A DNA stretch of 64,000 nt from the NCBI GenBank assembly GCA_036785375.1, contig JAWMAR010001184.1, positions 186,001 through 250,000 on the forward strand, read 5' to 3'. Positions 1 to 64,000 of the stretch are shown here, in pieces; positions within the stretch are counted from its first letter, which is position 1; the number at the start of each line of letters is the position of its first letter. Source of the stretch: Leucoraja ocellata. Taxonomy: Eukaryota. Below the pieces are notes generated by a model, which made no database searches, was not told the DNA's origin, and saw only the letters and a list, made by a program, of their open reading frames with translations. A program made the position numbers and the translations under genes.

Positions 1-120
1 CTCCTATGTATACACTGTAAATGGATCGTTTGTAATCATGTATTGTCTTTCTGCTGACTGGTTAGCACGCAACAAAAGCTTTTCACTGTACCTCGGTACA
101 CGTGACAATAAACTCAACTG
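1..120 (+). mobile_element. Rex1/Babar-like LINE 3' tail fragment
   Basis: '...aaagcttttcactgtacctcggtacacgtgacaataaact' tail; near-identical to the tail at ~23010-23099 and, inverted, to ~10170-10215, which adjoins Rex1-type coding remnants. Confidence 0.6.
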
Positions 121-149
121 ATTTTCTATCAACACAACCTGGAAGCTAG

Positions 150-560
150 GGAGGAAACCAAGGAGGGTTCCATTCTTACCTTAAAGAAAGTGTTCATATC
201 CCAGAGGGAGACGATGGATCCTCCTGGGTGACTTCAACACCCGGGTGGGAAATGGCACATCCTTCGGGAAAGAGGGAGTTGGAAAACTAACTCCATCATG
301 GTCACCCTCCTAACAAATGCTTCCTAGAGCATGGTCCAGAGTCACGAACGAGTGGTCATGGAACACCCAAGCTCCAGGTACCTGCTAGATTATATTATCG
401 TCCAAGTGGAGAAACGCAATGTTTGAATCACCTGTGCCATTATTTGCTCTGATGATTGTTGCTTCAACCAGCATGTAATCTATCTAATTATCTCCATCAA
501 TCTGGTCCCAAAACACCATCACCAACAGAAACAGTGTCATAAGACAATCTGTGTTGAAGT
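150..560 (+). mobile_element. Highly degenerate RTE-like LINE AP-endonuclease remnant
   Basis: Broken motifs DFNTRVG, GKEGVGK, HPSSRYLLDYIIV resemble RTE endonuclease segments; many indels. Confidence 0.4.
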
Positions 561-2210
561 TCACAAAGCATCTGCACCAGCAGCTTTTGTTTTTAGTACC
601 ACACACTAGCTGGTGACATCCAGCCAACAATACAGCGTGCCTGGACTGCACTATAATTAACAAATTGGCTTCACCAGCAGGACTGATTTGACAAGAGTGA
701 TCAATACCCTTTGGCAGTGGAAGAGGTTTTTGAAGATGAAAACCTCAAACCTGGCACAGAACCCATGGTTACCTGGGAGGCAGTAATCTCTGGCCATCTA
801 CTTTCTTTGATCTGCTACTTACAGTCACATCAAGGCACTGGAAAGATCCACTAGATCTTCACTGAATCCCCCCCCAATTCACAGACAAGTGGGTCAACAT
901 CAGCATCCTCTCCCATGGCAACATCCCCAGCATTGTGGTCTTAACTCGCACAGCCCCGTTGGGCAGGCCATTTTGTTTGCTGACTCCTGAGATAAATAGG
1001 GGTTTGCTGAACAAAATGACAGGTGGTCTGAGCAAAAGATTAAAAGATGTTTTCAAAAACATCCCTGATAAAGGTAGACAAAATGTTTAAGAAGGAACTG
1101 CAGATGCTGGAAAATCGAAGGTAGACAAAAATGCTGGGGAAACTCAACAGGTGAGGCAGCATCTATGGAGCGAAGGTAATAGGCAACGTTTCAGGTCGAG
1201 ACCCTTCTTCTGATGAGGGTGGGAAGAAGAAAGGAAGAGGCGGAGGGAGAACTGAGAGAAGTCAATGTCCATACCGCTGGGGTGTAAACTGCCCAAGTGT
1301 AATACGAGTTGCTGCTCCTCCAATTTACAGTGGTCCTCACTCTGGCCATGGAGGAGACCCAGGATAGAAAGGTCAGATTCGGAATGAGGGGGAGTTGATG
1401 TGCTGAGCCAACCGGAGATCAGGTTGGTTATTGCGAACTGAGCGGAGGTGTTGAGCGAAGCGATCGCCAAGCCAACGCTTGGTCTCACCGATGTAGAGCA
1501 GCTGACATCTAGAGCAGCGGATGCAATAGATGAGGTTGCAGGAGGTGCAGGTAAACCTCTGCCACACCTGGAAAGACTGCTTGGGTCTTTGAATGGAGTC
1601 AAGGGGGGAGGTAAAGCAACAAGTGTAGCATTTCCTGCGGTTGCAAGGGAAAGTGCCAGGAGAAGGGGTGGTTTGGATGGGAAGGAACAAATTAACCAGG
1701 GAGTTACGGAGGGAGCGATCTCTGCAGAAAGCAGACAGAGGAGGAGATGGGAAGATGCTTTCTTCCCATCCAATTGTTCAAGCGCTTTTGATTGCAACAT
1801 GCTCCTTAATTTAGTTCAACAAAGAAACTGACAAGTTACTAAAGAACCTTTGGTGGTGGGATCCCGTTGGAGGTGGCGAAAATGTCGGAGGATTATTTGT
1901 TGTGTGACAGCTGGTAGGGTGGAAGGTGAGGACAACGGGGACTCTGCCCTTGTTACGAGTGGGGGGGGGGGGGGGGGGGGGTGAGTGAGAGCAGAATTAC
2001 AGGGTATAGAAGAGACCCTGGTGAGAGCCTCATCTATAACCCCCTTTCCCTGAAGAATGAGGACATTTCCGATGCCCTGGTGTGGAAAAACCTCATCCTG
2101 GGTGCAGATGTGGCGTAGACGGAGGAATTAGGAGTAGGGGATGGAGTCATTGCAGGAAGCTGGGTGGGAAGAAGTGTAGTCCAATAAGCATGGGAGTCAG
2201 TGGGTTTATA

Positions 2211-2884
2211 GGGTAATTTCACGAAAGGTCACTGGATCATAGATCCTCACCCACGTGGACGCAAAATTTAACTGGGGTACAAACGTCACTTCATGTTATT
2301 GATGCTGGAAACGAGTACTTTCACACCCATTAAAAACTGCAAAAATGGCCCGTTTTTGAGCTGTAAATGACTGTGCCAGTCGGGGTGACCGCTAGGCACA
2401 GTTATCTTACTTTAGAGTCCAGAAGATAAAGAAAAACAAAAGTAAAGACAAGAGGGAGCTGAAGGGGCAACAACAGCGGAAGTGGTTAGCAAACATTGGC
2501 CGTGCAGATATAAAGATAGAAAATATCGGGAATTATCGCGTTTGCTCACTGCATTTCATCTTTATTAATTTGTTATATAAAAAGTTTTAAAAGTGAAAAA
2601 TCCATCATTAAAATTGCAAAATCTTCCATGGTTCTCAGGTGTGTTTTAACATGCAAAAAGAAAATGCTTCTGAAGCTACATTTACCATTTAAATAATCGT
2701 AAACCATAAATGCGTTTTGAAATGAATTTTACTCAGCTGCAAGCTAAGGAATGGGATCATTGTCAGCTGTTAATTGGATAATAATAATAAAATGTCCTGA
2801 TTTTGTCCAATTAACAGCTGACAATTATCCCATTCCTTAGCTTGCATCTGAGTAAAATTCATTTCAAAACGCATTTATGGTTTA
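2211..2884. mobile_element. Non-coding AT-rich insertion (probable DNA-transposon/MITE fragment) inside the Penelope RT
   Basis: Penelope homology stops at 2210 (YKPTD) and resumes at 2885 (TQLTD); the insert starts GGGTAATTTCACGAAAGGTCAC; family not determined. Confidence 0.55.
2700..2884. repeat. Long inverted repeat, 79-bp arms (2700-2778 / 2806-2884), 27-nt spacer
   Basis: Direct reverse-complement comparison: 77/79 identical. Confidence 0.95.
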
Positions 2885-3599
2885 GTCAGTGAGTTGTGTG
2901 CGGGTGCAGGAGGTAGCACCAATGCAGTCGTCGATGTAGCGGAGGTAGAGTTTGGGGACAGTGCCTTGGTACACCTCGAACAAAGATTGTTCGGCGTACC
3001 CAACAAAGAGGCAGGCATAGCTTAGGTCCATGCACGTGCCCATAGCTACGCCTTGTGTGGGAGGAGTCAAACAAAAAGTTGTTTAGGGTAAGGACCAGCT
3101 CCGCTAGGTGGAGGAGAGTATCAGTAGACGGGGATTGGTTGGTTCTGCGGTCGAGGAAGAAACGGAGGGCTTTAAGACCCTCCTGGTGGGGGATGGGGGA
3201 TGGAGGTGTAGAGTGACTGGACATCCGTGGTAAAGATGAGTGAATGGGTGCCTGGAAAATGGAAGTATACCTTGCTCCAGTCTGCTCAAAGTGGACACCT
3301 TGTTTTCAGGTTGAGCCTGAGATCCACCTGTTGGGAATACACATAAATAAGCCCAGTGTAAATGATGAAAGGCCTACCACACTACACACCAACTACACAC
3401 CAGCCCGCACTACAAAGGACAAGAAATACTGACCAGTTCTTCAAGATGAAGTCCCCAGTTTATTTTCCAATTATATTATAAAGTTAATCCCCAATATGCC
3501 AACACCTTTATTATATGTCAGTGTGTTGCATTGTTTGCCAGCACTTGGCGTTCATTAGCTTTGCATTAACTGCAGGCCATGTGCCTTCACTGAAAATGC

Positions 3600-3830
3600 T
3601 CACCTGTGATTGACAGGTCCGCTCCAGGGTTTCATTTCCGGGTCAGAGTGCGGCAAGATGGCGTCGCCCAGGCTCCGGTGCTGAGAGTCGGGAGCTTGTG
3701 GAAGGTAAAGGCGGCCGGGGCCGGGAGGGCGCGGGGACAGAGTCTGCCATTTTGAGGAGCCCCTTGCGGGCAGCTCATTCAAATGTGGGTGGGTGTGTGT
3801 GTGGCCGAGGTCAGCGTCTCCCCGTCCACT
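3600..3830 (+). promoter_or_regulatory. CpG-rich housekeeping-type promoter of MRPS16
   Basis: Local GC/CpG peak; TGATTGACAG (PBX-PREP/MEIS decamer) 3607-3616; ATTTCCGG ETS-like site ~3634-3641; YY1-like CAAGATGGCG 3654-3663 and GCCATTTT 3746-3753. Confidence 0.75.
3640..3704 (+). other. MRPS16: Predicted non-coding first exon of MRPS16 (start approximate)
   Basis: Donor GAAG|GTAAAG at 3704/3705; matching acceptor cttctttaccctag| at 4774, 24 nt upstream of the ATG. Confidence 0.6.
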
Positions 3831-3904
3831 CGCCTCCAATGTCACTGCTGCTGAGGAGTCACCTGCCTAATCACCGTTCTCCACCGGTCTGAAGAAGGGC
3901 CTCA

Positions 3905-4190
3905 CCCCTCCTTGACCATTGTCACTCACCCTCTATTCCCCCTCCCTGTCCGCCCCCCCCACATCTCCCCGCCTATCTACCCCTCCTTGTCCATTTCCCC
4001 CCTCACTATCCATTCCCCTTCCTGTCTACCCCCCTGTCCATTTCCCCTTCCCTGTCTATCTCCCCCAACTTGTCCATTCCGACCTCCCTGTCCACCCCCC
4101 CATGTTAATTCCACATCCTCTGTACATTGCCCCTCCTGCCCTGCCCGTTTCCCCCTCCTCTGCTCCTCTCCATTCCATCCATTCTCTTTA
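3905..4190. repeat. Pyrimidine (C/T)-rich low-complexity tract within a decayed Penelope-derived repeat
   Basis: Runs of cccct/ctgtc flanked by 'ggtctgaagaaggg' (~3886) and 'gattccagcatctgcagt' (~4230). Confidence 0.75.
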
Positions 4191-4798
4191 CAGATACTGA
4201 GTTCCTCCTGTACTTTATGTTTTGATCAAGATTCCAGCATCTGCAGTCCCCTGTCCTATCATCACTAACACAATGACCAACGTTGCGAATGGTGAGATAC
4301 CAGTGGTCAGAAACTACACTAGCAGTCAGAGAATGGGTGTTTGGCGATTTTCAATTCATTTCCTGCCTTAAAGCCTTCGAACCCTCTCAGGCACAAATCA
4401 GGTGTGTTGTAAAATACTTGCCTGAAGTATATAGCATCAGCAACTCTTGCAAACCACAAACCCACCCCGGAAAACCAGTCTACTTGATTGACATCACATT
4501 GATCACCTTGAGTCTTCATTCCGCCTACCACACGTGCACAGTGGCTGCAGAATATTAATAGACTGACATGGGAATTGCATCATTGAAATTTACCTGCAGA
4601 TGGAGATCATTTGTGGCATCCTGACCTGCTGTCCAGAAGAAAGCTATGAAAACAACTGCCACTTCCTTTCTGCTAAATGAATCTATTTCCATCTGATAAT
4701 GCTTTAGTTTAATTATTTTATGCATCTCCAATGAAAACGTGTCAGTTTAAAAAATTCATTCTTCTTTACCCTAGGCATAAAATTGGAAGAGGGACATC

Positions 4799-4811
4799 AT
4801 GGTGCATCTCT
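4799..4811 (+). CDS. MRPS16: Mitochondrial ribosomal protein S16 (bS16m), first coding exon (MVHL + 1 nt)
   Basis: ATG GTG CAT CTC T|gtaagt: matches the vertebrate MRPS16 N-terminus MVHL, with a consensus donor; phase 1 joins exon 6086. Confidence 0.9.
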
Positions 4812-6085
4812 GTAAGTACAACTGAACAGAGTCTCTTGCAGTTTAGTAGCCTAGCTCAATTATGTTACTTGTTTTGAGCACAAAGAACATAATTCTGTTT
4901 GTAATGTCAGACCACTTTACATAGAGTTGTCCAAATCCCAGTGAGGGAACTGAGGGAGTTCTGGTGACCAGCACATGTTAATCCAGCTCCCATCACCATC
5001 ACTCTTTCCTGGTTCCATTCCTGCTGTTTCTGTATTTGCAATCAAATAGACTTCTTAGTTCTGGCACAATTTTCCATGCTGCAGGTCTGGTTGACGCGCT
5101 GACCACATGCAGCCTTAGTTGAAGCTCAATGAGACCGTAGTTGAGGCAACAGCCCCGTGGTCAGTAAGCCAGGTGGCATTACAACATCAATTCTTGCCTG
5201 ATGACTGAGGTGAATTTCAATCACTTATGTGTTTCTCATCGTGTAGTTTTCATTTCTCTACTTTCCACTCACCCCCCCCCCCCGACCCCCCGTCTCCTCC
5301 AACTGTTGAGAACATAATTTGGAGGAAATGAGCTTTTAATGCTCCTTGAACACTTTTCAATATTTGAATTAACTTGAAGCACTGCAGTTTGTGTGCCCCT
5401 CACACCATCACCACTTCACACTCTAACTCTGAGCTTCTCCCACTGGATGAACTAGCAGGTCATTCCCAACTCCCATCTCACATTAATCCACGATCAGCAC
5501 TCAGTCCCTCCCGACTGAAAATGCTTCAAGTGAGTAGCAGTTTATCATCTCAAAAGTGTTTCCTAAGCAATGAATTACTTTGAACTGAAGTCATGCCCCA
5601 GCCAAATACAACACTTATTTTGCATAAAGCAAGGTCTTGTTTAACAAAAAAGCAAGTTGAATTGCCCAATTATTTTGTTTTGATTGTACTGATTGAGGGG
5701 AAAGTCAATCAGTATCGCTCAAGATATTGTGAGGGATCTTGGCCTACCTTCAGAGTCCCAGGATTATGAGCAACCACCAGGACCATTGAGCAGAGGTCTC
5801 AGTCTGATGACCTTTCTGAACAAAGGTATCCTCCTGTGTCACACTCCAAAATCATGCACATTCGATTTTGAGCCAGAGACCTGCTAAATAGGTCACTGCT
5901 GCTAACTGTAGGGTGCACTCCCTCCACTCCCACCTCTGAAAGTCAGCTGGAGATTTCTGCCTTTGGACCATTTTATTTTTCTCTGCTTTTCCTCACCTCC
6001 ACACACGATGTACAGAGTTTGGAATAATCTCAATTGGCTGGTCCTGGTGTCAAGGCAGTTGAATAATGTGTCTTTTGTTTTACAG

Positions 6086-6346
6086 CTCTGAATTTGCTGA
6101 AATATTATCACCGGGGGTTTGTGTGCATCCGCTTTGCACTGGGCGGCTGCACCAATCGCCCCTTCTACAAGATTGTGGCTGCACACAACAAGCGGGCCCG
6201 GGATGGCAAGTTCCTGGAGCAGTTGGGCTCCTACGACCCCATGCCCAACGTCTTCAACGAGAAGCTGGTCAGTTTGAACTTGGACAGAGTGAAGTATTGG
6301 CTGGGCTGTGGCGCACAGATGACAAAGCCGGTCTCCAAGCTGCTAG
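6086..6346 (+). CDS. MRPS16: Mitochondrial ribosomal protein S16, second coding exon
   Basis: ttttgttttacag| acceptor; encodes [73 protein letters not shown] (S16 domain); donor G|gtaaaa. Confidence 0.97.
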
Positions 6347-6433
6347 GTAAAAGCCTTCCTCATGCCCTTTTCCCCCCTGATGTTTAGAGTTACTCATCGT
6401 TCAGCAGTGATTGGATTTGAACACGGTTTAGGT

Positions 6434-6920
6434 CTTGGTTTATTATTGTCATGTGTTCTGAGCTACAGTGAAAAGCTTTGTTATCTATTCATGTCAGATA
6501 ATACTCCACATAAATTTAAGTTCAACTCAATTCCTAATGGTAGAACAAATGGGAAGATACAGAGGCATAATATAGTTCTCAGCATTGTGGCGCATGTGTT
6601 TCATAGAAGCCCAATCTTCGCAGTTGGGTGAAGGTGAATTGGACAGTACCCCAGTTTATCGTAGGACTGTTCAGAGGCCTGATAATAAATGGGAAGAAGC
6701 TGTTTCTGAGTCGGATGGTGTGCAATTTCAAGCTTCTGTATCCTCTGCCTGACAGGAGTAGGGAGAAGGAATTACCAAGTTGGGACAAGTCTTTGATTAT
6801 GTTGGCTGTTTTTCCGAGGCATTGTGAAGTGTAGATGGAGTCAGTGGTGGGGAATCTGGTCTGTGTGATGGACTGGACCATAACCACAACTCTCTGCAAT
6901 TTCTTGCTGTCTTGGGCAGA
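6434..6920 (-). mobile_element. Rex1/Babar-like LINE 3' fragment (MRPS16 intron)
   Basis: QRVV..QSIT..IYTSQCLGKTANIIKD..LSGRGYRSLKLHTIRLRNSFFP C-terminal motif plus a tgacaataataaac tail. Confidence 0.8.
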
Positions 6921-8089
6921 ACTTGGGTAAGTTGTTTGGAGTTGGTGGCTTGAAGGAAAAGGAACGTCAGGAAAGTGGGATGTTGTTAAAAATGTGCTGA
7001 CAAGAGTTCAGGGCAGGCACATTCCTGTTGGAGTGAAGGGCAAGACAGTAAAATGTAAGGAAGTAGGCAAGGCAAGGGAAATTGAGGATTTGGGCAAAAG
7101 TAAGGAGACATGGGACAGCTGGGATCAAGTGTACCCCTGGAGGAGTTTCGGTAACCGAGTAGCAAGCTGAAATCAGAAAGGCAAAAAAATAGACAGGAGA
7201 TAGCTCTGGCAGATAGCATTAAGAATAATCCCAAGAGATTTTATAAGTACATAAAGAAAAAAACCATGAGAGAATGGAACCCGTCAGGAATCAAAGCGGT
7301 CAACTCTGCGTGGAGTCACAGAAGATGGACAAGTAATTCAATGAGTGTTTCTCCTCTGTTTTTACCGTGGAGAAAGACAGGAGGACAGAGGAATTTGGGG
7401 CAGTCACTGGAAGTGTCTTGAGAGCAGTCAGTATTATGGTCGAGGAGTGGCTGAAGGTCTTGACATGTATGAATGTAGACAAATCTCCCGGACCTGATCA
7501 GATATATCCGAGGAAACTGTGGGAAGGGAGGAAATTGCAAGAGCCCTGGCTAAGATTTATAAGCCGCCATTAAATACGTGAGGTGCCAGACATCTGGAAG
7601 GTGGCAAATGCTGTGCCTCTATCCAAGAAGGGCAGCAGAGAAAAGACTGGGAACTACAGGCCAGCGAGCTTAACATCTGTTGTTGGAAAGTTACCAGAGA
7701 GTACTCTGAGGGATGGGATAGACATGCATAGCATATACATATATGACAAGGGCTGATTAGGGATCGCCAGCATGGTTTTATACATGTCACTTTTGAATCT
7801 GATTGCGTTTTTTGATCATGTGACCGAGAAGGTTGATGAAGACATAGCGGTGGATATGCATATGGATTTCACCAAGGCATTTGACAATGTTCCGCATGGT
7901 AGGCTGCTCTAGAAGATTAGATCCCATGGGGTCCAAGGAGAGATAGCTGAATGGATAGAAAATTGGCTTAATGGAAGGAAGCAGAGGGTGATGGTGAAAG
8001 GCTGCTTTTCGGACTGGAGGCCTGTGACTAGTAGGTGTGACTCGGGGTTCGTTGCTGAGCCCATTGCTATTTGTCATCTATATCAATGA

Positions 8090-8223
8090 GGTGGGAGATT
8101 GCAACCTTCATGTGGTCTACTATGTTTCGACTAATGCAATCAACCCGACGTGCACAAACAAAAGATCAAATAGAACAAGTTGACCTACAACTTTAGGCTG
8201 TGCACACCATACGCAAGAAGAAG
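8090..8223 (+). mobile_element. Short retroposon with a 5' HDV-like ribozyme motif and (AAG)n tail (Ingi/Vingi-like non-autonomous), copy 1
   Basis: Inserted in CR1 with a 14-bp TSD ATCT(A/T)TATCAATGA (8076-8089 / 8224-8237); homologous to 24533-24678. Confidence 0.85.
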
Positions 8224-8615
8224 ATCTTTATCAATGATTTAGATGAGAACGTACATGGCATGGTTAGCAAGTGTGCAGATGACACAAATGCGAGTGGTAT
8301 TGTAGATAGTGAAGATGGTTGTCAAAAAATGCAGCAGGATCTTGATTAGTTGGCCAGGTGAGATGAGGAATGATTAATACAGAGAAATGTGAGGTGTTGC
8401 ATTTTGGGAAGACTAACATGGGCAGGACCTATACAGAGAATGGCAAGGCTCTGGGGAGTGTTGTAGAGGAGATGGATCTAGGATACAGGTACATAGTTTG
8501 TTGAATGTGGCGCCACAGGTAGATAGGATGGTCAAAAAGATACAGGCACATTGGCCTTCATCAGCCAGAGTATTGAGATTAGAAATTGGGAGGTCATAAT
8601 GCAGTTATACAAGAT

Positions 8616-9336
8616 ACACAATACAATACAATTTATTTGTCACTTGAACCTCATAGAGGCTCAAGTGAAATGTTGTTTCTACAGTCATACACACAAGAAA
8701 AAAAAAGACCCAAAACACAACACAATTTACACAGACATCCATCACAGCGCATCTCCTCCTCGCTGTGATGGAAGGCAAAAATACTTATCTCTTCCCTGCA
8801 CTCCCCATTCCCCTCCCGATGTCAGAGTCAAAGCCCCCGGCGGGCGATGGCAATTGTCCCGCGGCCATTAACGCCGCGCCGGGTGATGCAAGGCCGCGCT
8901 CCGGGTCTTGTCGTTGGAGCCCCCGGCGGGCGCTAGCAAAGTCCCGCAGCCGTTGTCCAAGCCGCGCGGGGCGATGATGTAAGGCCCCGCTCCAGGTACT
9001 CCTCGACCCCGCGACTCGGGTGGGAGAAGTCGCCGTTGTGGAAGCCCCGAAAAGCGGTCTCCCAGCAGGGACCCGCGGGCTCCCGGTATCACCGTCCACT
9101 GGACCCGTGGCCGGAGCCTCCAAACCCCGGGGGGTCGGGTCACAGCAGCTCGCCACCACAGCTCCACCCGCTCCGGACTCGGCGATGGTGAGTAGCTCCG
9201 CAGCTCCGCGACTGGAGCCCCAGGTTGTTCCTGCTGGAGGCCGCTCCACGGTGCTCAGCCCCAACGACAACGGAGACCCGACAGGGAAAAGGTCGGGCTC
9301 TCTGTGCAGGGGATAGATTTTAAAAGTTTCCCCCCC

Positions 9337-9367
<31 letters not shown>

Positions 9368-9456
9368 ACCCACCTCATCAAAAAAAAATAAAAACTACAT
9401 TAAAACGGGACAAAAATAACAAAGACAGACGAACTGCAGAGGCCGCTGCGACGTGA
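8616..9456 (-). mobile_element. GC-rich non-autonomous LINE-dependent element, copy 1 (nested in CR1)
   Basis: Interrupts CR1 between 'cagttatacaaga' and 'gttagtgaggccgca'; homologous to 15417-16135; 3' stem-loop plus tgacaaataaa and (ATTGT)n tail on the minus strand. Confidence 0.8.
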
Positions 9457-9786
9457 GTTGTTAGTGAGGCCGCATTGTGTTCAGTTATGGGCACCATGTT
9501 ATAGGAAAGATTTTGTCAAGTTGGAAAGGGTGCAGAGAAGATTTATGAGGATGTTGCCAGGACACGAGGGCCTGAGCTATAGGGAGAAGTTGAGCAGGCT
9601 AGGACTCTATTCCATGGAGTGCAGTCAGATGATGGTGATCTTATAGAGGTGTACAAAGTCATGAGAGGAATTGATTGCATAAACACACAGTCTCTTCCCA
9701 GAGGAGGAGAAATCGAGAACCAGAGGACATAGGTTTAAGGTGAGGAGATAAGTTTAAGATTTAATGGGAACCAGAGGACACACAAA

Positions 9787-9890
9787 TAGATGCTGCATAG
9801 ATGCTTCGCTCCATAGATACTGCTGCACCCGCTGAGTTTCTCCAGCATTTTTGTGTACCTTCGATTTTCCAGCATCTGCAGTTCCTTCTT
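9787..9890 (+). mobile_element. Penelope-derived terminal-repeat fragment nested in CR1
   Basis: 'ctccatagat..ctgcacccgctgagtttctccagc..agcatctgcagttccttctt' flanked by GGACACACAAA at 9776-9786 and 9891-9901. Confidence 0.8.
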
Positions 9891-10116
9891 GGACACACAA
9901 AGGATGGTGGGTGTATGGAAAGAGCTGCCAGAGGAGGTAGTTGAGGCAGGTACTATGGCAATGTGTAAGAAACATTTAAACAGGTACATGGATAGGACAA
10001 GTTTAGAGGGATATGGGTTCAAGTGCAAGCGGGTGGGATGAGTGTAGGTGGGATATGTTGATCGGTGAGGGCATGTTGGGCTGAAGGGCCTGTTTCCACG
10101 CTATATGACTATGAGA

Positions 10117-10850
10117 AACGTTCCCAAACAAAGCTATGATGCAACCCAACAACATGCTTTCTGTAGAATGTTAGTTTATTGTCACGTGTGCCGAGGTACA
10201 GTGAAAAGCTTTAGCTGCATGCTCATCACTCAGCGGAAAGACTGTACATAATTACATCGAGCCATTCACACTCTACAGAAACATGATGAAGGAAATAATG
10301 TTTAGTGCAAGATAAAGTCCATTAAAATCAAATTAAAAATAGTCCAAGAGTCTCCATTGAAGTAGATAGTAGCTCAGGACCGCTCTCTAGTTGTTGATAG
10401 GATGGTTCAGTTGGCTGATAGCTGCTGGGAAGAAACTGTCCGTGAATCTTGGCTGATGGGAGAGGAGGAGTGACCGGGGTGAGACTCATTCTCGTTATGC
10501 TGTAGCCTTGCTGAGGTAGCGTCGGGTGTAATTGGAGTCAATGGGAGGGAAGTTGGTTTGTGTGATGATGGTCTGGACTGTGTCCACAATTTCTTGCAGT
10601 CTTGAATGTAGCTGTTCCCAAACCATGCTGTGATGCATCCTGATAAATTGGCGCATTCTACGGCGCATCTGTAGAGGTTGGTGAGACATGCCAAACTTCC
10701 CGAGGCTTCTAAAGAAGTAGAGACGTTGTGTGCTCTCTTGGCCATTGCTTTGATATGGGTGATCCAGTACAAGATGCTGGTGATATTTACTCCTCAGAAT
10801 TTGAAACTTTCACCCATCTCTATGTCGGCACCATCAATGCATTGGTGTAC
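10117..10850 (-). mobile_element. Rex1/Babar-like LINE fragments
   Basis: TNLYRCAVE..SGCITAWFGN..QDCKKL motif; tail homologous to 1-120. Confidence 0.75.
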
Positions 10851-11324
10851 CTTCTTGACTGTCACTTCAATGTGGTTGGTCCACCACAGATTATTGGTAA
10901 TATAAATGCAAGGAACTTGAAGCAGTCAACCAGTTCACCCTGTTTGGAGAGAGTGAGAGCAGATGTGAGCCTGATCCCTGTCAGGTGTAGATTGTACAGC
11001 ACAGTCCCCTCATTGCCCTCCCTGTCCCAGCAGCACAGATGCAACACGTTTCCAGTTGGCTCTGACACACACCACCTCAAACACCCACGCCACAGGAAGC
11101 CGGTTCCTATTTTTTATTTTATGTTTGTTGCCCTCTCATCCAATGTCTCTGGCCAGCCAGGTATGGGATCCTGACAGTACATGGTCTGGGTGGACAAGCA
11201 GATGGACCCCTTCCCAAAAGGTTAAACTCACCCAGCGTCTCAATTCCAACAACTAATCAGGTGCCAGTAACTGATGTGCCAGCACCCTGCCCCAATGCCG
11301 AGTGCAGGTTTAACAAACTCAAGG

Positions 11325-11628
11325 GTAGCACAGTGTCATGGCTGGTGGAACTGTTGGTTCCTACTCCAGTGGCCCTGATTCATTACTGACTGACTGGTGC
11401 AGTGCATGTATGCTCTCCCCATGACAACATGGCTTTCCTCTCACATGCTAATGAATACAGTTTGATAGGCTAATTGGCTTATGTGAACATGTTCAATATG
11501 AAGGTCAGTGTAGAATCCGGGGGGGTTGATGGGAATGAGTGGAGAATAAAGCAGGATCAGTGTAAATAGCTGCCTAATGGTTGGCATGGACTCGGTGAGC
11601 TAATGAGTGTTTCCACACAGTGTGACTG
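11325..11628 (+). mobile_element. Degenerate tRNA-derived V-SINE (HE1-like)
   Basis: ggtagcacagtg head, 'gctctccccatgac..tggctttcctc' core, 'ggctaattggc' and a CR1-like tail; homologous to 50776-51075. Confidence 0.6.
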
Positions 11629-11689
11629 CAAAATTGAAAATTGAGATATCGTCGGGTGAATGCTGATCTGTCCCCCTCTCCACTGCTAG

Positions 11690-11910
11690 GCTTGTCCGGC
11701 TTTTTCCCGCTACACCCCATGACAGTGACCGGGGCAGAAAGATTCCACAAGGAACAAGCACTAATGACGCAGGCTGCATCACAACAAGACCGACAAGTGC
11801 TTCAGAGGATGAGCAGCCAATTGCCTAAATGCTGGGTAAGCAAGTGGCTCCTGGAAATTGACAGTGACAGCCAGCGGAGTATCGTCAAGCTGAGGAGACG
11901 ACTGTTTTAA
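11690..11910 (+). CDS. MRPS16: Mitochondrial ribosomal protein S16, last coding exon (164 aa total as written; possible 1-nt frameshift, see findings)
   Basis: Acceptor tccccctctccactgctag|; continues GLSGFFPLHPMTVTGAERF, matching human GLAGFFPLHPMMITNAERL; stop TAA 11908-11910. Confidence 0.88.
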
Positions 11911-11975
11911 CCAGTGTCTGTGCCAGCAGCAGTGTTGTCACAGGAATTATTGCCAGTGGACTACAAGAATTACAC

Positions 11976-11981
11976 ATTAAA
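11976..11981 (+). terminator. Candidate poly(A) signal ATTAAA for MRPS16 (alternative AATAAA at 13270-13275)
   Basis: First polyadenylation hexamer after the stop, followed by T-rich sequence. Confidence 0.4.
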
Positions 11982-14559
11982 ATCAGTGTCCTTTAATATT
12001 ATGTACCTTCTATTTCATTGAGTGGTAACACAGGTCAGAATGCCCAGACTTGGGAATGGCATGTTTTATTTATAATGCAACAGCAATATGTTTGTTTCAC
12101 TTTGTGCAAGGAGCATGGAAGCCTTCTCTACTCAATGTAACCTTGCTGGAGCATTCGTTTGTTGGGATTCCAAACTGCATTCAGCCGCTGCTGTGTTTAG
12201 TCTCCTCAACTAGTGTTTCTGCACATTCTGTGTCACATCTGTCTCTGGGACCTCAAGCATTACTGATATCAAAGGCCCCCTCCACCACAGAGTAATGTAT
12301 AGAATGTCTATCTTTGTAGCTCTGAAATATGCTATTTGGCAAGAGGTCCATGCCAGCATTTATGCTTCATGCAAGCCTTTTCCCACCCTTAGCTGAACTC
12401 CCATGTATTTTCCTTTCTCCCTCGTGTGTTGATTTTGCACCACCTTAAATGCGGCCCAGCCTCTGTAGCTTTTTCAGAGCGGAAATGATCAATACTTGCC
12501 TGGATGCTATTTGTCATAATTCCCAGGTTTGATTGAAGATCACGACTGTTAATTCTCTCGCTGACCTGTGCTTCATTTTTCCTTAGGTCCAAGCTGTAAG
12601 AAACTGCTGTCATCACAAAAACAGGTGTTGGTCACAAATCATTATGGTACCATCGACATCAAGTGGCAATGACCCACTTGAGATTTGTGATTGGCTGCTC
12701 AATGACTTGCCTCCCTCTTGTGCAAATGAAAAGCAACAGGTTCACAAAGGCAATACACGGCGCTTTTAACAGCAATGTCCAACACAAAGGTTGGGTGCTA
12801 GCTAGAGACAATTGCATAATCAGGGAAAGATGATAGTGCTGATAGACAGAGCAAGGGTTCATCACCATCCCAAATATGGCCTTTTGTCACTCGTGCCACA
12901 TGGACTTTCAATAACTTTAACGAACTGGTGCAGAAGAGCTCAAGTTTCAGAATCCCCTCTCCTGATCAAAAGCACCAAATGTATTCATTTTCATACTTAA
13001 ATATTTTACACATCAATGGACAAATAGCACACATGAGCAAATGGGCTCTAATTGTTTAAGAAACAGTTGGTAGATTAGTTGAGAATGACTCGATTCTTGC
13101 ACTGCCCACTTGCAATACTGGACCACTGCCATTAGGTGGCAGCTAAGAGGCAGGCATCCAGCACCAGTCTATGGGAATTGCTACTGGAATCCTTCTCACA
13201 TGAGGTGAGGTACAAGGCTCGACCTTTGGCAATGTTCAAATTAATTACCTGTGCTTTTCAATTTTATTCAATAAAATTAATGATCACCTTTAAAAGCTTA
13301 ATGATTCTAGAGGATACCAAGTACAGAATTGTTTAAAAAGCACCCATTTTATACGTTACAAAAATAATAATATATTAAAAATGAAGTGTATTGTGGAAAG
13401 CAGTTTCTATGCCAGGAGAGGTTGCTGGCTCAAAGGTGGTCAAAGCATGTGGGGGAATGGACAAATATTGATGGAAGTGGCACTGTTCCATGCGAATATT
13501 TGCTGAATAATGTTTACTGAAGTGGACATTAACAACCCCTGCCCTGCTGCTACTTCCTACCTCAAATAATTTATACAGGTGGTATGAGGTGGTGTTCCTG
13601 CATCCTGCCCCCCCACCTCCTGCCCAAGGGGAACCGAGTGCTTGAAACACAAGGGCTGAGGATGCTGGAATCCTGTGCAAAAAAAAAGTGAAAGAACTCA
13701 GCGGGTCAGGCAGCACGTTACTGCAAAGATGAGGTGTAAGGAAAGAACATTTGTTACTTTATATTGAGAAGCTTTGGTTATTCGCCAAATAGCTAACCGT
13801 GTGAACCTCTGGATCAAATGCTGGAAATATCAAATCAAAACCAAAACTGCTACCTGCACTCAGTAGTCAGCCAACATACATGAGAAACTGTCAGCAATGC
13901 TTCATCCGTACAGGAAGCGCAAGGATAGCTCTTCAATGAATACAGAAATGGGAATTGGATGGAGTAAGCAGAAGCACGGAAAGCCACCTGGCTGGATTCT
14001 ACAAATATACGATGCATGAAAATGTGGCAGATGGATTGGTTTAAGATGAAACAAAGAGACAATGGGACACAGTCCATAGGAAACGTAGTCACAACATGAG
14101 GGGGGGTGTCATGATACAGAGGTACACGCGCTGGGCAACAATGGGAATGCTTCAGTGGTTCAGAAATGTGGAGGGGGGGGGGGGAGGCAGGAGAGGAGGG
14201 AGGACTTGGGGAACAGATACTGCAAGTGTTCACATTTGCAAGTAAGTCACTGCCTTAGGTTTTGTCTGTCTTTAATGTGGTCGTGTTGATCTTGATTTAC
14301 AGGGTAGAATATTCCTAAGGTGTGCCAGTGATGGCTAGAACCCACCCTGGGAGGAGAGTTCCTTCACAAATGCAGCTCTACAGTGTTCCCATTGAGTGAA
14401 TACGTGGTCTGTGGTGGGACGGGTCAAGCAGGGTTAATTTCAGTGCAGACTGATGTCAAACTGCATTCCTGCTCAACACAACAGTCACAATGCTCGCCTC
14501 ATCGCCAACGCACATCTTACTGGGGTAATGCTAACACACTGGACGAATAGGTCCCGAAC

Positions 14560-15060
14560 CAAAATCACCTAAACATCAATGAATGAGTGACATTTACATC
14601 TGTGCACATTCATCACCCAATTCTTAGTCATCACCAACTTATTCATTCAACATCCACAAAACAAGGATTCTTCACCCAACCTGCTGCCACACAACATTGC
14701 CCTCTGATGACAAACATCCACAGCGAGACCCAGAAATAAATGGACCACTTCTCATATCATGGGGGCCCCATTGTCAGCCAAGGCAGAACTCAATGGCAAA
14801 ATCCATCTGCTTTTAGTGCTCAGCCCAGGACCAACTGAGAATGTGTGATGATCAAGATCTCAAATCCATGACAAAACCAATGGTCTGATCACTGGCCTTT
14901 TGGACTCAGAATCTCACAGCACAGGAAAGAAACCACCAGCACGGTCTCTGCAAGATCCTCCAGACTCACTGAAAGAGCAAGCTTCAGTATCCTTCTCAGG
15001 CCAACATCCCCAGTAGCAAGGCTCCCATTGAGCAGGACCTCCAGCCTCCCGAAACAGACA
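14560..15060 (+). mobile_element. Old RTE-like LINE RT remnant
   Basis: Broken motifs NIHKT, HFSY.G, DQDLKS.TK, HQ..LCKILQ, ANIPS. Confidence 0.4.
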
Positions 15061-15106
15061 CTAGATTATCAGAGTCAGGCAGGGGAAATGTAATTAAAGG
15101 ATATTG

Positions 15107-15293
15107 TCAAAACCTCTGATAAACTTTGCCGCCTCCATTGACTCTTGGGAATCGCGTGCGTTTCCCGGAGGTTGCAGGTAGTGGAAGCAGGTAGGGAGAC
15201 TGACAAAAACCTCCAGGAACCTCACGGAAACCTTGGGTGGGGCGCAAAGTCTCCAGAGCTTTCCGTTCTGGTTTCCTAAGTGGGACGGGCATA
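15107..15293. mobile_element. Partial MITE (one terminus, PIF/Harbinger-like)
   Basis: Ends 'ggtttcctaagtgggacgggca' followed by TAA; the other terminal repeat was not found. Confidence 0.4.
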
Positions 15294-15416
15294 AGAGTTC
15301 ACGGATCCCAGATTGGCCTCATCGGTTACCTTAGCACAAAAGCAGAACGGACACAAATCATTTTCGATTGTGAAAGACAGCTTAAGACTAGGTAGCAGCC
15401 GACAGGGTAGCAATTA

Positions 15417-16135
15417 GAGATTCAAGATTCAATTTAATTGTCATTTGGACCCCTTGAGGTCCAAACGAAATGCCGTTTCTGCAGCCATACATTACAAACA
15501 AATAGACCCAAGACACAACATAATTTACATAAACATCCATCACATCGCTGTGATGGAAGGCCAAAAAAACTTATCTCTCCACTGCACTCTCCCCCCCCGA
15601 TGCCAGAGTCAAAGTCAAAGCCCCCGGCTGGCGATGGCGATTGTCCCGCGGCCATTAAAGCCACGCCGGGTGGTGCGAGGTCGCTCACCGGGTCTTGATG
15701 TTGGAGCCCCCGGCGTGAGCTCGCAGAGTCCCGCAGCCATTCCAAGCCGCGCAGGGCGGTGATGTCAGGCCCCGCTCCAGGAGCTCTTCGACCCCGCAAC
15801 TCGGGCGGGAGAAGTCGCCGTTGCGAGAGCCCTGAAAAGCGATCTCCCTCCAGGGACCCGCGGGCTCCCGGTGCCGCCGTCCGCCAGACCCGCAGTTGCA
15901 GCCTCCGAATCTCCGGAGGTCGGGCCGCAGCAGCAACAGCGCTCCACCACCGCTCCACCTGCTCCGGACTCGGCCAGCTCCGCGACGGTGAGGTGAGTCG
16001 TCAGCACCAGAGCCCCCGGTCTTCTCCTGTTGGAGGCCGCTCCTCGTTGCAGCCCCAACGACAGCGGAGACCCGACAAAGAAAAGGTTGGGTCTCCCGTG
16101 CAGGGAGAGATTAAAAGTTACCCCCTCCCTCCCAA
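15417..16135 (-). mobile_element. GC-rich non-autonomous LINE-dependent element, copy 2
   Basis: Colinear homology with 8616-9340 (e.g. aagcccccgg..gcgatggc.attgtcccgcggccattaa, cagggacccgcgggctcccggt); (TTGAATC)n tail on the minus strand. Confidence 0.85.
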
Positions 16136-16616
16136 TTAGAGCTGCAATCAGCTTCACACTCTCCCAGTGAAGAGTCAGTAAATTAGCCTCTTCTTCCTGT
16201 GCCGTCACTCCTCACTGTATAGTGGCTCCTGCTGGTCACTTCATTTGATACTGAAGTGGAAATCAAATCTGACGGCTCAATTAGCACCCATGGTCAGGCC
16301 ATGACCATTGGGGCCCCTCAAGCCTGTTCCACCATTCCATAGAAGTTGGCTGATCTGCCGCAATTCAGGTTTCCTGCCCAATCCTTTCTTTATTTTGTTT
16401 GACATCCAGAAATCCCAACAGTTCAGGTACTCATGGCTGGGTGTACTGGTTCCTCTTTTCATGACGGGGTCAGAAAGGTTGAACATCGTAAGCCATGAGG
16501 GCAGAGAGATTTCTCAAAATTCACTCAATAGTAAGTGGCCAAACATGTAGCCTACTCCAGGAGAGATGGCCACCCTGTGCTTCTGTGTTCAGCAGCCAAC
16601 AACATGGATCTTATCT

Positions 16617-17083
16617 GATGGCTTGGTTCGACAACTTGAGGGCCCAGGAGCGGAAAAGACTGCAAAAAGTTGTAAACACTGCCCAGTCCATCATCGGCTC
16701 TGACCTCCCTACCATCGAGGGGATCTATCGCAGTTGCTGCCTCAAAAAGGCTGCCAGCATCATCAAGGATCCACACCATCCTGACCATCCACTCATCTCC
16801 CCGCTGCCTTCAGGTAGAAGGTACATCTGAAATCTACAACATCCAGGTTCAGGAATAACTACTTCCCCACAGCCATCAAGCTAGGATACTCAACTCAAAC
16901 AAAACTCTGAACATTAATAACACTTTATCTGCTTATTTATGTGTGTATATATATTCAATGGTATATGGTCACACTGATCTGTTCTGTATTTATTTATGGC
17001 TACTATATTCTGTTGTGCTGAAGCAAAGCAAGATTTCATTGTCCTATCTGGGACACATGACAATAAACTCTCTTGAATCTTGA
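16617..17083 (+). mobile_element. Rex1/Babar-like LINE 3' fragment
   Basis: AWFDNLRAQERKRLQKVVNTAQSIIG..IIKDPHHP..PLPSGRRY; tail 'tgacaataaactctcttgaatcttgaa'. Confidence 0.85.
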
Positions 17084-17834
17084 AATGGAAGGGGATAAAC
17101 ACTGGAAATAATTAGCCAGTGTCAAGCATTGGCTCACTGCTTCCACAATGGAATAGACGAGACATTCACATATAACAAGATTTTTTTTTTAAAAGTGTAA
17201 CTTTGGTGCTTGTGTTTGTATGCAGGAGAGGTAAGTTATTACCTATTGTACTGGCACTGCACAGATGAATGGAAGAAAAATGATGTTTGTGGAGTGATGG
17301 CATTGTGCTCTACTAGTGAGGCCATTGTACTGTGGATAGATTTCATTAGCATAGCTTTGAACTGGGGAATTAATCACTTGCTTGATTAAAGGAAATCTAA
17401 TCCTTTAAAAATTTGCTTTAGTGAATTTAACAAATTTATGGGGCTGCCACTCCCAGCATATTCCAACTGGCCTGCTGCAAGAGGATTGGCACAGAGCTGG
17501 ATTTGAGTGGACTACGATATCCGCTCTGTTTCCTTTGTGCTGGCACTGCTGAAATTGATACCAGTCATCTTGCAGATTGGTAGTGGTGCAGGGTGCGTTT
17601 CTACATCCCTTGGACATTCCTGGTTACAGAGCTTCTGGCCAGGTTATGAAGGGTTCACGATTGCTGAGGATTGGTTCTGTCGCAAGGTAGGCCTATCCTA
17701 TAAGTAGCCATAGCCTATACTTCCTTGGATTCTTCCAGTTCCCTACACTCCGGGAACTTGCCTATGACTAGAGAAGACACACACATTCTCATCAGGCTCC
17801 TGCAATCTCTCTTCCCTCCACCATCAAGTCCTGG

Positions 17835-18458
17835 GGATTTATAGGAGCAAGGAGGTCCTACTGCAGTTGTACAGGACCCTGGTGAGACCGCGCCTGGAGT
17901 ATTGTGTGCAGTTTTGGTCTTCTAATTTGAGGAAGGACATTCTTGCTATTAAGGGAGTGCAGCGTTGGTTTACCAGGTTAATTCCCAGGATGGTGGGACT
18001 GACGTATGATGAAAGAATGGATTGACTGCGCTTATTTTCACTGGAATTTAGAAGGATGAGAGGGAATCTTATAGAAACATATAAAATTATTAAGGGATTG
18101 GACAGGCTAGAAGCAGGAAAAATGTTTCCCATGTTGGGAGAGTCCAGAACCAGGGGTCACAGTTGAAAAAATAATGGGTAGGCCATTTAGAACTGAGGTG
18201 GGAAAAAAACGTTTTCAGCCAGAGAGTTGTGAATCTGTGGAATTCTTTGCCACAGAAGGCGGTGGAGGCCAATTAACTGGATGTATTCAAGAGAGAGTTA
18301 GATATAGCTCTTAGGGCTAACAGAATCAAGGGATATGTGAAGAATGCAGGAACGGGGTACTGATTCTGGATGATCAGCCATGATCATATTGAATCGCCGT
18401 GCTGGCTCGAAGCATCAAATGGCCAACTCCTGCACCTATTGTCTACGTTACTATGTTA
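17835..18458 (+). mobile_element. CR1 LINE 3' fragment
   Basis: LVRPRLEYCVQFWS..KGVQRWFTRLIPG; 3' UTR 'gatcagccatgatcatattgaat..ctcctgcacctatt'. Confidence 0.9.
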
Positions 18459-18606
18459 ACAATCTTTAAGATCCCCAACACCTTGCCTACTCAACCGATG
18501 TAATATTTCCACACCCTTTAGAAAGGAAAGGGGCAAAATTAATTCTCATCTTTCTGAGTGTCAAACCCAGAGTTAAATATCTATCAAAATGTTACAATTT
18601 TCGAAG

Positions 18607-18830
18607 TGGCAGCACAGTGTCGGAGCGGCAGAGTCGTTGCCTTACCGTGCCAGAGACATGCTTCTTGCGGGTGCTCCAGTTTCTTCACACATTCCAAAGA
18701 TGTACAAGTGTGTAGGTTAATTGACTTCTATAAATTGTCCCTAGTTTTAGGATGGAACTAGTGTATGGGTCGGTGTGGAGTCGGTGGGCTGGAGCGCCTG
18801 TTTCCACACCGTCTCAACTAAACTAAGAGC
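18607..18830 (+). mobile_element. Internally deleted V-SINE (HE1-like)
   Basis: ggcagcacagtg head, 'gggtgctccagtttc..acattccaaag' core, CR1-like tail with (CTAAA)n. Confidence 0.7.
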
Positions 18831-19465
18831 TAAACTACAAGTAATTAGAAGTGGTTAATGAAGTCAAAGAAAAGCATCGAGTGTACCAGCATTTAAATTA
18901 ATCCTTTAAACATCTTTACACCAACCTGCCGATGTCCCACTTTCTGAAGATGTTATTTCATAAGGAATAGGCCAATTTGGCCCATCAAGTCTACTCAGCC
19001 ATTCAATCATGGCTGATCTATCTCTCACTCCTAATCCCATTCTCCTACCTTCTCCCCATAACCTCTGACCTCTATAATGTTATCATGAGAGCTTTGATGA
19101 CACAAGAAAAAAAAATACCAAGCACTACAAGTTACTCTTCCTACAATATGGAGAGAAATGAAAACTAGCTTAATAGTATCCCAAATCAAAAGAAGTTAGA
19201 AATACGCATGTGCAAGTGTAACGTGACTGCAGTTGTATTTGATCATGTGTGTACTATTAGTGCCCAGTGTGAGGGGAACCTTGAATAAACCAGAAGCTTG
19301 CTTTAGAGCTGTGCATCTGTTGCATTTCACTTTGTATGGCACTGCCTGGGAAAGGGAGTCCCCAGGGCATGAAGCGCCATGGGCCTAGACATGAGGGTGC
19401 GACACTGCCTAGGGAATGTAACCCACATGGTGCATGCCTTCGATAATAACTTTCCTGGGCATTGA

Positions 19466-20330
19466 CCATTCATCCTCTGACATTTTCACCAACTCCAACA
19501 GGATTCCACTACTAGCCACATCTTCCCATCTCCACCCCTTTCCACAGTGACAGTTACCTCCACAACTCCCTGGTCAACATGTCCCTTCCCACCCAAACCA
19601 CCCCCTCCCAAGGTATTTCCCCCTGCAACCACTGGAGATGCAACAGCTGTCCCTATAGCTCCCCCCTCGACTCCATCCAAGGACCCAGAAAGTCTTTTCA
19701 GATGAGGCAGAGGTTCACTTGCACCTCCTCCGACCTCATCTACTGTATCCACTGTTCCAAGTGTGGACTGCTGTATATCGGCGAGACCAAGTGCAGGCTC
19801 TGCGATCATTTTGTTGAACACTTCCGCTCAGTCCGCCTAAACCTACCTGATCTCCTGGTTACTCAGCACTTCAACTCCCCCTCCCATTCTCACACTGACC
19901 TTTCTGTCCCGAGCCTCCTCCATTGTCAGCGTGAGGCCCAGTGCAAATTGGAGGAACAGCAGCTCATATTTCGCTTGGGCAGCTTACACCCCAGCGCCAT
20001 GAACATTGATTTCTCTAACTTCAAGTAGCTCTTGCTTTCCCTCTCTCTCCATCCCCTCCCCCTTTCCAGTTCTCAGACAGTCCGGCTCCGACTACATTTT
20101 ATCTCTGTTTGCTTTGTTGTTACCTTCTCCCAAATAACAATGATGTATTCTGCATCTTACTTGATCTCCATTCCCTCGGTCTTGTTTTCACACCTAACAC
20201 TTCCTTATCTATACATCACCCACTCTCCAGCCATCAATCTGAAGAAGGGTCTCAACCTGAAACGTCACCCATTCCTTCTCTCCAGAGATGCTGCCTGTCC
20301 CGCTGAGTTACATCGGCATTTTGTGTCTAA
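19466..20330 (+). mobile_element. Penelope-like element 3' part: open GIY-YIG ORF (19579-20028) plus terminal repeat with hammerhead core
   Basis: PCNHWRCNSCPY..DLIYCIHCSKCGLLYIGETKCRLCDHFVEH..LEEQQLIFRLGSLHP; CTGAAGA 20239-20245 ... GAAACGTC 20259-20266. Confidence 0.92.
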
Positions 20331-20689
20331 GCTAAAACACTAAATCACTTCTCACTCAAAAGATGATGTTTCAGCTTCTGAATATTTCCAGCATTTCCTG
20401 ACAAAGTCAGCAGGTAGTTATTGCTGATCTGATGTTAATTTTTGCTTCTGGACAATTTCCTGGAAGCGCAATAAATTCTGTTTAAAATATGTTTCTTAAC
20501 AAATCCAGTGTTCATATTAAGCGATCAAATGGCAATTATCAGAATATTGCATAAGAAACTAATGATTAAAATAGAAATTTATTAAAGGGAATTCCATTTT
20601 ACCCATTAAGATAGTTCTCGATGTGTGGAAAGGAACTGCAGATGCTGGCATATACCGAAGATAGACACAAAGTACTAGAGTAACTCAGT

Positions 20690-20884
20690 AGTACACAAAA
20701 TTGCTGGAGAAACTCAGCGGGTGCAGCAGCATCTATGGAGCGAAGGAAATCAGTCTGAAGAAGGATTTCGGCCCGAAACGTCGCCTATTTCCTTCGCTCC
20801 ATAGATGCTGCTGCACCCGCTGAGTTTCTCCAGCAATTTTGTGTACCTTCGATCTTCCAGCATCTGCAGTTCCCTCTTGAACAC
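20690..20884 (+). mobile_element. Young Penelope-derived mini-element with 60-bp perfect inverted arms around a hammerhead core, nested in an older related element (~20623-20975)
   Basis: 13-bp TSD AGAGTAACTCAGT at 20677-20689 / 20885-20897; arms 20691-20750 and 20787-20846. Confidence 0.9.
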
Positions 20885-22914
20885 AGAGTAACTCAGTGGG
20901 TCAGGCAGCATCAAAAGGATGTGACATTTCGGGTCGCAAACCTTCACACTCTGATGAAGGGTTCCGACCCGAGATAGATCTCGAGTTTTATTTAAACAGG
21001 GCAATCAGTAATAAAGTTTGATTTGCTCTGTTTGCCATTGTACTTATCTGGTATCGGGAAATATGCCTGTATTTGGAGAGGCTCGTGTTTGTTGTGGAGA
21101 CCCAGTCAACTCGCAGAAGCATGAATGCAGTGTTAAACAAATCACTCAGTGTCAATGCAATAAGTACTACAGAGCACAATTGATGTTCCAAATATGGAGG
21201 GTCATTTATAACCTCACAGTCTGCCCAGATTACACTTACTGGCCGTGGCACTGAATGCATCGACTGCAGCCAGCAATGCAAACCCTGGCTGTAACAATTC
21301 TGCTCATTTGCAGTAATTGTGCTCGTGTGTGTGTGTGAGGAAGTCAGTTGTCAGAGTTGTACACTGGAAAATGTGGGGAGGAGAGGCAAAAAGGGGGCGT
21401 GGAATTCACTCAATAGTCCATTGGACATTGTGGATGGATGCACATTTGTCCGTTAGGATGAAAGATCTCTGAATATGTCCTACAGAGGCCAGCAAGTTTA
21501 AACTCCTGTATAAGCCTCTGCTATGTTGCGAACTCCTGCTTCCATCCCCTCTCCTGCCTTGGAGTATATATACCCCTTACTGGAACCATCTTGTTGAGAT
21601 AAGATCATAACTTGAAAATTGAAAACTATGAAGGGAAGGCCGAGGATGATGACATGTTATCTGTGCCTTGGAAAGAAAGAACATGCATTTGACATAAGCT
21701 TCTGCTGACTGAGACTTTCAAACAAGGTGCTGCACAACAATGTGGATGCCACTGTAAGAATGTCAGCAGTCAACACACAACAAATTCCCCACACACAATG
21801 TGAAAGTGAGCAGACCAATTGTGTTAGTAATCGTGACTGAAGGATAGAAATTGGCCATCGTGCAGTGATGAAATTCCCAGGGCTTCAAATAGTCCCCTGG
21901 GATCATTGACTTTTTTATAGGGTCAAACAGACGCAACAGCCCCATGCAAAATAAAAATAACGTCATGGAAGTACAGAGGTGTTAAACAATGACAGGGAAA
22001 GACTAATCAGAAAGTTGCTAACAGTAGAAGTCTGAGTTGGATGATCAGCCATGATCATATTGAATGGTGGTGCAGGCTCGAAGGGCCGAATGGCCTACTC
22101 CTGCACCTATTTTCTATGTTTTACTCAGTAAAAGGCAAAGTAAGTCTAAATTAAGGACACGCAATTTCTTCACACAGAGTATCATCATTTGGATAGGACA
22201 CTGAATAAACACAGACAACAATATGATGGAATAATCTACACATATTCATCCAGAAATACATGTTGCCATTCCCTCACTGCATAAATTAATTTCAGAAATT
22301 CTAGTTACAACATCAAAGCTACTCGGACTTATCAGACACTATTTGTCTTGTCTAAATCCACGTTGACGTCATCCAAGCATTATTATTTTCCAAGTGTATT
22401 CCCACCACTTCCTTAATGATAGATTTCAGTATTTTCATAAGCATTGATGTTGGTCAACAGCTTCCCTTTTTCACTCTTTATTTAAATATCAGGGTTACAT
22501 TTGCCATGTCCAACCTGTGGGAGTGACTATAGTAATGCAGATCTCGGCTGCAACAGTTCTGTTCAGTCGCAGTAATTCTTCACCTCAGCAGTGTTCAAGT
22601 GTGAAGTTTGTGTACAAAGGAATGTAGGGCAGAAAGGTCAAGACAAGGTATGTGACTCACTCAGTAACAATGTTTTGGACTCATTTCCCCCTGAACCTGG
22701 AGAATATACACACACACAGAAGTCAGCAAGGTTAAGTTTCTGTGTATGTCCCTAGAGGTTCTGAATGCCCACTTCTACCACATCAACTCCCTTGACAAAC
22801 AGTGCATTAACTGTCCCCATAGCCAACATGGTCACAAATATTAATCAGACTGGGCATTTATTTTCTCGTACAGAAAAATGAGAAGTGATTTGGCCAAGAC
22901 CTACAAAATTACTT

Positions 22915-23219
22915 GAGATACAAGGAACTAGATGCTGGTTTAAAAAAAAAAAGACACAAGTGCTGGACTAACTCATTGATCAGGCAGCATCTCTGGAGAA
23001 CACGACAGGCTCGATTGTAATCATGTATTGTCTATCCACTGACTGGTTAGCACGCAACAAAAGCTTCACTCTGTACTTCGGCACACATGACAATAAACTA
23101 GGATGAGCAATGTTTCGGGCCAGGACTGAAGGAACTGGACCTGAAACATCACCTTTCCATGTTCTCCAGGGATGCTGCCAGACCCGTTAAGTTACTCCAG
23201 CACTTTGTGTCCTTTTTTC
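22915..23219. mobile_element. Palindromic Penelope-derived mini-element in a CR1, itself carrying a Rex1-type tail insertion (~23010-23099)
   Basis: Inverted arms 'gacacaagtgctgga..caggcagcatctctggagaaca' versus 'tgttctccagggatgctgcc..tccagcactttgtgtc'; TSD-like CCTACAA(A/G)AT at 22900 and 23220. Confidence 0.7.
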
Positions 23220-24532
23220 CCTACAAGATCTCTCACTGGGTTTGACAGGGTAGGTGCAGGGATGATGTTCTTTGCCAGGGTGTCCAGAATGAGAAATCAC
23301 AATTTTAAAGTAAGAGTTTAGATGTGAATACATTTCTCAATGAATCTTTGGAATTCTCGAGCCAAGGCCGGGTGGATCTCAGTCGCTGAATACACTCAAG
23401 GCAGAGTATGATAATTGTTTTCTATAGGAAGGGATTCGGGGGGGGGGGGGGGGGGGCGGGGATGTGGGGTTGGTGCAAGAAAATGATGCAGAGCTAATGT
23501 TTCAAGTGCGATCATATTGAATGGAAGAACTTATCACCTTATAACTGGCACAGGGGGGCTTCCAGTTCTTAACCATCCAGGAATGCAGTGAGATTTCTGA
23601 ATTTCTCCAGTACACGGTTACTATGTGCGAAAGGCAAACAATCCACAGATCCCACCCCCCCGCCCATCACGTACTCCTGCCGTCTGTTATTCTGTGGATC
23701 CTGACTCAGTCACCTCAGCACCCACAGAACCACAGTGGAAAATGTCACCTTTACCCCCAAATATTCCCCACACAAGACCTAGTAATATATAGATTACTTT
23801 CTCTGATCCTACGAGGGGTTTTTGACCTAAAATATATTTTTCTCTTTCCACAGATGCTGTTTGACATGCTAGATTTTTCCAGTACTTTTATTTTTTATTT
23901 AGATTCCTTGTCCATCCTTCCTATATCCTGTCTAAATATACAATATGAATTATCCACGTTCTAATTTACCTACATATTCGCAATATCTCCTTCCTATATC
24001 AATGGGTCCTGTATCTTATCTAAATATGTCCTAGTACATACTATGTGACTGGTTAGTCTGGTGAACAATAATTAATTCAGTTATTTGCTCCATGTCATTA
24101 CTAGACATGTTCTGACAGTTTGTGATCCAAATATCCATCAGGATGAGGTTTAAATATGAAACCGTGAAACAAGCAATTAGATTTATGATCCAACACTCCA
24201 GTACAGGAAGTCCTCCTGCCAGCAATGTACTGAGCTTGGCACAGAGTGAAAGGGCATGAAACTGACAGTGATAAGAAGGCTCACAAATCCCAGTGACATT
24301 AGCACTTCAAACTGTGACAGCAACATTCTTTTCTGGGCTTCCAGATTGTTGTCCTTGAGTATTGATTCCCACCAGCACAAGTGTCAAGTCTCTACCAGGC
24401 CTCTTCATTTCTCCACAAGAAGTCTCTGGTGCCTGCTGGTGGCTTCTGTAGACATTGCATTAAACCCAGTCCTAATCTCATTTGGCCTCCTGCACACATC
24501 CCTGCACCAGTCTATGCAAACTAATTTGGTGC

Positions 24533-24678
24533 CTCTCCTTCTTCTTCTTGTGTATGGCGTGCACAGCCTAAAGTTGTAGGACAACTTGTTCTATTTGATC
24601 TTACTTGATTGTGCACGCCAGGTTGATTGCATTCATCGAAACAGGGCGGACCACGCGAAGGTTGCAATCTCCCACCCC
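24533..24678 (-). mobile_element. Short retroposon with a 5' HDV-like ribozyme motif and (AAG)n tail, copy 2 (full-length)
   Basis: 9-bp TSD ATTTGGTGC at 24524-24532 / 24679-24687; homologous to 8090-8223. Confidence 0.88.
24625..24678 (-). ncRNA. Minimal HDV/CPEB3-like ribozyme fold (catalytic C replaced by T in this copy)
   Basis: GGGGTGG(P1) GA GATTGCA(P2) ACC(P3) TTCGCGT(L3) GGT(P3') CCGCCCT(P1') GTTTCGA TGAA(J4/2) TGCAATC(P2'); G1-U wobble at the element's first base. Confidence 0.8.
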
Positions 24679-24790
24679 ATTTGGTGCATGATGCACACTC
24701 TCCCTTTGTAATTCTGGTGAACTGGTCAACACCTGGATTTATTTTTGAGATGTAGTCATCATTGGCAAAGTGTGCATTTATTCATTAGTA

Positions 24791-25621
24791 GAAATTGCGA
24801 TTAGATAAATTTCATTCCAACCAAACAAAGATTGCTTAAAGTAACACTTGATATTATCTAATGTTACAGCAGTGAGGAGGCAATTGTAGTGAAATCAGAG
24901 ACACATGTGACTGCAGATGTTGCCATCTAGATCACAAAACAAAGTGTTGGGTGAACTCATTGGGCCAGGCAGCATCAGTGGAGGGAATCCAATGCAATTG
25001 ACTACTTCAGGTGGCCCTATGGTCAGAGTAGAATCAACTGTAAACCCAGAACTGGTTCAGAGTCAGTTTTCTTTTGCTGGTGGCCAGTGAACTAGTTGGG
25101 GTTTTACGACAACATAAAAATTTCATGGTTACATTACCGTTCCTTGCCATTTATTTGCTGATTCTCAAACTGCTGCAGTGAAAGATGTTGTTTGACAAGG
25201 CTCTTGCGTTCTCTGCAATGTAAGCGGCATTGCAACGAGCAGTGCAGTGGATATCTCCTCACTGTTAACGGAATAGCAATCAAACCTAATGAGTCCACTT
25301 GCTTCAGTTGTTTACAAGGTAACCAACCAACAGGCCGATCAACAGTGGGTGCACCATCTGTGTGAAAAATTCTCATGGAGACTTGCTAAGTCAACACAAA
25401 TTGAGAATAACCCTGGGCCCTTCCTGTCTGCGGATTGCTACTACAATACTGGGAGTTAGAATTGTTAAACAAGCCGGAGGCACTTAATCAGAAGATAATT
25501 CGCAGATTAAGTGCTAGAGGTTTAATTCGCTCAAAATGTATGTGTAGAAAATGAAATTGTGATTAGATAAACTTCATTCTAACCAAACAAAGATTACTTA
25601 AAGTGGCACTTGATCTTATCT
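24791..25621 (+). repeat. Pair of 69-bp direct repeats (24791-24859 and 25553-25621)
   Basis: Ungapped alignment, 62/69 identical. Confidence 0.9.
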
Positions 25622-26071
25622 GAAGACTAACTGCCGCGGGCACATAAAAATTGATAAATCTTTAGGTCAACATCTGTGTTCGTTCTCCAGTGTTCCTTCC
25701 TCATTGGGTATTGATAATTACTGGAGCCTATGCTCCCTCCATTCCAGAGGCTCTGTGTTAAGTTTCAGCAGAAAAGTCGATGGCGAAATGCAAGAGATGA
25801 TCTGGTCTACAGTCCAACTCTGCGCTTGTGTGCGTGGAAACATGCCCAGCTTCCTGCAGGGTCCCGGTGGAGCCACCAGGAGCAGGGCCCAGGCCCCACC
25901 CTCACCATGTACACTCAGGGCAATACATCACCTCCTGCGAAGTCATCATGACACCCATTAACTCAGAAGAGAACGATTTTCCAGTCGGTACAATTAAGAT
26001 TTACAATAACAGAACACAATAATGCACCCACTTTATAAAAGGGAGTGTTCTGCTTGTTTCAATTTGAGTTA

Positions 26072-26419
26072 TGTTTAAGAAGGAACTGCAGATGCTGGAA
26101 AATCAAAGGTACACAAAAATGCTGGAGAAACTCAGCGGGTGCAGCAGCATCTATGGAGCTGAAGAAATAGGCAACGTTTCGGGCCAAAACCCTTCTTCAG
26201 ACTGATGGGGGGTGGGGGGGAGATGGTGTGGGGGGAGAAGAAAGGAAAAAGGAGGAGCCCGAGGGCTGAGGGAGAGATAGGAAGGGGAGGAGACAGCAAG
26301 GGCTTTGTGAAACTCTCCGGAGGGAGGAGGAGAACTTCTTCAAAGTAGGCATACCTTGAGGAGATTTCACAGTGGAGTAGACAAAGTGTTTAAGAATGAA
26401 CTGCAGATGCTGGAAAATC
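26072..26419 (-). mobile_element. Penelope-type terminal-repeat unit, 315-bp period with partial tandem repeat and intact hammerhead core
   Basis: tgtttaagaa(g/t)gaactgcagatgctggaaaatc at 26072-26104 and 26387-26419; minus strand CTGAAGA-AGGGTTTTGGCCC-GAAACGTT at ~26173-26200. Confidence 0.85.
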
Positions 26420-29400
26420 GCCATATTGACAACCGTGGCAGAATCTGCAAACGTGCACAGAAGGATCTCAGTGGCCCACTGTGCAGTGTCTGCTGTCACA
26501 AACGAGGTCCAGCATGCCAACCTATTTCAAGTAGAGGAACACTCATTGTATCCCTTGTGGTTATGGATTCCAAGTCTAATGGGACAACAGGGTTCTAATG
26601 GAGCAGGGAGCTGCGTCACTGAGGTATGGCTTCTAGATTTGGCACAAAAGCATGTTCCACACTAGCTGCTCCAGTGAATACAAAATATACAGCCTAAAAT
26701 GTAAATACTCTTTAATCAAGCAGCAGAGAAGCTGATCATTAATCTTGTGGCCGTGTGTAGACAGCTCCTGGAACAGGACAAAAGCGAAACATGCCACATA
26801 TCAGTTGTTGTTTTGCAGATGGGTATGCAAAGAATTGTGAGATTTTTCAGGTATAAAAAGACAAGAAAATTATCATATAATCTAGTAAGTACATCATGAC
26901 TCCTGAGAAAAACTGGTCTTTGACATTTATAGAAATCCCACTGGATATCAACCTTTTTGTGGCCAATGAAAGTAGCAAGATTGAAAACAAACCTGATGTT
27001 ACAGATTGGCGCTGCCTTATTTATTCAGTGGGGTGTTGACGGGTAATATCTGTATCATGAGTTTGCCTTGTCAATACTATCAATACTCAGTGGATTAAAC
27101 AATAGCCAAACTGGTTTAATTGGATGTTTTTTCCATTACATCAAAAGCACTAATGGATGGGGTCATTGTGCATACTGTTGGTTAGGGATCAGAGCTGAAC
27201 AGGCTGTTAGGCCCCAGTCTCAGTGCCAAGGGAGTTGGTGCCCACAGGCCCTATAGTGTGCATGTGGGTAATAAGAGGGACTTCACTCAAAGCTCCAGGG
27301 TAGGAGCAGACACAGATATGGATACTGTGTGTACGAGCTACTGGAGCACCTTTGTTAGTCGTAGATACGACTAACCATCTCAACCCACACTTGGACGGGA
27401 GAGGTGGGCTGCAAACCTCCAATTGGTACGGGCAAGGGTACAGGAGGAGGTAAATGGGATAATGAGGAGAATAATTGAGATTAAGTTACAAACATATCAA
27501 CACTTCTCTCAGGCTTAGTACAGTAGAGTTATGTGATCTTGAAATCAAAGTTGTCTTTGTGCTGGAAGGTCAACTATTGTTCTCAAGCGGAGTCATGTTG
27601 CTGTTAAGAGTATGAGATCACAGGCGGCTTGGCCTGAGACATGTTGTTCACTTCACAGCCAAGTACAACCTGTCGATCCAAGGGGGAGACTGTGAGCTGG
27701 GGGGGGGGGGGGGGGGGGGGGGGATGGGTACCAGATAGAAATGTCTATTCAGTTTAAAAAAATCTATTTTCAAAACAAGTTTAAGAGTTGTTTATCGTCA
27801 CATGAAAAATTAAGTCATAAGTAATTTTAAATATTTTATATTGAGTTAATCTTAAAATAACTATAGACCAATATGCAAAGACAAATAACATCTTGCAAGT
27901 ACTTTTCACACAAATTTAAAGCAAACCTAATATCATGGTCCTACAATGCTAGGTAATGGGAAAAATCAACTTTTATTGATATAACATCTTCAGAGCAGGA
28001 GAATCATGATCTAGAGGGTATAGGTTAAGGTGAGAGGGGAATGAGCCCGAGTGGCCATTTTATCCACATCGCGGGTGGTGGATAGATGGAACAAGGTAGC
28101 AGAGGAAGTAGCTGTGGCAGAAATAATAACAATGTTTAAAAGACATTTGGATATGTACACGGATAGGAGAGGATTGCAGGGATACGTGCCAGAGGGCACA
28201 AGCTTAGAAAGAGCATCATGGTCGACATGTACCAGTTGGACTAAGCATCAGTATAACATTGCATCCAAAACTGGTGTCAATGAGAATGCTCGGAAAGGTT
28301 CGCATGAATATGGCCCCATTTCTCTACAGTAGAATTCAAGGCCTTGACCTTCTAACTCAGACAGCTGATAGAACCCTCAGTTGCTGATAGAACCTCTTGA
28401 ACAATTCTAGCTGTCCTGAAAGGGAAAAAAAAGTTTGAGAGCATCCATGAAAACGTGCAAGGCGTTTCCATGCAGTATAGCTCCATGACTATGAGTAAGG
28501 CCATTACGAGATTCAAGATTGTGCAATTATGCCGTTCCAACATTTTAAGTCATTGTTGGCCCTGCACTACCTGATATAAACAATTTCAAACTCCATTCAC
28601 TTGTTGACCTTTTCAACAGTTGTCAGGAAGGGATCAAAGTGTAATCCTGTCTTTCAGTTCATTAAACCAATTTAATTGCCAAACATTGGCAAAGGCCAGG
28701 CAGTAAATGGGGCATTGTTGTATCATGTACACAAAAGTGGAGATAAAGAATAAATGTTCAAAGAAAAATCTTGCTCGAATTGCCAAAAAGCCATTAATTA
28801 TAAATGGTCTATTCGTTTGGGAAGTATTTTTCTGGTCCTTGGCAGTGTCACATGCTTGAGGACTCACAACCAGCCCAGCTTCAAGAAGGTGCTAGTGATT
28901 TCTAACTATACTGGATGGCTATTGGACTTCAGTAACCACACTGACTTGGCCACACAAGCTCTTAGCATGTGGTCTTACACAATTGGAGATAAGACGCAGG
29001 GCACATGCATGGCAACCCACACATAAAGACACACAGGTCATGTGATGTTATTCATATCCTCTTCCTTAGCGCCCTCCCCTTGTTCAATCCTTCACGCTCT
29101 CTTCCTCTATTTACCCCCCCCCCCCCCCCCCCCACCCCGACTTGGGGGAACCTTCAGCAGCCAGTCCCAGTCTACCCCATGTGGGTAGATCTTCGTTAAC
29201 TCTTTGGGAGAGTTGGTGGGTCACTGCACAGTTTCCTGGCTCAGAGGTCCATCACTCAGCTGTCATTCACTCTTACACTTCCACTTGATTCCCCATTACA
29301 TCACTGGATATGCATGGATTGGAGGGATATGGATTATGTACAGGTAGATGGGGGTTGGTCTAGGCACCATGCTCAGCATACAACTTCGTGGGCTGAAGAT

Positions 29401-30706
29401 ACTGTTCCTCTGCTGTACGGTTCTATGTTCTAAGTTGCATCACTGAAAACACAAGATACTGGTTGGTAATAGTAACTGCTCCAGCAGAGAAATCCTTTTC
29501 AGGAGTTACTTGCTGCCCCTTTCTGGGAAGACCTGCATTGTCCAAACCTGACAAAGAGCATTTTACAAAGAGTAACATCCAGGATCACACCCCACATTTC
29601 TCCTTATTCATATCGGTATCCGGAGTAATTTAGCACAATGTTCCCAATGGCCAATGTTTCAAGACATTTTTATCAATGCAACGACTTCCTGCCAGTACTC
29701 TACCTCATCAAACTCCAGTAATTGAGTTTTACCATATAATAATTCTAAAAAGACATAGCCAATATAATTAAATTCCCACACCATCCTGGCCATGCTCCCA
29801 TCTCGCTACTACAATTGGGAAGAAGGTACAAGAGCCTGAAAACTGGACCACCAGGTTCAAGACCAGCTTCTTCCCGGCAACCATACGTATGATAATTAAA
29901 ACATCTGACCTAAAATATCTGTTCTTCATGGGATCAATTTAAACTGGTCAAGTTTACTCCTGTACCAGGCAGTTGTTGCAGATTTTAAAATGCTTTAAAA
30001 AAAACAAAACAGATTTTTAAAGGGTTTTAAGATTTTAAAACCACCCTCGCTATGTTCTCATTTCAATCCTACCATCAGGAAGAAGGTATGGACGTCTGAA
30101 AACCATCACCTCCAGCTTCAGGAACAGCTTTAGTTTAGTTTATTATTGTCATGTGTACTGAGGTACCGTAAAAATATTTTTCGTTGCGTGTTATCCTGTC
30201 AGCAAAAAAGACTATACACGATTACACTCAAGCCGTCCACAGTGTACAGCTACAGAATAAAGGGAATAACATTGAGTGCAAGATAAAGTTCAGTAAAGTC
30301 TGATTAAAGTTCTCAACAACCATCATGCTCTTGAACATTACAAACTAAATGTAGAAATACAAACCTTCTTGGTTGCACTAGGGACTTCAGGCTTTTGTTT
30401 TGTATTTTATTTATTGAACTTTTTTTGTTTGTTTAAAATGTTATCTATTGAATACTTAGTTATTTACTACTGTTAAGCTGCTGGAAGTAAGAATTTCGTT
30501 GTTCCGTTTCGGTGTCAATGACAACTAAACACTCTCGACTTGGCCAATATCCGTCCAAACCCTCAATTCAGTTCATTGTCACGTGTATCATGTTGGCTTG
30601 GATGGAGCTGTTCCTAAACAAATTTGTGATGCATCCTGATGAAATGCTTTCTCTGTGGCATCTGTAGAAGTTTGTGAAAGTTGGAGGGGACATGACAAAC
30701 TTCCCA

Positions 30707-30838
30707 TGTGTTGGAAAGAACTGCATTTGCTGGTTTAAATCAAAGGTAGACACAAAATGCTGGAGTTACTCAGCGGGACAAGCAGCATCACTGGAGAGAA
30801 GGAATGGGTGACGTTTCGTGGCGAGACCCTTCTTCAGT
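30707..30838 (-). mobile_element. Penelope-derived mini-element with hammerhead core
   Basis: Minus strand CTGAAGA-AGGGTCTCGCCAC-GAAACGTC at 30810-30837. Confidence 0.75.
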
Positions 30839-31189
30839 ACATAATAAAGATGGCGTACAGGTATACATTTCAATGTGATCACCTCACGGTCTTCCTTACT
30901 CAAGACTGAAATAATACCCCTCTTCCGGCACTATAATCAAGTACTTCTACATTGCAAGTGCAATCTTCCTGAAGTAGGGAGATCAGACCTGCTCAATATA
31001 AATGCATCAAGGAATTTCTAATTCTTTTACTAAATTCCTCGTAATAAATGCCATCAAACCAGTTTCCTTGCAATTGTTTTTGTATCATCTACGTTAACTT
31101 CCAGCGGTTTGTGCAAGGGATACTCAGGGGCTGCCTGAACAGCAATCCCAGAACAAGCCTCACCTCTTTAGATTACCTGGGTTATAAAA

Positions 31190-31630
31190 ACATTTCTACT
31201 ATATTCTAAAATATTCCTACTGTTTACCCCATCGAAGCCTCTCATAATATTCTACACTTTTATCAGGTCTATCCTCAGCTTTTGACACTAGATAAAATAA
31301 TCCAGGTTTGTCCAAACTCTCCTTACAGCTAATACCCTGAAATCCAAGCAGCTTCTTGGTAAATTCCTTGTGCATCCTCTCCAAAGCCTATACATCCTTC
31401 GCAGTTTGGGTGACCCAAACTGCGCACAATACTCCAAATGCAGCCTCATCAAAGTCCTATAAAGCCACACCATGACTCCCTGACTCTTGTACTCAATGCC
31501 CCGACCAATGAAGGCAAGCGCATCGTACTCGTTCTTCACCACTCTATCTATTTGTGTCGCCACTTTCAGGAAGCTATAAACTTGGACACCAAGATCCCTC
31601 TGTACATCAATGCTGTAAAGGGTTGTGCCA
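31190..31630 (-). mobile_element. CR1 LINE fragment
   Basis: ATQIDRVVK..LAFIGRGIEYKS..LYRTLMRLHLEYCAQF. Confidence 0.85.
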
Positions 31631-32924
31631 GGTGAGTGGCTTAGTGCCTATTTTAGGTAGCAGCTGCCATTCTGAGACTATCAGTCTGCCTTAGTCCAGT
31701 TATGTACTATAGTTTGCTTTACATCTGTGCAATGCCTAAAAATTAGACAAATGAATCAGAGTTTGTAACCCCAACCTTTTTACGTTCAATAATGAGAGGG
31801 ATCAAATGAGTGGATGATTTGAAGCTGATGTACAATGGTTATGGGGAAACATGAGGCAGAGGCAGATGCAGAGTGACTCCCCCTCCCCCCCCCCCCCCGG
31901 ATAAATTGGAAAGGAAAATGAGGGAAGTTCAGGAGAGCCCAGAGCACACCAAATACACTTACACAAGACAGTAATCCACCAGAGTGAGTCAGAGAGATCG
32001 GAGCCCGAGGAAGGTTGACAATAATCACTAAATGTTTTCAGTGAAGCAGGCACGGTTTCTATCTACACCTATCCACAGACAATGGAAAATAGATTTCTTG
32101 TACATTCCTCAACGTGGAATCATTACTGTGCATACAACACACACGTCACACAATTAGTCTCTGGTTTAGCTTCTGTATCTAGGACTATATAAACAACTAA
32201 AGAAAGGCTTGACAAAGCTTAAAAATATGTTCCACTTGCAACATCCTGGTCATTTATGTCTGTACTTAGCAGGTAAATTATTGTTAAAATCAATTCTATT
32301 TGTATATTATAAATGAAAATATTCTGTTACATTTAAGTTTGCTACTAGAACTGTTTATTGGAATGTTCTGCTATGGTTTCTAAGCACTGAGAGACATTGC
32401 AATAGTTCTTTAGAATTAGGTCTTAACCATAATTCCTTTGAATGACAGTCACTGGATTAAGAACATTGTTATCACTTGGCTTTGCCCACAGTCTTGGTTT
32501 TTTTCAACCACACCTAGATTTAGAAGATAATTTGCAAGTTATCCAGTTTTATTTAGTCATGACCCAGAAATTACACTACAGAATAGCTCTGGTTAAATCA
32601 AGTGACTGTATAACCTGTGTGGGTGCAACCAGTATAGACCAGACTGGTAGAGTCAGCTCAGCTTCTTGCCTTCAGCTACACTGCCCAGTTACACTTGGGG
32701 CACAAACAAAAAGGAAGCCCCAGGCAAAAGGTTAGAATCGATCACATTCAGTTTCTGTCTGTCGTGTGATACGACAAAGAAGGGATATTATCAATCATGC
32801 AATCCATCTATATCAAATTGACCATCCACACAGGCATGAGGGAAGGAATGCTATCAATGGGGAATCAAAGGTCCATGTTCCCCTGCTTGTTCCCCCCAAG
32901 ACCACATGTTGTGTCTTAAACCAT

Positions 32925-33535
32925 TTTCCATATAACCATATAACAATTACAGCACGGAAACAGGCCATCTCGGCCCTAATAGTCTGTGCCGAACACGTAT
33001 TCTCCCCTAGTCCCATCTACCTGCACTCAGACCATAACCCTCCATTCCTTTCCCGTCCATATAACTATCCAATTTATTTTTAAATGATAAAATCAAACAT
33101 GCCTCCACCACCTCCACTGGAAGCTCATTCCACACAGCTACCACTCTTCGAGTAAAGAAGTTCCCCCTCATGTTACCCCTAAACTTCTGTCCCTTAATTC
33201 TCAAGTCATGTCCTTGTTTGAATCTTCCCTACTCTCAGTGGGAAAAGCTTATCCACGTCAAATCTGTCTATCCCTCTCATCATTTTAAAGACCTCTATCA
33301 AGTCCCCCCTTAACCTTCTGCGCTCCAAAGAATAAAGTCCTAACTTGTTCAACCTTTCTCTGTAACTTAGTTGCTGAAACCCAAGCAACATTCTAGTAAA
33401 TCTCCTCTGTACTCTCTCTATTTTGTTGACATCCTTCCTATAATTAGGCGACCAAAATTGTACACCATACTCCAGAATAGGCCTCACCAATGCCTTGTAC
33501 AATTTTAACATTACATCCCAACTTCTATACTCACA
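32925..33535 (-). mobile_element. Relatively young CR1 LINE 3' end
   Basis: LKLYKALVRPILEYGVQFWSPNYRKDVNKIERVQRRFTRM..RRLRGDLIEVFK; (GTTATATG)-like tail. Confidence 0.92.
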
Positions 33536-35326
33536 AGATGTTATTTTCTGGAAGAAAGTAATCTCATTTCTATTTGAATAAATCCCTCCTAATGGCTGCC
33601 ACCTTCTCCCTTGTCCTGTTATCGCTCATCCTTCATTGAAATATTGCTTCTGCAGGTTACCTCCAGACCATGACCAACAGCTTCCAAGACCTCTGGTACG
33701 TCTGCTCTAGACACGTTGAAACTGCTTGCTGTGGCCTTGGGTAAGTATGGAAGAAACCAGTCAAGGTTCTGCTCTCTTTATCACTCTCCAGTGACCCAAA
33801 CTGACAGCTACTCCATGAGTATATCACGTCAGAACAGGTTTAAGATTAACATACACGTCCAGACAATTAATAAATTGGTACAAGAATGTGCGAACTTCTT
33901 TCTTTCTGGTTTAAAAGTGTCAGTGACAGATATTGTCTGCCTCGGAGCAGAGAGATGATGGAGGAAGTACTTGGTGGAGATATTCACAATTATGGATTTG
34001 GATAAAATGGATAACGTGGTCGGTGACGGAGAATGTAGATTAGAAATTACTGAAGGTAGTTTGACTTGGTATGTACAGCCTAAATGAGTGCTGGATGCAG
34101 ATTCAACAGCATCTTTTGAAAGGGATTTAGTTAAATAACTGAAAGGAAAATAAAATGCAGAAAATGGGTAAAGGGCACAGGAGTCAGATTAAATTGACCA
34201 GTGCTTCCCAAAGAGCCAGTATGGATTTGAATGTTTGTCATCTGTGCAGCAAATTCTTTGATCCCACACCCTTCTTTCTTTCCCCTCGTTTTTCTTTCTA
34301 CTATTCCCGACTCTTCAGATCACTGCCTTAACCCACTCCGTCCATTGCTGTAGGTCCAAGGTTCTCTTGACTTGCACAGCTTCTTAGCCTCTCTACCCCA
34401 TCGCCATCTCTCCCACAGCAGCAAGCCAAACCATCTTTCCTACCCTTCTAGGAGAACGCCTGGCCTATCTCATTGACCCAACAGTCTCTCTGTACTTCCC
34501 CGAAAACTAAACATTACAGGATGACTCTATAGAGTTGTCTAATATGATGAGTGGCTGAAGCATATTACGAGAAACGTTTTATTCAAGAGAGGCAAATCCT
34601 TGAGAGTGATGTCAGGGGGAAATATTTCTTTGTAAGGATTATACCAATCTGGATCTCCCTTAGAAAGCTGCGAAGCTGTCTGTTCACTGAAGGGCAACAA
34701 AGATTTAAAACTAACCTGAGCAACTCTGAACTTTAATGGACTGTGTTTGTTCTGCTCTACAGACTGGGTTTTTTGTTGCACGAGTATTATGGTTATTCAT
34801 TTATTGAATTGTTTGATGATATTTATCTGTGTGAATTGCATCAATGGGTCAGTTGAGCTGCTGTAAGTAAGAATTTTATTGTTCCGTTGTTAGTACATAT
34901 GACAATTAAACACTTTTTACTCGAAATTGGCAGATTTTAGAGTTATTAAGGGGTACAATAAAACCAAGTGCATGCAGTTCAGATATAGTTTTTATCATAT
35001 GAATGGCTGAATATGTTCAAAGGGGCAAATCTCTTCAGGCCCCATGTTCTCTGCATTCAATTAAAACAAACAATTTGCTTTTCTAAAGCTAATTCCTGGG
35101 CCATTGTTGAACGCAGACCTTCGTTCCGGCAGATGGTTTTGTTTCAGCAGTAAGTTGAATCAGCAAATCCACCCCTTCCCCAGCCACTCTGAAATATAGA
35201 TGGTGAAGGGCCCAGATTTATTGTGATGGGTGGTGGAGTCAGGTGTAACTTGTTGGGCTGGATAAGAGATGTTTGCAAAAACAATGAGATGGAACACAGA
35301 TAAGATGCAAGATGTGCCACAGAGAT

Positions 35327-35445
35327 GATTAAGAAAGAACTGCTGGAAAAATGAAGGTAGACAAAAATGCTGGACCCGAAACATCACCTATTCCTTTGCT
35401 CCATAGATGCTGCCTCACCTGCTGACTTTCTCCAGCATTTTTGTC
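35327..35445. mobile_element. Penelope-derived mini-element with inverted ends
   Basis: 12-bp TSD TGCCACAGAGAT at 35315-35326 / 35446-35457; 'agacaaaaatgctgga' versus 'tccagcatttttgtct'. Confidence 0.8.
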
Positions 35446-35457
35446 TGCCACAGAGAT

Positions 35458-36044
35458 AGAAACTAGGTGCAGAAGTAGGCCATTCGGCCCTTCAAGCCTG
35501 CACCGCCATTCAATATGATCATGGCTGATCATCCAACTCAGTATCCCGTACCTGCCTTCTCTCCATACCCCCGATCCCTTTAGCCACAAGGGCCACATCT
35601 AACTCCCTCTTAAATATGGCCAATGAACTGGCCTCAACTACCCTCTGTGGCAGAGCGTTTCAGAGATTCACCACTCTCTGTGTGAAAAATGTTTTTTTCA
35701 TTTTGATCCTAAAGGATTTCCCCTTTATCCTTAAACTGTGACCCCTTGTCCTGGACTTCCCCAACATCGGGAACAATCTTCCTGCATCTAGCCTGTCCAA
35801 CCCCTTAAGAATTTTGTAAGTTTCTATAAGATCCCTCCTCAATCTTCTAAATTCTAGCGAGTACAAGCCGAGTCTATCCAGTCTTTCTTCATATGAAAGT
35901 CCTGACATCCCAGGCATCAGTCTGGTGAACCTTCTCTGTACTCCCTCTATGGCAAGAATGTCTTTCCTCAGATTTGGAGACCAAAACTGTACACAGTACT
36001 CCAGGTGTGGTCTCACCAATACCCTGTGTTGGTGAGACCACACC
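35458..36044 (-). mobile_element. CR1 LINE 3' fragment with a fold-back at its truncated 5' end
   Basis: LVRPHLEYCVQFWSPNLRKDILAIEGVQRRFTRL; 16-bp inverted repeat 36004-36019 / 36029-36044. Confidence 0.9.
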
Positions 36045-38815
36045 CGAGATCTGTTACCATATTACACGCTCCAGCAGACCATTATAATTCAGCAAAACCA
36101 TTAAAAACTTCACTAGCAAAAATATCTAACCCATGGACCATGGAACCAAGTGCAATATTCGAGATCAGTGTTTGTGGACCAGTCTAAACTTTCAAAGCCA
36201 CAATAGTCCGAACAGGGGGCCATCAATTGATGTTTCTGGGCAAGAGGAACACCAATAGTTTTGTGGGTAACATCTTGCCGAGGTCAAACTAAACTCTGCT
36301 CTAATGTAGAAATTAAATATGCCAGGAGCTCCTTGAGCAATAAACAAATTATTTAATGTTTATCTATGATGGCTAATATGATTAGAAGCCAGATCAACAC
36401 CATTATATATCCACCACAGATAAACATGCAAATCTAACATGAGATGGCAGACCAGAACTTAAAATCAGATTTAATCAAATTGATTTTGTCATAAGCAATA
36501 AATCACAATTCAACCTCTTCAAAGTTTGACAGAGTTAAAAGTGTCAGTGAGGATTTAAATCACCTCCTAATCGACAGTGACTTACCATTAATGCCAACAG
36601 ATATTTTTCATTCTTGTGGAAATAGCCTTTATTAATGTGGTAACTGCTATAATGGGTTCTCCCTGATCATTGAAACATATCATTCTAAATGGCAATTTTT
36701 CACTCCTTGTGTCAGACCCACAAGCCTTTTGATGTCAACACCAAAGTCTACACCCAGTTTTGAATCAGATCAGAGCCACTTGGGAGCTTTTATTTTTAAA
36801 CCCAGATATTTTGTAAATGTTTCATTCATAGAACATAAAAGAGTACACCACAGGAACAGGCCATTCGGCCCACAATGCCTGTGCTGAACACAATGCCAAA
36901 ACTAACTTTTTATCTGCCTGCAGGTAATCCATACATGTCCATTCCCTGCATATCCATGTGCCTATCCGAAAGTCTCTTAAATGGCACTATTGTATCTGCC
37001 TCCAGCACTACACCTAGCAGCATGTTCCAGACACTTGCCACCCACCGTGCATTGAATATTTCCATCCTGTGGAAAAAGCATCTGACTATCTTATCTGTAA
37101 CCCATCTATGCTTCTTCGAAAAGGTTAGTCATATTGGGGAGAGAAATACTTTGCATTTTAGGCAGAAAGGGAGAGTACACTAGAGGCAAATGCAGAAAAA
37201 TCTCCCCTCCACTCCATCCAAATGCAAGGTAGAACCTCTTGTCATTATCCACACAAAATTGTCACTTTGCCACTCTCTAGTTGATGCTGGGGGGGGGGGG
37301 GTTAAATTTTGTTTTGTCCAACTCATTGTGGCAAATTGTTACTTTCCTTGCTGAAATCCATACACACAGCATCAATTCACTTACTTCACTGATGACTCAT
37401 TATTAAAGAATTCAATCGTGTTTCTCACACAAGAACTTCCCTTAACAAACCTATGCTGACTGTTCCCTAATGCCTCAATAAATAAAGGGTATTACTATCC
37501 CTTAGAATGGAGCCCAATAATTTAATCAGTATCAAAGTTAAATGAACTCACCTGGAATAATATGATGAAACATTAGACATATGGAACTGCAGATGCTGGA
37601 GACTCGAGTGAAAAAACACAATGTGCTGGAGTAACTCAGCAGGACAGGCAGCATCTGTGGAGAACATGGATAGGTGACCTTTCAGTTCTGGACTCTTCTT
37701 TACATTTAAAGTTAAAACGTTTGAAAGTTTAAAGACTTAACGTTGAAAACATTAGCAGCTCCCTAGATTCCTGGCATCACTCCTGGAGCCAGAATGAATT
37801 GAAATCCTTGAAGCCTGCCAAACACTCCCAGGTCAGGGGAAGCTACATTTACTTCCAAGGTTATGCTGCCTTTACACTGGCCACTCAAACACTTCATACA
37901 ATGAAATTCCACGTGATTATTTTATCTCAGATTCCTACAACCGAATTGCTCTGTTACAAAACATGACATTTTCTTCACAGATTAGTCTCCTCGAGTATGG
38001 AACAATGTAAAGGTAAACTTTATTCTATCTTATCTGAGTGAAACTCAACACCTTCAACATAATCTTAGTATACAAGAGAAAATAAATTAAGCAGGCAGCA
38101 GAGATCTCATGGCAGAAATTCAAGATTGTAAATCAAATTGTGTTTGGATCCCAGTAGCAGCTGTGAAATAATTGAATGTATAAAGTCAGAGATTCAGAAA
38201 GCACTCGTAAAGGCAAGGCGAGCATGACGGTGACTATCATGATCATTCTGCAAGGAGCTGTGTGGTTACTTGATCAAGTGAAACCAACAGGGGTCTCAAA
38301 CACTTTGCAGCCGTCAAAGGCCTCACTATTACGTGTGTAGAGGATGTTGTGCCAATGAAGACAATTGGGTTGTTCGCAATATGGAAACTACACATGAATC
38401 GTGAGATCCACTCCATGATGAAGTTCATGTTTGTGGCGTTCAAATTGGTTGATCCCGACCTGCACAAAGAATCTCCAGAAATGCTGCCTGACTGTTGAAT
38501 TGTGTTTCCTCTACTCCAGCCCTTTGTGTTTTTTGGTCTAGTTTCCCCATTGGGTTTCACAAACTATTTTTAGTTGGAAATAAACCGCGTGGCGCTTTAA
38601 ACACGTGCACGATGATACATTTCTGGACTGTTTCATTAAACATGGTACAAAATAACTGGATAAATTATATCAGAGCCGAGAAGAGATTACACCTTTCGCA
38701 ACAGTTTCCTCTCGAAATTTAATAGGCAATGCTAAGAAATTCATTCCATTTGTTATCAGGGCTCCCAAACCATGAAACATAAACACATGGTTGCATCACT
38801 GAAATCAAAAATGTT

Positions 38816-40924
38816 GATAGCTCAGAGCTATCAATATTTCAAAGACGTTTCCTCAATTATGGCCTGATAACGGCGAAAAAAACTAATACTCAAATTTTGG
38901 AAACATACACCCGTCCCTACTCTTAAAATGTGGATTACAAACATGTCTGAGACGCTACATCTTGATAATATTAAACTTGTCTCAGCAGAAAAACCAGAGC
39001 ATTTTTCGAAGACATGGTCACCATTCATTGATTTATTACAAGGATAGGATGGTGCAACACAATTTGAGTTAAATTTAATTACGGGTTGGGTGGTGGGTGG
39101 TGAGGGATATGAAGCTGGTACATCACCACCTTTTGTTTTTCTGTCTGTTTTTGTCTTTTTATTTCTCCAAGTCATCCTTATTTATTTTACTTACTCACTC
39201 TTTGGCTACACCACTTTGGTAGTCTAGGTCAGGTCGTCAAGTCAAGTTTATTCGTCACATACACATACGAGATGTGGCAATACTCGGGGACTTTTGTGCA
39301 AAAAGACAAACAACCAAACAAACTATAAACACAATCACATATTCTTTTACATTTTAAATATTGTGGGAGGAAGGAAAAACGTTCAGTAAAGTTAGTCTCT
39401 GGTGAGATAGGAGTTTACAGTCTGAATGGCCTCTGGGAAGAAACTCCTTCTCAACCTCTCCGTTCTCACAGCATGGCAACAGAGGCGTTTGCCTGACCGT
39501 AGCAGCTGGAACAGTCCGTTGCTGGGGTGTAAGGGGTCTCCCATGATTTAATTGGCTCTGGAGTTGCACCTCCTGATGTATAGTTCCTGCAGAGGGGCGA
39601 GTGAAGTTCCCATAGTGCGTTTGGCCGAATGCACTACTCTCTGCAGAGCCTTCTTGTCCTGGGCAGAGCGATTCCCAAACCAGATGGGAATATTTCCGGA
39701 CACGATGCTTTCCACAGCCGCTGCGTAGAAGCACTGGAGGATCCTCGGAGACACTCTGAATTTCCTCAATTGCCTGAGGTGGTAAAGGCGCTGCCTTGTC
39801 TTACTCACGAGTGCTGAGGCGTGTGATGCCCATGTCATATCCTCAGAGATGTGGACTCCCAGATATTTGAAACAGTTCACCCTATCCACAGGATCCCCAT
39901 TTATCCTCAATGGAGTGTACGTCCTCGGATGATGAGCCCTCCTAAAGTCCATGATCAGCTCTTTAGTTTTTTTGATTTTCAAGAGGAGGCTGTTGTCCTG
40001 CCACCAGAGTGCTAGATCAGCCACCTCCTCCCGGTAGGCTTTCTCATCATTGTCTGAGATCAGGCCCACCACCACAGTGTCATCAGCAAACTTAATTATT
40101 GAGTTGGAGCTGAACCTAGCCACACAGTCATGTATGTACAGGGAGTACAATAGGGGGCTGAGGACGCAACCCTGGGGCGATCCTGTGCTCTGGGTGAGGG
40201 ACTTCAATGTATTCCCTCCCATCTTGACTACCTGGGGCCTGGTGGTGAGAAAGCCAGGCACACAGGGGGGGGGTGTTGAGCCCTAATTCCATTAGCTTCT
40301 CGGCCAGTCTGGTGGGGACTATCGTGTTGAAGGCTGAACTGTAGTCTATGAACAGCATCCTCACGTAGCCCCCCTTCTGGCTGTCCAGATGGGAGAGAGC
40401 GGTGTGCAAAACCTGGGAGACCGCATCGTTGGTGGATCTGTTCGGATGGTATGCGAACTGCAACGGGTCCATGTTGCGAGGGAGGAAGGCGCAGATGTGT
40501 TTCTTCACCAGCCTCTCAAAGCATTTCATGACTACCGAGGTAAGGGCCACCGGACGGTAATCATTCAGACAGGCTGGGGAGGCATTTTTTGGTACCGGTA
40601 CAATGATGAATTTTTTGAAGCAGGCAGGGACCACGGACTTGTCCAGGGAGAGGTTGGATATTGTAGTGAGCACCGGAGCTAGCTGCGTAGCACAGGACTT
40701 GAGTACTCGCCCCTGAAATGACATCGGGGCCTGCAGCTTTCCTCGTGTTCTATAGGGGTTCTATCCTTGCACATTCCACTTTTTCTCTCTTGCTTTTTTT
40801 CTTTTCTTTTCTCTTAACTATGGTTAAAAATCAAAATTGAAGCTGTACAATAATTGTATTGTGTCATATGCCGCTGGTTATTTTTGTACACTTGCTTCTA
40901 ATAAATAAAGTTAAAAAAAAAAAC
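38816..40924 (+). mobile_element. 5'-truncated L1-clade LINE (ORF2 C-terminus, 3' UTR, poly(A)), split by a Rex1 insertion
   Basis: FLNYGLITAKK/LILKFWKHTPVPTLKMWITNMSETLHL..FSKTWSPFIDLL (one frameshift); aataaataaag + A-tail at ~40900-40923; perfect 15-bp TSD GAAATCAAAAATGTT at 38801-38815 / 40925-40939. Confidence 0.85.
39228..40750 (-). mobile_element. Rex1/Babar-clade LINE, 5'-truncated, RT domain largely open
   Basis: ORFs 40128-40724 and 39548-40261: LNDYRPVALTSVVMKCFERLV, DPLQFAY, MLFIDYSSAFNTI, GSPQGCVLSPLLYSLY, KFADDTVVVG, FKYLGVHI; (GACTT)n tail. Confidence 0.93.
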
Positions 40925-41329
40925 GAAATCAAAAATGTTTACGAAGCAACAAGAATAGCTGCACTCACGGGACTTCCATGCGCTCCTGAAAGTAGCGAGC
41001 AGAGGGACCTGGTGTCTGTGCAGACCTGCCACAGAATCCTACGCCGGCCTCGAAGCCACTCGATACATCTAACAGCGTCTACATTACAAGTGCTTTGTGT
41101 AGGGAGTTCTGATGAAAGCCGTGTCTTCCCCACCACGCCTACCCCTCTCCCTATTATAAAAATTCGAGAACAGCTGCCTGACCACCCACACGTGGTCTCA
41201 ATCTGTCCTCAAGCAAACCTTCTCAGGGCGTCATTCCAACACCAAGGTGGTTGAAGCTCCCTTTGGGATTTGTCTCTCCTCGTTGCTAAATCACGATTTA
41301 ATTATGTCTTCGTCTCCTTGTATTCATAT

Positions 41330-41600
41330 ATAGTTATACTGTATGGAAAGAGGCCCTTCGGCCCACGAGTCCACGCCGACCATCGATCACACTAGTTCTA
41401 TCTTGTTTCACTCCTTACACACGACGGCAGATTAATATACAATCCCGCGGGTCCATGGGATGTGGGAAGAAACCGGAGCGCCCGGGGGAAACCCCACACG
41501 GTCACAGGGAGAAGCTGCAACCTCCACACAGACAGCACTCGAGCTCTGGTTGGGACCCGGTTCTCTGGCGCTGTGAGGCAGCGGCTCCACCAATGTGCTG
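41330..41600 (-). mobile_element. tRNA-derived V-SINE (HE1-like)
   Basis: Reverse complement shows a tRNA-like head, core 'ctccctgtgaccgtgtggggtttcccccgggcgctccggtttcttcccacatccc' and CR1 tail 'gggccgaagggcct'. Confidence 0.85.
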
Positions 41601-42159
41601 CGCTTGGACCTTTCCTACTTTGGGATATTTCCCAAACCCCTTGACTCAGAATTTGTGCTTCTTTTCTCCGTTGCTTTAAATTCATACAGTTCTAATTTTC
41701 TTCTTAAACCTTTTGTCCAGATAATTTCCCTTACAACTCAGTGATCCGCCTGTCCAAGGTGCTGTGTACCAGCCCATCCTTTCCCCTCTTGCCTTCAACA
41801 ATCTAGGAACACATTTATCACTTGCATTTGTTTTTACCCGATCTTCCATCTAATCCACCATAGATTGAACACGCCCCTTGTGGCCGCAGCACTCTGGGTT
41901 CTGGGGGGAACCTGTGAACACAGCAGTGACAATTATTGAACGCGGGGAATATTGGGGTGATGTGTTGTGGATGCATTCCCACCTCTGAGCGAAACGTGGG
42001 AATACTTGGAGTTCTCCGCAGGTCAGAAAGCACCTGCAGAGAACAGACCTGTAAACGTTTCACTTCTGGTGAGATGTGCAGACTAGAGTTCGGGCTGCAA
42101 CCAGAGCTCGTCCTTTGTGCTCCATGTGGACGTACAGATTGTCTTGTTTCACAATTTCA

Positions 42160-43500
42160 CAAGTTATAGGAGTAGAATTAGGCCATTCGGCCCATCGAGT
42201 CTAATCCGCCATTCAATCATGGCTGATCTCTGCCTCCTAATCCAATTTTCCTGCCTTCTCCCCATAACCATTGACACCCGTTCTAATCAAGAATTTGTCT
42301 GTCTCTGCCTTAAAAATATCCATTGACTTGGGCTTCGCAGGTGGCAATAAATTCCACAGATTAACTACCCTCTGACTAAAGATGTTCCTCCTCACCTCCT
42401 TTCTAAAAGGGCGCCCTTTAATTCTGAGGCTATGACCTCTGGCCCTAGACTGTCCCACCAGCAGAAACATCCTTTTCACATCCACTCTATCTATGCTTTC
42501 CATTATTCTGTAAGTTTCAATGAGGCCCCCCCCCCCCCCCCCCTCAACCTTCTAAACTCTAGCGAGTAGAGGCCCAGCGCTGTCAAACACTAATCATATG
42601 CTAACCCACCCATTCGTGGAATCATTCTTGTAAACCTCCTCTGGACCCTCTCCAGAGCCAGCACTTGTTTGATTGCTGCGAACAGAGGCAGCAACTGACG
42701 TCTGCTCCATCATGTGGAAGTTTATGAAATTATGAAGGGCGGAGATAAGATGAATGGTCTTTTTCTCAGGACAGGAAAATCTAGAACTTAGAGGACGTAG
42801 ATTTAAGGTGATAAGGAAAAGATTTAATAGGAACCTGAGGGGCAACAGTTTCGCACAGTGGGTGGTGGGCTTATCGAACGAGCTGCCAGAGGAGGTAGTT
42901 GAGGCAGGTACAATATTAAAAATACACTTGGTTAGGTATTTGGATATGAAACGTTCAGAGAGAGATGGGCAAAATGCAGGAAAAGGGGATTAGCGCAGAT
43001 AGGCATCTTGGTCGGCATGGATTAACATAGAAACATAGAAATTAGGTGCAGGAGTAGGCCATTCGGCCCTTCGAACCTGCACCGCCATTCAATATGATCA
43101 TGGCTGATCATCCAACTCAGTATCCCGTACCTGCCTTCTCTCCATACCCCCTGATCAGATTCAGATTCAGATTCAATTTTAATTGTCATTGTCAGTTTAC
43201 AGTACAGAGACAACGAAATGCATTAGCCACAAGGGCCACATCTAACTCCCTCTTAAATATAGCCAATGAACTAGCCTCAACTACCCTCTGTGGCAGAGAG
43301 TTCCAGAGATTCACCACTCTCTGTGTGAAAAAAGTTCTTCTCATCTCGGTTTTAAAGGATTTCCCCCTTATCCTTAAGCTGTGACCCCTTGTCCTGGACT
43401 TCCCTAACATCGGGAACAATCTTCCTGCATCTAGCCTGTCCCACCCCTTAAGAATTTTGTAAGTTTCTATAAGATCTCCTAAATTCTAGAGAGTATAAGT
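42160..43500. mobile_element. Cluster of CR1 3' fragments in both orientations (with a short Rex1-type tail insertion at ~43156-43222)
   Basis: Repeated RGHSLRI.G..F..E.RR.FF.QRVVNLWN motifs and CR1 tails. Confidence 0.85.
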
Positions 43501-43859
43501 GAGTATATATGAATGAGAGTCATTCGACTAGTTGGGCCGAAGGGCTTGTTTCCATATTGTATAATTATGAATCTATGAATAATTTATCTTTCCGCTTATT
43601 TAATTTTAAAAAAGAGGACGCTGAGAAACACTTGTTGGAAACTATTTTCGATGTAAACATTCATAACAAAGACTCGGTGAAATGCATAAAACACACCAAA
43701 CCGATAACGTTTAAAGCCAGTGTTGGTACCGATATACATGGCCAGTAAGTAAGTCCCTTTGTTTAAAGCCAGGGACCCAGTTAATGAATGTGAATTCTCC
43801 TTCATTCTAATTCAGCAGAGGCACAGATATCAACCCTTTAAGTGAAATGCATATATTTA

Positions 43860-44251
43860 CTTGTTGACTCAGTGTTACCAAGTTAAGAGCTGCGTATCCA
43901 GAGGATACGCTTGTCCAGGGTGGGACCAAGCGAAACTCTCTCATTCAATCAGGTCCATTGACTGTGCCAACCTAGTGCCAAATCCCAGCGCCAGCCTCAC
44001 ACCCAGAAAGGTTCCGGAGTCCGAGCAAAGACGCAAAACACACGCCGCTCGCGAAAAAACCAGGAACACTTTCAGCAATTGTAACAGGGACCGAGCCCAG
44101 CAGCCCGAGTTTGGAAGTGAGGTCGGATTTGCAATTGTGTCAACGCAGTTAGGATTGTGGGATTCACGCGGTCTATTCGCGAATCGCCCGAATCCTGTCT
44201 TTCTGAGCCACACGTGCATGTGGCTTGAGGACAATTTGACAAATCGACACC
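43860..44251 (+). promoter_or_regulatory. CpG-enriched promoter/5' UTR of the mucin-like gene
   Basis: CpG-dense, repeat-free island extending to ~45070; AP-1 TGACTCA 43865-43871; palindrome GCGTATCC-AGA-GGATACGC 43892-43910; immediately precedes a Kozak ATG. Confidence 0.6.
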
Positions 44252-44354
44252 ATGAGGTACAAAAGGGACAAAGCCCCCCGGGCAGCAACGGGATGGAGAG
44301 TTAGAACTTTAATCCTTCTTCTCATTCTGATTGTACGACCACCTCATTCCACAG
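44252..44354 (+). CDS. Signal-peptide exon of a secreted/membrane mucin-like glycoprotein
   Basis: gacaccATG; MRYKRDKAPRAATGWRVRTLILLLILIVRPPHST + G|gtaaac (basic n-region, hydrophobic h-region, phase-1 donor compatible with the acceptor at 62407). Confidence 0.72.
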
Positions 44355-47300
44355 GTAAACAAACCACTGGTCGGCGTTTCTGTTCTTTTTGAGTGCGCGT
44401 TTCTGCGACAAGTGTAGGTTTTACTGGACAGCGACTCCTTAGAGTCCGATGCAGTTTAGGGGCTGCGAGGGAGTGTGTTTTTCCTTATGTAATTTGACAA
44501 CGTTTAAACAGTTTAGACTAAGCATACTTGAAGAGGAGCTTGAATGGAAAACGTTGCCAGGAAGTGTGCATTTTTTTAATATATAGTGCAGCACGAAAAA
44601 AAAAGATAGAACCGAGATTTATATTTAATCAATTGTGATATTGATGTATTGTAGCTACATCAGCACGTCGTGATTGTCCGCTTATTATGTTGTTATTACT
44701 CTTCTGTGGGGAGGGGGGTATTTACTTAGAGTCAGACCTTTCAGCTGCCTTGTGGTAGAGGTTTGTTGCGGTAGTAATGACCTCGCTGGGACCTCCGGCA
44801 GTGTTTGGCCGAACCCACAAGCCCGGAGCCCGGCCCCCAAAACCAATCTAGACCCCATGGAGTACTGAACAACAAGAGACAGGGCAACTTCCCGATCTCG
44901 CACTAATCGGACCGTTCGATCTGAAACGGATGCCATGGATTCCCAGAAAAAGCGGGAACGCGTCTAGTGAACGCAGACGGAGAATCCGCTGCTCACTTGT
45001 GTAAGATCCGTTACTGGGCAACCCCGACGCGAAGCATAGCGAGCCCCCCCCCCCCCCGGACTCGCCTTATGGCCTATGATGTCCATCCAATTCTAATGGC
45101 CACTTTAGGATTCACTGAGCTCACCAGCTAATCATGTTAAAGTTCTCCTTCAAATCCCTCCCTGTTCTTACCCTTCCCAGTTTCTGTTACTTTTTGCAAA
45201 CCCACTAGAGGACTTTGTGTTGCTCCAGTCCTGACTTTTTCACTCCACTGTTGTTGGGTGTGCAAAAAAAAAAACCCTCTGAAACCTCCTCCGTCTGGGC
45301 ACATCTACTTCCCACTCCTCTCCTCAAACACTTTTTAGTTTTTTTTTATTTCCTTCGCTCCATAGATGCTGCTGCACCCGCTGAGTTACTCCAGCTTTTT
45401 TGTGTACCTTCGATTTTCCAGCATCTGCAGTTCCTTCTTAAACACCTAATCTCTTTAACCAAACTTTGGTTAAATGTACTTTCATAACAAATCAGATACC
45501 ACTCCTGTAGAGCCCTTTAGGGATGTATTATGATGTGAAATGAGATCGATCGGGACCGGAGGAATCTGAGCAAGTGTGACATTTCCCGTCTGGGAGACCT
45601 TGCTGAGAACTGTCAGCCAAACGCGTCTATCTCAACAATGCCTCTCCCTTGCTGGAGGTGACATGGGTTTCCAGCGCCCAGCAGAAAACACATTCTGAAC
45701 CCCCAGCAAATGGCCTTGAATCCGTGCCCTAAAGATCTAAACTGACCGAGGTAACATTTTCCATTCGAGGAAGTTGACTTTCTGATTTCCAGCTCCTGCC
45801 ATCTCCTCCAAATCAGAGAAGTTGGGAAATGTTCTCCAGCACATTGACTTCTGAGACTTTAATATCAGAATTTTATAAAGCTGCTTGGTTTTGCAGAGCA
45901 TTTATGTTAATGAAATAAAAATCCAATAGATCTACAAAAGATGAGGGCAGATTACCTAATGCCTTTCATTCCTAAACGCAATCTAATCAAGTTAACAATT
46001 TTTGATTGTAGCTCCTGGTGTATTGTAGGGTATAAGATGGTGCAGGAGACAGTTGTGTACAGCAAACATCCACAAGATGCAATTAGATAAATCGCTAAAT
46101 AATAAACTGTTTGAAGAATTGATGCTGAGCAGGACTCTGAGAATCTTGTACATTTCTTCAATAAAGTGGCATAGGATCTTCTACACTTCCCACAACCCGA
46201 GAGGGCACTTGGTGTAACTTCTCATTTAGAGTATGACACTAAAGACAGACGAGGACTTCCTCAGTGTTGCACATAATTCCCAGTCAGCTCCATAGATAGA
46301 GACAGATGGTTGTGGGTTCAGTCAGAGTGCACCCACAAACATGGGACTTTGTCCATAGAGCCAGACGAACAGAGCTGGAGTGTAAGGGGTTTGAAACAAT
46401 CACTATTGGCAACATTCATAGGAAAGGTTTAGAGGGACAAGGGCCAAATGCAAGTAAATGGGATTAGCTTAGATAAGGCATCTTGGTCAGCATGGACAAG
46501 TTGGAGCCAAAAGGTCCGTTTCCATGCTGTACGACTCTATGACTCTAACAAAGAAAATCTCTCTCATTATCTTGCAAATGATATGTACCTAGGGAAAGGG
46601 CGATCTTTGGGATGATTTGATACCAGCTGTGATACTGAATTTCCTGCTGAAATACAGTAAAAACTATCAGTAGTTTTCTGTTTGTTTATATTTTGGTTGG
46701 GGCAAGTTTCTATACTCCATTAACATTGATAAATAACCTCAAATGTTCCATTCAGAACAGTCTCCAATGTTACGCATGACTGTTTCAGGCTGTAAATTAA
46801 CCACAACTCTGAACAATGACTGAACTACCATTTTCCATGCTGAAGTTACAGTTTCATAGTTACACATTGTCAAAGTTCAGCCATTCATTATTGCTAAAGA
46901 TTTTTACCTTTGGCAAGAATCAGGCAAGGAATGATTTGTGAAAGTATGGATAACAAATAATGGTTATTGTCTGGGAGAGTCTAGCATTATTGGACATTTC
47001 ATACTTTGAAATTCCAAAGTACTGTGGCATTTGCGTTACCTTCCATGTTGAACTCACAGATGGGGGGCAACATATCAACATCAATTATCTTCTGCTAGCC
47101 TGCAGTCTAAATTGCTCCTTTTTACACCGTAGATCTTGGTGGATTCTGTTAGGCTGTCAGTAATTGTGCATAAGCTCTATCCCTCACCATACCTTCTGGT
47201 TATGCACGGGGTGTCCACTGAAATCGTAGAAAGATTCTGATTCCGGGTGGAGTGGTGGAAATTAAACCTGTCCAATTAAAACTGAAATTAGGCTGTCCCC

Positions 47301-48477
47301 ACCTCCAGATCCTTCCGAATATGAAATTTAGTCAATCTCTTAACGTCCTAAAACAAATTGTGTTGTTCTGGTCATTCAACCGAATGAGATCATTTCACCC
47401 TTACTTCACTGAACCTAAATCACTTCTTGCTTCACCACCCGAACAATCAACATCCCTTAGATAGACACAAAAAGCTGGAGTAACTCAGCGGGTCAGGCAG
47501 CATTTCTGGAGAAAAGGAATAAGTGATGTTTTGGGTCGAGACCCTTCATCAGACTCAATGGAACGGGAAGTGAGAAATATAGAAGGTAAATAGAACAAAT
47601 GTATGAAACATGTGCAAAAAGCAGCGCTGATCAAGGTATGATGGAGCCCACAATGATCCATTGTTGGCTGGGGAATAGGAGAAAACGAGTTATACAGTAA
47701 AACTCACCAGGATGACAGTGAAACGAGTACAATGACTAGGGTGGGGGAGTGACGGAGAGAGAGGGGATGCAAAGGTTACTTGAAATTAGAGACATCAATA
47801 TTGTACTTTGCAGACTAATGCCAGATGATTGGCCTTATGCTTTCCATTTTTGTTTCTTCTTTTTTTTTGTGTGGTGGGAGTATCATTCGTTACCTTCCAA
47901 TCATTGGATTCATTCTAAAATCAAGAGAATTCTGTAATCATTACTGAAACGACTTCCTTTTAAATCCTAAGGCTTGGCATCTCAAATCTGAAGAATTTAT
48001 CAGCTAATGGTTTGACTAATTTCTCCAGTATTAAATTTAATTTAATTTAAGTTCCTCATTCTCTTTTTATCACATTTTGAGTATCTTTCCCAAATGTCAA
48101 GTTACTGGAATATTTATTTCCCAAATTTAGTCATCCTGTGTCAAGGAGTCCTATCTCTGTTATGGTTACTCATAACAGAGCCAACTCTTTTATCTTCAAA
48201 TGCACGTCAAGAAATAGAACTTACGTATTTCAGAGAGACACAAGCAACAGCAAATTGGACAATAGACAGTGGGTGCAGGAGTAGGCCATTTGGCCCCTCT
48301 AGCCAGCACCGCCATTCGATGTGATCACGGTTGATCACCCACAATCAGTACCCCGTTCTTGCCTTCTTCCCATATCCCTTGACTACCTTTAAGAGCTCTG
48401 TCTAGCTCTCTCTTGAAGGCATCCAGAGAACCAGCCTTCACCACCCTCTTTGGCAGAGAATTCCACAGACTCACAAC

Positions 48478-49606
48478 ACAATATTCCACCACTGACCCAG
48501 AGGCCCCAACTGCGCAGGTGTGGCTGACGGGTTCTTGTTGTGACGCCAGAGATCCTCGTTGTAACGCGAGTTACGGCAACCCTTCCCCAACTGCGCTGGC
48601 ACGGCCAACATGTGGAAGCGCGACTACGAGTTTAAAATTCAAAATGGCAATAACCTGTAAAATATAAGATCAATGTGATCAATGCATCTCTTTCTCCCTC
48701 TTCAGTCCCATATTCCCCTCCTCCATGATCCTCCATCCCCACCCCCCACCCCTCTGCTTCCTCCCCTCACCCCTCCCTCCCCTCCATTACCTCGCTATCC
48801 CTCTTCCTACCCTTATCCTCCATTCCTCCTCCTTCCCCAGCACTCCCTCTCCCTCCTCTTCTTTCCCCTTTCCTCCTCTCCTCCCCACTCCCTCCCCTCT
48901 CTCTCCCTCTCCTTTCCCTACCCTCAGTCGCTCCCTCCCTCCATAACCCTATCCCCTCCTGTCCCTCTATCCCCCTCCTCCCCCTATCCTCACCTCCCCC
49001 TATCCCACCCCCTACTCTCCCTCCTCACCTTCCCCACTCACCCCATCTCTCCCATTATCCCCCTCCTCCCCCACACTCCTCACCTCCCACACTTTCCCCT
49101 CCCTCTCCCTCCCTACCCCCTCCTCTCCGTCTGTCCCCCTGCTCCCCACACTTCTCCCCCACTCCCCACACTTCTCCCCCACTCCACCCCCCAATGAAAA
49201 TCTCGATGTTTTTATAAAAAATAAATTCTCAGTGAAAATCGTTTTTCTTTAAAATAACCTAAGCACAATGTTAGCTGTTAATGATAATGGAAAAATTTGA
49301 TGAAAACTGATTTAATTTTAAAGAATAAAATCAATGAAATTCGAGACCCTATTGTGACGTCATTGTGACGTTGAACGTGTCTGACGGGCAGGGCAAGTGT
49401 AAAAGTGTATTTTTGTAAAGTTTAAAATGTCAATAACTTGTAAAATATAACATCAACTGAACGAAACTTGGCTAATGCACACCGTACGACAATGGTGGGT
49501 AAGGTAGGCTAGAAATTGTAGCGCTATCCTGTACTGTTTTGGCAGAGTTTCGGGATCACGCATACAAACAAACAAACAAGATGAGAGGTTTAGTAATGTA
49601 TATAGA
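48478..49606 (-). mobile_element. Probable non-autonomous Helitron (3' end missing) with an internal C/T-rich tract (48688-49192)
   Basis: Minus strand begins A|TCTATATACATTACTAAAC..(TTTG)n, a Helitron-N-style 5' end; internal direct repeat 'aaaatg(g/t)caataac(c/t)tgtaaaatataa(g/c)atcaa' at ~48641 and ~49424; no CTAG/hairpin end seen. Confidence 0.55.
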
Positions 49607-50775
49607 TTTCACCAATGTTGCCTTGATAGCTAAAGTCACTTCAAGTACATCAAATTCTTTGACCACTATTTGATTTTAAAAACATTGTTCCGCTGTACTC
49701 TGGTCTCTTTTCTTTAGCTCGGGAATCAGTAAACAGGAATCACCAATTTAAATCTGCCATTGAATGAGTGTAAAGATTAGGGGAAGGTTGTTTATACAAA
49801 GCTTTGTTGGAATATGAAATATTTTGTCATAAAAATGGCCGAGGCAAAGATGAATGGGAAATTATGACATATTTGCAGTGTTAGAAGATGAAAGTTAATG
49901 GGGAGAGAACAGGGCAGTAGGGTTTGGTCAGTATGATGAAGAGTCCCAAGCTGAAAAGTTATCTGTCTATTCCCTCCGCAGGTGCTACCTGATCCAGAGT
50001 TCCTCCAGCACTTTGTGTTTTTGCCACGATTCCAGCATCTGTAATTTCATGTGTCTCCAGGGTTAGTTTTAGATTGTTCTTCTGAAGATTTGAAAGAGAG
50101 ATGAGGGGCTCAATGGCTTTCTCCTGTGTGATACATTTAAATTACTCTGTGAGCTTAATTTCGACTTTACTACAATCAGGGGAACCAAAGCAAAGCCATT
50201 TGATTCCAATATTCAACACTCAATGGCTCTGTTGTTCAGCGGTCACCTGGATTTTATCAATAACGTCAGAGAGACCAATAATTAGTTTGGAAATAAACAT
50301 GAAACTTGGCCCAGTAATAACAGTTGCAATAACAAAGACCGATATCTCTATACACTGACTAGGTAATATAAGTAAACAAGTTTGCACCCTGTACAAGCAT
50401 AAGAAATTCGAAGTGAAGTCTGAGTCTGATATATCTCCAGCCTTAATCAGTGCTACTCCCTGTGCATTACTTATTACTTATACTTGATCACTCACAATGC
50501 ATTTCTCACTATCAATTTGAAATATACATTACGAGGCACTGGTACAAGTATAGGCATCTAACTAAGGAGTGATTGAACAGTTACTCTGCCCCTTCAATTC
50601 ACCTCCCTGTTGCTGTAGAACAGGCTGGCAGCTCCTCATTACTTCACCATAATATTTCACCCAGCAATCCCGAAGTTCATATGATTGCAATTTACAACCT
50701 CTCGCTGGACAGAGGTCAGGAAACGTTTTTGTATTGCTCACACAGAGATCTCATTACCTTATTACATCTTCATTG

Positions 50776-51075
50776 GGGCGGCACAGTGGCATACCTGTTG
50801 CCTCACAGTGGCAAAGACCTGGGTTCAATCCTGACCTCGGGTGTTGAATTTGCCTGTATGGAGTTTGCATATTCCCCCTGTGACCGTGTGGGTTTCCTCG
50901 GGAAGCTCTGGTCTCCTTCCACATCCCACATGTGTGTTTGCTGGTTAATTGGCCTCTGTAAATTGCCCATATTGTGTAGGGAGTGGGTAGGTGAGAAAAT
51001 ATTGAACCAGCGTGATGGATGGTCGGTGTGGACTCAGTGGGCCGAAGGGCCTGTTTCCATGCTGTATCTCTAAAC
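50776..51075 (+). mobile_element. tRNA-derived V-SINE (HE1-like), near full length
   Basis: ggggcggcacagtggc head, B-box GGGTTCAATCC, V-core 'ggagtttgcatattccccctgtgaccgtgtgggtttcc', CR1-derived tail. Confidence 0.88.
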
Positions 51076-51878
51076 AAAAAAAATGTGACATCATCTAATC
51101 ACTGCAAACCTGGCAGCATCCTGCTCCAGGATCTTCGGTACTCTGTTTTATACAAATTCCTTTAAAGAAAAACATTTTAGATCAAGATGGGAGGCAGGCT
51201 GAAATGCAGCAAAATACCAAAACCTTCTACTGTTTGGAAAGGCTTGACCTGGATATTTGGCAGGATAGAGTTGGAAGAAGGTTGATCCCATTAACAAAGC
51301 CATGGCTGTAATTCCAAACCTCTCCAGGAGAGGCGCAGTCAGTGAAAGGTTGCACCTTCAGCAGAGCAGGGCTCCATGGAAGGACATAAGACGCTCGCTG
51401 GCCCATCATCCATGTGGTGGCTCTCTGAGCAGGAGGCAGGGAGAATTGGATGTATCTCTCAATGTACTGGAGTATTTTTGTTCTTATGATAGATATGTAG
51501 TCAATTATTGTTTTATTGGATAGACTGTACATTCCAGTTCACGCACATATGCTACATCAACATGCTTCCTTTTGTAATCTATAGGGTTTCTGTCAAATAA
51601 GTTAAATCTGTGACCTCCTGTGGTTACTGACATTTCCAGCAAAGGAAACAGCTTGTCATTATTAATTTTATCAAAACCATTCCCCTATTGAATTTATTCA
51701 TAACCTTCACTGCTGTAAGGAATATACGGTGGATCAAGAGCAGACGTAAGGCTCCACATACTGAGGTTTTACAACCCAGCAGCCATGACGGTCTCATCCT
51801 TTCCCTCCCAAAAGCTGTCACCTGCTTCCTAAAGCGGATACCAAGATTTGGAAACAATATTCCAGCTGATATAATTTC

Positions 51879-52098
51879 CAAGAAGGAACTGCAGATGCTG
51901 GTTTAAACCGTAACCAGACACAAAAGCTGGTGGAACTCAGCGGGTCGAACAGCATCTCTGGAGAAAGGAATATGTGGCATTTCAGGTCGAGACAGTTCTT
52001 CAGACTGAAGAAGGATCTCGAACTGAAATGTCACCCATTCCTTTTTCCAGAGATGCTGTCTGACCCGCTAAGTAACTCCAGCTTTTTGTGTCAATCTT
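51879..52098. mobile_element. Palindromic Penelope-derived mini-element with back-to-back hammerhead cores
   Basis: Imperfect palindrome 51917-52092 centred on TCTTCAG-A-CTGAAGA (51997-52011); TSD TGATAT(A/C)ATTTC at 51867-51878 / 52099-52110. Confidence 0.82.
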
Positions 52099-52937
52099 TG
52101 ATATCATTTCTGCTGGATAGAGAGCCGTTGTTTCAAATGAGCTTTCATATCCAGTTGCAGCACTGTTTATACTACTTTTATTTCCTCTTCTATTCATCCC
52201 CTGCTGAAGGTGCTGACTCTCCCTGGGGTCTGGACCCCTCCCCTGAAGGTGCTGAATTTCACTGCAATCCATTGTAAGGCTGTTAAATGCGAGCATCAGA
52301 CTACAACAGGAGATTCTATTCAGCACGGACACAATTCTTGCATCAGAGGAGTGCGAGGTGATAGATTTGTCCACTAAAGACTGTGATTCTTTTCTAAAAT
52401 TTATGAGGTATTCTGGGTAGAATGAAGGCATGCACTTTCATTCCTTCCAGGATGTAGAGGTTGTAAAAGGCCAATTTCCATTTTTACAGTCCACTCCTGC
52501 TGAGGCCATTGTTCACGCGGATGAACAATACAAAGTGAACCATCTAATATGTCAGTAAAGTTTCCCAGTTTGCCCTTAGTCAGCAGATGGCTATGAAATA
52601 TTCTGCCTGTCTTTCACTGGGAAACCAATGAAAACAACAAGGAAATATACTGCCGCCCACAGGGTACATAGTTTGCCCAACCACTGGGTGTGTTTTAAAA
52701 TTCTTCAGTTTCATGGAGATATGGAAATGGTTTGAGTTGAAGAGTGATGACTACAACAGCCTCAAATGCAATTCACCCCTCCCCCTCCCCCACACCTTCA
52801 CCTGTGCAAGGAGATGAAATTAACCAAGTAGCAAATAAGCCTCAGACAGTCAAAAACATAAAAATAAAGACAATTAAGTAAAGTGCGATGTTTTCTATAA
52901 CCATTCCTTGCCCGTCTACATTGGTGTGAAGTGGGGA

Positions 52938-52968
<31 letters not shown>

Positions 52969-55900
52969 AAAGATGCAAAACACATTCTCAAATTTCCCTT
53001 AACAAAGATTTCAATGGAACCTGAGGGGCACCTTTTTCACACAGTGGGCGATGCATATATGGAACAAGCTGCCACAGGAGGTGGTTAAGGCAGGTACCAT
53101 AACAACATTTAAAATACAGTACATTTGGACAGGTACATGGATAGGAAAGATTAAGAGGGATATGGGCCCAAAGCGGGCAGGTGGAACTAGCTGAGGTGGG
53201 GCATATCGGTCAACATGGGGATGTTGGGCGAAAGACCTGGTTCCATGCTCTGTGACTCCATGACTATGAAAATGGAAGAGAGGAGTATGGAAGGGTTTAC
53301 AAACTAATTTTATAAAGTACACAAGGCTTGCTGCTTCATTTGCTGAGCATGTATTGAGCCAGTGGAGAAAGGAGAACAAGTGTCTGCAGGCTATTTGGAT
53401 ATCCAGAAAATATTATTTGAACTGCCAGAGGGCAGGTAGATAGCAATCTCATGGTGACACACGCCTGGAGATGCTGCAATCTCAATCATAAAACAAACAT
53501 CTGGAAGAACTCGGCAAATCAGGTGACATCAGGAGAGAATGGGCAGATCATGTTTCAGGTCAGGACTGATCCGATTGAATGTGTATTGTAGCCACGTTTT
53601 CTGATTGTACAAGGGAAGCAATAAAGCCAGTTGTGAGGAGAAGCTTACAACCCAATGGTATGAACATTGAATTCTACAATTTTAGGTAAACAACCCCCCA
53701 CCCCTTTCATCCCACCCTCCCCCCGTTTTATTTTCCGCCTCTCTCCTGTACCTAGACTCTTACCAATATCTCCTCTTCCGTTCCATCCACATCCCTAGCT
53801 TTATAATTCGCAACACCTTTTGTCTTTTCATCTGGCCTTTATCCATTCTGTCTATCAACCCTCCTCCCCACCCTCACCTGTATCTACCTATAACCTATCT
53901 ATGTTCTCCAGAGATACTGCCTGACCCGCTGAGTTACTCCAGCGTTTTCTGTCTTTTTTTTAAACCAGCACTTGGTTTCTTCATTTGCTCTCACTCGTTC
54001 ATATCTGGTTCTTCCCTTTTACACATTCATTTGAGTATCCTCCTTCTCCAGTGTGAGGCCACTCGACACATCTTCCCCTCCCCTCCTCTTTCACCATTCA
54101 CTCCGAGCCAAGCTGGTCCACTTGTCAATTATCCCAACACCCTCTTTACTTCCTGACCTATTATGGTATGTACATGCAGGAGATGAAACACCTGTTTCGC
54201 CTTCTACTTTGCATTGTCCAGGGCCCAAACATTTCTTTCAGGAGAAACTGTGATTTACTTCTTGTATTTGCAAGTTGGAATACCACATGTTCCTCTTATG
54301 ATGGTCTACACATGTAGGATGACAAGTGCCCACTTGTGACCTGGTCATGCGTCACTTTAATCTTCTGCTCACTTCAACTCCAGTCCTCATTCTCCTGCAT
54401 GGTTCCAATGAAGCTCGACATAAACTTTCAATAAGACTTTCTGGGCTCAACATTGAGTTTGAGAATGATTCTGCTATTTCCACTTCCATCCCTTCAAGAC
54501 TCGCTCTAACCTTGTTACTGATTCCGCTACCATTCCTTTGCCTTGCATCATCATCCCTGTTATCATTTATTGTTTTACCCCTTTTACAGGCTTTGATCTT
54601 GTCTTCCCATCACACTTGCACATCACTGACATCCACTAAGTTCAACGTTTCTCTGTACTGCCATTGCCTGATCTGCTGGGCATTTCTGCCATTCTATGTT
54701 TTTATGTCAAAATAAACTATTGATTTTCAGCTGTTATCTGAAGAAGGGATTAAGATTTAAACATTTTTAATCTATTGCTTGCTATGTTTATTTAAGTTCT
54801 GTTTCCTCTTAACACTTACTGATTTACGTCAATAAAGTTACTGAATTCTGAAGCTGCTGCTGCGTTATGCGCTTAGTCTTTTGATGTACATACTCTATTT
54901 ATTTTTATTGTTTTAGTAACTATTACTTTGAAAGTTATTTTTGAATGCATTTTTCCAGTGTATTGTGGTAAATGATTTGTGTCTATGAGAGAAATATGCA
55001 GCTGGTTTGAGATGTAGAATTTAGTGACCATTTGTTCACCACACTAGGGATGTGATTGCTCAGGAGATGGTGCAGAAGGGATTCACCCGGATGTTGCCCG
55101 AGATGGAGTGATTTAGCCATGAGAAGGACTGGATAGACTGGGCTTGTTTTCTATAATATTTTTTTTTCGATTAGTATGAACAAGGGTCCCACCAGAAAAC
55201 ATAATCTGTCCATTCCTTTTACACATGCTGCCTGACCTGCTAAGTTCTTCAGCACTTTGCTTTTTGATCAAGATTTCAGCATCTGCAGTTCCTTGTGTCT
55301 CCTCTTTTGTTTTCCTTCGAGAAGGTTGAAAGGACACATGATCAAATATGAGGATGGATCATGAGAATCCTTTTCCTTTAGTAGGCCATCTGAACCAGAA
55401 GGCAACGGGAAGAGCTAGGAGGGTGATTGAAATCTGGAAAGTACTAACTGTTGTGATGGTGGAGGCTGGTACTCTCACCTTATTTAAAAGACGAACATTT
55501 AAACTCCACAACAAAGAGGACCATAGACAAAGTGCTGGGAAATTGGGTTAGTATAACTCGGTGGGCCAAACAGCCTGTTTCCATATTGTATGACTCTATA
55601 CCTGGCAGACTTTGATGAAAATTGCAGCTTCAAATGGAATTTTTATCAACACAGAATGTTAAAGTAGAACAGTCTATCAGCAAAATCTCTTATCAGCAAA
55701 TGGATTAGCTCCTTCAGAGAGGAGAAGCGTGACATGCTGATTTTAAGAGTATTTGATGGCTATGTTAAGGACAGGTCATTCACCCCTCTCACAATTCACC
55801 TCAGGCATGGTCACCCACTTTCAATCTCTGTTTTATAATTCCTACCATTATCATTGTTGTTATAGTGTCAGAGCATTCAGCACGGAAACAGGCCCTTCGG

Positions 55901-56099
55901 AGCAGCTTGCCCATGCCCACCAAGGTGCCTCAGCTACATTAGTCCAACCTGCCCGCTTTTGGCCCATGTCCTCTAAATCATTCTTATCCATGTCCAAATG
56001 TCTTTTAAATGTTGTTATAGTTTCTGCTTCAACTATTTCCTCTGGCAGCTCATTACATGTATCCACCACCCTCTGTGTGAAAAGGTTGCTGATTAGATT

Positions 56100-56445
56100 C
56101 CGCTTACAACTCAGCGGTATGAATATTGATTTCTCTAACTTCAAGTAACACTTGCTTTCCTTTCCCTCTCTCTCTGTCCCTCTCTCACCCTAGTTCTATG
56201 ACTAGTTTCACTGTCTTTCTGATTAATTTTCCTGATTGTATGCCTCGTTGTCACCTTCCCCTCATCTGAATCATTCTACATTTCCTTATCGTCCGCTTTG
56301 ATCTGTTGTTTTCACACCTTACCCTTCCATATCTGTAATCTCCCTCTTTCCTTGACTCTCAGTCTGAAGAAGGGACTCGACCCAAAATGTCACCCATTCC
56401 TTCTCTCCAGAGATGCTGCCCGTCCCGCTGAGTTACTCCAGCATT
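56100..56445 (+). mobile_element. Penelope-like 3' end with a mutated hammerhead core
   Basis: SGMNIDFSNFK C-terminus as in 19579-20028; CTGAAGA 56364-56370 with GAAA changed to AAAA. Confidence 0.8.
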
Positions 56446-56449
56446 AAGA

Positions 56450-57240
56450 TCTCATGTAACCTTAATAACCAATTTTATTATCGACAATACCCTCCACTAT
56501 GCGCTATCATCTGGAAACGTATTATTCCTGCCTTGTCCGTTCTCATGCAAATCATTGATATAAACCACAAAAAGCAATGGGCACAGCACTGATCCTTGAG
56601 GCAAACCCCTAGTCACAGGCCTCCAGTCTGAAAAACAACCTTCTACCATCTTTTTTTTGAGCCAGTTGGCTAACTCACCCTGGAACCCATTTGATGTCAT
56701 CTTCCAAAGCAGCCTACCATGCGGAACCTTGTCAAATGCCTTGCTGAAAGACAATATCTACATCTCTGCCGTCATCAACTTTATGATTATATCTTCAAAA
56801 ACTCATTCAGATTCGTGAGACATGATCTCCCATCTACAAAACTGTGGTGACTATCCCTAATCCGTCCTCGTCTATCTAAACGCATGCATTTCTTATACCT
56901 CAGAATGCCCTGGTAACTTTGCGACCACAGATGGTAGGCTCACAGGCCCATAATTTCCAGGCTTGTCCTTGCAACCCTCAATAAATAGAGGCCGAACATT
57001 TGCCGCCCTCCAGTCGACCAGCACCTAACTCATATTTAATCATGGCTCATATCTCAGCCCGGACATCTGCAATTTCTTCTCTATCTTCCCACAGTGTCCT
57101 TGGATATATCTGATCAATCCCAGGAGAGTTGTCTGCCTTGATGCGCGTTAAGACATTCAACATCACCTCGATCGTAATGCTGATTGCCCTCAAGACACTT
57201 CTATTGACTGCCCCAAGTTCCCTGGTCCTCGTGTCTTTGT
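56450..57240 (-). mobile_element. CR1 LINE RT fragment
   Basis: FSKAFDKVPHGRLL, GLPQGSVLCPLLFVVYINDL, SPGIDQIYPRTLWE. Confidence 0.88.
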
Positions 57241-60200
57241 TCTGTATCATTCATTCATTCCTCCCAATCTCCAAAGTTCCCTGTAGGATTCACTCATTCT
57301 CCCCAACCCGATTTTTTAATACCTCAGACAACTCAACGCATGGAATATTCTATTCTTCAGATAATCAGTGACCGTTTAACACTAGAACCGGGATCAGGAA
57401 TGGTAGCTGCTTACAGAGCATCAGAGGGAAAGCAAACAAGATATTCCAGAGGCGGTTCTTTGTAAGAAATTCTACAATTATTTAAAATCCAAACTTAATA
57501 CCAGGCAAGAGGACATAGCTTTAAGGTGAGATGGGCAAAGTTTAAGGAGATGTGCAGGGCACATTTTTGATTCAGAGGGTGGTAGATGCCTGGAATATGT
57601 CGCCAGGGGGTGGTGGTAAAGGTAGATATGACAGTGGCATTTAAGGGGCATTTAGATGGGCACATGGATATGCAAAGAATGGAGGTATATGGATCAGGTG
57701 TTGGCATTATGTTCGGCATGGATAATGTGGGCCAAAGGGCCTGTTCCTATGTTGTACAGTTCTATGTGCTCAGACATCAGGCTATGTTCTTTAACTCATA
57801 CATGTCAGAATATTGTCCTTTGCATGAGCTAATGAGTCAATATGTATGCCCTTTCTGTCATTTAATTATATCAAGGCCTCAACTTCTTTTTGCTTTTCTT
57901 CACTTTACAATCTTGTCATCTCCCTCAACCAAATTATATTAACCATATTGCAACCATATAACAATTACAGCACGGAAACAGGCCATCTCGGTCCTACAAG
58001 TCCGTGCCGACACATATTGAATTTAGTTTTAAAATCTCCAGTTCCACTTCAAACTATTGTGGAAATTAGCTCCAGATTATAACTACACTGGCCCTGTGAC
58101 AAACTTCTCTTGCTGTCACCCCTGAACGTATTCTAAGATAATGGCTGTGCATTCTTGGGCAAGTCTTCACCCACCCTTCACTCACCCTTCTAAACCCTCT
58201 TCTCATTTCAACCCCTTCATCAAATTAGACTTCCATCTTCAAAATTCAAGGGAACAGAAGGCACGTGCCTGGCACCAGGAATTATAAATTAATTATTTAT
58301 GTCACAGAAATGGCCCCACCCAACTCCAGTAATTGTTCCGTTAATATTGACACAAATGACAGCATTCCTCAAGAAGTGAAAGTCACAAAACTGCTGATGT
58401 TGGAAATCTGACAAGAGCCTTCTACCCGAAATATATGCTCTGTTTCTCTTCCCCCACACACTGCCTGGTGTGCTGAGTGGTATCTGTTTATATTCACAAG
58501 TGGGCTGTGGCCCGTGCTCACAGGCACAACGTGTGCTGGATGTAAGCTGGCCAGGGTGGAATAATGTAGATTGCAATGTGCGATGGAAACTCTGAATCAT
58601 GAACTCCATTGTGTTTGTGGTCAGGGAGAAACATCTCAGCCAATAGCTTTCCCTGTGGTCACCCAGTTCTGCAATGAGATGGAATGAATAAACCCACACC
58701 AACGTGAATGATGTCAGATTCTCCAAGACATACAAGCGCCATGAAACAGGTGCTCTTCATTCCAGCATTACTGAGTCACGTCAGAATGGGTGGGTCACTC
58801 TACCATTTGCCTCAGGTGAGCAGCCAACATAATCACAGTCCACTCACACCCTGGTCATTCTCTCTTCTCCCCTCTCCAATTGATATAAAGGCTTGTCAGC
58901 AGTCTACCACATTCAAGAACAGCTTCTTTAAAGACCTCTCATATGTTAAGGATCTTCCTCCCTACCTCATTGTAGCACTCCAGACAAAGGATTCTGTGGT
59001 GGCAATCGAGACTCAATGCCTGGAACGTATTGCCTTGGGTAGTGGTTGAGGCAGGTACGATAGTGGCATCCCAGAAACTGTTGGATATGGATGTGCAGGG
59101 ATATGGATAATATGCAGGTAGATAAGAATTGGTCTTGGCATCATGTTCGGCACAGACATTGTGGGCTGAAGGGCCTGTTGTTGTGCTATGCTGTTCTATG
59201 CTCTATGATGAGATACTAAACCAAGGGCCCCACTCCCTCTCAAATTCTAGATTCCACAATATTATTGGAAGAAGATCAAGGTAATTACTTCTCCTGGGTT
59301 AAAAACTATCTTTAAACAACATTAGTAAAAATGAATAATTTGGTCATTTGCAAATCCTGCTTGAGGGATTTTGTTCTGTGAAAATCTCTAGGTCTGTTTC
59401 CTGCATCACAACATAAACGACAATTCAAAACTGTTGCAATAACCACTTTGGGACTTGCTGCTATGAAGCACGTTCTAAAAATGCAAGTAACTCTTTATAT
59501 AAACTCCCTTCAACCATTTTTGATTAGATCCAAGGCTATAACTTGATCAGTGTCCTTCCTTGTCCTGGAGCAGTCACCTGGACTGGGATCATCTGCCAAT
59601 CAGGCAGGTTCTATCAAACACAGAAAATAATTTGATGTAATAGCGATACCAGTTGCTAATACAATTAATTATTTAAACAGGGCGTTTACAAAGAACATTA
59701 GGTCATCTAACGAGGTTGGTACAGAGGAGAATGACGTGGGGCATATGACTCAGAGCAAACAAAGACAATTTATTGAAAATAATGAGTACGTAGAGTGGTG
59801 CAAAGAGGATCTACAATATCTCCAACGAGAAGAAATGCAGTGAGTTGAGGATAGTTATCTGTAAATTATGTACAATGAATTCCTCAGTAGTGTGGCTGCA
59901 GTACAATATAAGCAGGAAATCTGGGCACATTCAATCACCAGGAACATCAGTGATTCACACCAGTGGCCTATATTCTTTACAAATGGAAGTTAAAGACTGA
60001 TTTTTTTCAATGTATGGTTCATAATAGAGTCAACAGTAGAAGGGAGAGTAGGGAAGGCTATCCTTTTAATCTTCTTTTGCTACACTGTTCAGTGCTTTGA
60101 ACAGATTTAACCTGTTAAGCATTTTATTCAGTTTCAAACCCAGTTTGAATATTTTGCAGTTTCCCTTCAGGAACCTGAAATGTTTGTTAGATTTTAATAT

Positions 60201-60959
60201 GCTGACTCAGCTCCAGTGGATTTCCAGCAGTAAGTGTTTGAGCGTTCATGGTCCAGTTTACTTAGAATATTGAGCAAAACACATGCTGGAAAAACTCACC
60301 AGGACAGATGGCGTTTTAAGTTGGGATCCTTCTTTAGACTATCCATTCCCTCCACAGATGCTGCCTGACCCACTGAGTCCTTCCAGCATTTTATGTTTTG
60401 CTGAAAATTCCAACATCTGCAGTTTTTTATGTCTCCGATAATTTATTGTACATTTATTGTTTATATTTAGCCTGTAAAGCAGCAGCAAGTAGGAATTTCA
60501 TATTTCTGGTTCATAAAGTCATATGGCACAGAAAACGATCCTTTGGCCCAACTTGTCCATGCCGACCAAGATTCTCCATCTAAGCTAGTCCCATTTGCCC
60601 GTGTTTGGCCTATATTTCTCCAAACCTTTTCTTCAATTTTGTATCCATGTCTTTTAAATGCCATTATGGTACCTGCCTCAACTACCTTCTCTTGCTGTTC
60701 GTTCCATAGGCCCACCACCCTCTGCATGAATATTCAGTCCATGCGACAAATAACCATTCATTCAGCAGCCTTGATGAACTTACAAATTAAATGTGCAGGT
60801 CTATAACCTGGTATGCTGCGAAAATTCAATTCCTTATAAATATCACAACTGATTACTGGGAATATAAAAGTGGATGGTAAATGGTTCTACAAATATGTAA
60901 AAAGAAAAAAGATTAGTGAAGTCAAATATAGGTCCCTTACAGACAAAAACAGGAGAAAA

Positions 60960-61167
60960 TATAGAAACAAGAAACATCAGATGCTGGTTTACAAAATCCC
61001 CCACAAAATCCTGGTGTAATTCAGCGGGTCAGGCAGCATCCCTGGAGAACATGGATAGGTGATGATTCGGGTCAGGATCCTTAATCGGACTGAATCAGTC
61101 TGAAGAAGGGCCCTGACCCGAAATGTCCCCGACCCGCTGAGGTACTCCAGCACTTGTGTCCTTTTTT
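60960..61167. mobile_element. Palindromic Penelope-derived mini-element inserted in a CR1
   Basis: 10-bp TSD CAGGAGAAAA at 60950-60959 / 61168-61177; + strand core CTGAAGA 61100-61106 ... GAAATGTC 61120-61127. Confidence 0.78.
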
Positions 61168-61489
61168 CAGGAGAAAACACAACGGGAACAGGAAAAATGG
61201 CAAAAAGACTAAAATAAGTTGTTAGATTATGTGTTCACAGAGGAGAATACGTTACATTACAGAAATCTTAGAATACTAGAATCTGACACTAAAGAAAATT
61301 AGAAGTTTAAATCAGACACCTAAAATGTACATCTGAAAAAAAAATTTTCTTCGCAAGTAACATCATACAAAACCCGTAAATCTGTCCCCTCATGCGAAGT
61401 GAATATTGTTGGCTTCTGCCATTATTTCCCTATGGAATGAGTTATGCTCAAACATTTCAACAGAAATAAGTTCTGAACCTGTGCACAAA

Positions 61490-62090
61490 GAAGGCAAACG
61501 CAATGCTGGCATTTATTTCCAGAGGGCTAGAATACAAAAACAGGGATGTAATGCTGAGGATCTTATAAGGCGCTGGTCAGGCTGGATTTGGAGTATTGTG
61601 AGCAATTTTGGGCACCATATATGAGGAGGGATGAGCTGGCTTTGGAGAGAGTCCAGAGGAGGTTTACAAGAATTATCCCAGGAGCGAGTGCGTTAAAATA
61701 TGATGAATATTTGACGGCATTGGGCTTGTACTCGCTGGAGTTTAGAAGAATGAGGAGGGACCTCATTGAAACCTACTGAATAGTGAAAGGCTTGGATAGA
61801 GTGAATGAGGAGAATCTAGGACTAGAAGTCATAGCCTCAGAATTAAAGGACGTTCCTTTAGGAAGGAGATGAGAAGGAATCTCTTTAGTCAGAGGGTGGT
61901 GAATCTGTGGAATTTTTTGCCACAGAAGGCTGGATATTTTTAAGGCAGTGATAGATAGATTCTTGATGAGTACTGGTGTCAGGGGTTAAAGGGAGAAGGG
62001 ATGGGAGGGAGAGATAGATCAGCCATGATTAAATGGCAGAGTCGACTTGTGGGGCCTAATGGCCTACTTCTGCTCCTATCACTTATGACC
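61490..62090 (+). mobile_element. CR1 LINE 3' fragment
   Basis: EYCEQFWAPYMRRDELALERVQRRFTRIIPG..LYSLEFRRMRRDLIETY plus CR1 3' UTR. Confidence 0.88.
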
Positions 62091-62407
62091 TTTTAACCTT
62101 ATGCACAGAGTTCGGTTTCTGCTGAGTCATATGGAGTTGACACTGGAATCCTGTGATTCCACATGACCATTCAGAACCGACAGCAGGGCAGAGGTGACAA
62201 AGGACTGAAACACAATTGATTAACTTTAATATTTTTAATTCCTTCCAAACATTACTTCATTCACTAGAGGGCACCTTGGTCGGCATGGATGAATTGGGTA
62301 GAAAGGTCTGTTTACTTGATTATAACTATGATAATGACTTTAATTTCAACAATATTTTCAATTGTGTCTCCATCAAAAAATAATTTAATCTCCATTTTCA
62401 TTGATAG

Positions 62408-64000
62408 CTGAACATTCATCAGCCACAAATTTCAAGACAAGAAGGGATTCAATATCAGAAAGCAACCAAATGCCAGAAGCATCATCAATATCAAATCCTT
62501 CAAAAGAAGGAAACTCAGAATCATCTCTAACAGCAGAATCACCCACAAGAGGCAGCTCCCCTCCAGAAACAACACCAAGAAACCAGCAATCATCACAAAA
62601 CATCACAAGCACAAAACTTAATTCTTCAGAAAATGTGTCCGTTTCAGAACCACATTTCACGACAGAATTATCAGCAACCACACGCTCCTCATCGGAATCA
62701 TATTCCACATCAGTGAAAGCTTCCTCAACAACAGAACCTTCATCAGAATCACATCCTACAATAGCAGCATCCACGATGGCCACATCCTCTCTGGAAACAA
62801 CTCCAAAAACCCAGCAATCTTCAAGAACTGAACTATCATCACAATCCAATCCAAGCACAAACAATGTTTCATCAGTCACTGAGTCCTCTTCAGAAACACA
62901 TTTAACAACATCAAGTTTATCACAGGCAACTGAGTCCTCAACAGAAACATACTCCAGTTCGACAACGGTTTCATCAAAAACTGAATCACCCTCAGAAAGC
63001 CATCAGACCACAGAAGTGCCTTCAAGCTCCTTGTCCTCATCAAAAACACACCCAACAACATTACAGGAATCATCATCAACAGAGCTTCCAACAACAGCAT
63101 ATCCAACATTGACATCTGCTTCATCTGTTAGTGTGTCCCCATCTGAAACCCACCTAACAACAACACCACTATCATCGCCAACTCAGTCCTCAGCAGAGAC
63201 CTATCCAACAACACAAACATCCACAAACAAACCTTCATCAGAAACGCATCCAACAACAGTGGAGTCGTCAAGCACACAGCATTCAACGCAAGCACATCAA
63301 AGCTCAACAGAAGTTTCATCAGTCACTGTGTCGAGAGTTGAATCCCACTCCACAACCTCACCATTTTCATTGGTTCCTGAATCCCCGTCAGAAACACGTT
63401 CAACATCTGTACAAGCATCAGTGACAACTGAAACTTCATCGGAATCCCATCCAACTACAGAGGCATCTCGAATCACAATGTCCTCTTCGGAAAGACAGCC
63501 AACAGCATATGAATCATCAAGTACAGAGCAGTCAACACAAACTCATGGAACAACATCAGAAATTCCCTCAGAAAGTGCGTCCTCATCAAAAACCCTCGCA
63601 ACAGCAACAACGTCACCTTTGGTCACTGGGAGCTCAGTGGTAACTTATTCTCAATCATCGCAAATCACATCCTCCAACAAATCTGCAACAGTATCACATC
63701 CAACTACAGAAGAATCATCGATCACTGTCTCTTCACCTGAAACCCGTCAGACAAATACACAGGAACCTTTTACATCGGCATATCCAAAGAAAACACAAGC
63801 TTCAACAGAAACTATTTTGACAACAGAAACACATTTAACAACACCAATCTCAAAGGAAACGGAGCCTCCGTCAGTAACCAACCCACGCACAACAGAAGGC
63901 TCATCCACAACAGAATTTTCCTCACCGAATGGTAGACAGGCATCAGCAACCACATTGTCCACAGCTGAAACACGGTCAGAAACGCAGGAATCAATAAGAA
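62408..64000 (+). CDS. Large Ser/Thr/Glu/Pro-rich mucin-like exon (open to the window end)
   Basis: Stop-free frame of 530 codons from 62410 (EHSSATNFKTRRDSISESNQ...); acceptor tccattttcattgatag|CT; degenerate ~16-17-aa repeats (SSETHLTT, PSESHQTT, SSETHPTT); sequons NIT, NSS, NVS, NKS; no Cys or Trp. Confidence 0.85.

Follow-up and report, generated by a model that had tools for sequence, protein, structure and literature searches.

A short retroposon of Leucoraja ocellata is an internally deleted Vingi-type LINE derivative with a predicted P4-less HDV-type ribozyme at its 5′ end

What sets the 5′ end of a retroposon of about 140 bp at the first base of a ribozyme-like fold? An earlier note on a 64,000-nucleotide stretch of Leucoraja ocellata DNA (contig JAWMAR010001184.1, positions 186,001 to 250,000; hereafter the window) had placed such an element on the minus strand and had read its head as an essentially P4-less, minimal HDV/CPEB3-like ribozyme. 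Our check of the sequence bore out the position and the HDV order of the helices: bases 1-54 fit every HDV/CPEB3 helix, and there is no P4. The retroposon body, delimited from the sequence and from comparison of copies, is 132 nt long and belongs to subfamily A (24547..24678, minus strand), with G1 at 24678. The predicted minimal HDV/CPEB3-type ribozyme, defined by sequence and structural descriptor, takes up nt 1-54 (24625..24678, minus strand). On this strand it comprises a 7-bp P1 with a G1-U36 wobble (nt 1-7/30-36; 24672-24678/24643-24649), a 7-bp P2 (nt 10-16/48-54; 24663-24669/24625-24631) and a 3-bp P3, ACC/GGU (24660-24662/24650-24652), with a 7-nt L3 (24653-24659). J1/2 is 2 nt long, P1.1 is the single pair C22-G37, a 5-nt linker (24636-24640) follows G37-U38 where P4 would be, and J4/2 consists of nt 44-47. 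C44, the catalytic position that corresponds to C75 of HDV and C57 of CPEB3, lies at 24635 and is T in this copy, one of four differences from the family's commonest base (A23G, C44T, A75G and G128A). An (AAG)3 tail (24538..24546, minus strand, read from the sequence) is followed by five purines (24533-24537), and perfectly matching 9-bp copies of a target-site duplication (TSD) lie on the 3′ side (24524..24532) and flush with G1 (24679..24687).

A second copy in the window (8088..8224, plus strand) belongs to subfamily B, is 88% identical and has a 12-bp TSD with one mismatch; it retains C44, while its P1 and L3 have decayed. Both loci recur with near-identical flanks on another contig (L002), which is a haplotig or a segmental duplicate. 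Self-comparison of the window also returned three fold-back or MITE-like stretches, each self-complementary and 160-190 bp long, at 2700-2884, 20691-20846 and 51917-52092.

We ran our own HDV structural descriptor on the window, on shuffled windows, on shuffled heads and on 57 copies of the family. The site described above was the sole match in the window, and matched only when T was permitted at position 44. There were no matches in 20 dinucleotide-shuffled windows, and none of 5,000 shuffled heads passed, so the HDV-type fold of the element head is not a chance resemblance. This descriptor check had been proposed in the earlier note, and among genuine copies 27 of 57 passed, 21 of them free of mismatches; all 17 helix pairs and every core residue are intact in 20 of the 57. 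Rfam models gave no match in the window at gathering level, no ribozyme family among intact copies at E values up to 10, and no match of the short element to RF00622 at its 35-bit cut-off. The minimum-energy fold of the full 135-nt RNA, calculated by a method blind to pseudoknots, contains P2 and lacks P1, and the 54-mer folded alone, again with nested pairs only, forms P1 and P3. In principle, a UUCG loop closed by G37-C44 and U38-A43 could hide the catalytic C. A C-to-U change at the catalytic position inactivates this class of HDV-like ribozymes (PMC10879173), and the copy at 24678 would be inactive because its catalytic C has been lost (T44). P4-less members of the HDV class reportedly retain a metal dependence resembling that of full-length HDV (PMC6326823, citing Riccitelli 2014).

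The wider family gives a clearer view of the ancestral head. A first look at the 3.44-Gb genome returned 2,146 candidates, the best 40 at 96-100% identity, and a 20-nt word from the tail has 6,860 exact genome matches, a count that also takes in assembly segments present in duplicate and the tails of the partner LINE described below. Our sample comprised 90 of the first 100 tail-word matches listed; it was picked by tail and is thus blind to the head. Removal of 19 flank duplicates left 71 independent insertions, of which 57 reach the head (nt 1-8) and 46 start exactly at G1, the clustering of 5′ ends that self-cleavage had been expected to leave. Scaling gives a lower-bound estimate of about 4,300 independent full-length copies with the exact tail word. 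Of the 57 full-length copies, 46 yielded a TSD call, 33 of them at 10-12 bp, and a few short calls are probably due to chance. The family mode is 11 bp, so the 9-bp duplication reported earlier is accurate for its own locus but not typical of the family. The same is true of the L3 sequence TTCGCGT: the family has UUCACGU, with A23 in 54 of 57 copies. There are at least three subfamilies, and within the ribozyme they differ mainly at nt 8 (in J1/2), nt 32 (G or A opposite U5) and nt 45 (which follows the catalytic C and is flipped out), all of which are tolerant sites.

The earlier note had also attributed T44 to CpG decay of a C that the family keeps, and the copies agree. Fifty-two of 57 carry C44; all five T44 copies have G or A at position 45, and C44 is kept in all 11 copies with T45, where it lies outside a CpG. 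Other CpG positions decay alike (12.9%, versus 3.0% at non-CpG sites). At non-CpG sites, decay after insertion is 2.96% in the head and 3.13% in the middle of the element. Contigs from three public runs carry C44 in 92-98% of depth. Loose ends pile up at 24678/24679 in all four public runs that were examined, and the flanks of this insertion are also present in the contigs of two of the three runs.

Two further observations concern the copies. Of the 46 copies that start at G1, 26 have a T immediately before it, against a background of 28% (P = 5e-5). In most cases this T closes the TSD, and in some it is an additional base. The bias is also visible in copies of the V-A LINE described below; it could stem from a preference for certain targets or from an untemplated A added to the cDNA. 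Separately, a captured, tailless fragment of the element sits within another dispersed repeat with C-rich flanks (L172, L179, L180, L183, L184, L186, L190, L196, L198 and L199), and its ribozyme is destroyed because nt 30-57 are deleted.

Where did such an element come from? We looked for a partner LINE with five exact-pattern searches, each requiring a mismatch beside the head or tail. They yielded deletion variants, truncations and a captured fragment, with no LINE among the results inspected (45 of 293, 30 of 52, 30 of 77, 30 of 135 and 30 of 40). These patterns missed the partner because the actual junctions sit at about nt 81 and nt 95. One frame of the element's tail reads like the C-terminus of a database relative. 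We then searched with that C-terminus and fetched 30 loci, five of which represent a new family whose ORF ends in LDLQL-stop and runs into the exact 3′ end of the element. In one such copy (L448), 38 of 39 nt are identical to element nt 100-138. Among 20 further copies of this LINE, 19 match the tail and four match the head, three of these in inverted and one in the same orientation. The 20 copies are 84-96% alike, all are broken and none is full-length. The partner encodes an endonuclease and a reverse transcriptase (RT) without RNase H, its endonuclease begins about 115 nt after G1, and its pieces are colinear with a second LINE family, V-A, from the RT to the C-terminus.

The most informative partner copy is L467, a single insertion between 11-bp TSDs that contains an inverted head together with LINE body and tail. 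Over 80 nt its head matches a subfamily B copy at 97.5% identity, and over 77 nt it matches a subfamily A copy at 90.9%. The inverted piece ends exactly at G1 and continues into the N-terminus of the endonuclease; this N-terminus and the inverted endonuclease in L464 overlap at 90%. L452 likewise joins an inverted head to LINE body and tail in one insertion, flanked by a 12-bp TSD with one mismatch. Inverted 5′ pieces occur at five of the 20 partner loci (L451, L452, L463, L464 and L467), with single-insertion TSDs at L452 and L467. Inversions of the kind produced by twin priming are known mainly from L1, and we infer that those seen here are in keeping with twin priming of an RNA whose first base was G1. 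As to what moved the youngest copies, the partner head is nearer subfamily B than A, and no partner among the 20 copies is intact.

By sequence comparison, the element consists of LINE nt 1 to about 81, a filler of about 13 nt and the last 38 nt or so of the same LINE. At the minus-strand locus, the 5′ UTR segment, identified through its head identity to L467, covers 24598..24678; the filler, delimited by sequence comparison, covers 24585..24597 and looks like a local duplication; and the 3′-end segment, identified by its match to L448, covers 24547..24584 and contains the last ORF codons, the stop codon and a short 3′ UTR. The element has the features of a SIDE, with both ends homologous to one LINE, no ORF, a TSD and a LINE-type tail. 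Since both ends are common to one LINE, the sequence comparison makes it a bipartite, non-autonomous Vingi-type LINE, internally deleted and non-coding, and not a tRNA SINE. The Ingi/Vingi-like affinity suggested earlier thus holds, as does the expectation of an autonomous LINE sharing both ends, albeit one found in broken copies. The proposed non-tRNA origin also agrees with ARAGORN, which found no tRNA genes in four loci, and with a scan of one copy that gave no match to A/B-box motifs. That the element could instead be a conventional polymerase III SINE, whose small-RNA head resembles an HDV fold by accident, is suggested by its size, copy number, simple-repeat tail and TSDs. We give this reading almost no credence: there is no tRNA in the four loci and no A/B box in the copy scanned, none of the 5,000 shuffled heads passes the descriptor, and the head is the LINE's own 5′ UTR, which already contradicts a SINE.

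Other LINEs were considered as parents and rejected. A search with Pfam PF14529 returned two-ORF LINEs, which we take from their architecture to be Nimb-like; these end in (AAG)n and have no similarity to the element. Two of them (L136 and L137) are young, with an intact ORF2 of about 1,250 aa and (AAG)n tails. The presence of young CR1-, Nimb- and Vingi-like families is in keeping with a vertebrate other than a mammal, such as a cartilaginous fish. Families V-A to V-E, described below, have no blastn similarity to the element and were set aside as direct parents, but V-A, with the same TSD length and tail type, could act on it in trans. The 3′ half of the element contains a 10-bp long-range stem (nt 60-69 with 114-123; 24556-24565 with 24610-24619) that pairs head-derived with tail-derived sequence, and nt 92-108 (24571-24587) form a hairpin of 6-7 bp; these may be structures recognized by protein.

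A genome search with the Rfam CPEB3 model extended the picture to other LINEs. It returned 59 scored matches, 56 of them over the 35-bit cut-off and the highest at 64.7 bits. Many head the V-A family. This LINE is 3.13 kb long, has a single ORF, ends in an (AAG)n tail and lies between TSDs of 10-12 bp; its only domains are Pfam Exo_endo_phos_2 and RVT_1, without RNase H or an ORF1. Searching with the V-A endonuclease led to four more families, each headed by an HDV-type fold, two of which were parsed by eye. The partner's RT is 45-47% identical to that of another Vingi-type family and groups with these families, apart from Nimb, with a FastTree support of 1.0, in a tree that has Nimb as its only comparison group and no named Vingi reference protein. 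We use the name Vingi because of the single-ORF, RNase H-free build, which is that of Vingi (PMC13708176), and because the sister-family heads resemble, by eye, the 5′ end of Vingi-2_Gav printed in the supplement of PMC5786205. Among the sister families, V-D (L323-L327 and L421-L450) is headed by an HDV-type fold whose P1 contains an A-C mismatch; it has many 5′-truncated copies, a (TAAA)n tail and an 8-bp TSD (one insertion, two assembly copies). V-E (L328-L330) lies on many small contigs with internally repeated ORF segments, and one of its heads has a weak match to Rfam HDV-F-prausnitzii (30.5 bits, below cut-off).

We aligned ten heads, three near-identical short copies and seven from other families. 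Outside P4 the alignment is gapless, except that one row has a gap of 2 nt and another lacks three bases at its 5′ end, and 92.6% of alignment cells pair. Two-sided, compensatory changes occur at 12 of 18 pairs. The covariation score is 0.63, compared with 0.21 in shuffles (none of 500 reaches it) and at most 0.12 when the partners are slid; a measure of further pair types showed no excess over shuffles (105 of 500). This is a between-family signal, scored on a structure model drawn from the same sequences, and within the short family there is only a one-sided change, at the 5-32 pair. U20, C22, C24, G25, G37, C44, A46 and A47 are invariant in all ten heads, and these are the residues fixed in a published HDV design descriptor (PMC6326823). 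Together, the fold, its conservation and the 5′ junctions suggest that the head is probably a working ribozyme that defines the 5′ end of the element.

One polyA RNA-seq run, of which about 6% was read, supplied 757 reads from the family. Of these, 93% run on into unlike flanks; the reads cross G1 on both strands in similar proportions, and there is no pile-up of read starts at G1. The polyA reads thus represent passive read-through; they lend no support to efficient cleavage in vivo and are compatible with slow cleavage or none. Slow cleavage remains compatible because its products may drop out: a 3′ fragment bearing a 5′-OH end could escape fragmented polyA libraries. In the same reads, L3 variants are higher on the presumed sense strand and loss of C44 is higher on the antisense strand, at few loci; because ribozyme-breaking variants gave mixed directions at few loci, we set them aside as evidence.

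The read-through, the absence of a start pile-up at G1 and the full-length RNA fold that competes with P1 would also suit an element of the same origin whose head acts chiefly as a protective 5′ fold or an internal promoter for RNA polymerase II, with a slow or vestigial ribozyme; on the promoter version, an RNA start at G1 would reflect initiation. There is precedent in L1Tc, whose head is both promoter and ribozyme (PMC3383444; PMC8256844). We nonetheless consider this quite improbable. The catalytic residues are invariant and the helices covary across families whose RTs share only 40-63% identity with that of one member, all 11 non-CpG copies retain C44, and the general point about 5′-OH products weakens the argument from missing read starts. 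Building on the observed family, its ends and TSDs, the partner LINE, the structural fit and the covariation, we favor an internally deleted Vingi-type LINE derivative whose P4-less HDV-type head would, with high probability, cut before G1. Under this model, host RNA polymerase II would read through copies of the element, and intact heads would cleave themselves just before G1, releasing an RNA that starts at G1 and retains the whole ribozyme. A Vingi protein acting in trans would bind the 3′ end and nick the DNA, and reverse transcription from the (AAG)n tail would then generate the duplications of about 11 bp. With an intact core in about one-third of full-length copies, host pre-mRNAs could contain many potential cut sites.

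The sister heads also bear on the memory-linked CPEB3 ribozyme of mammals (RF00622). The short element shares its spacing of 7-2-7-3-7-3-7-GU, the L3 sequence UUCACGU, CGAA in J4/2 and a single C-G pair in P1.1 with a U-U beside it; CPEB3 P1.1 consists of a single C-G plus a U-U (PMC9901934). The short element differs in its helix sequences, its lack of P4 and its lack of an RF00622 score, whereas scores against that model reach 64.7 bits among the sister Vingi-type heads. L261-L310 (including L292, L303, L306 and L309) are multicopy Vingi-type families and short derivatives with CPEB3-model scores of 35-65 bits. The head of L303 equals the Rfam mammalian CPEB3 consensus at 55 of 62 aligned positions, in a count that begins at the end of the 5′ strand of P1 and includes P2 and P4. 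L303 consists of the head alone, inserted between copies of its own 10-bp TSD, and in L302 and its near-duplicate L309 an L303-related head is followed by Vingi-type C-terminal codons (E = 9e-7). These comparisons suggest that the mammalian CPEB3 ribozyme is likely an exapted Vingi retrotransposon head.

Some of the shared residues are fixed by the HDV core, as would be expected if the likeness arose by convergence on one fold, or if Vingi had captured a host ribozyme. Either seems unlikely to us. The identity (55 of 62) spans J1/2, P2 and P4, which are free to vary among Vingi families; many deeply diverged Vingi-type families begin with the fold, whereas the CPEB3 ribozyme is reported only from mammals (PMC8233481, published in 2021, gives it as not found outside them); and the head-only insertion of L303, with its own TSD, exists. 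Exaptation from Vingi therefore remains the preferred reading. In its widest form, we find it fairly probable that the whole Vingi clade starts with HDV-type ribozymes, that a 132-nt combination of P4-less ribozyme and Vingi tail has spread to thousands of vertebrate sites, and that the CPEB3 ribozyme is an exapted Vingi 5′ end. This gives the CPEB3 ribozyme a testable origin and natural outgroups and, if true, supplies the outgroup that studies of its evolution have called missing. A literature search, with subscription papers, Repbase notes, patents and bioRxiv supplements beyond its reach, found no paper joining CPEB3 and Vingi and none linking Vingi to a self-cleaving ribozyme in the text available. 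With these heads, Vingi would join the ribozyme-headed LINE clades. Vingi-1 is under development as an RNA-only gene-insertion tool, and its RNAs keep the native 5′ UTR (PMC13708176); therefore, a 5′ ribozyme would bear on template design.

The element has counterparts in several known systems. The Vingi clade and its derivatives (Vingi-1_EE, Vingi-2_Gav) have a single ORF with endonuclease and RT and no RNase H, as does the partner, and internally deleted derivatives are known there too. The accessible part of Kojima 2018 (PMC5786205) counts Vingi among the makers of bipartite elements and does not include it in the ribozyme-bearing clades; the SIDER paper PMC4035085 treats elements that combine ribozyme and tail, and Vingi is unmentioned in its available text. 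HDV-like ribozymes have been reported from lamprey and lancelet (PMC8256844). The lack of P4 is shared with minimal HDV-like (drz-Mtgn) and theta ribozymes, about 99% of which were found in phages and whose minimal forms are called undetermined in origin (PMC10879173). Unlike these phage forms, the predicted P4-less ribozyme described here, of a type known almost only from phages and metagenomes, heads a nuclear retroposon. The logic of a ribozyme joined to a LINE tail is itself already known from R2 SIDEs and NARTc, for both of which cleavage has been shown (PMC3414825 and PMC3185411, respectively). Like NARTc, RIME and SIDER of the L1Tc/ingi group and like R2 SIDEs, our element combines a 5′ HDV-like ribozyme with the 3′ end of its parent LINE, has no ORF and has precise 5′ junctions. 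It differs from NARTc, RIME, SIDER and R2 SIDEs in its Vingi-type parent, in its genome-wide insertion at thousands of copies in a vertebrate, and in its size of only 132 nt, with a 54-nt ribozyme that lacks P4.
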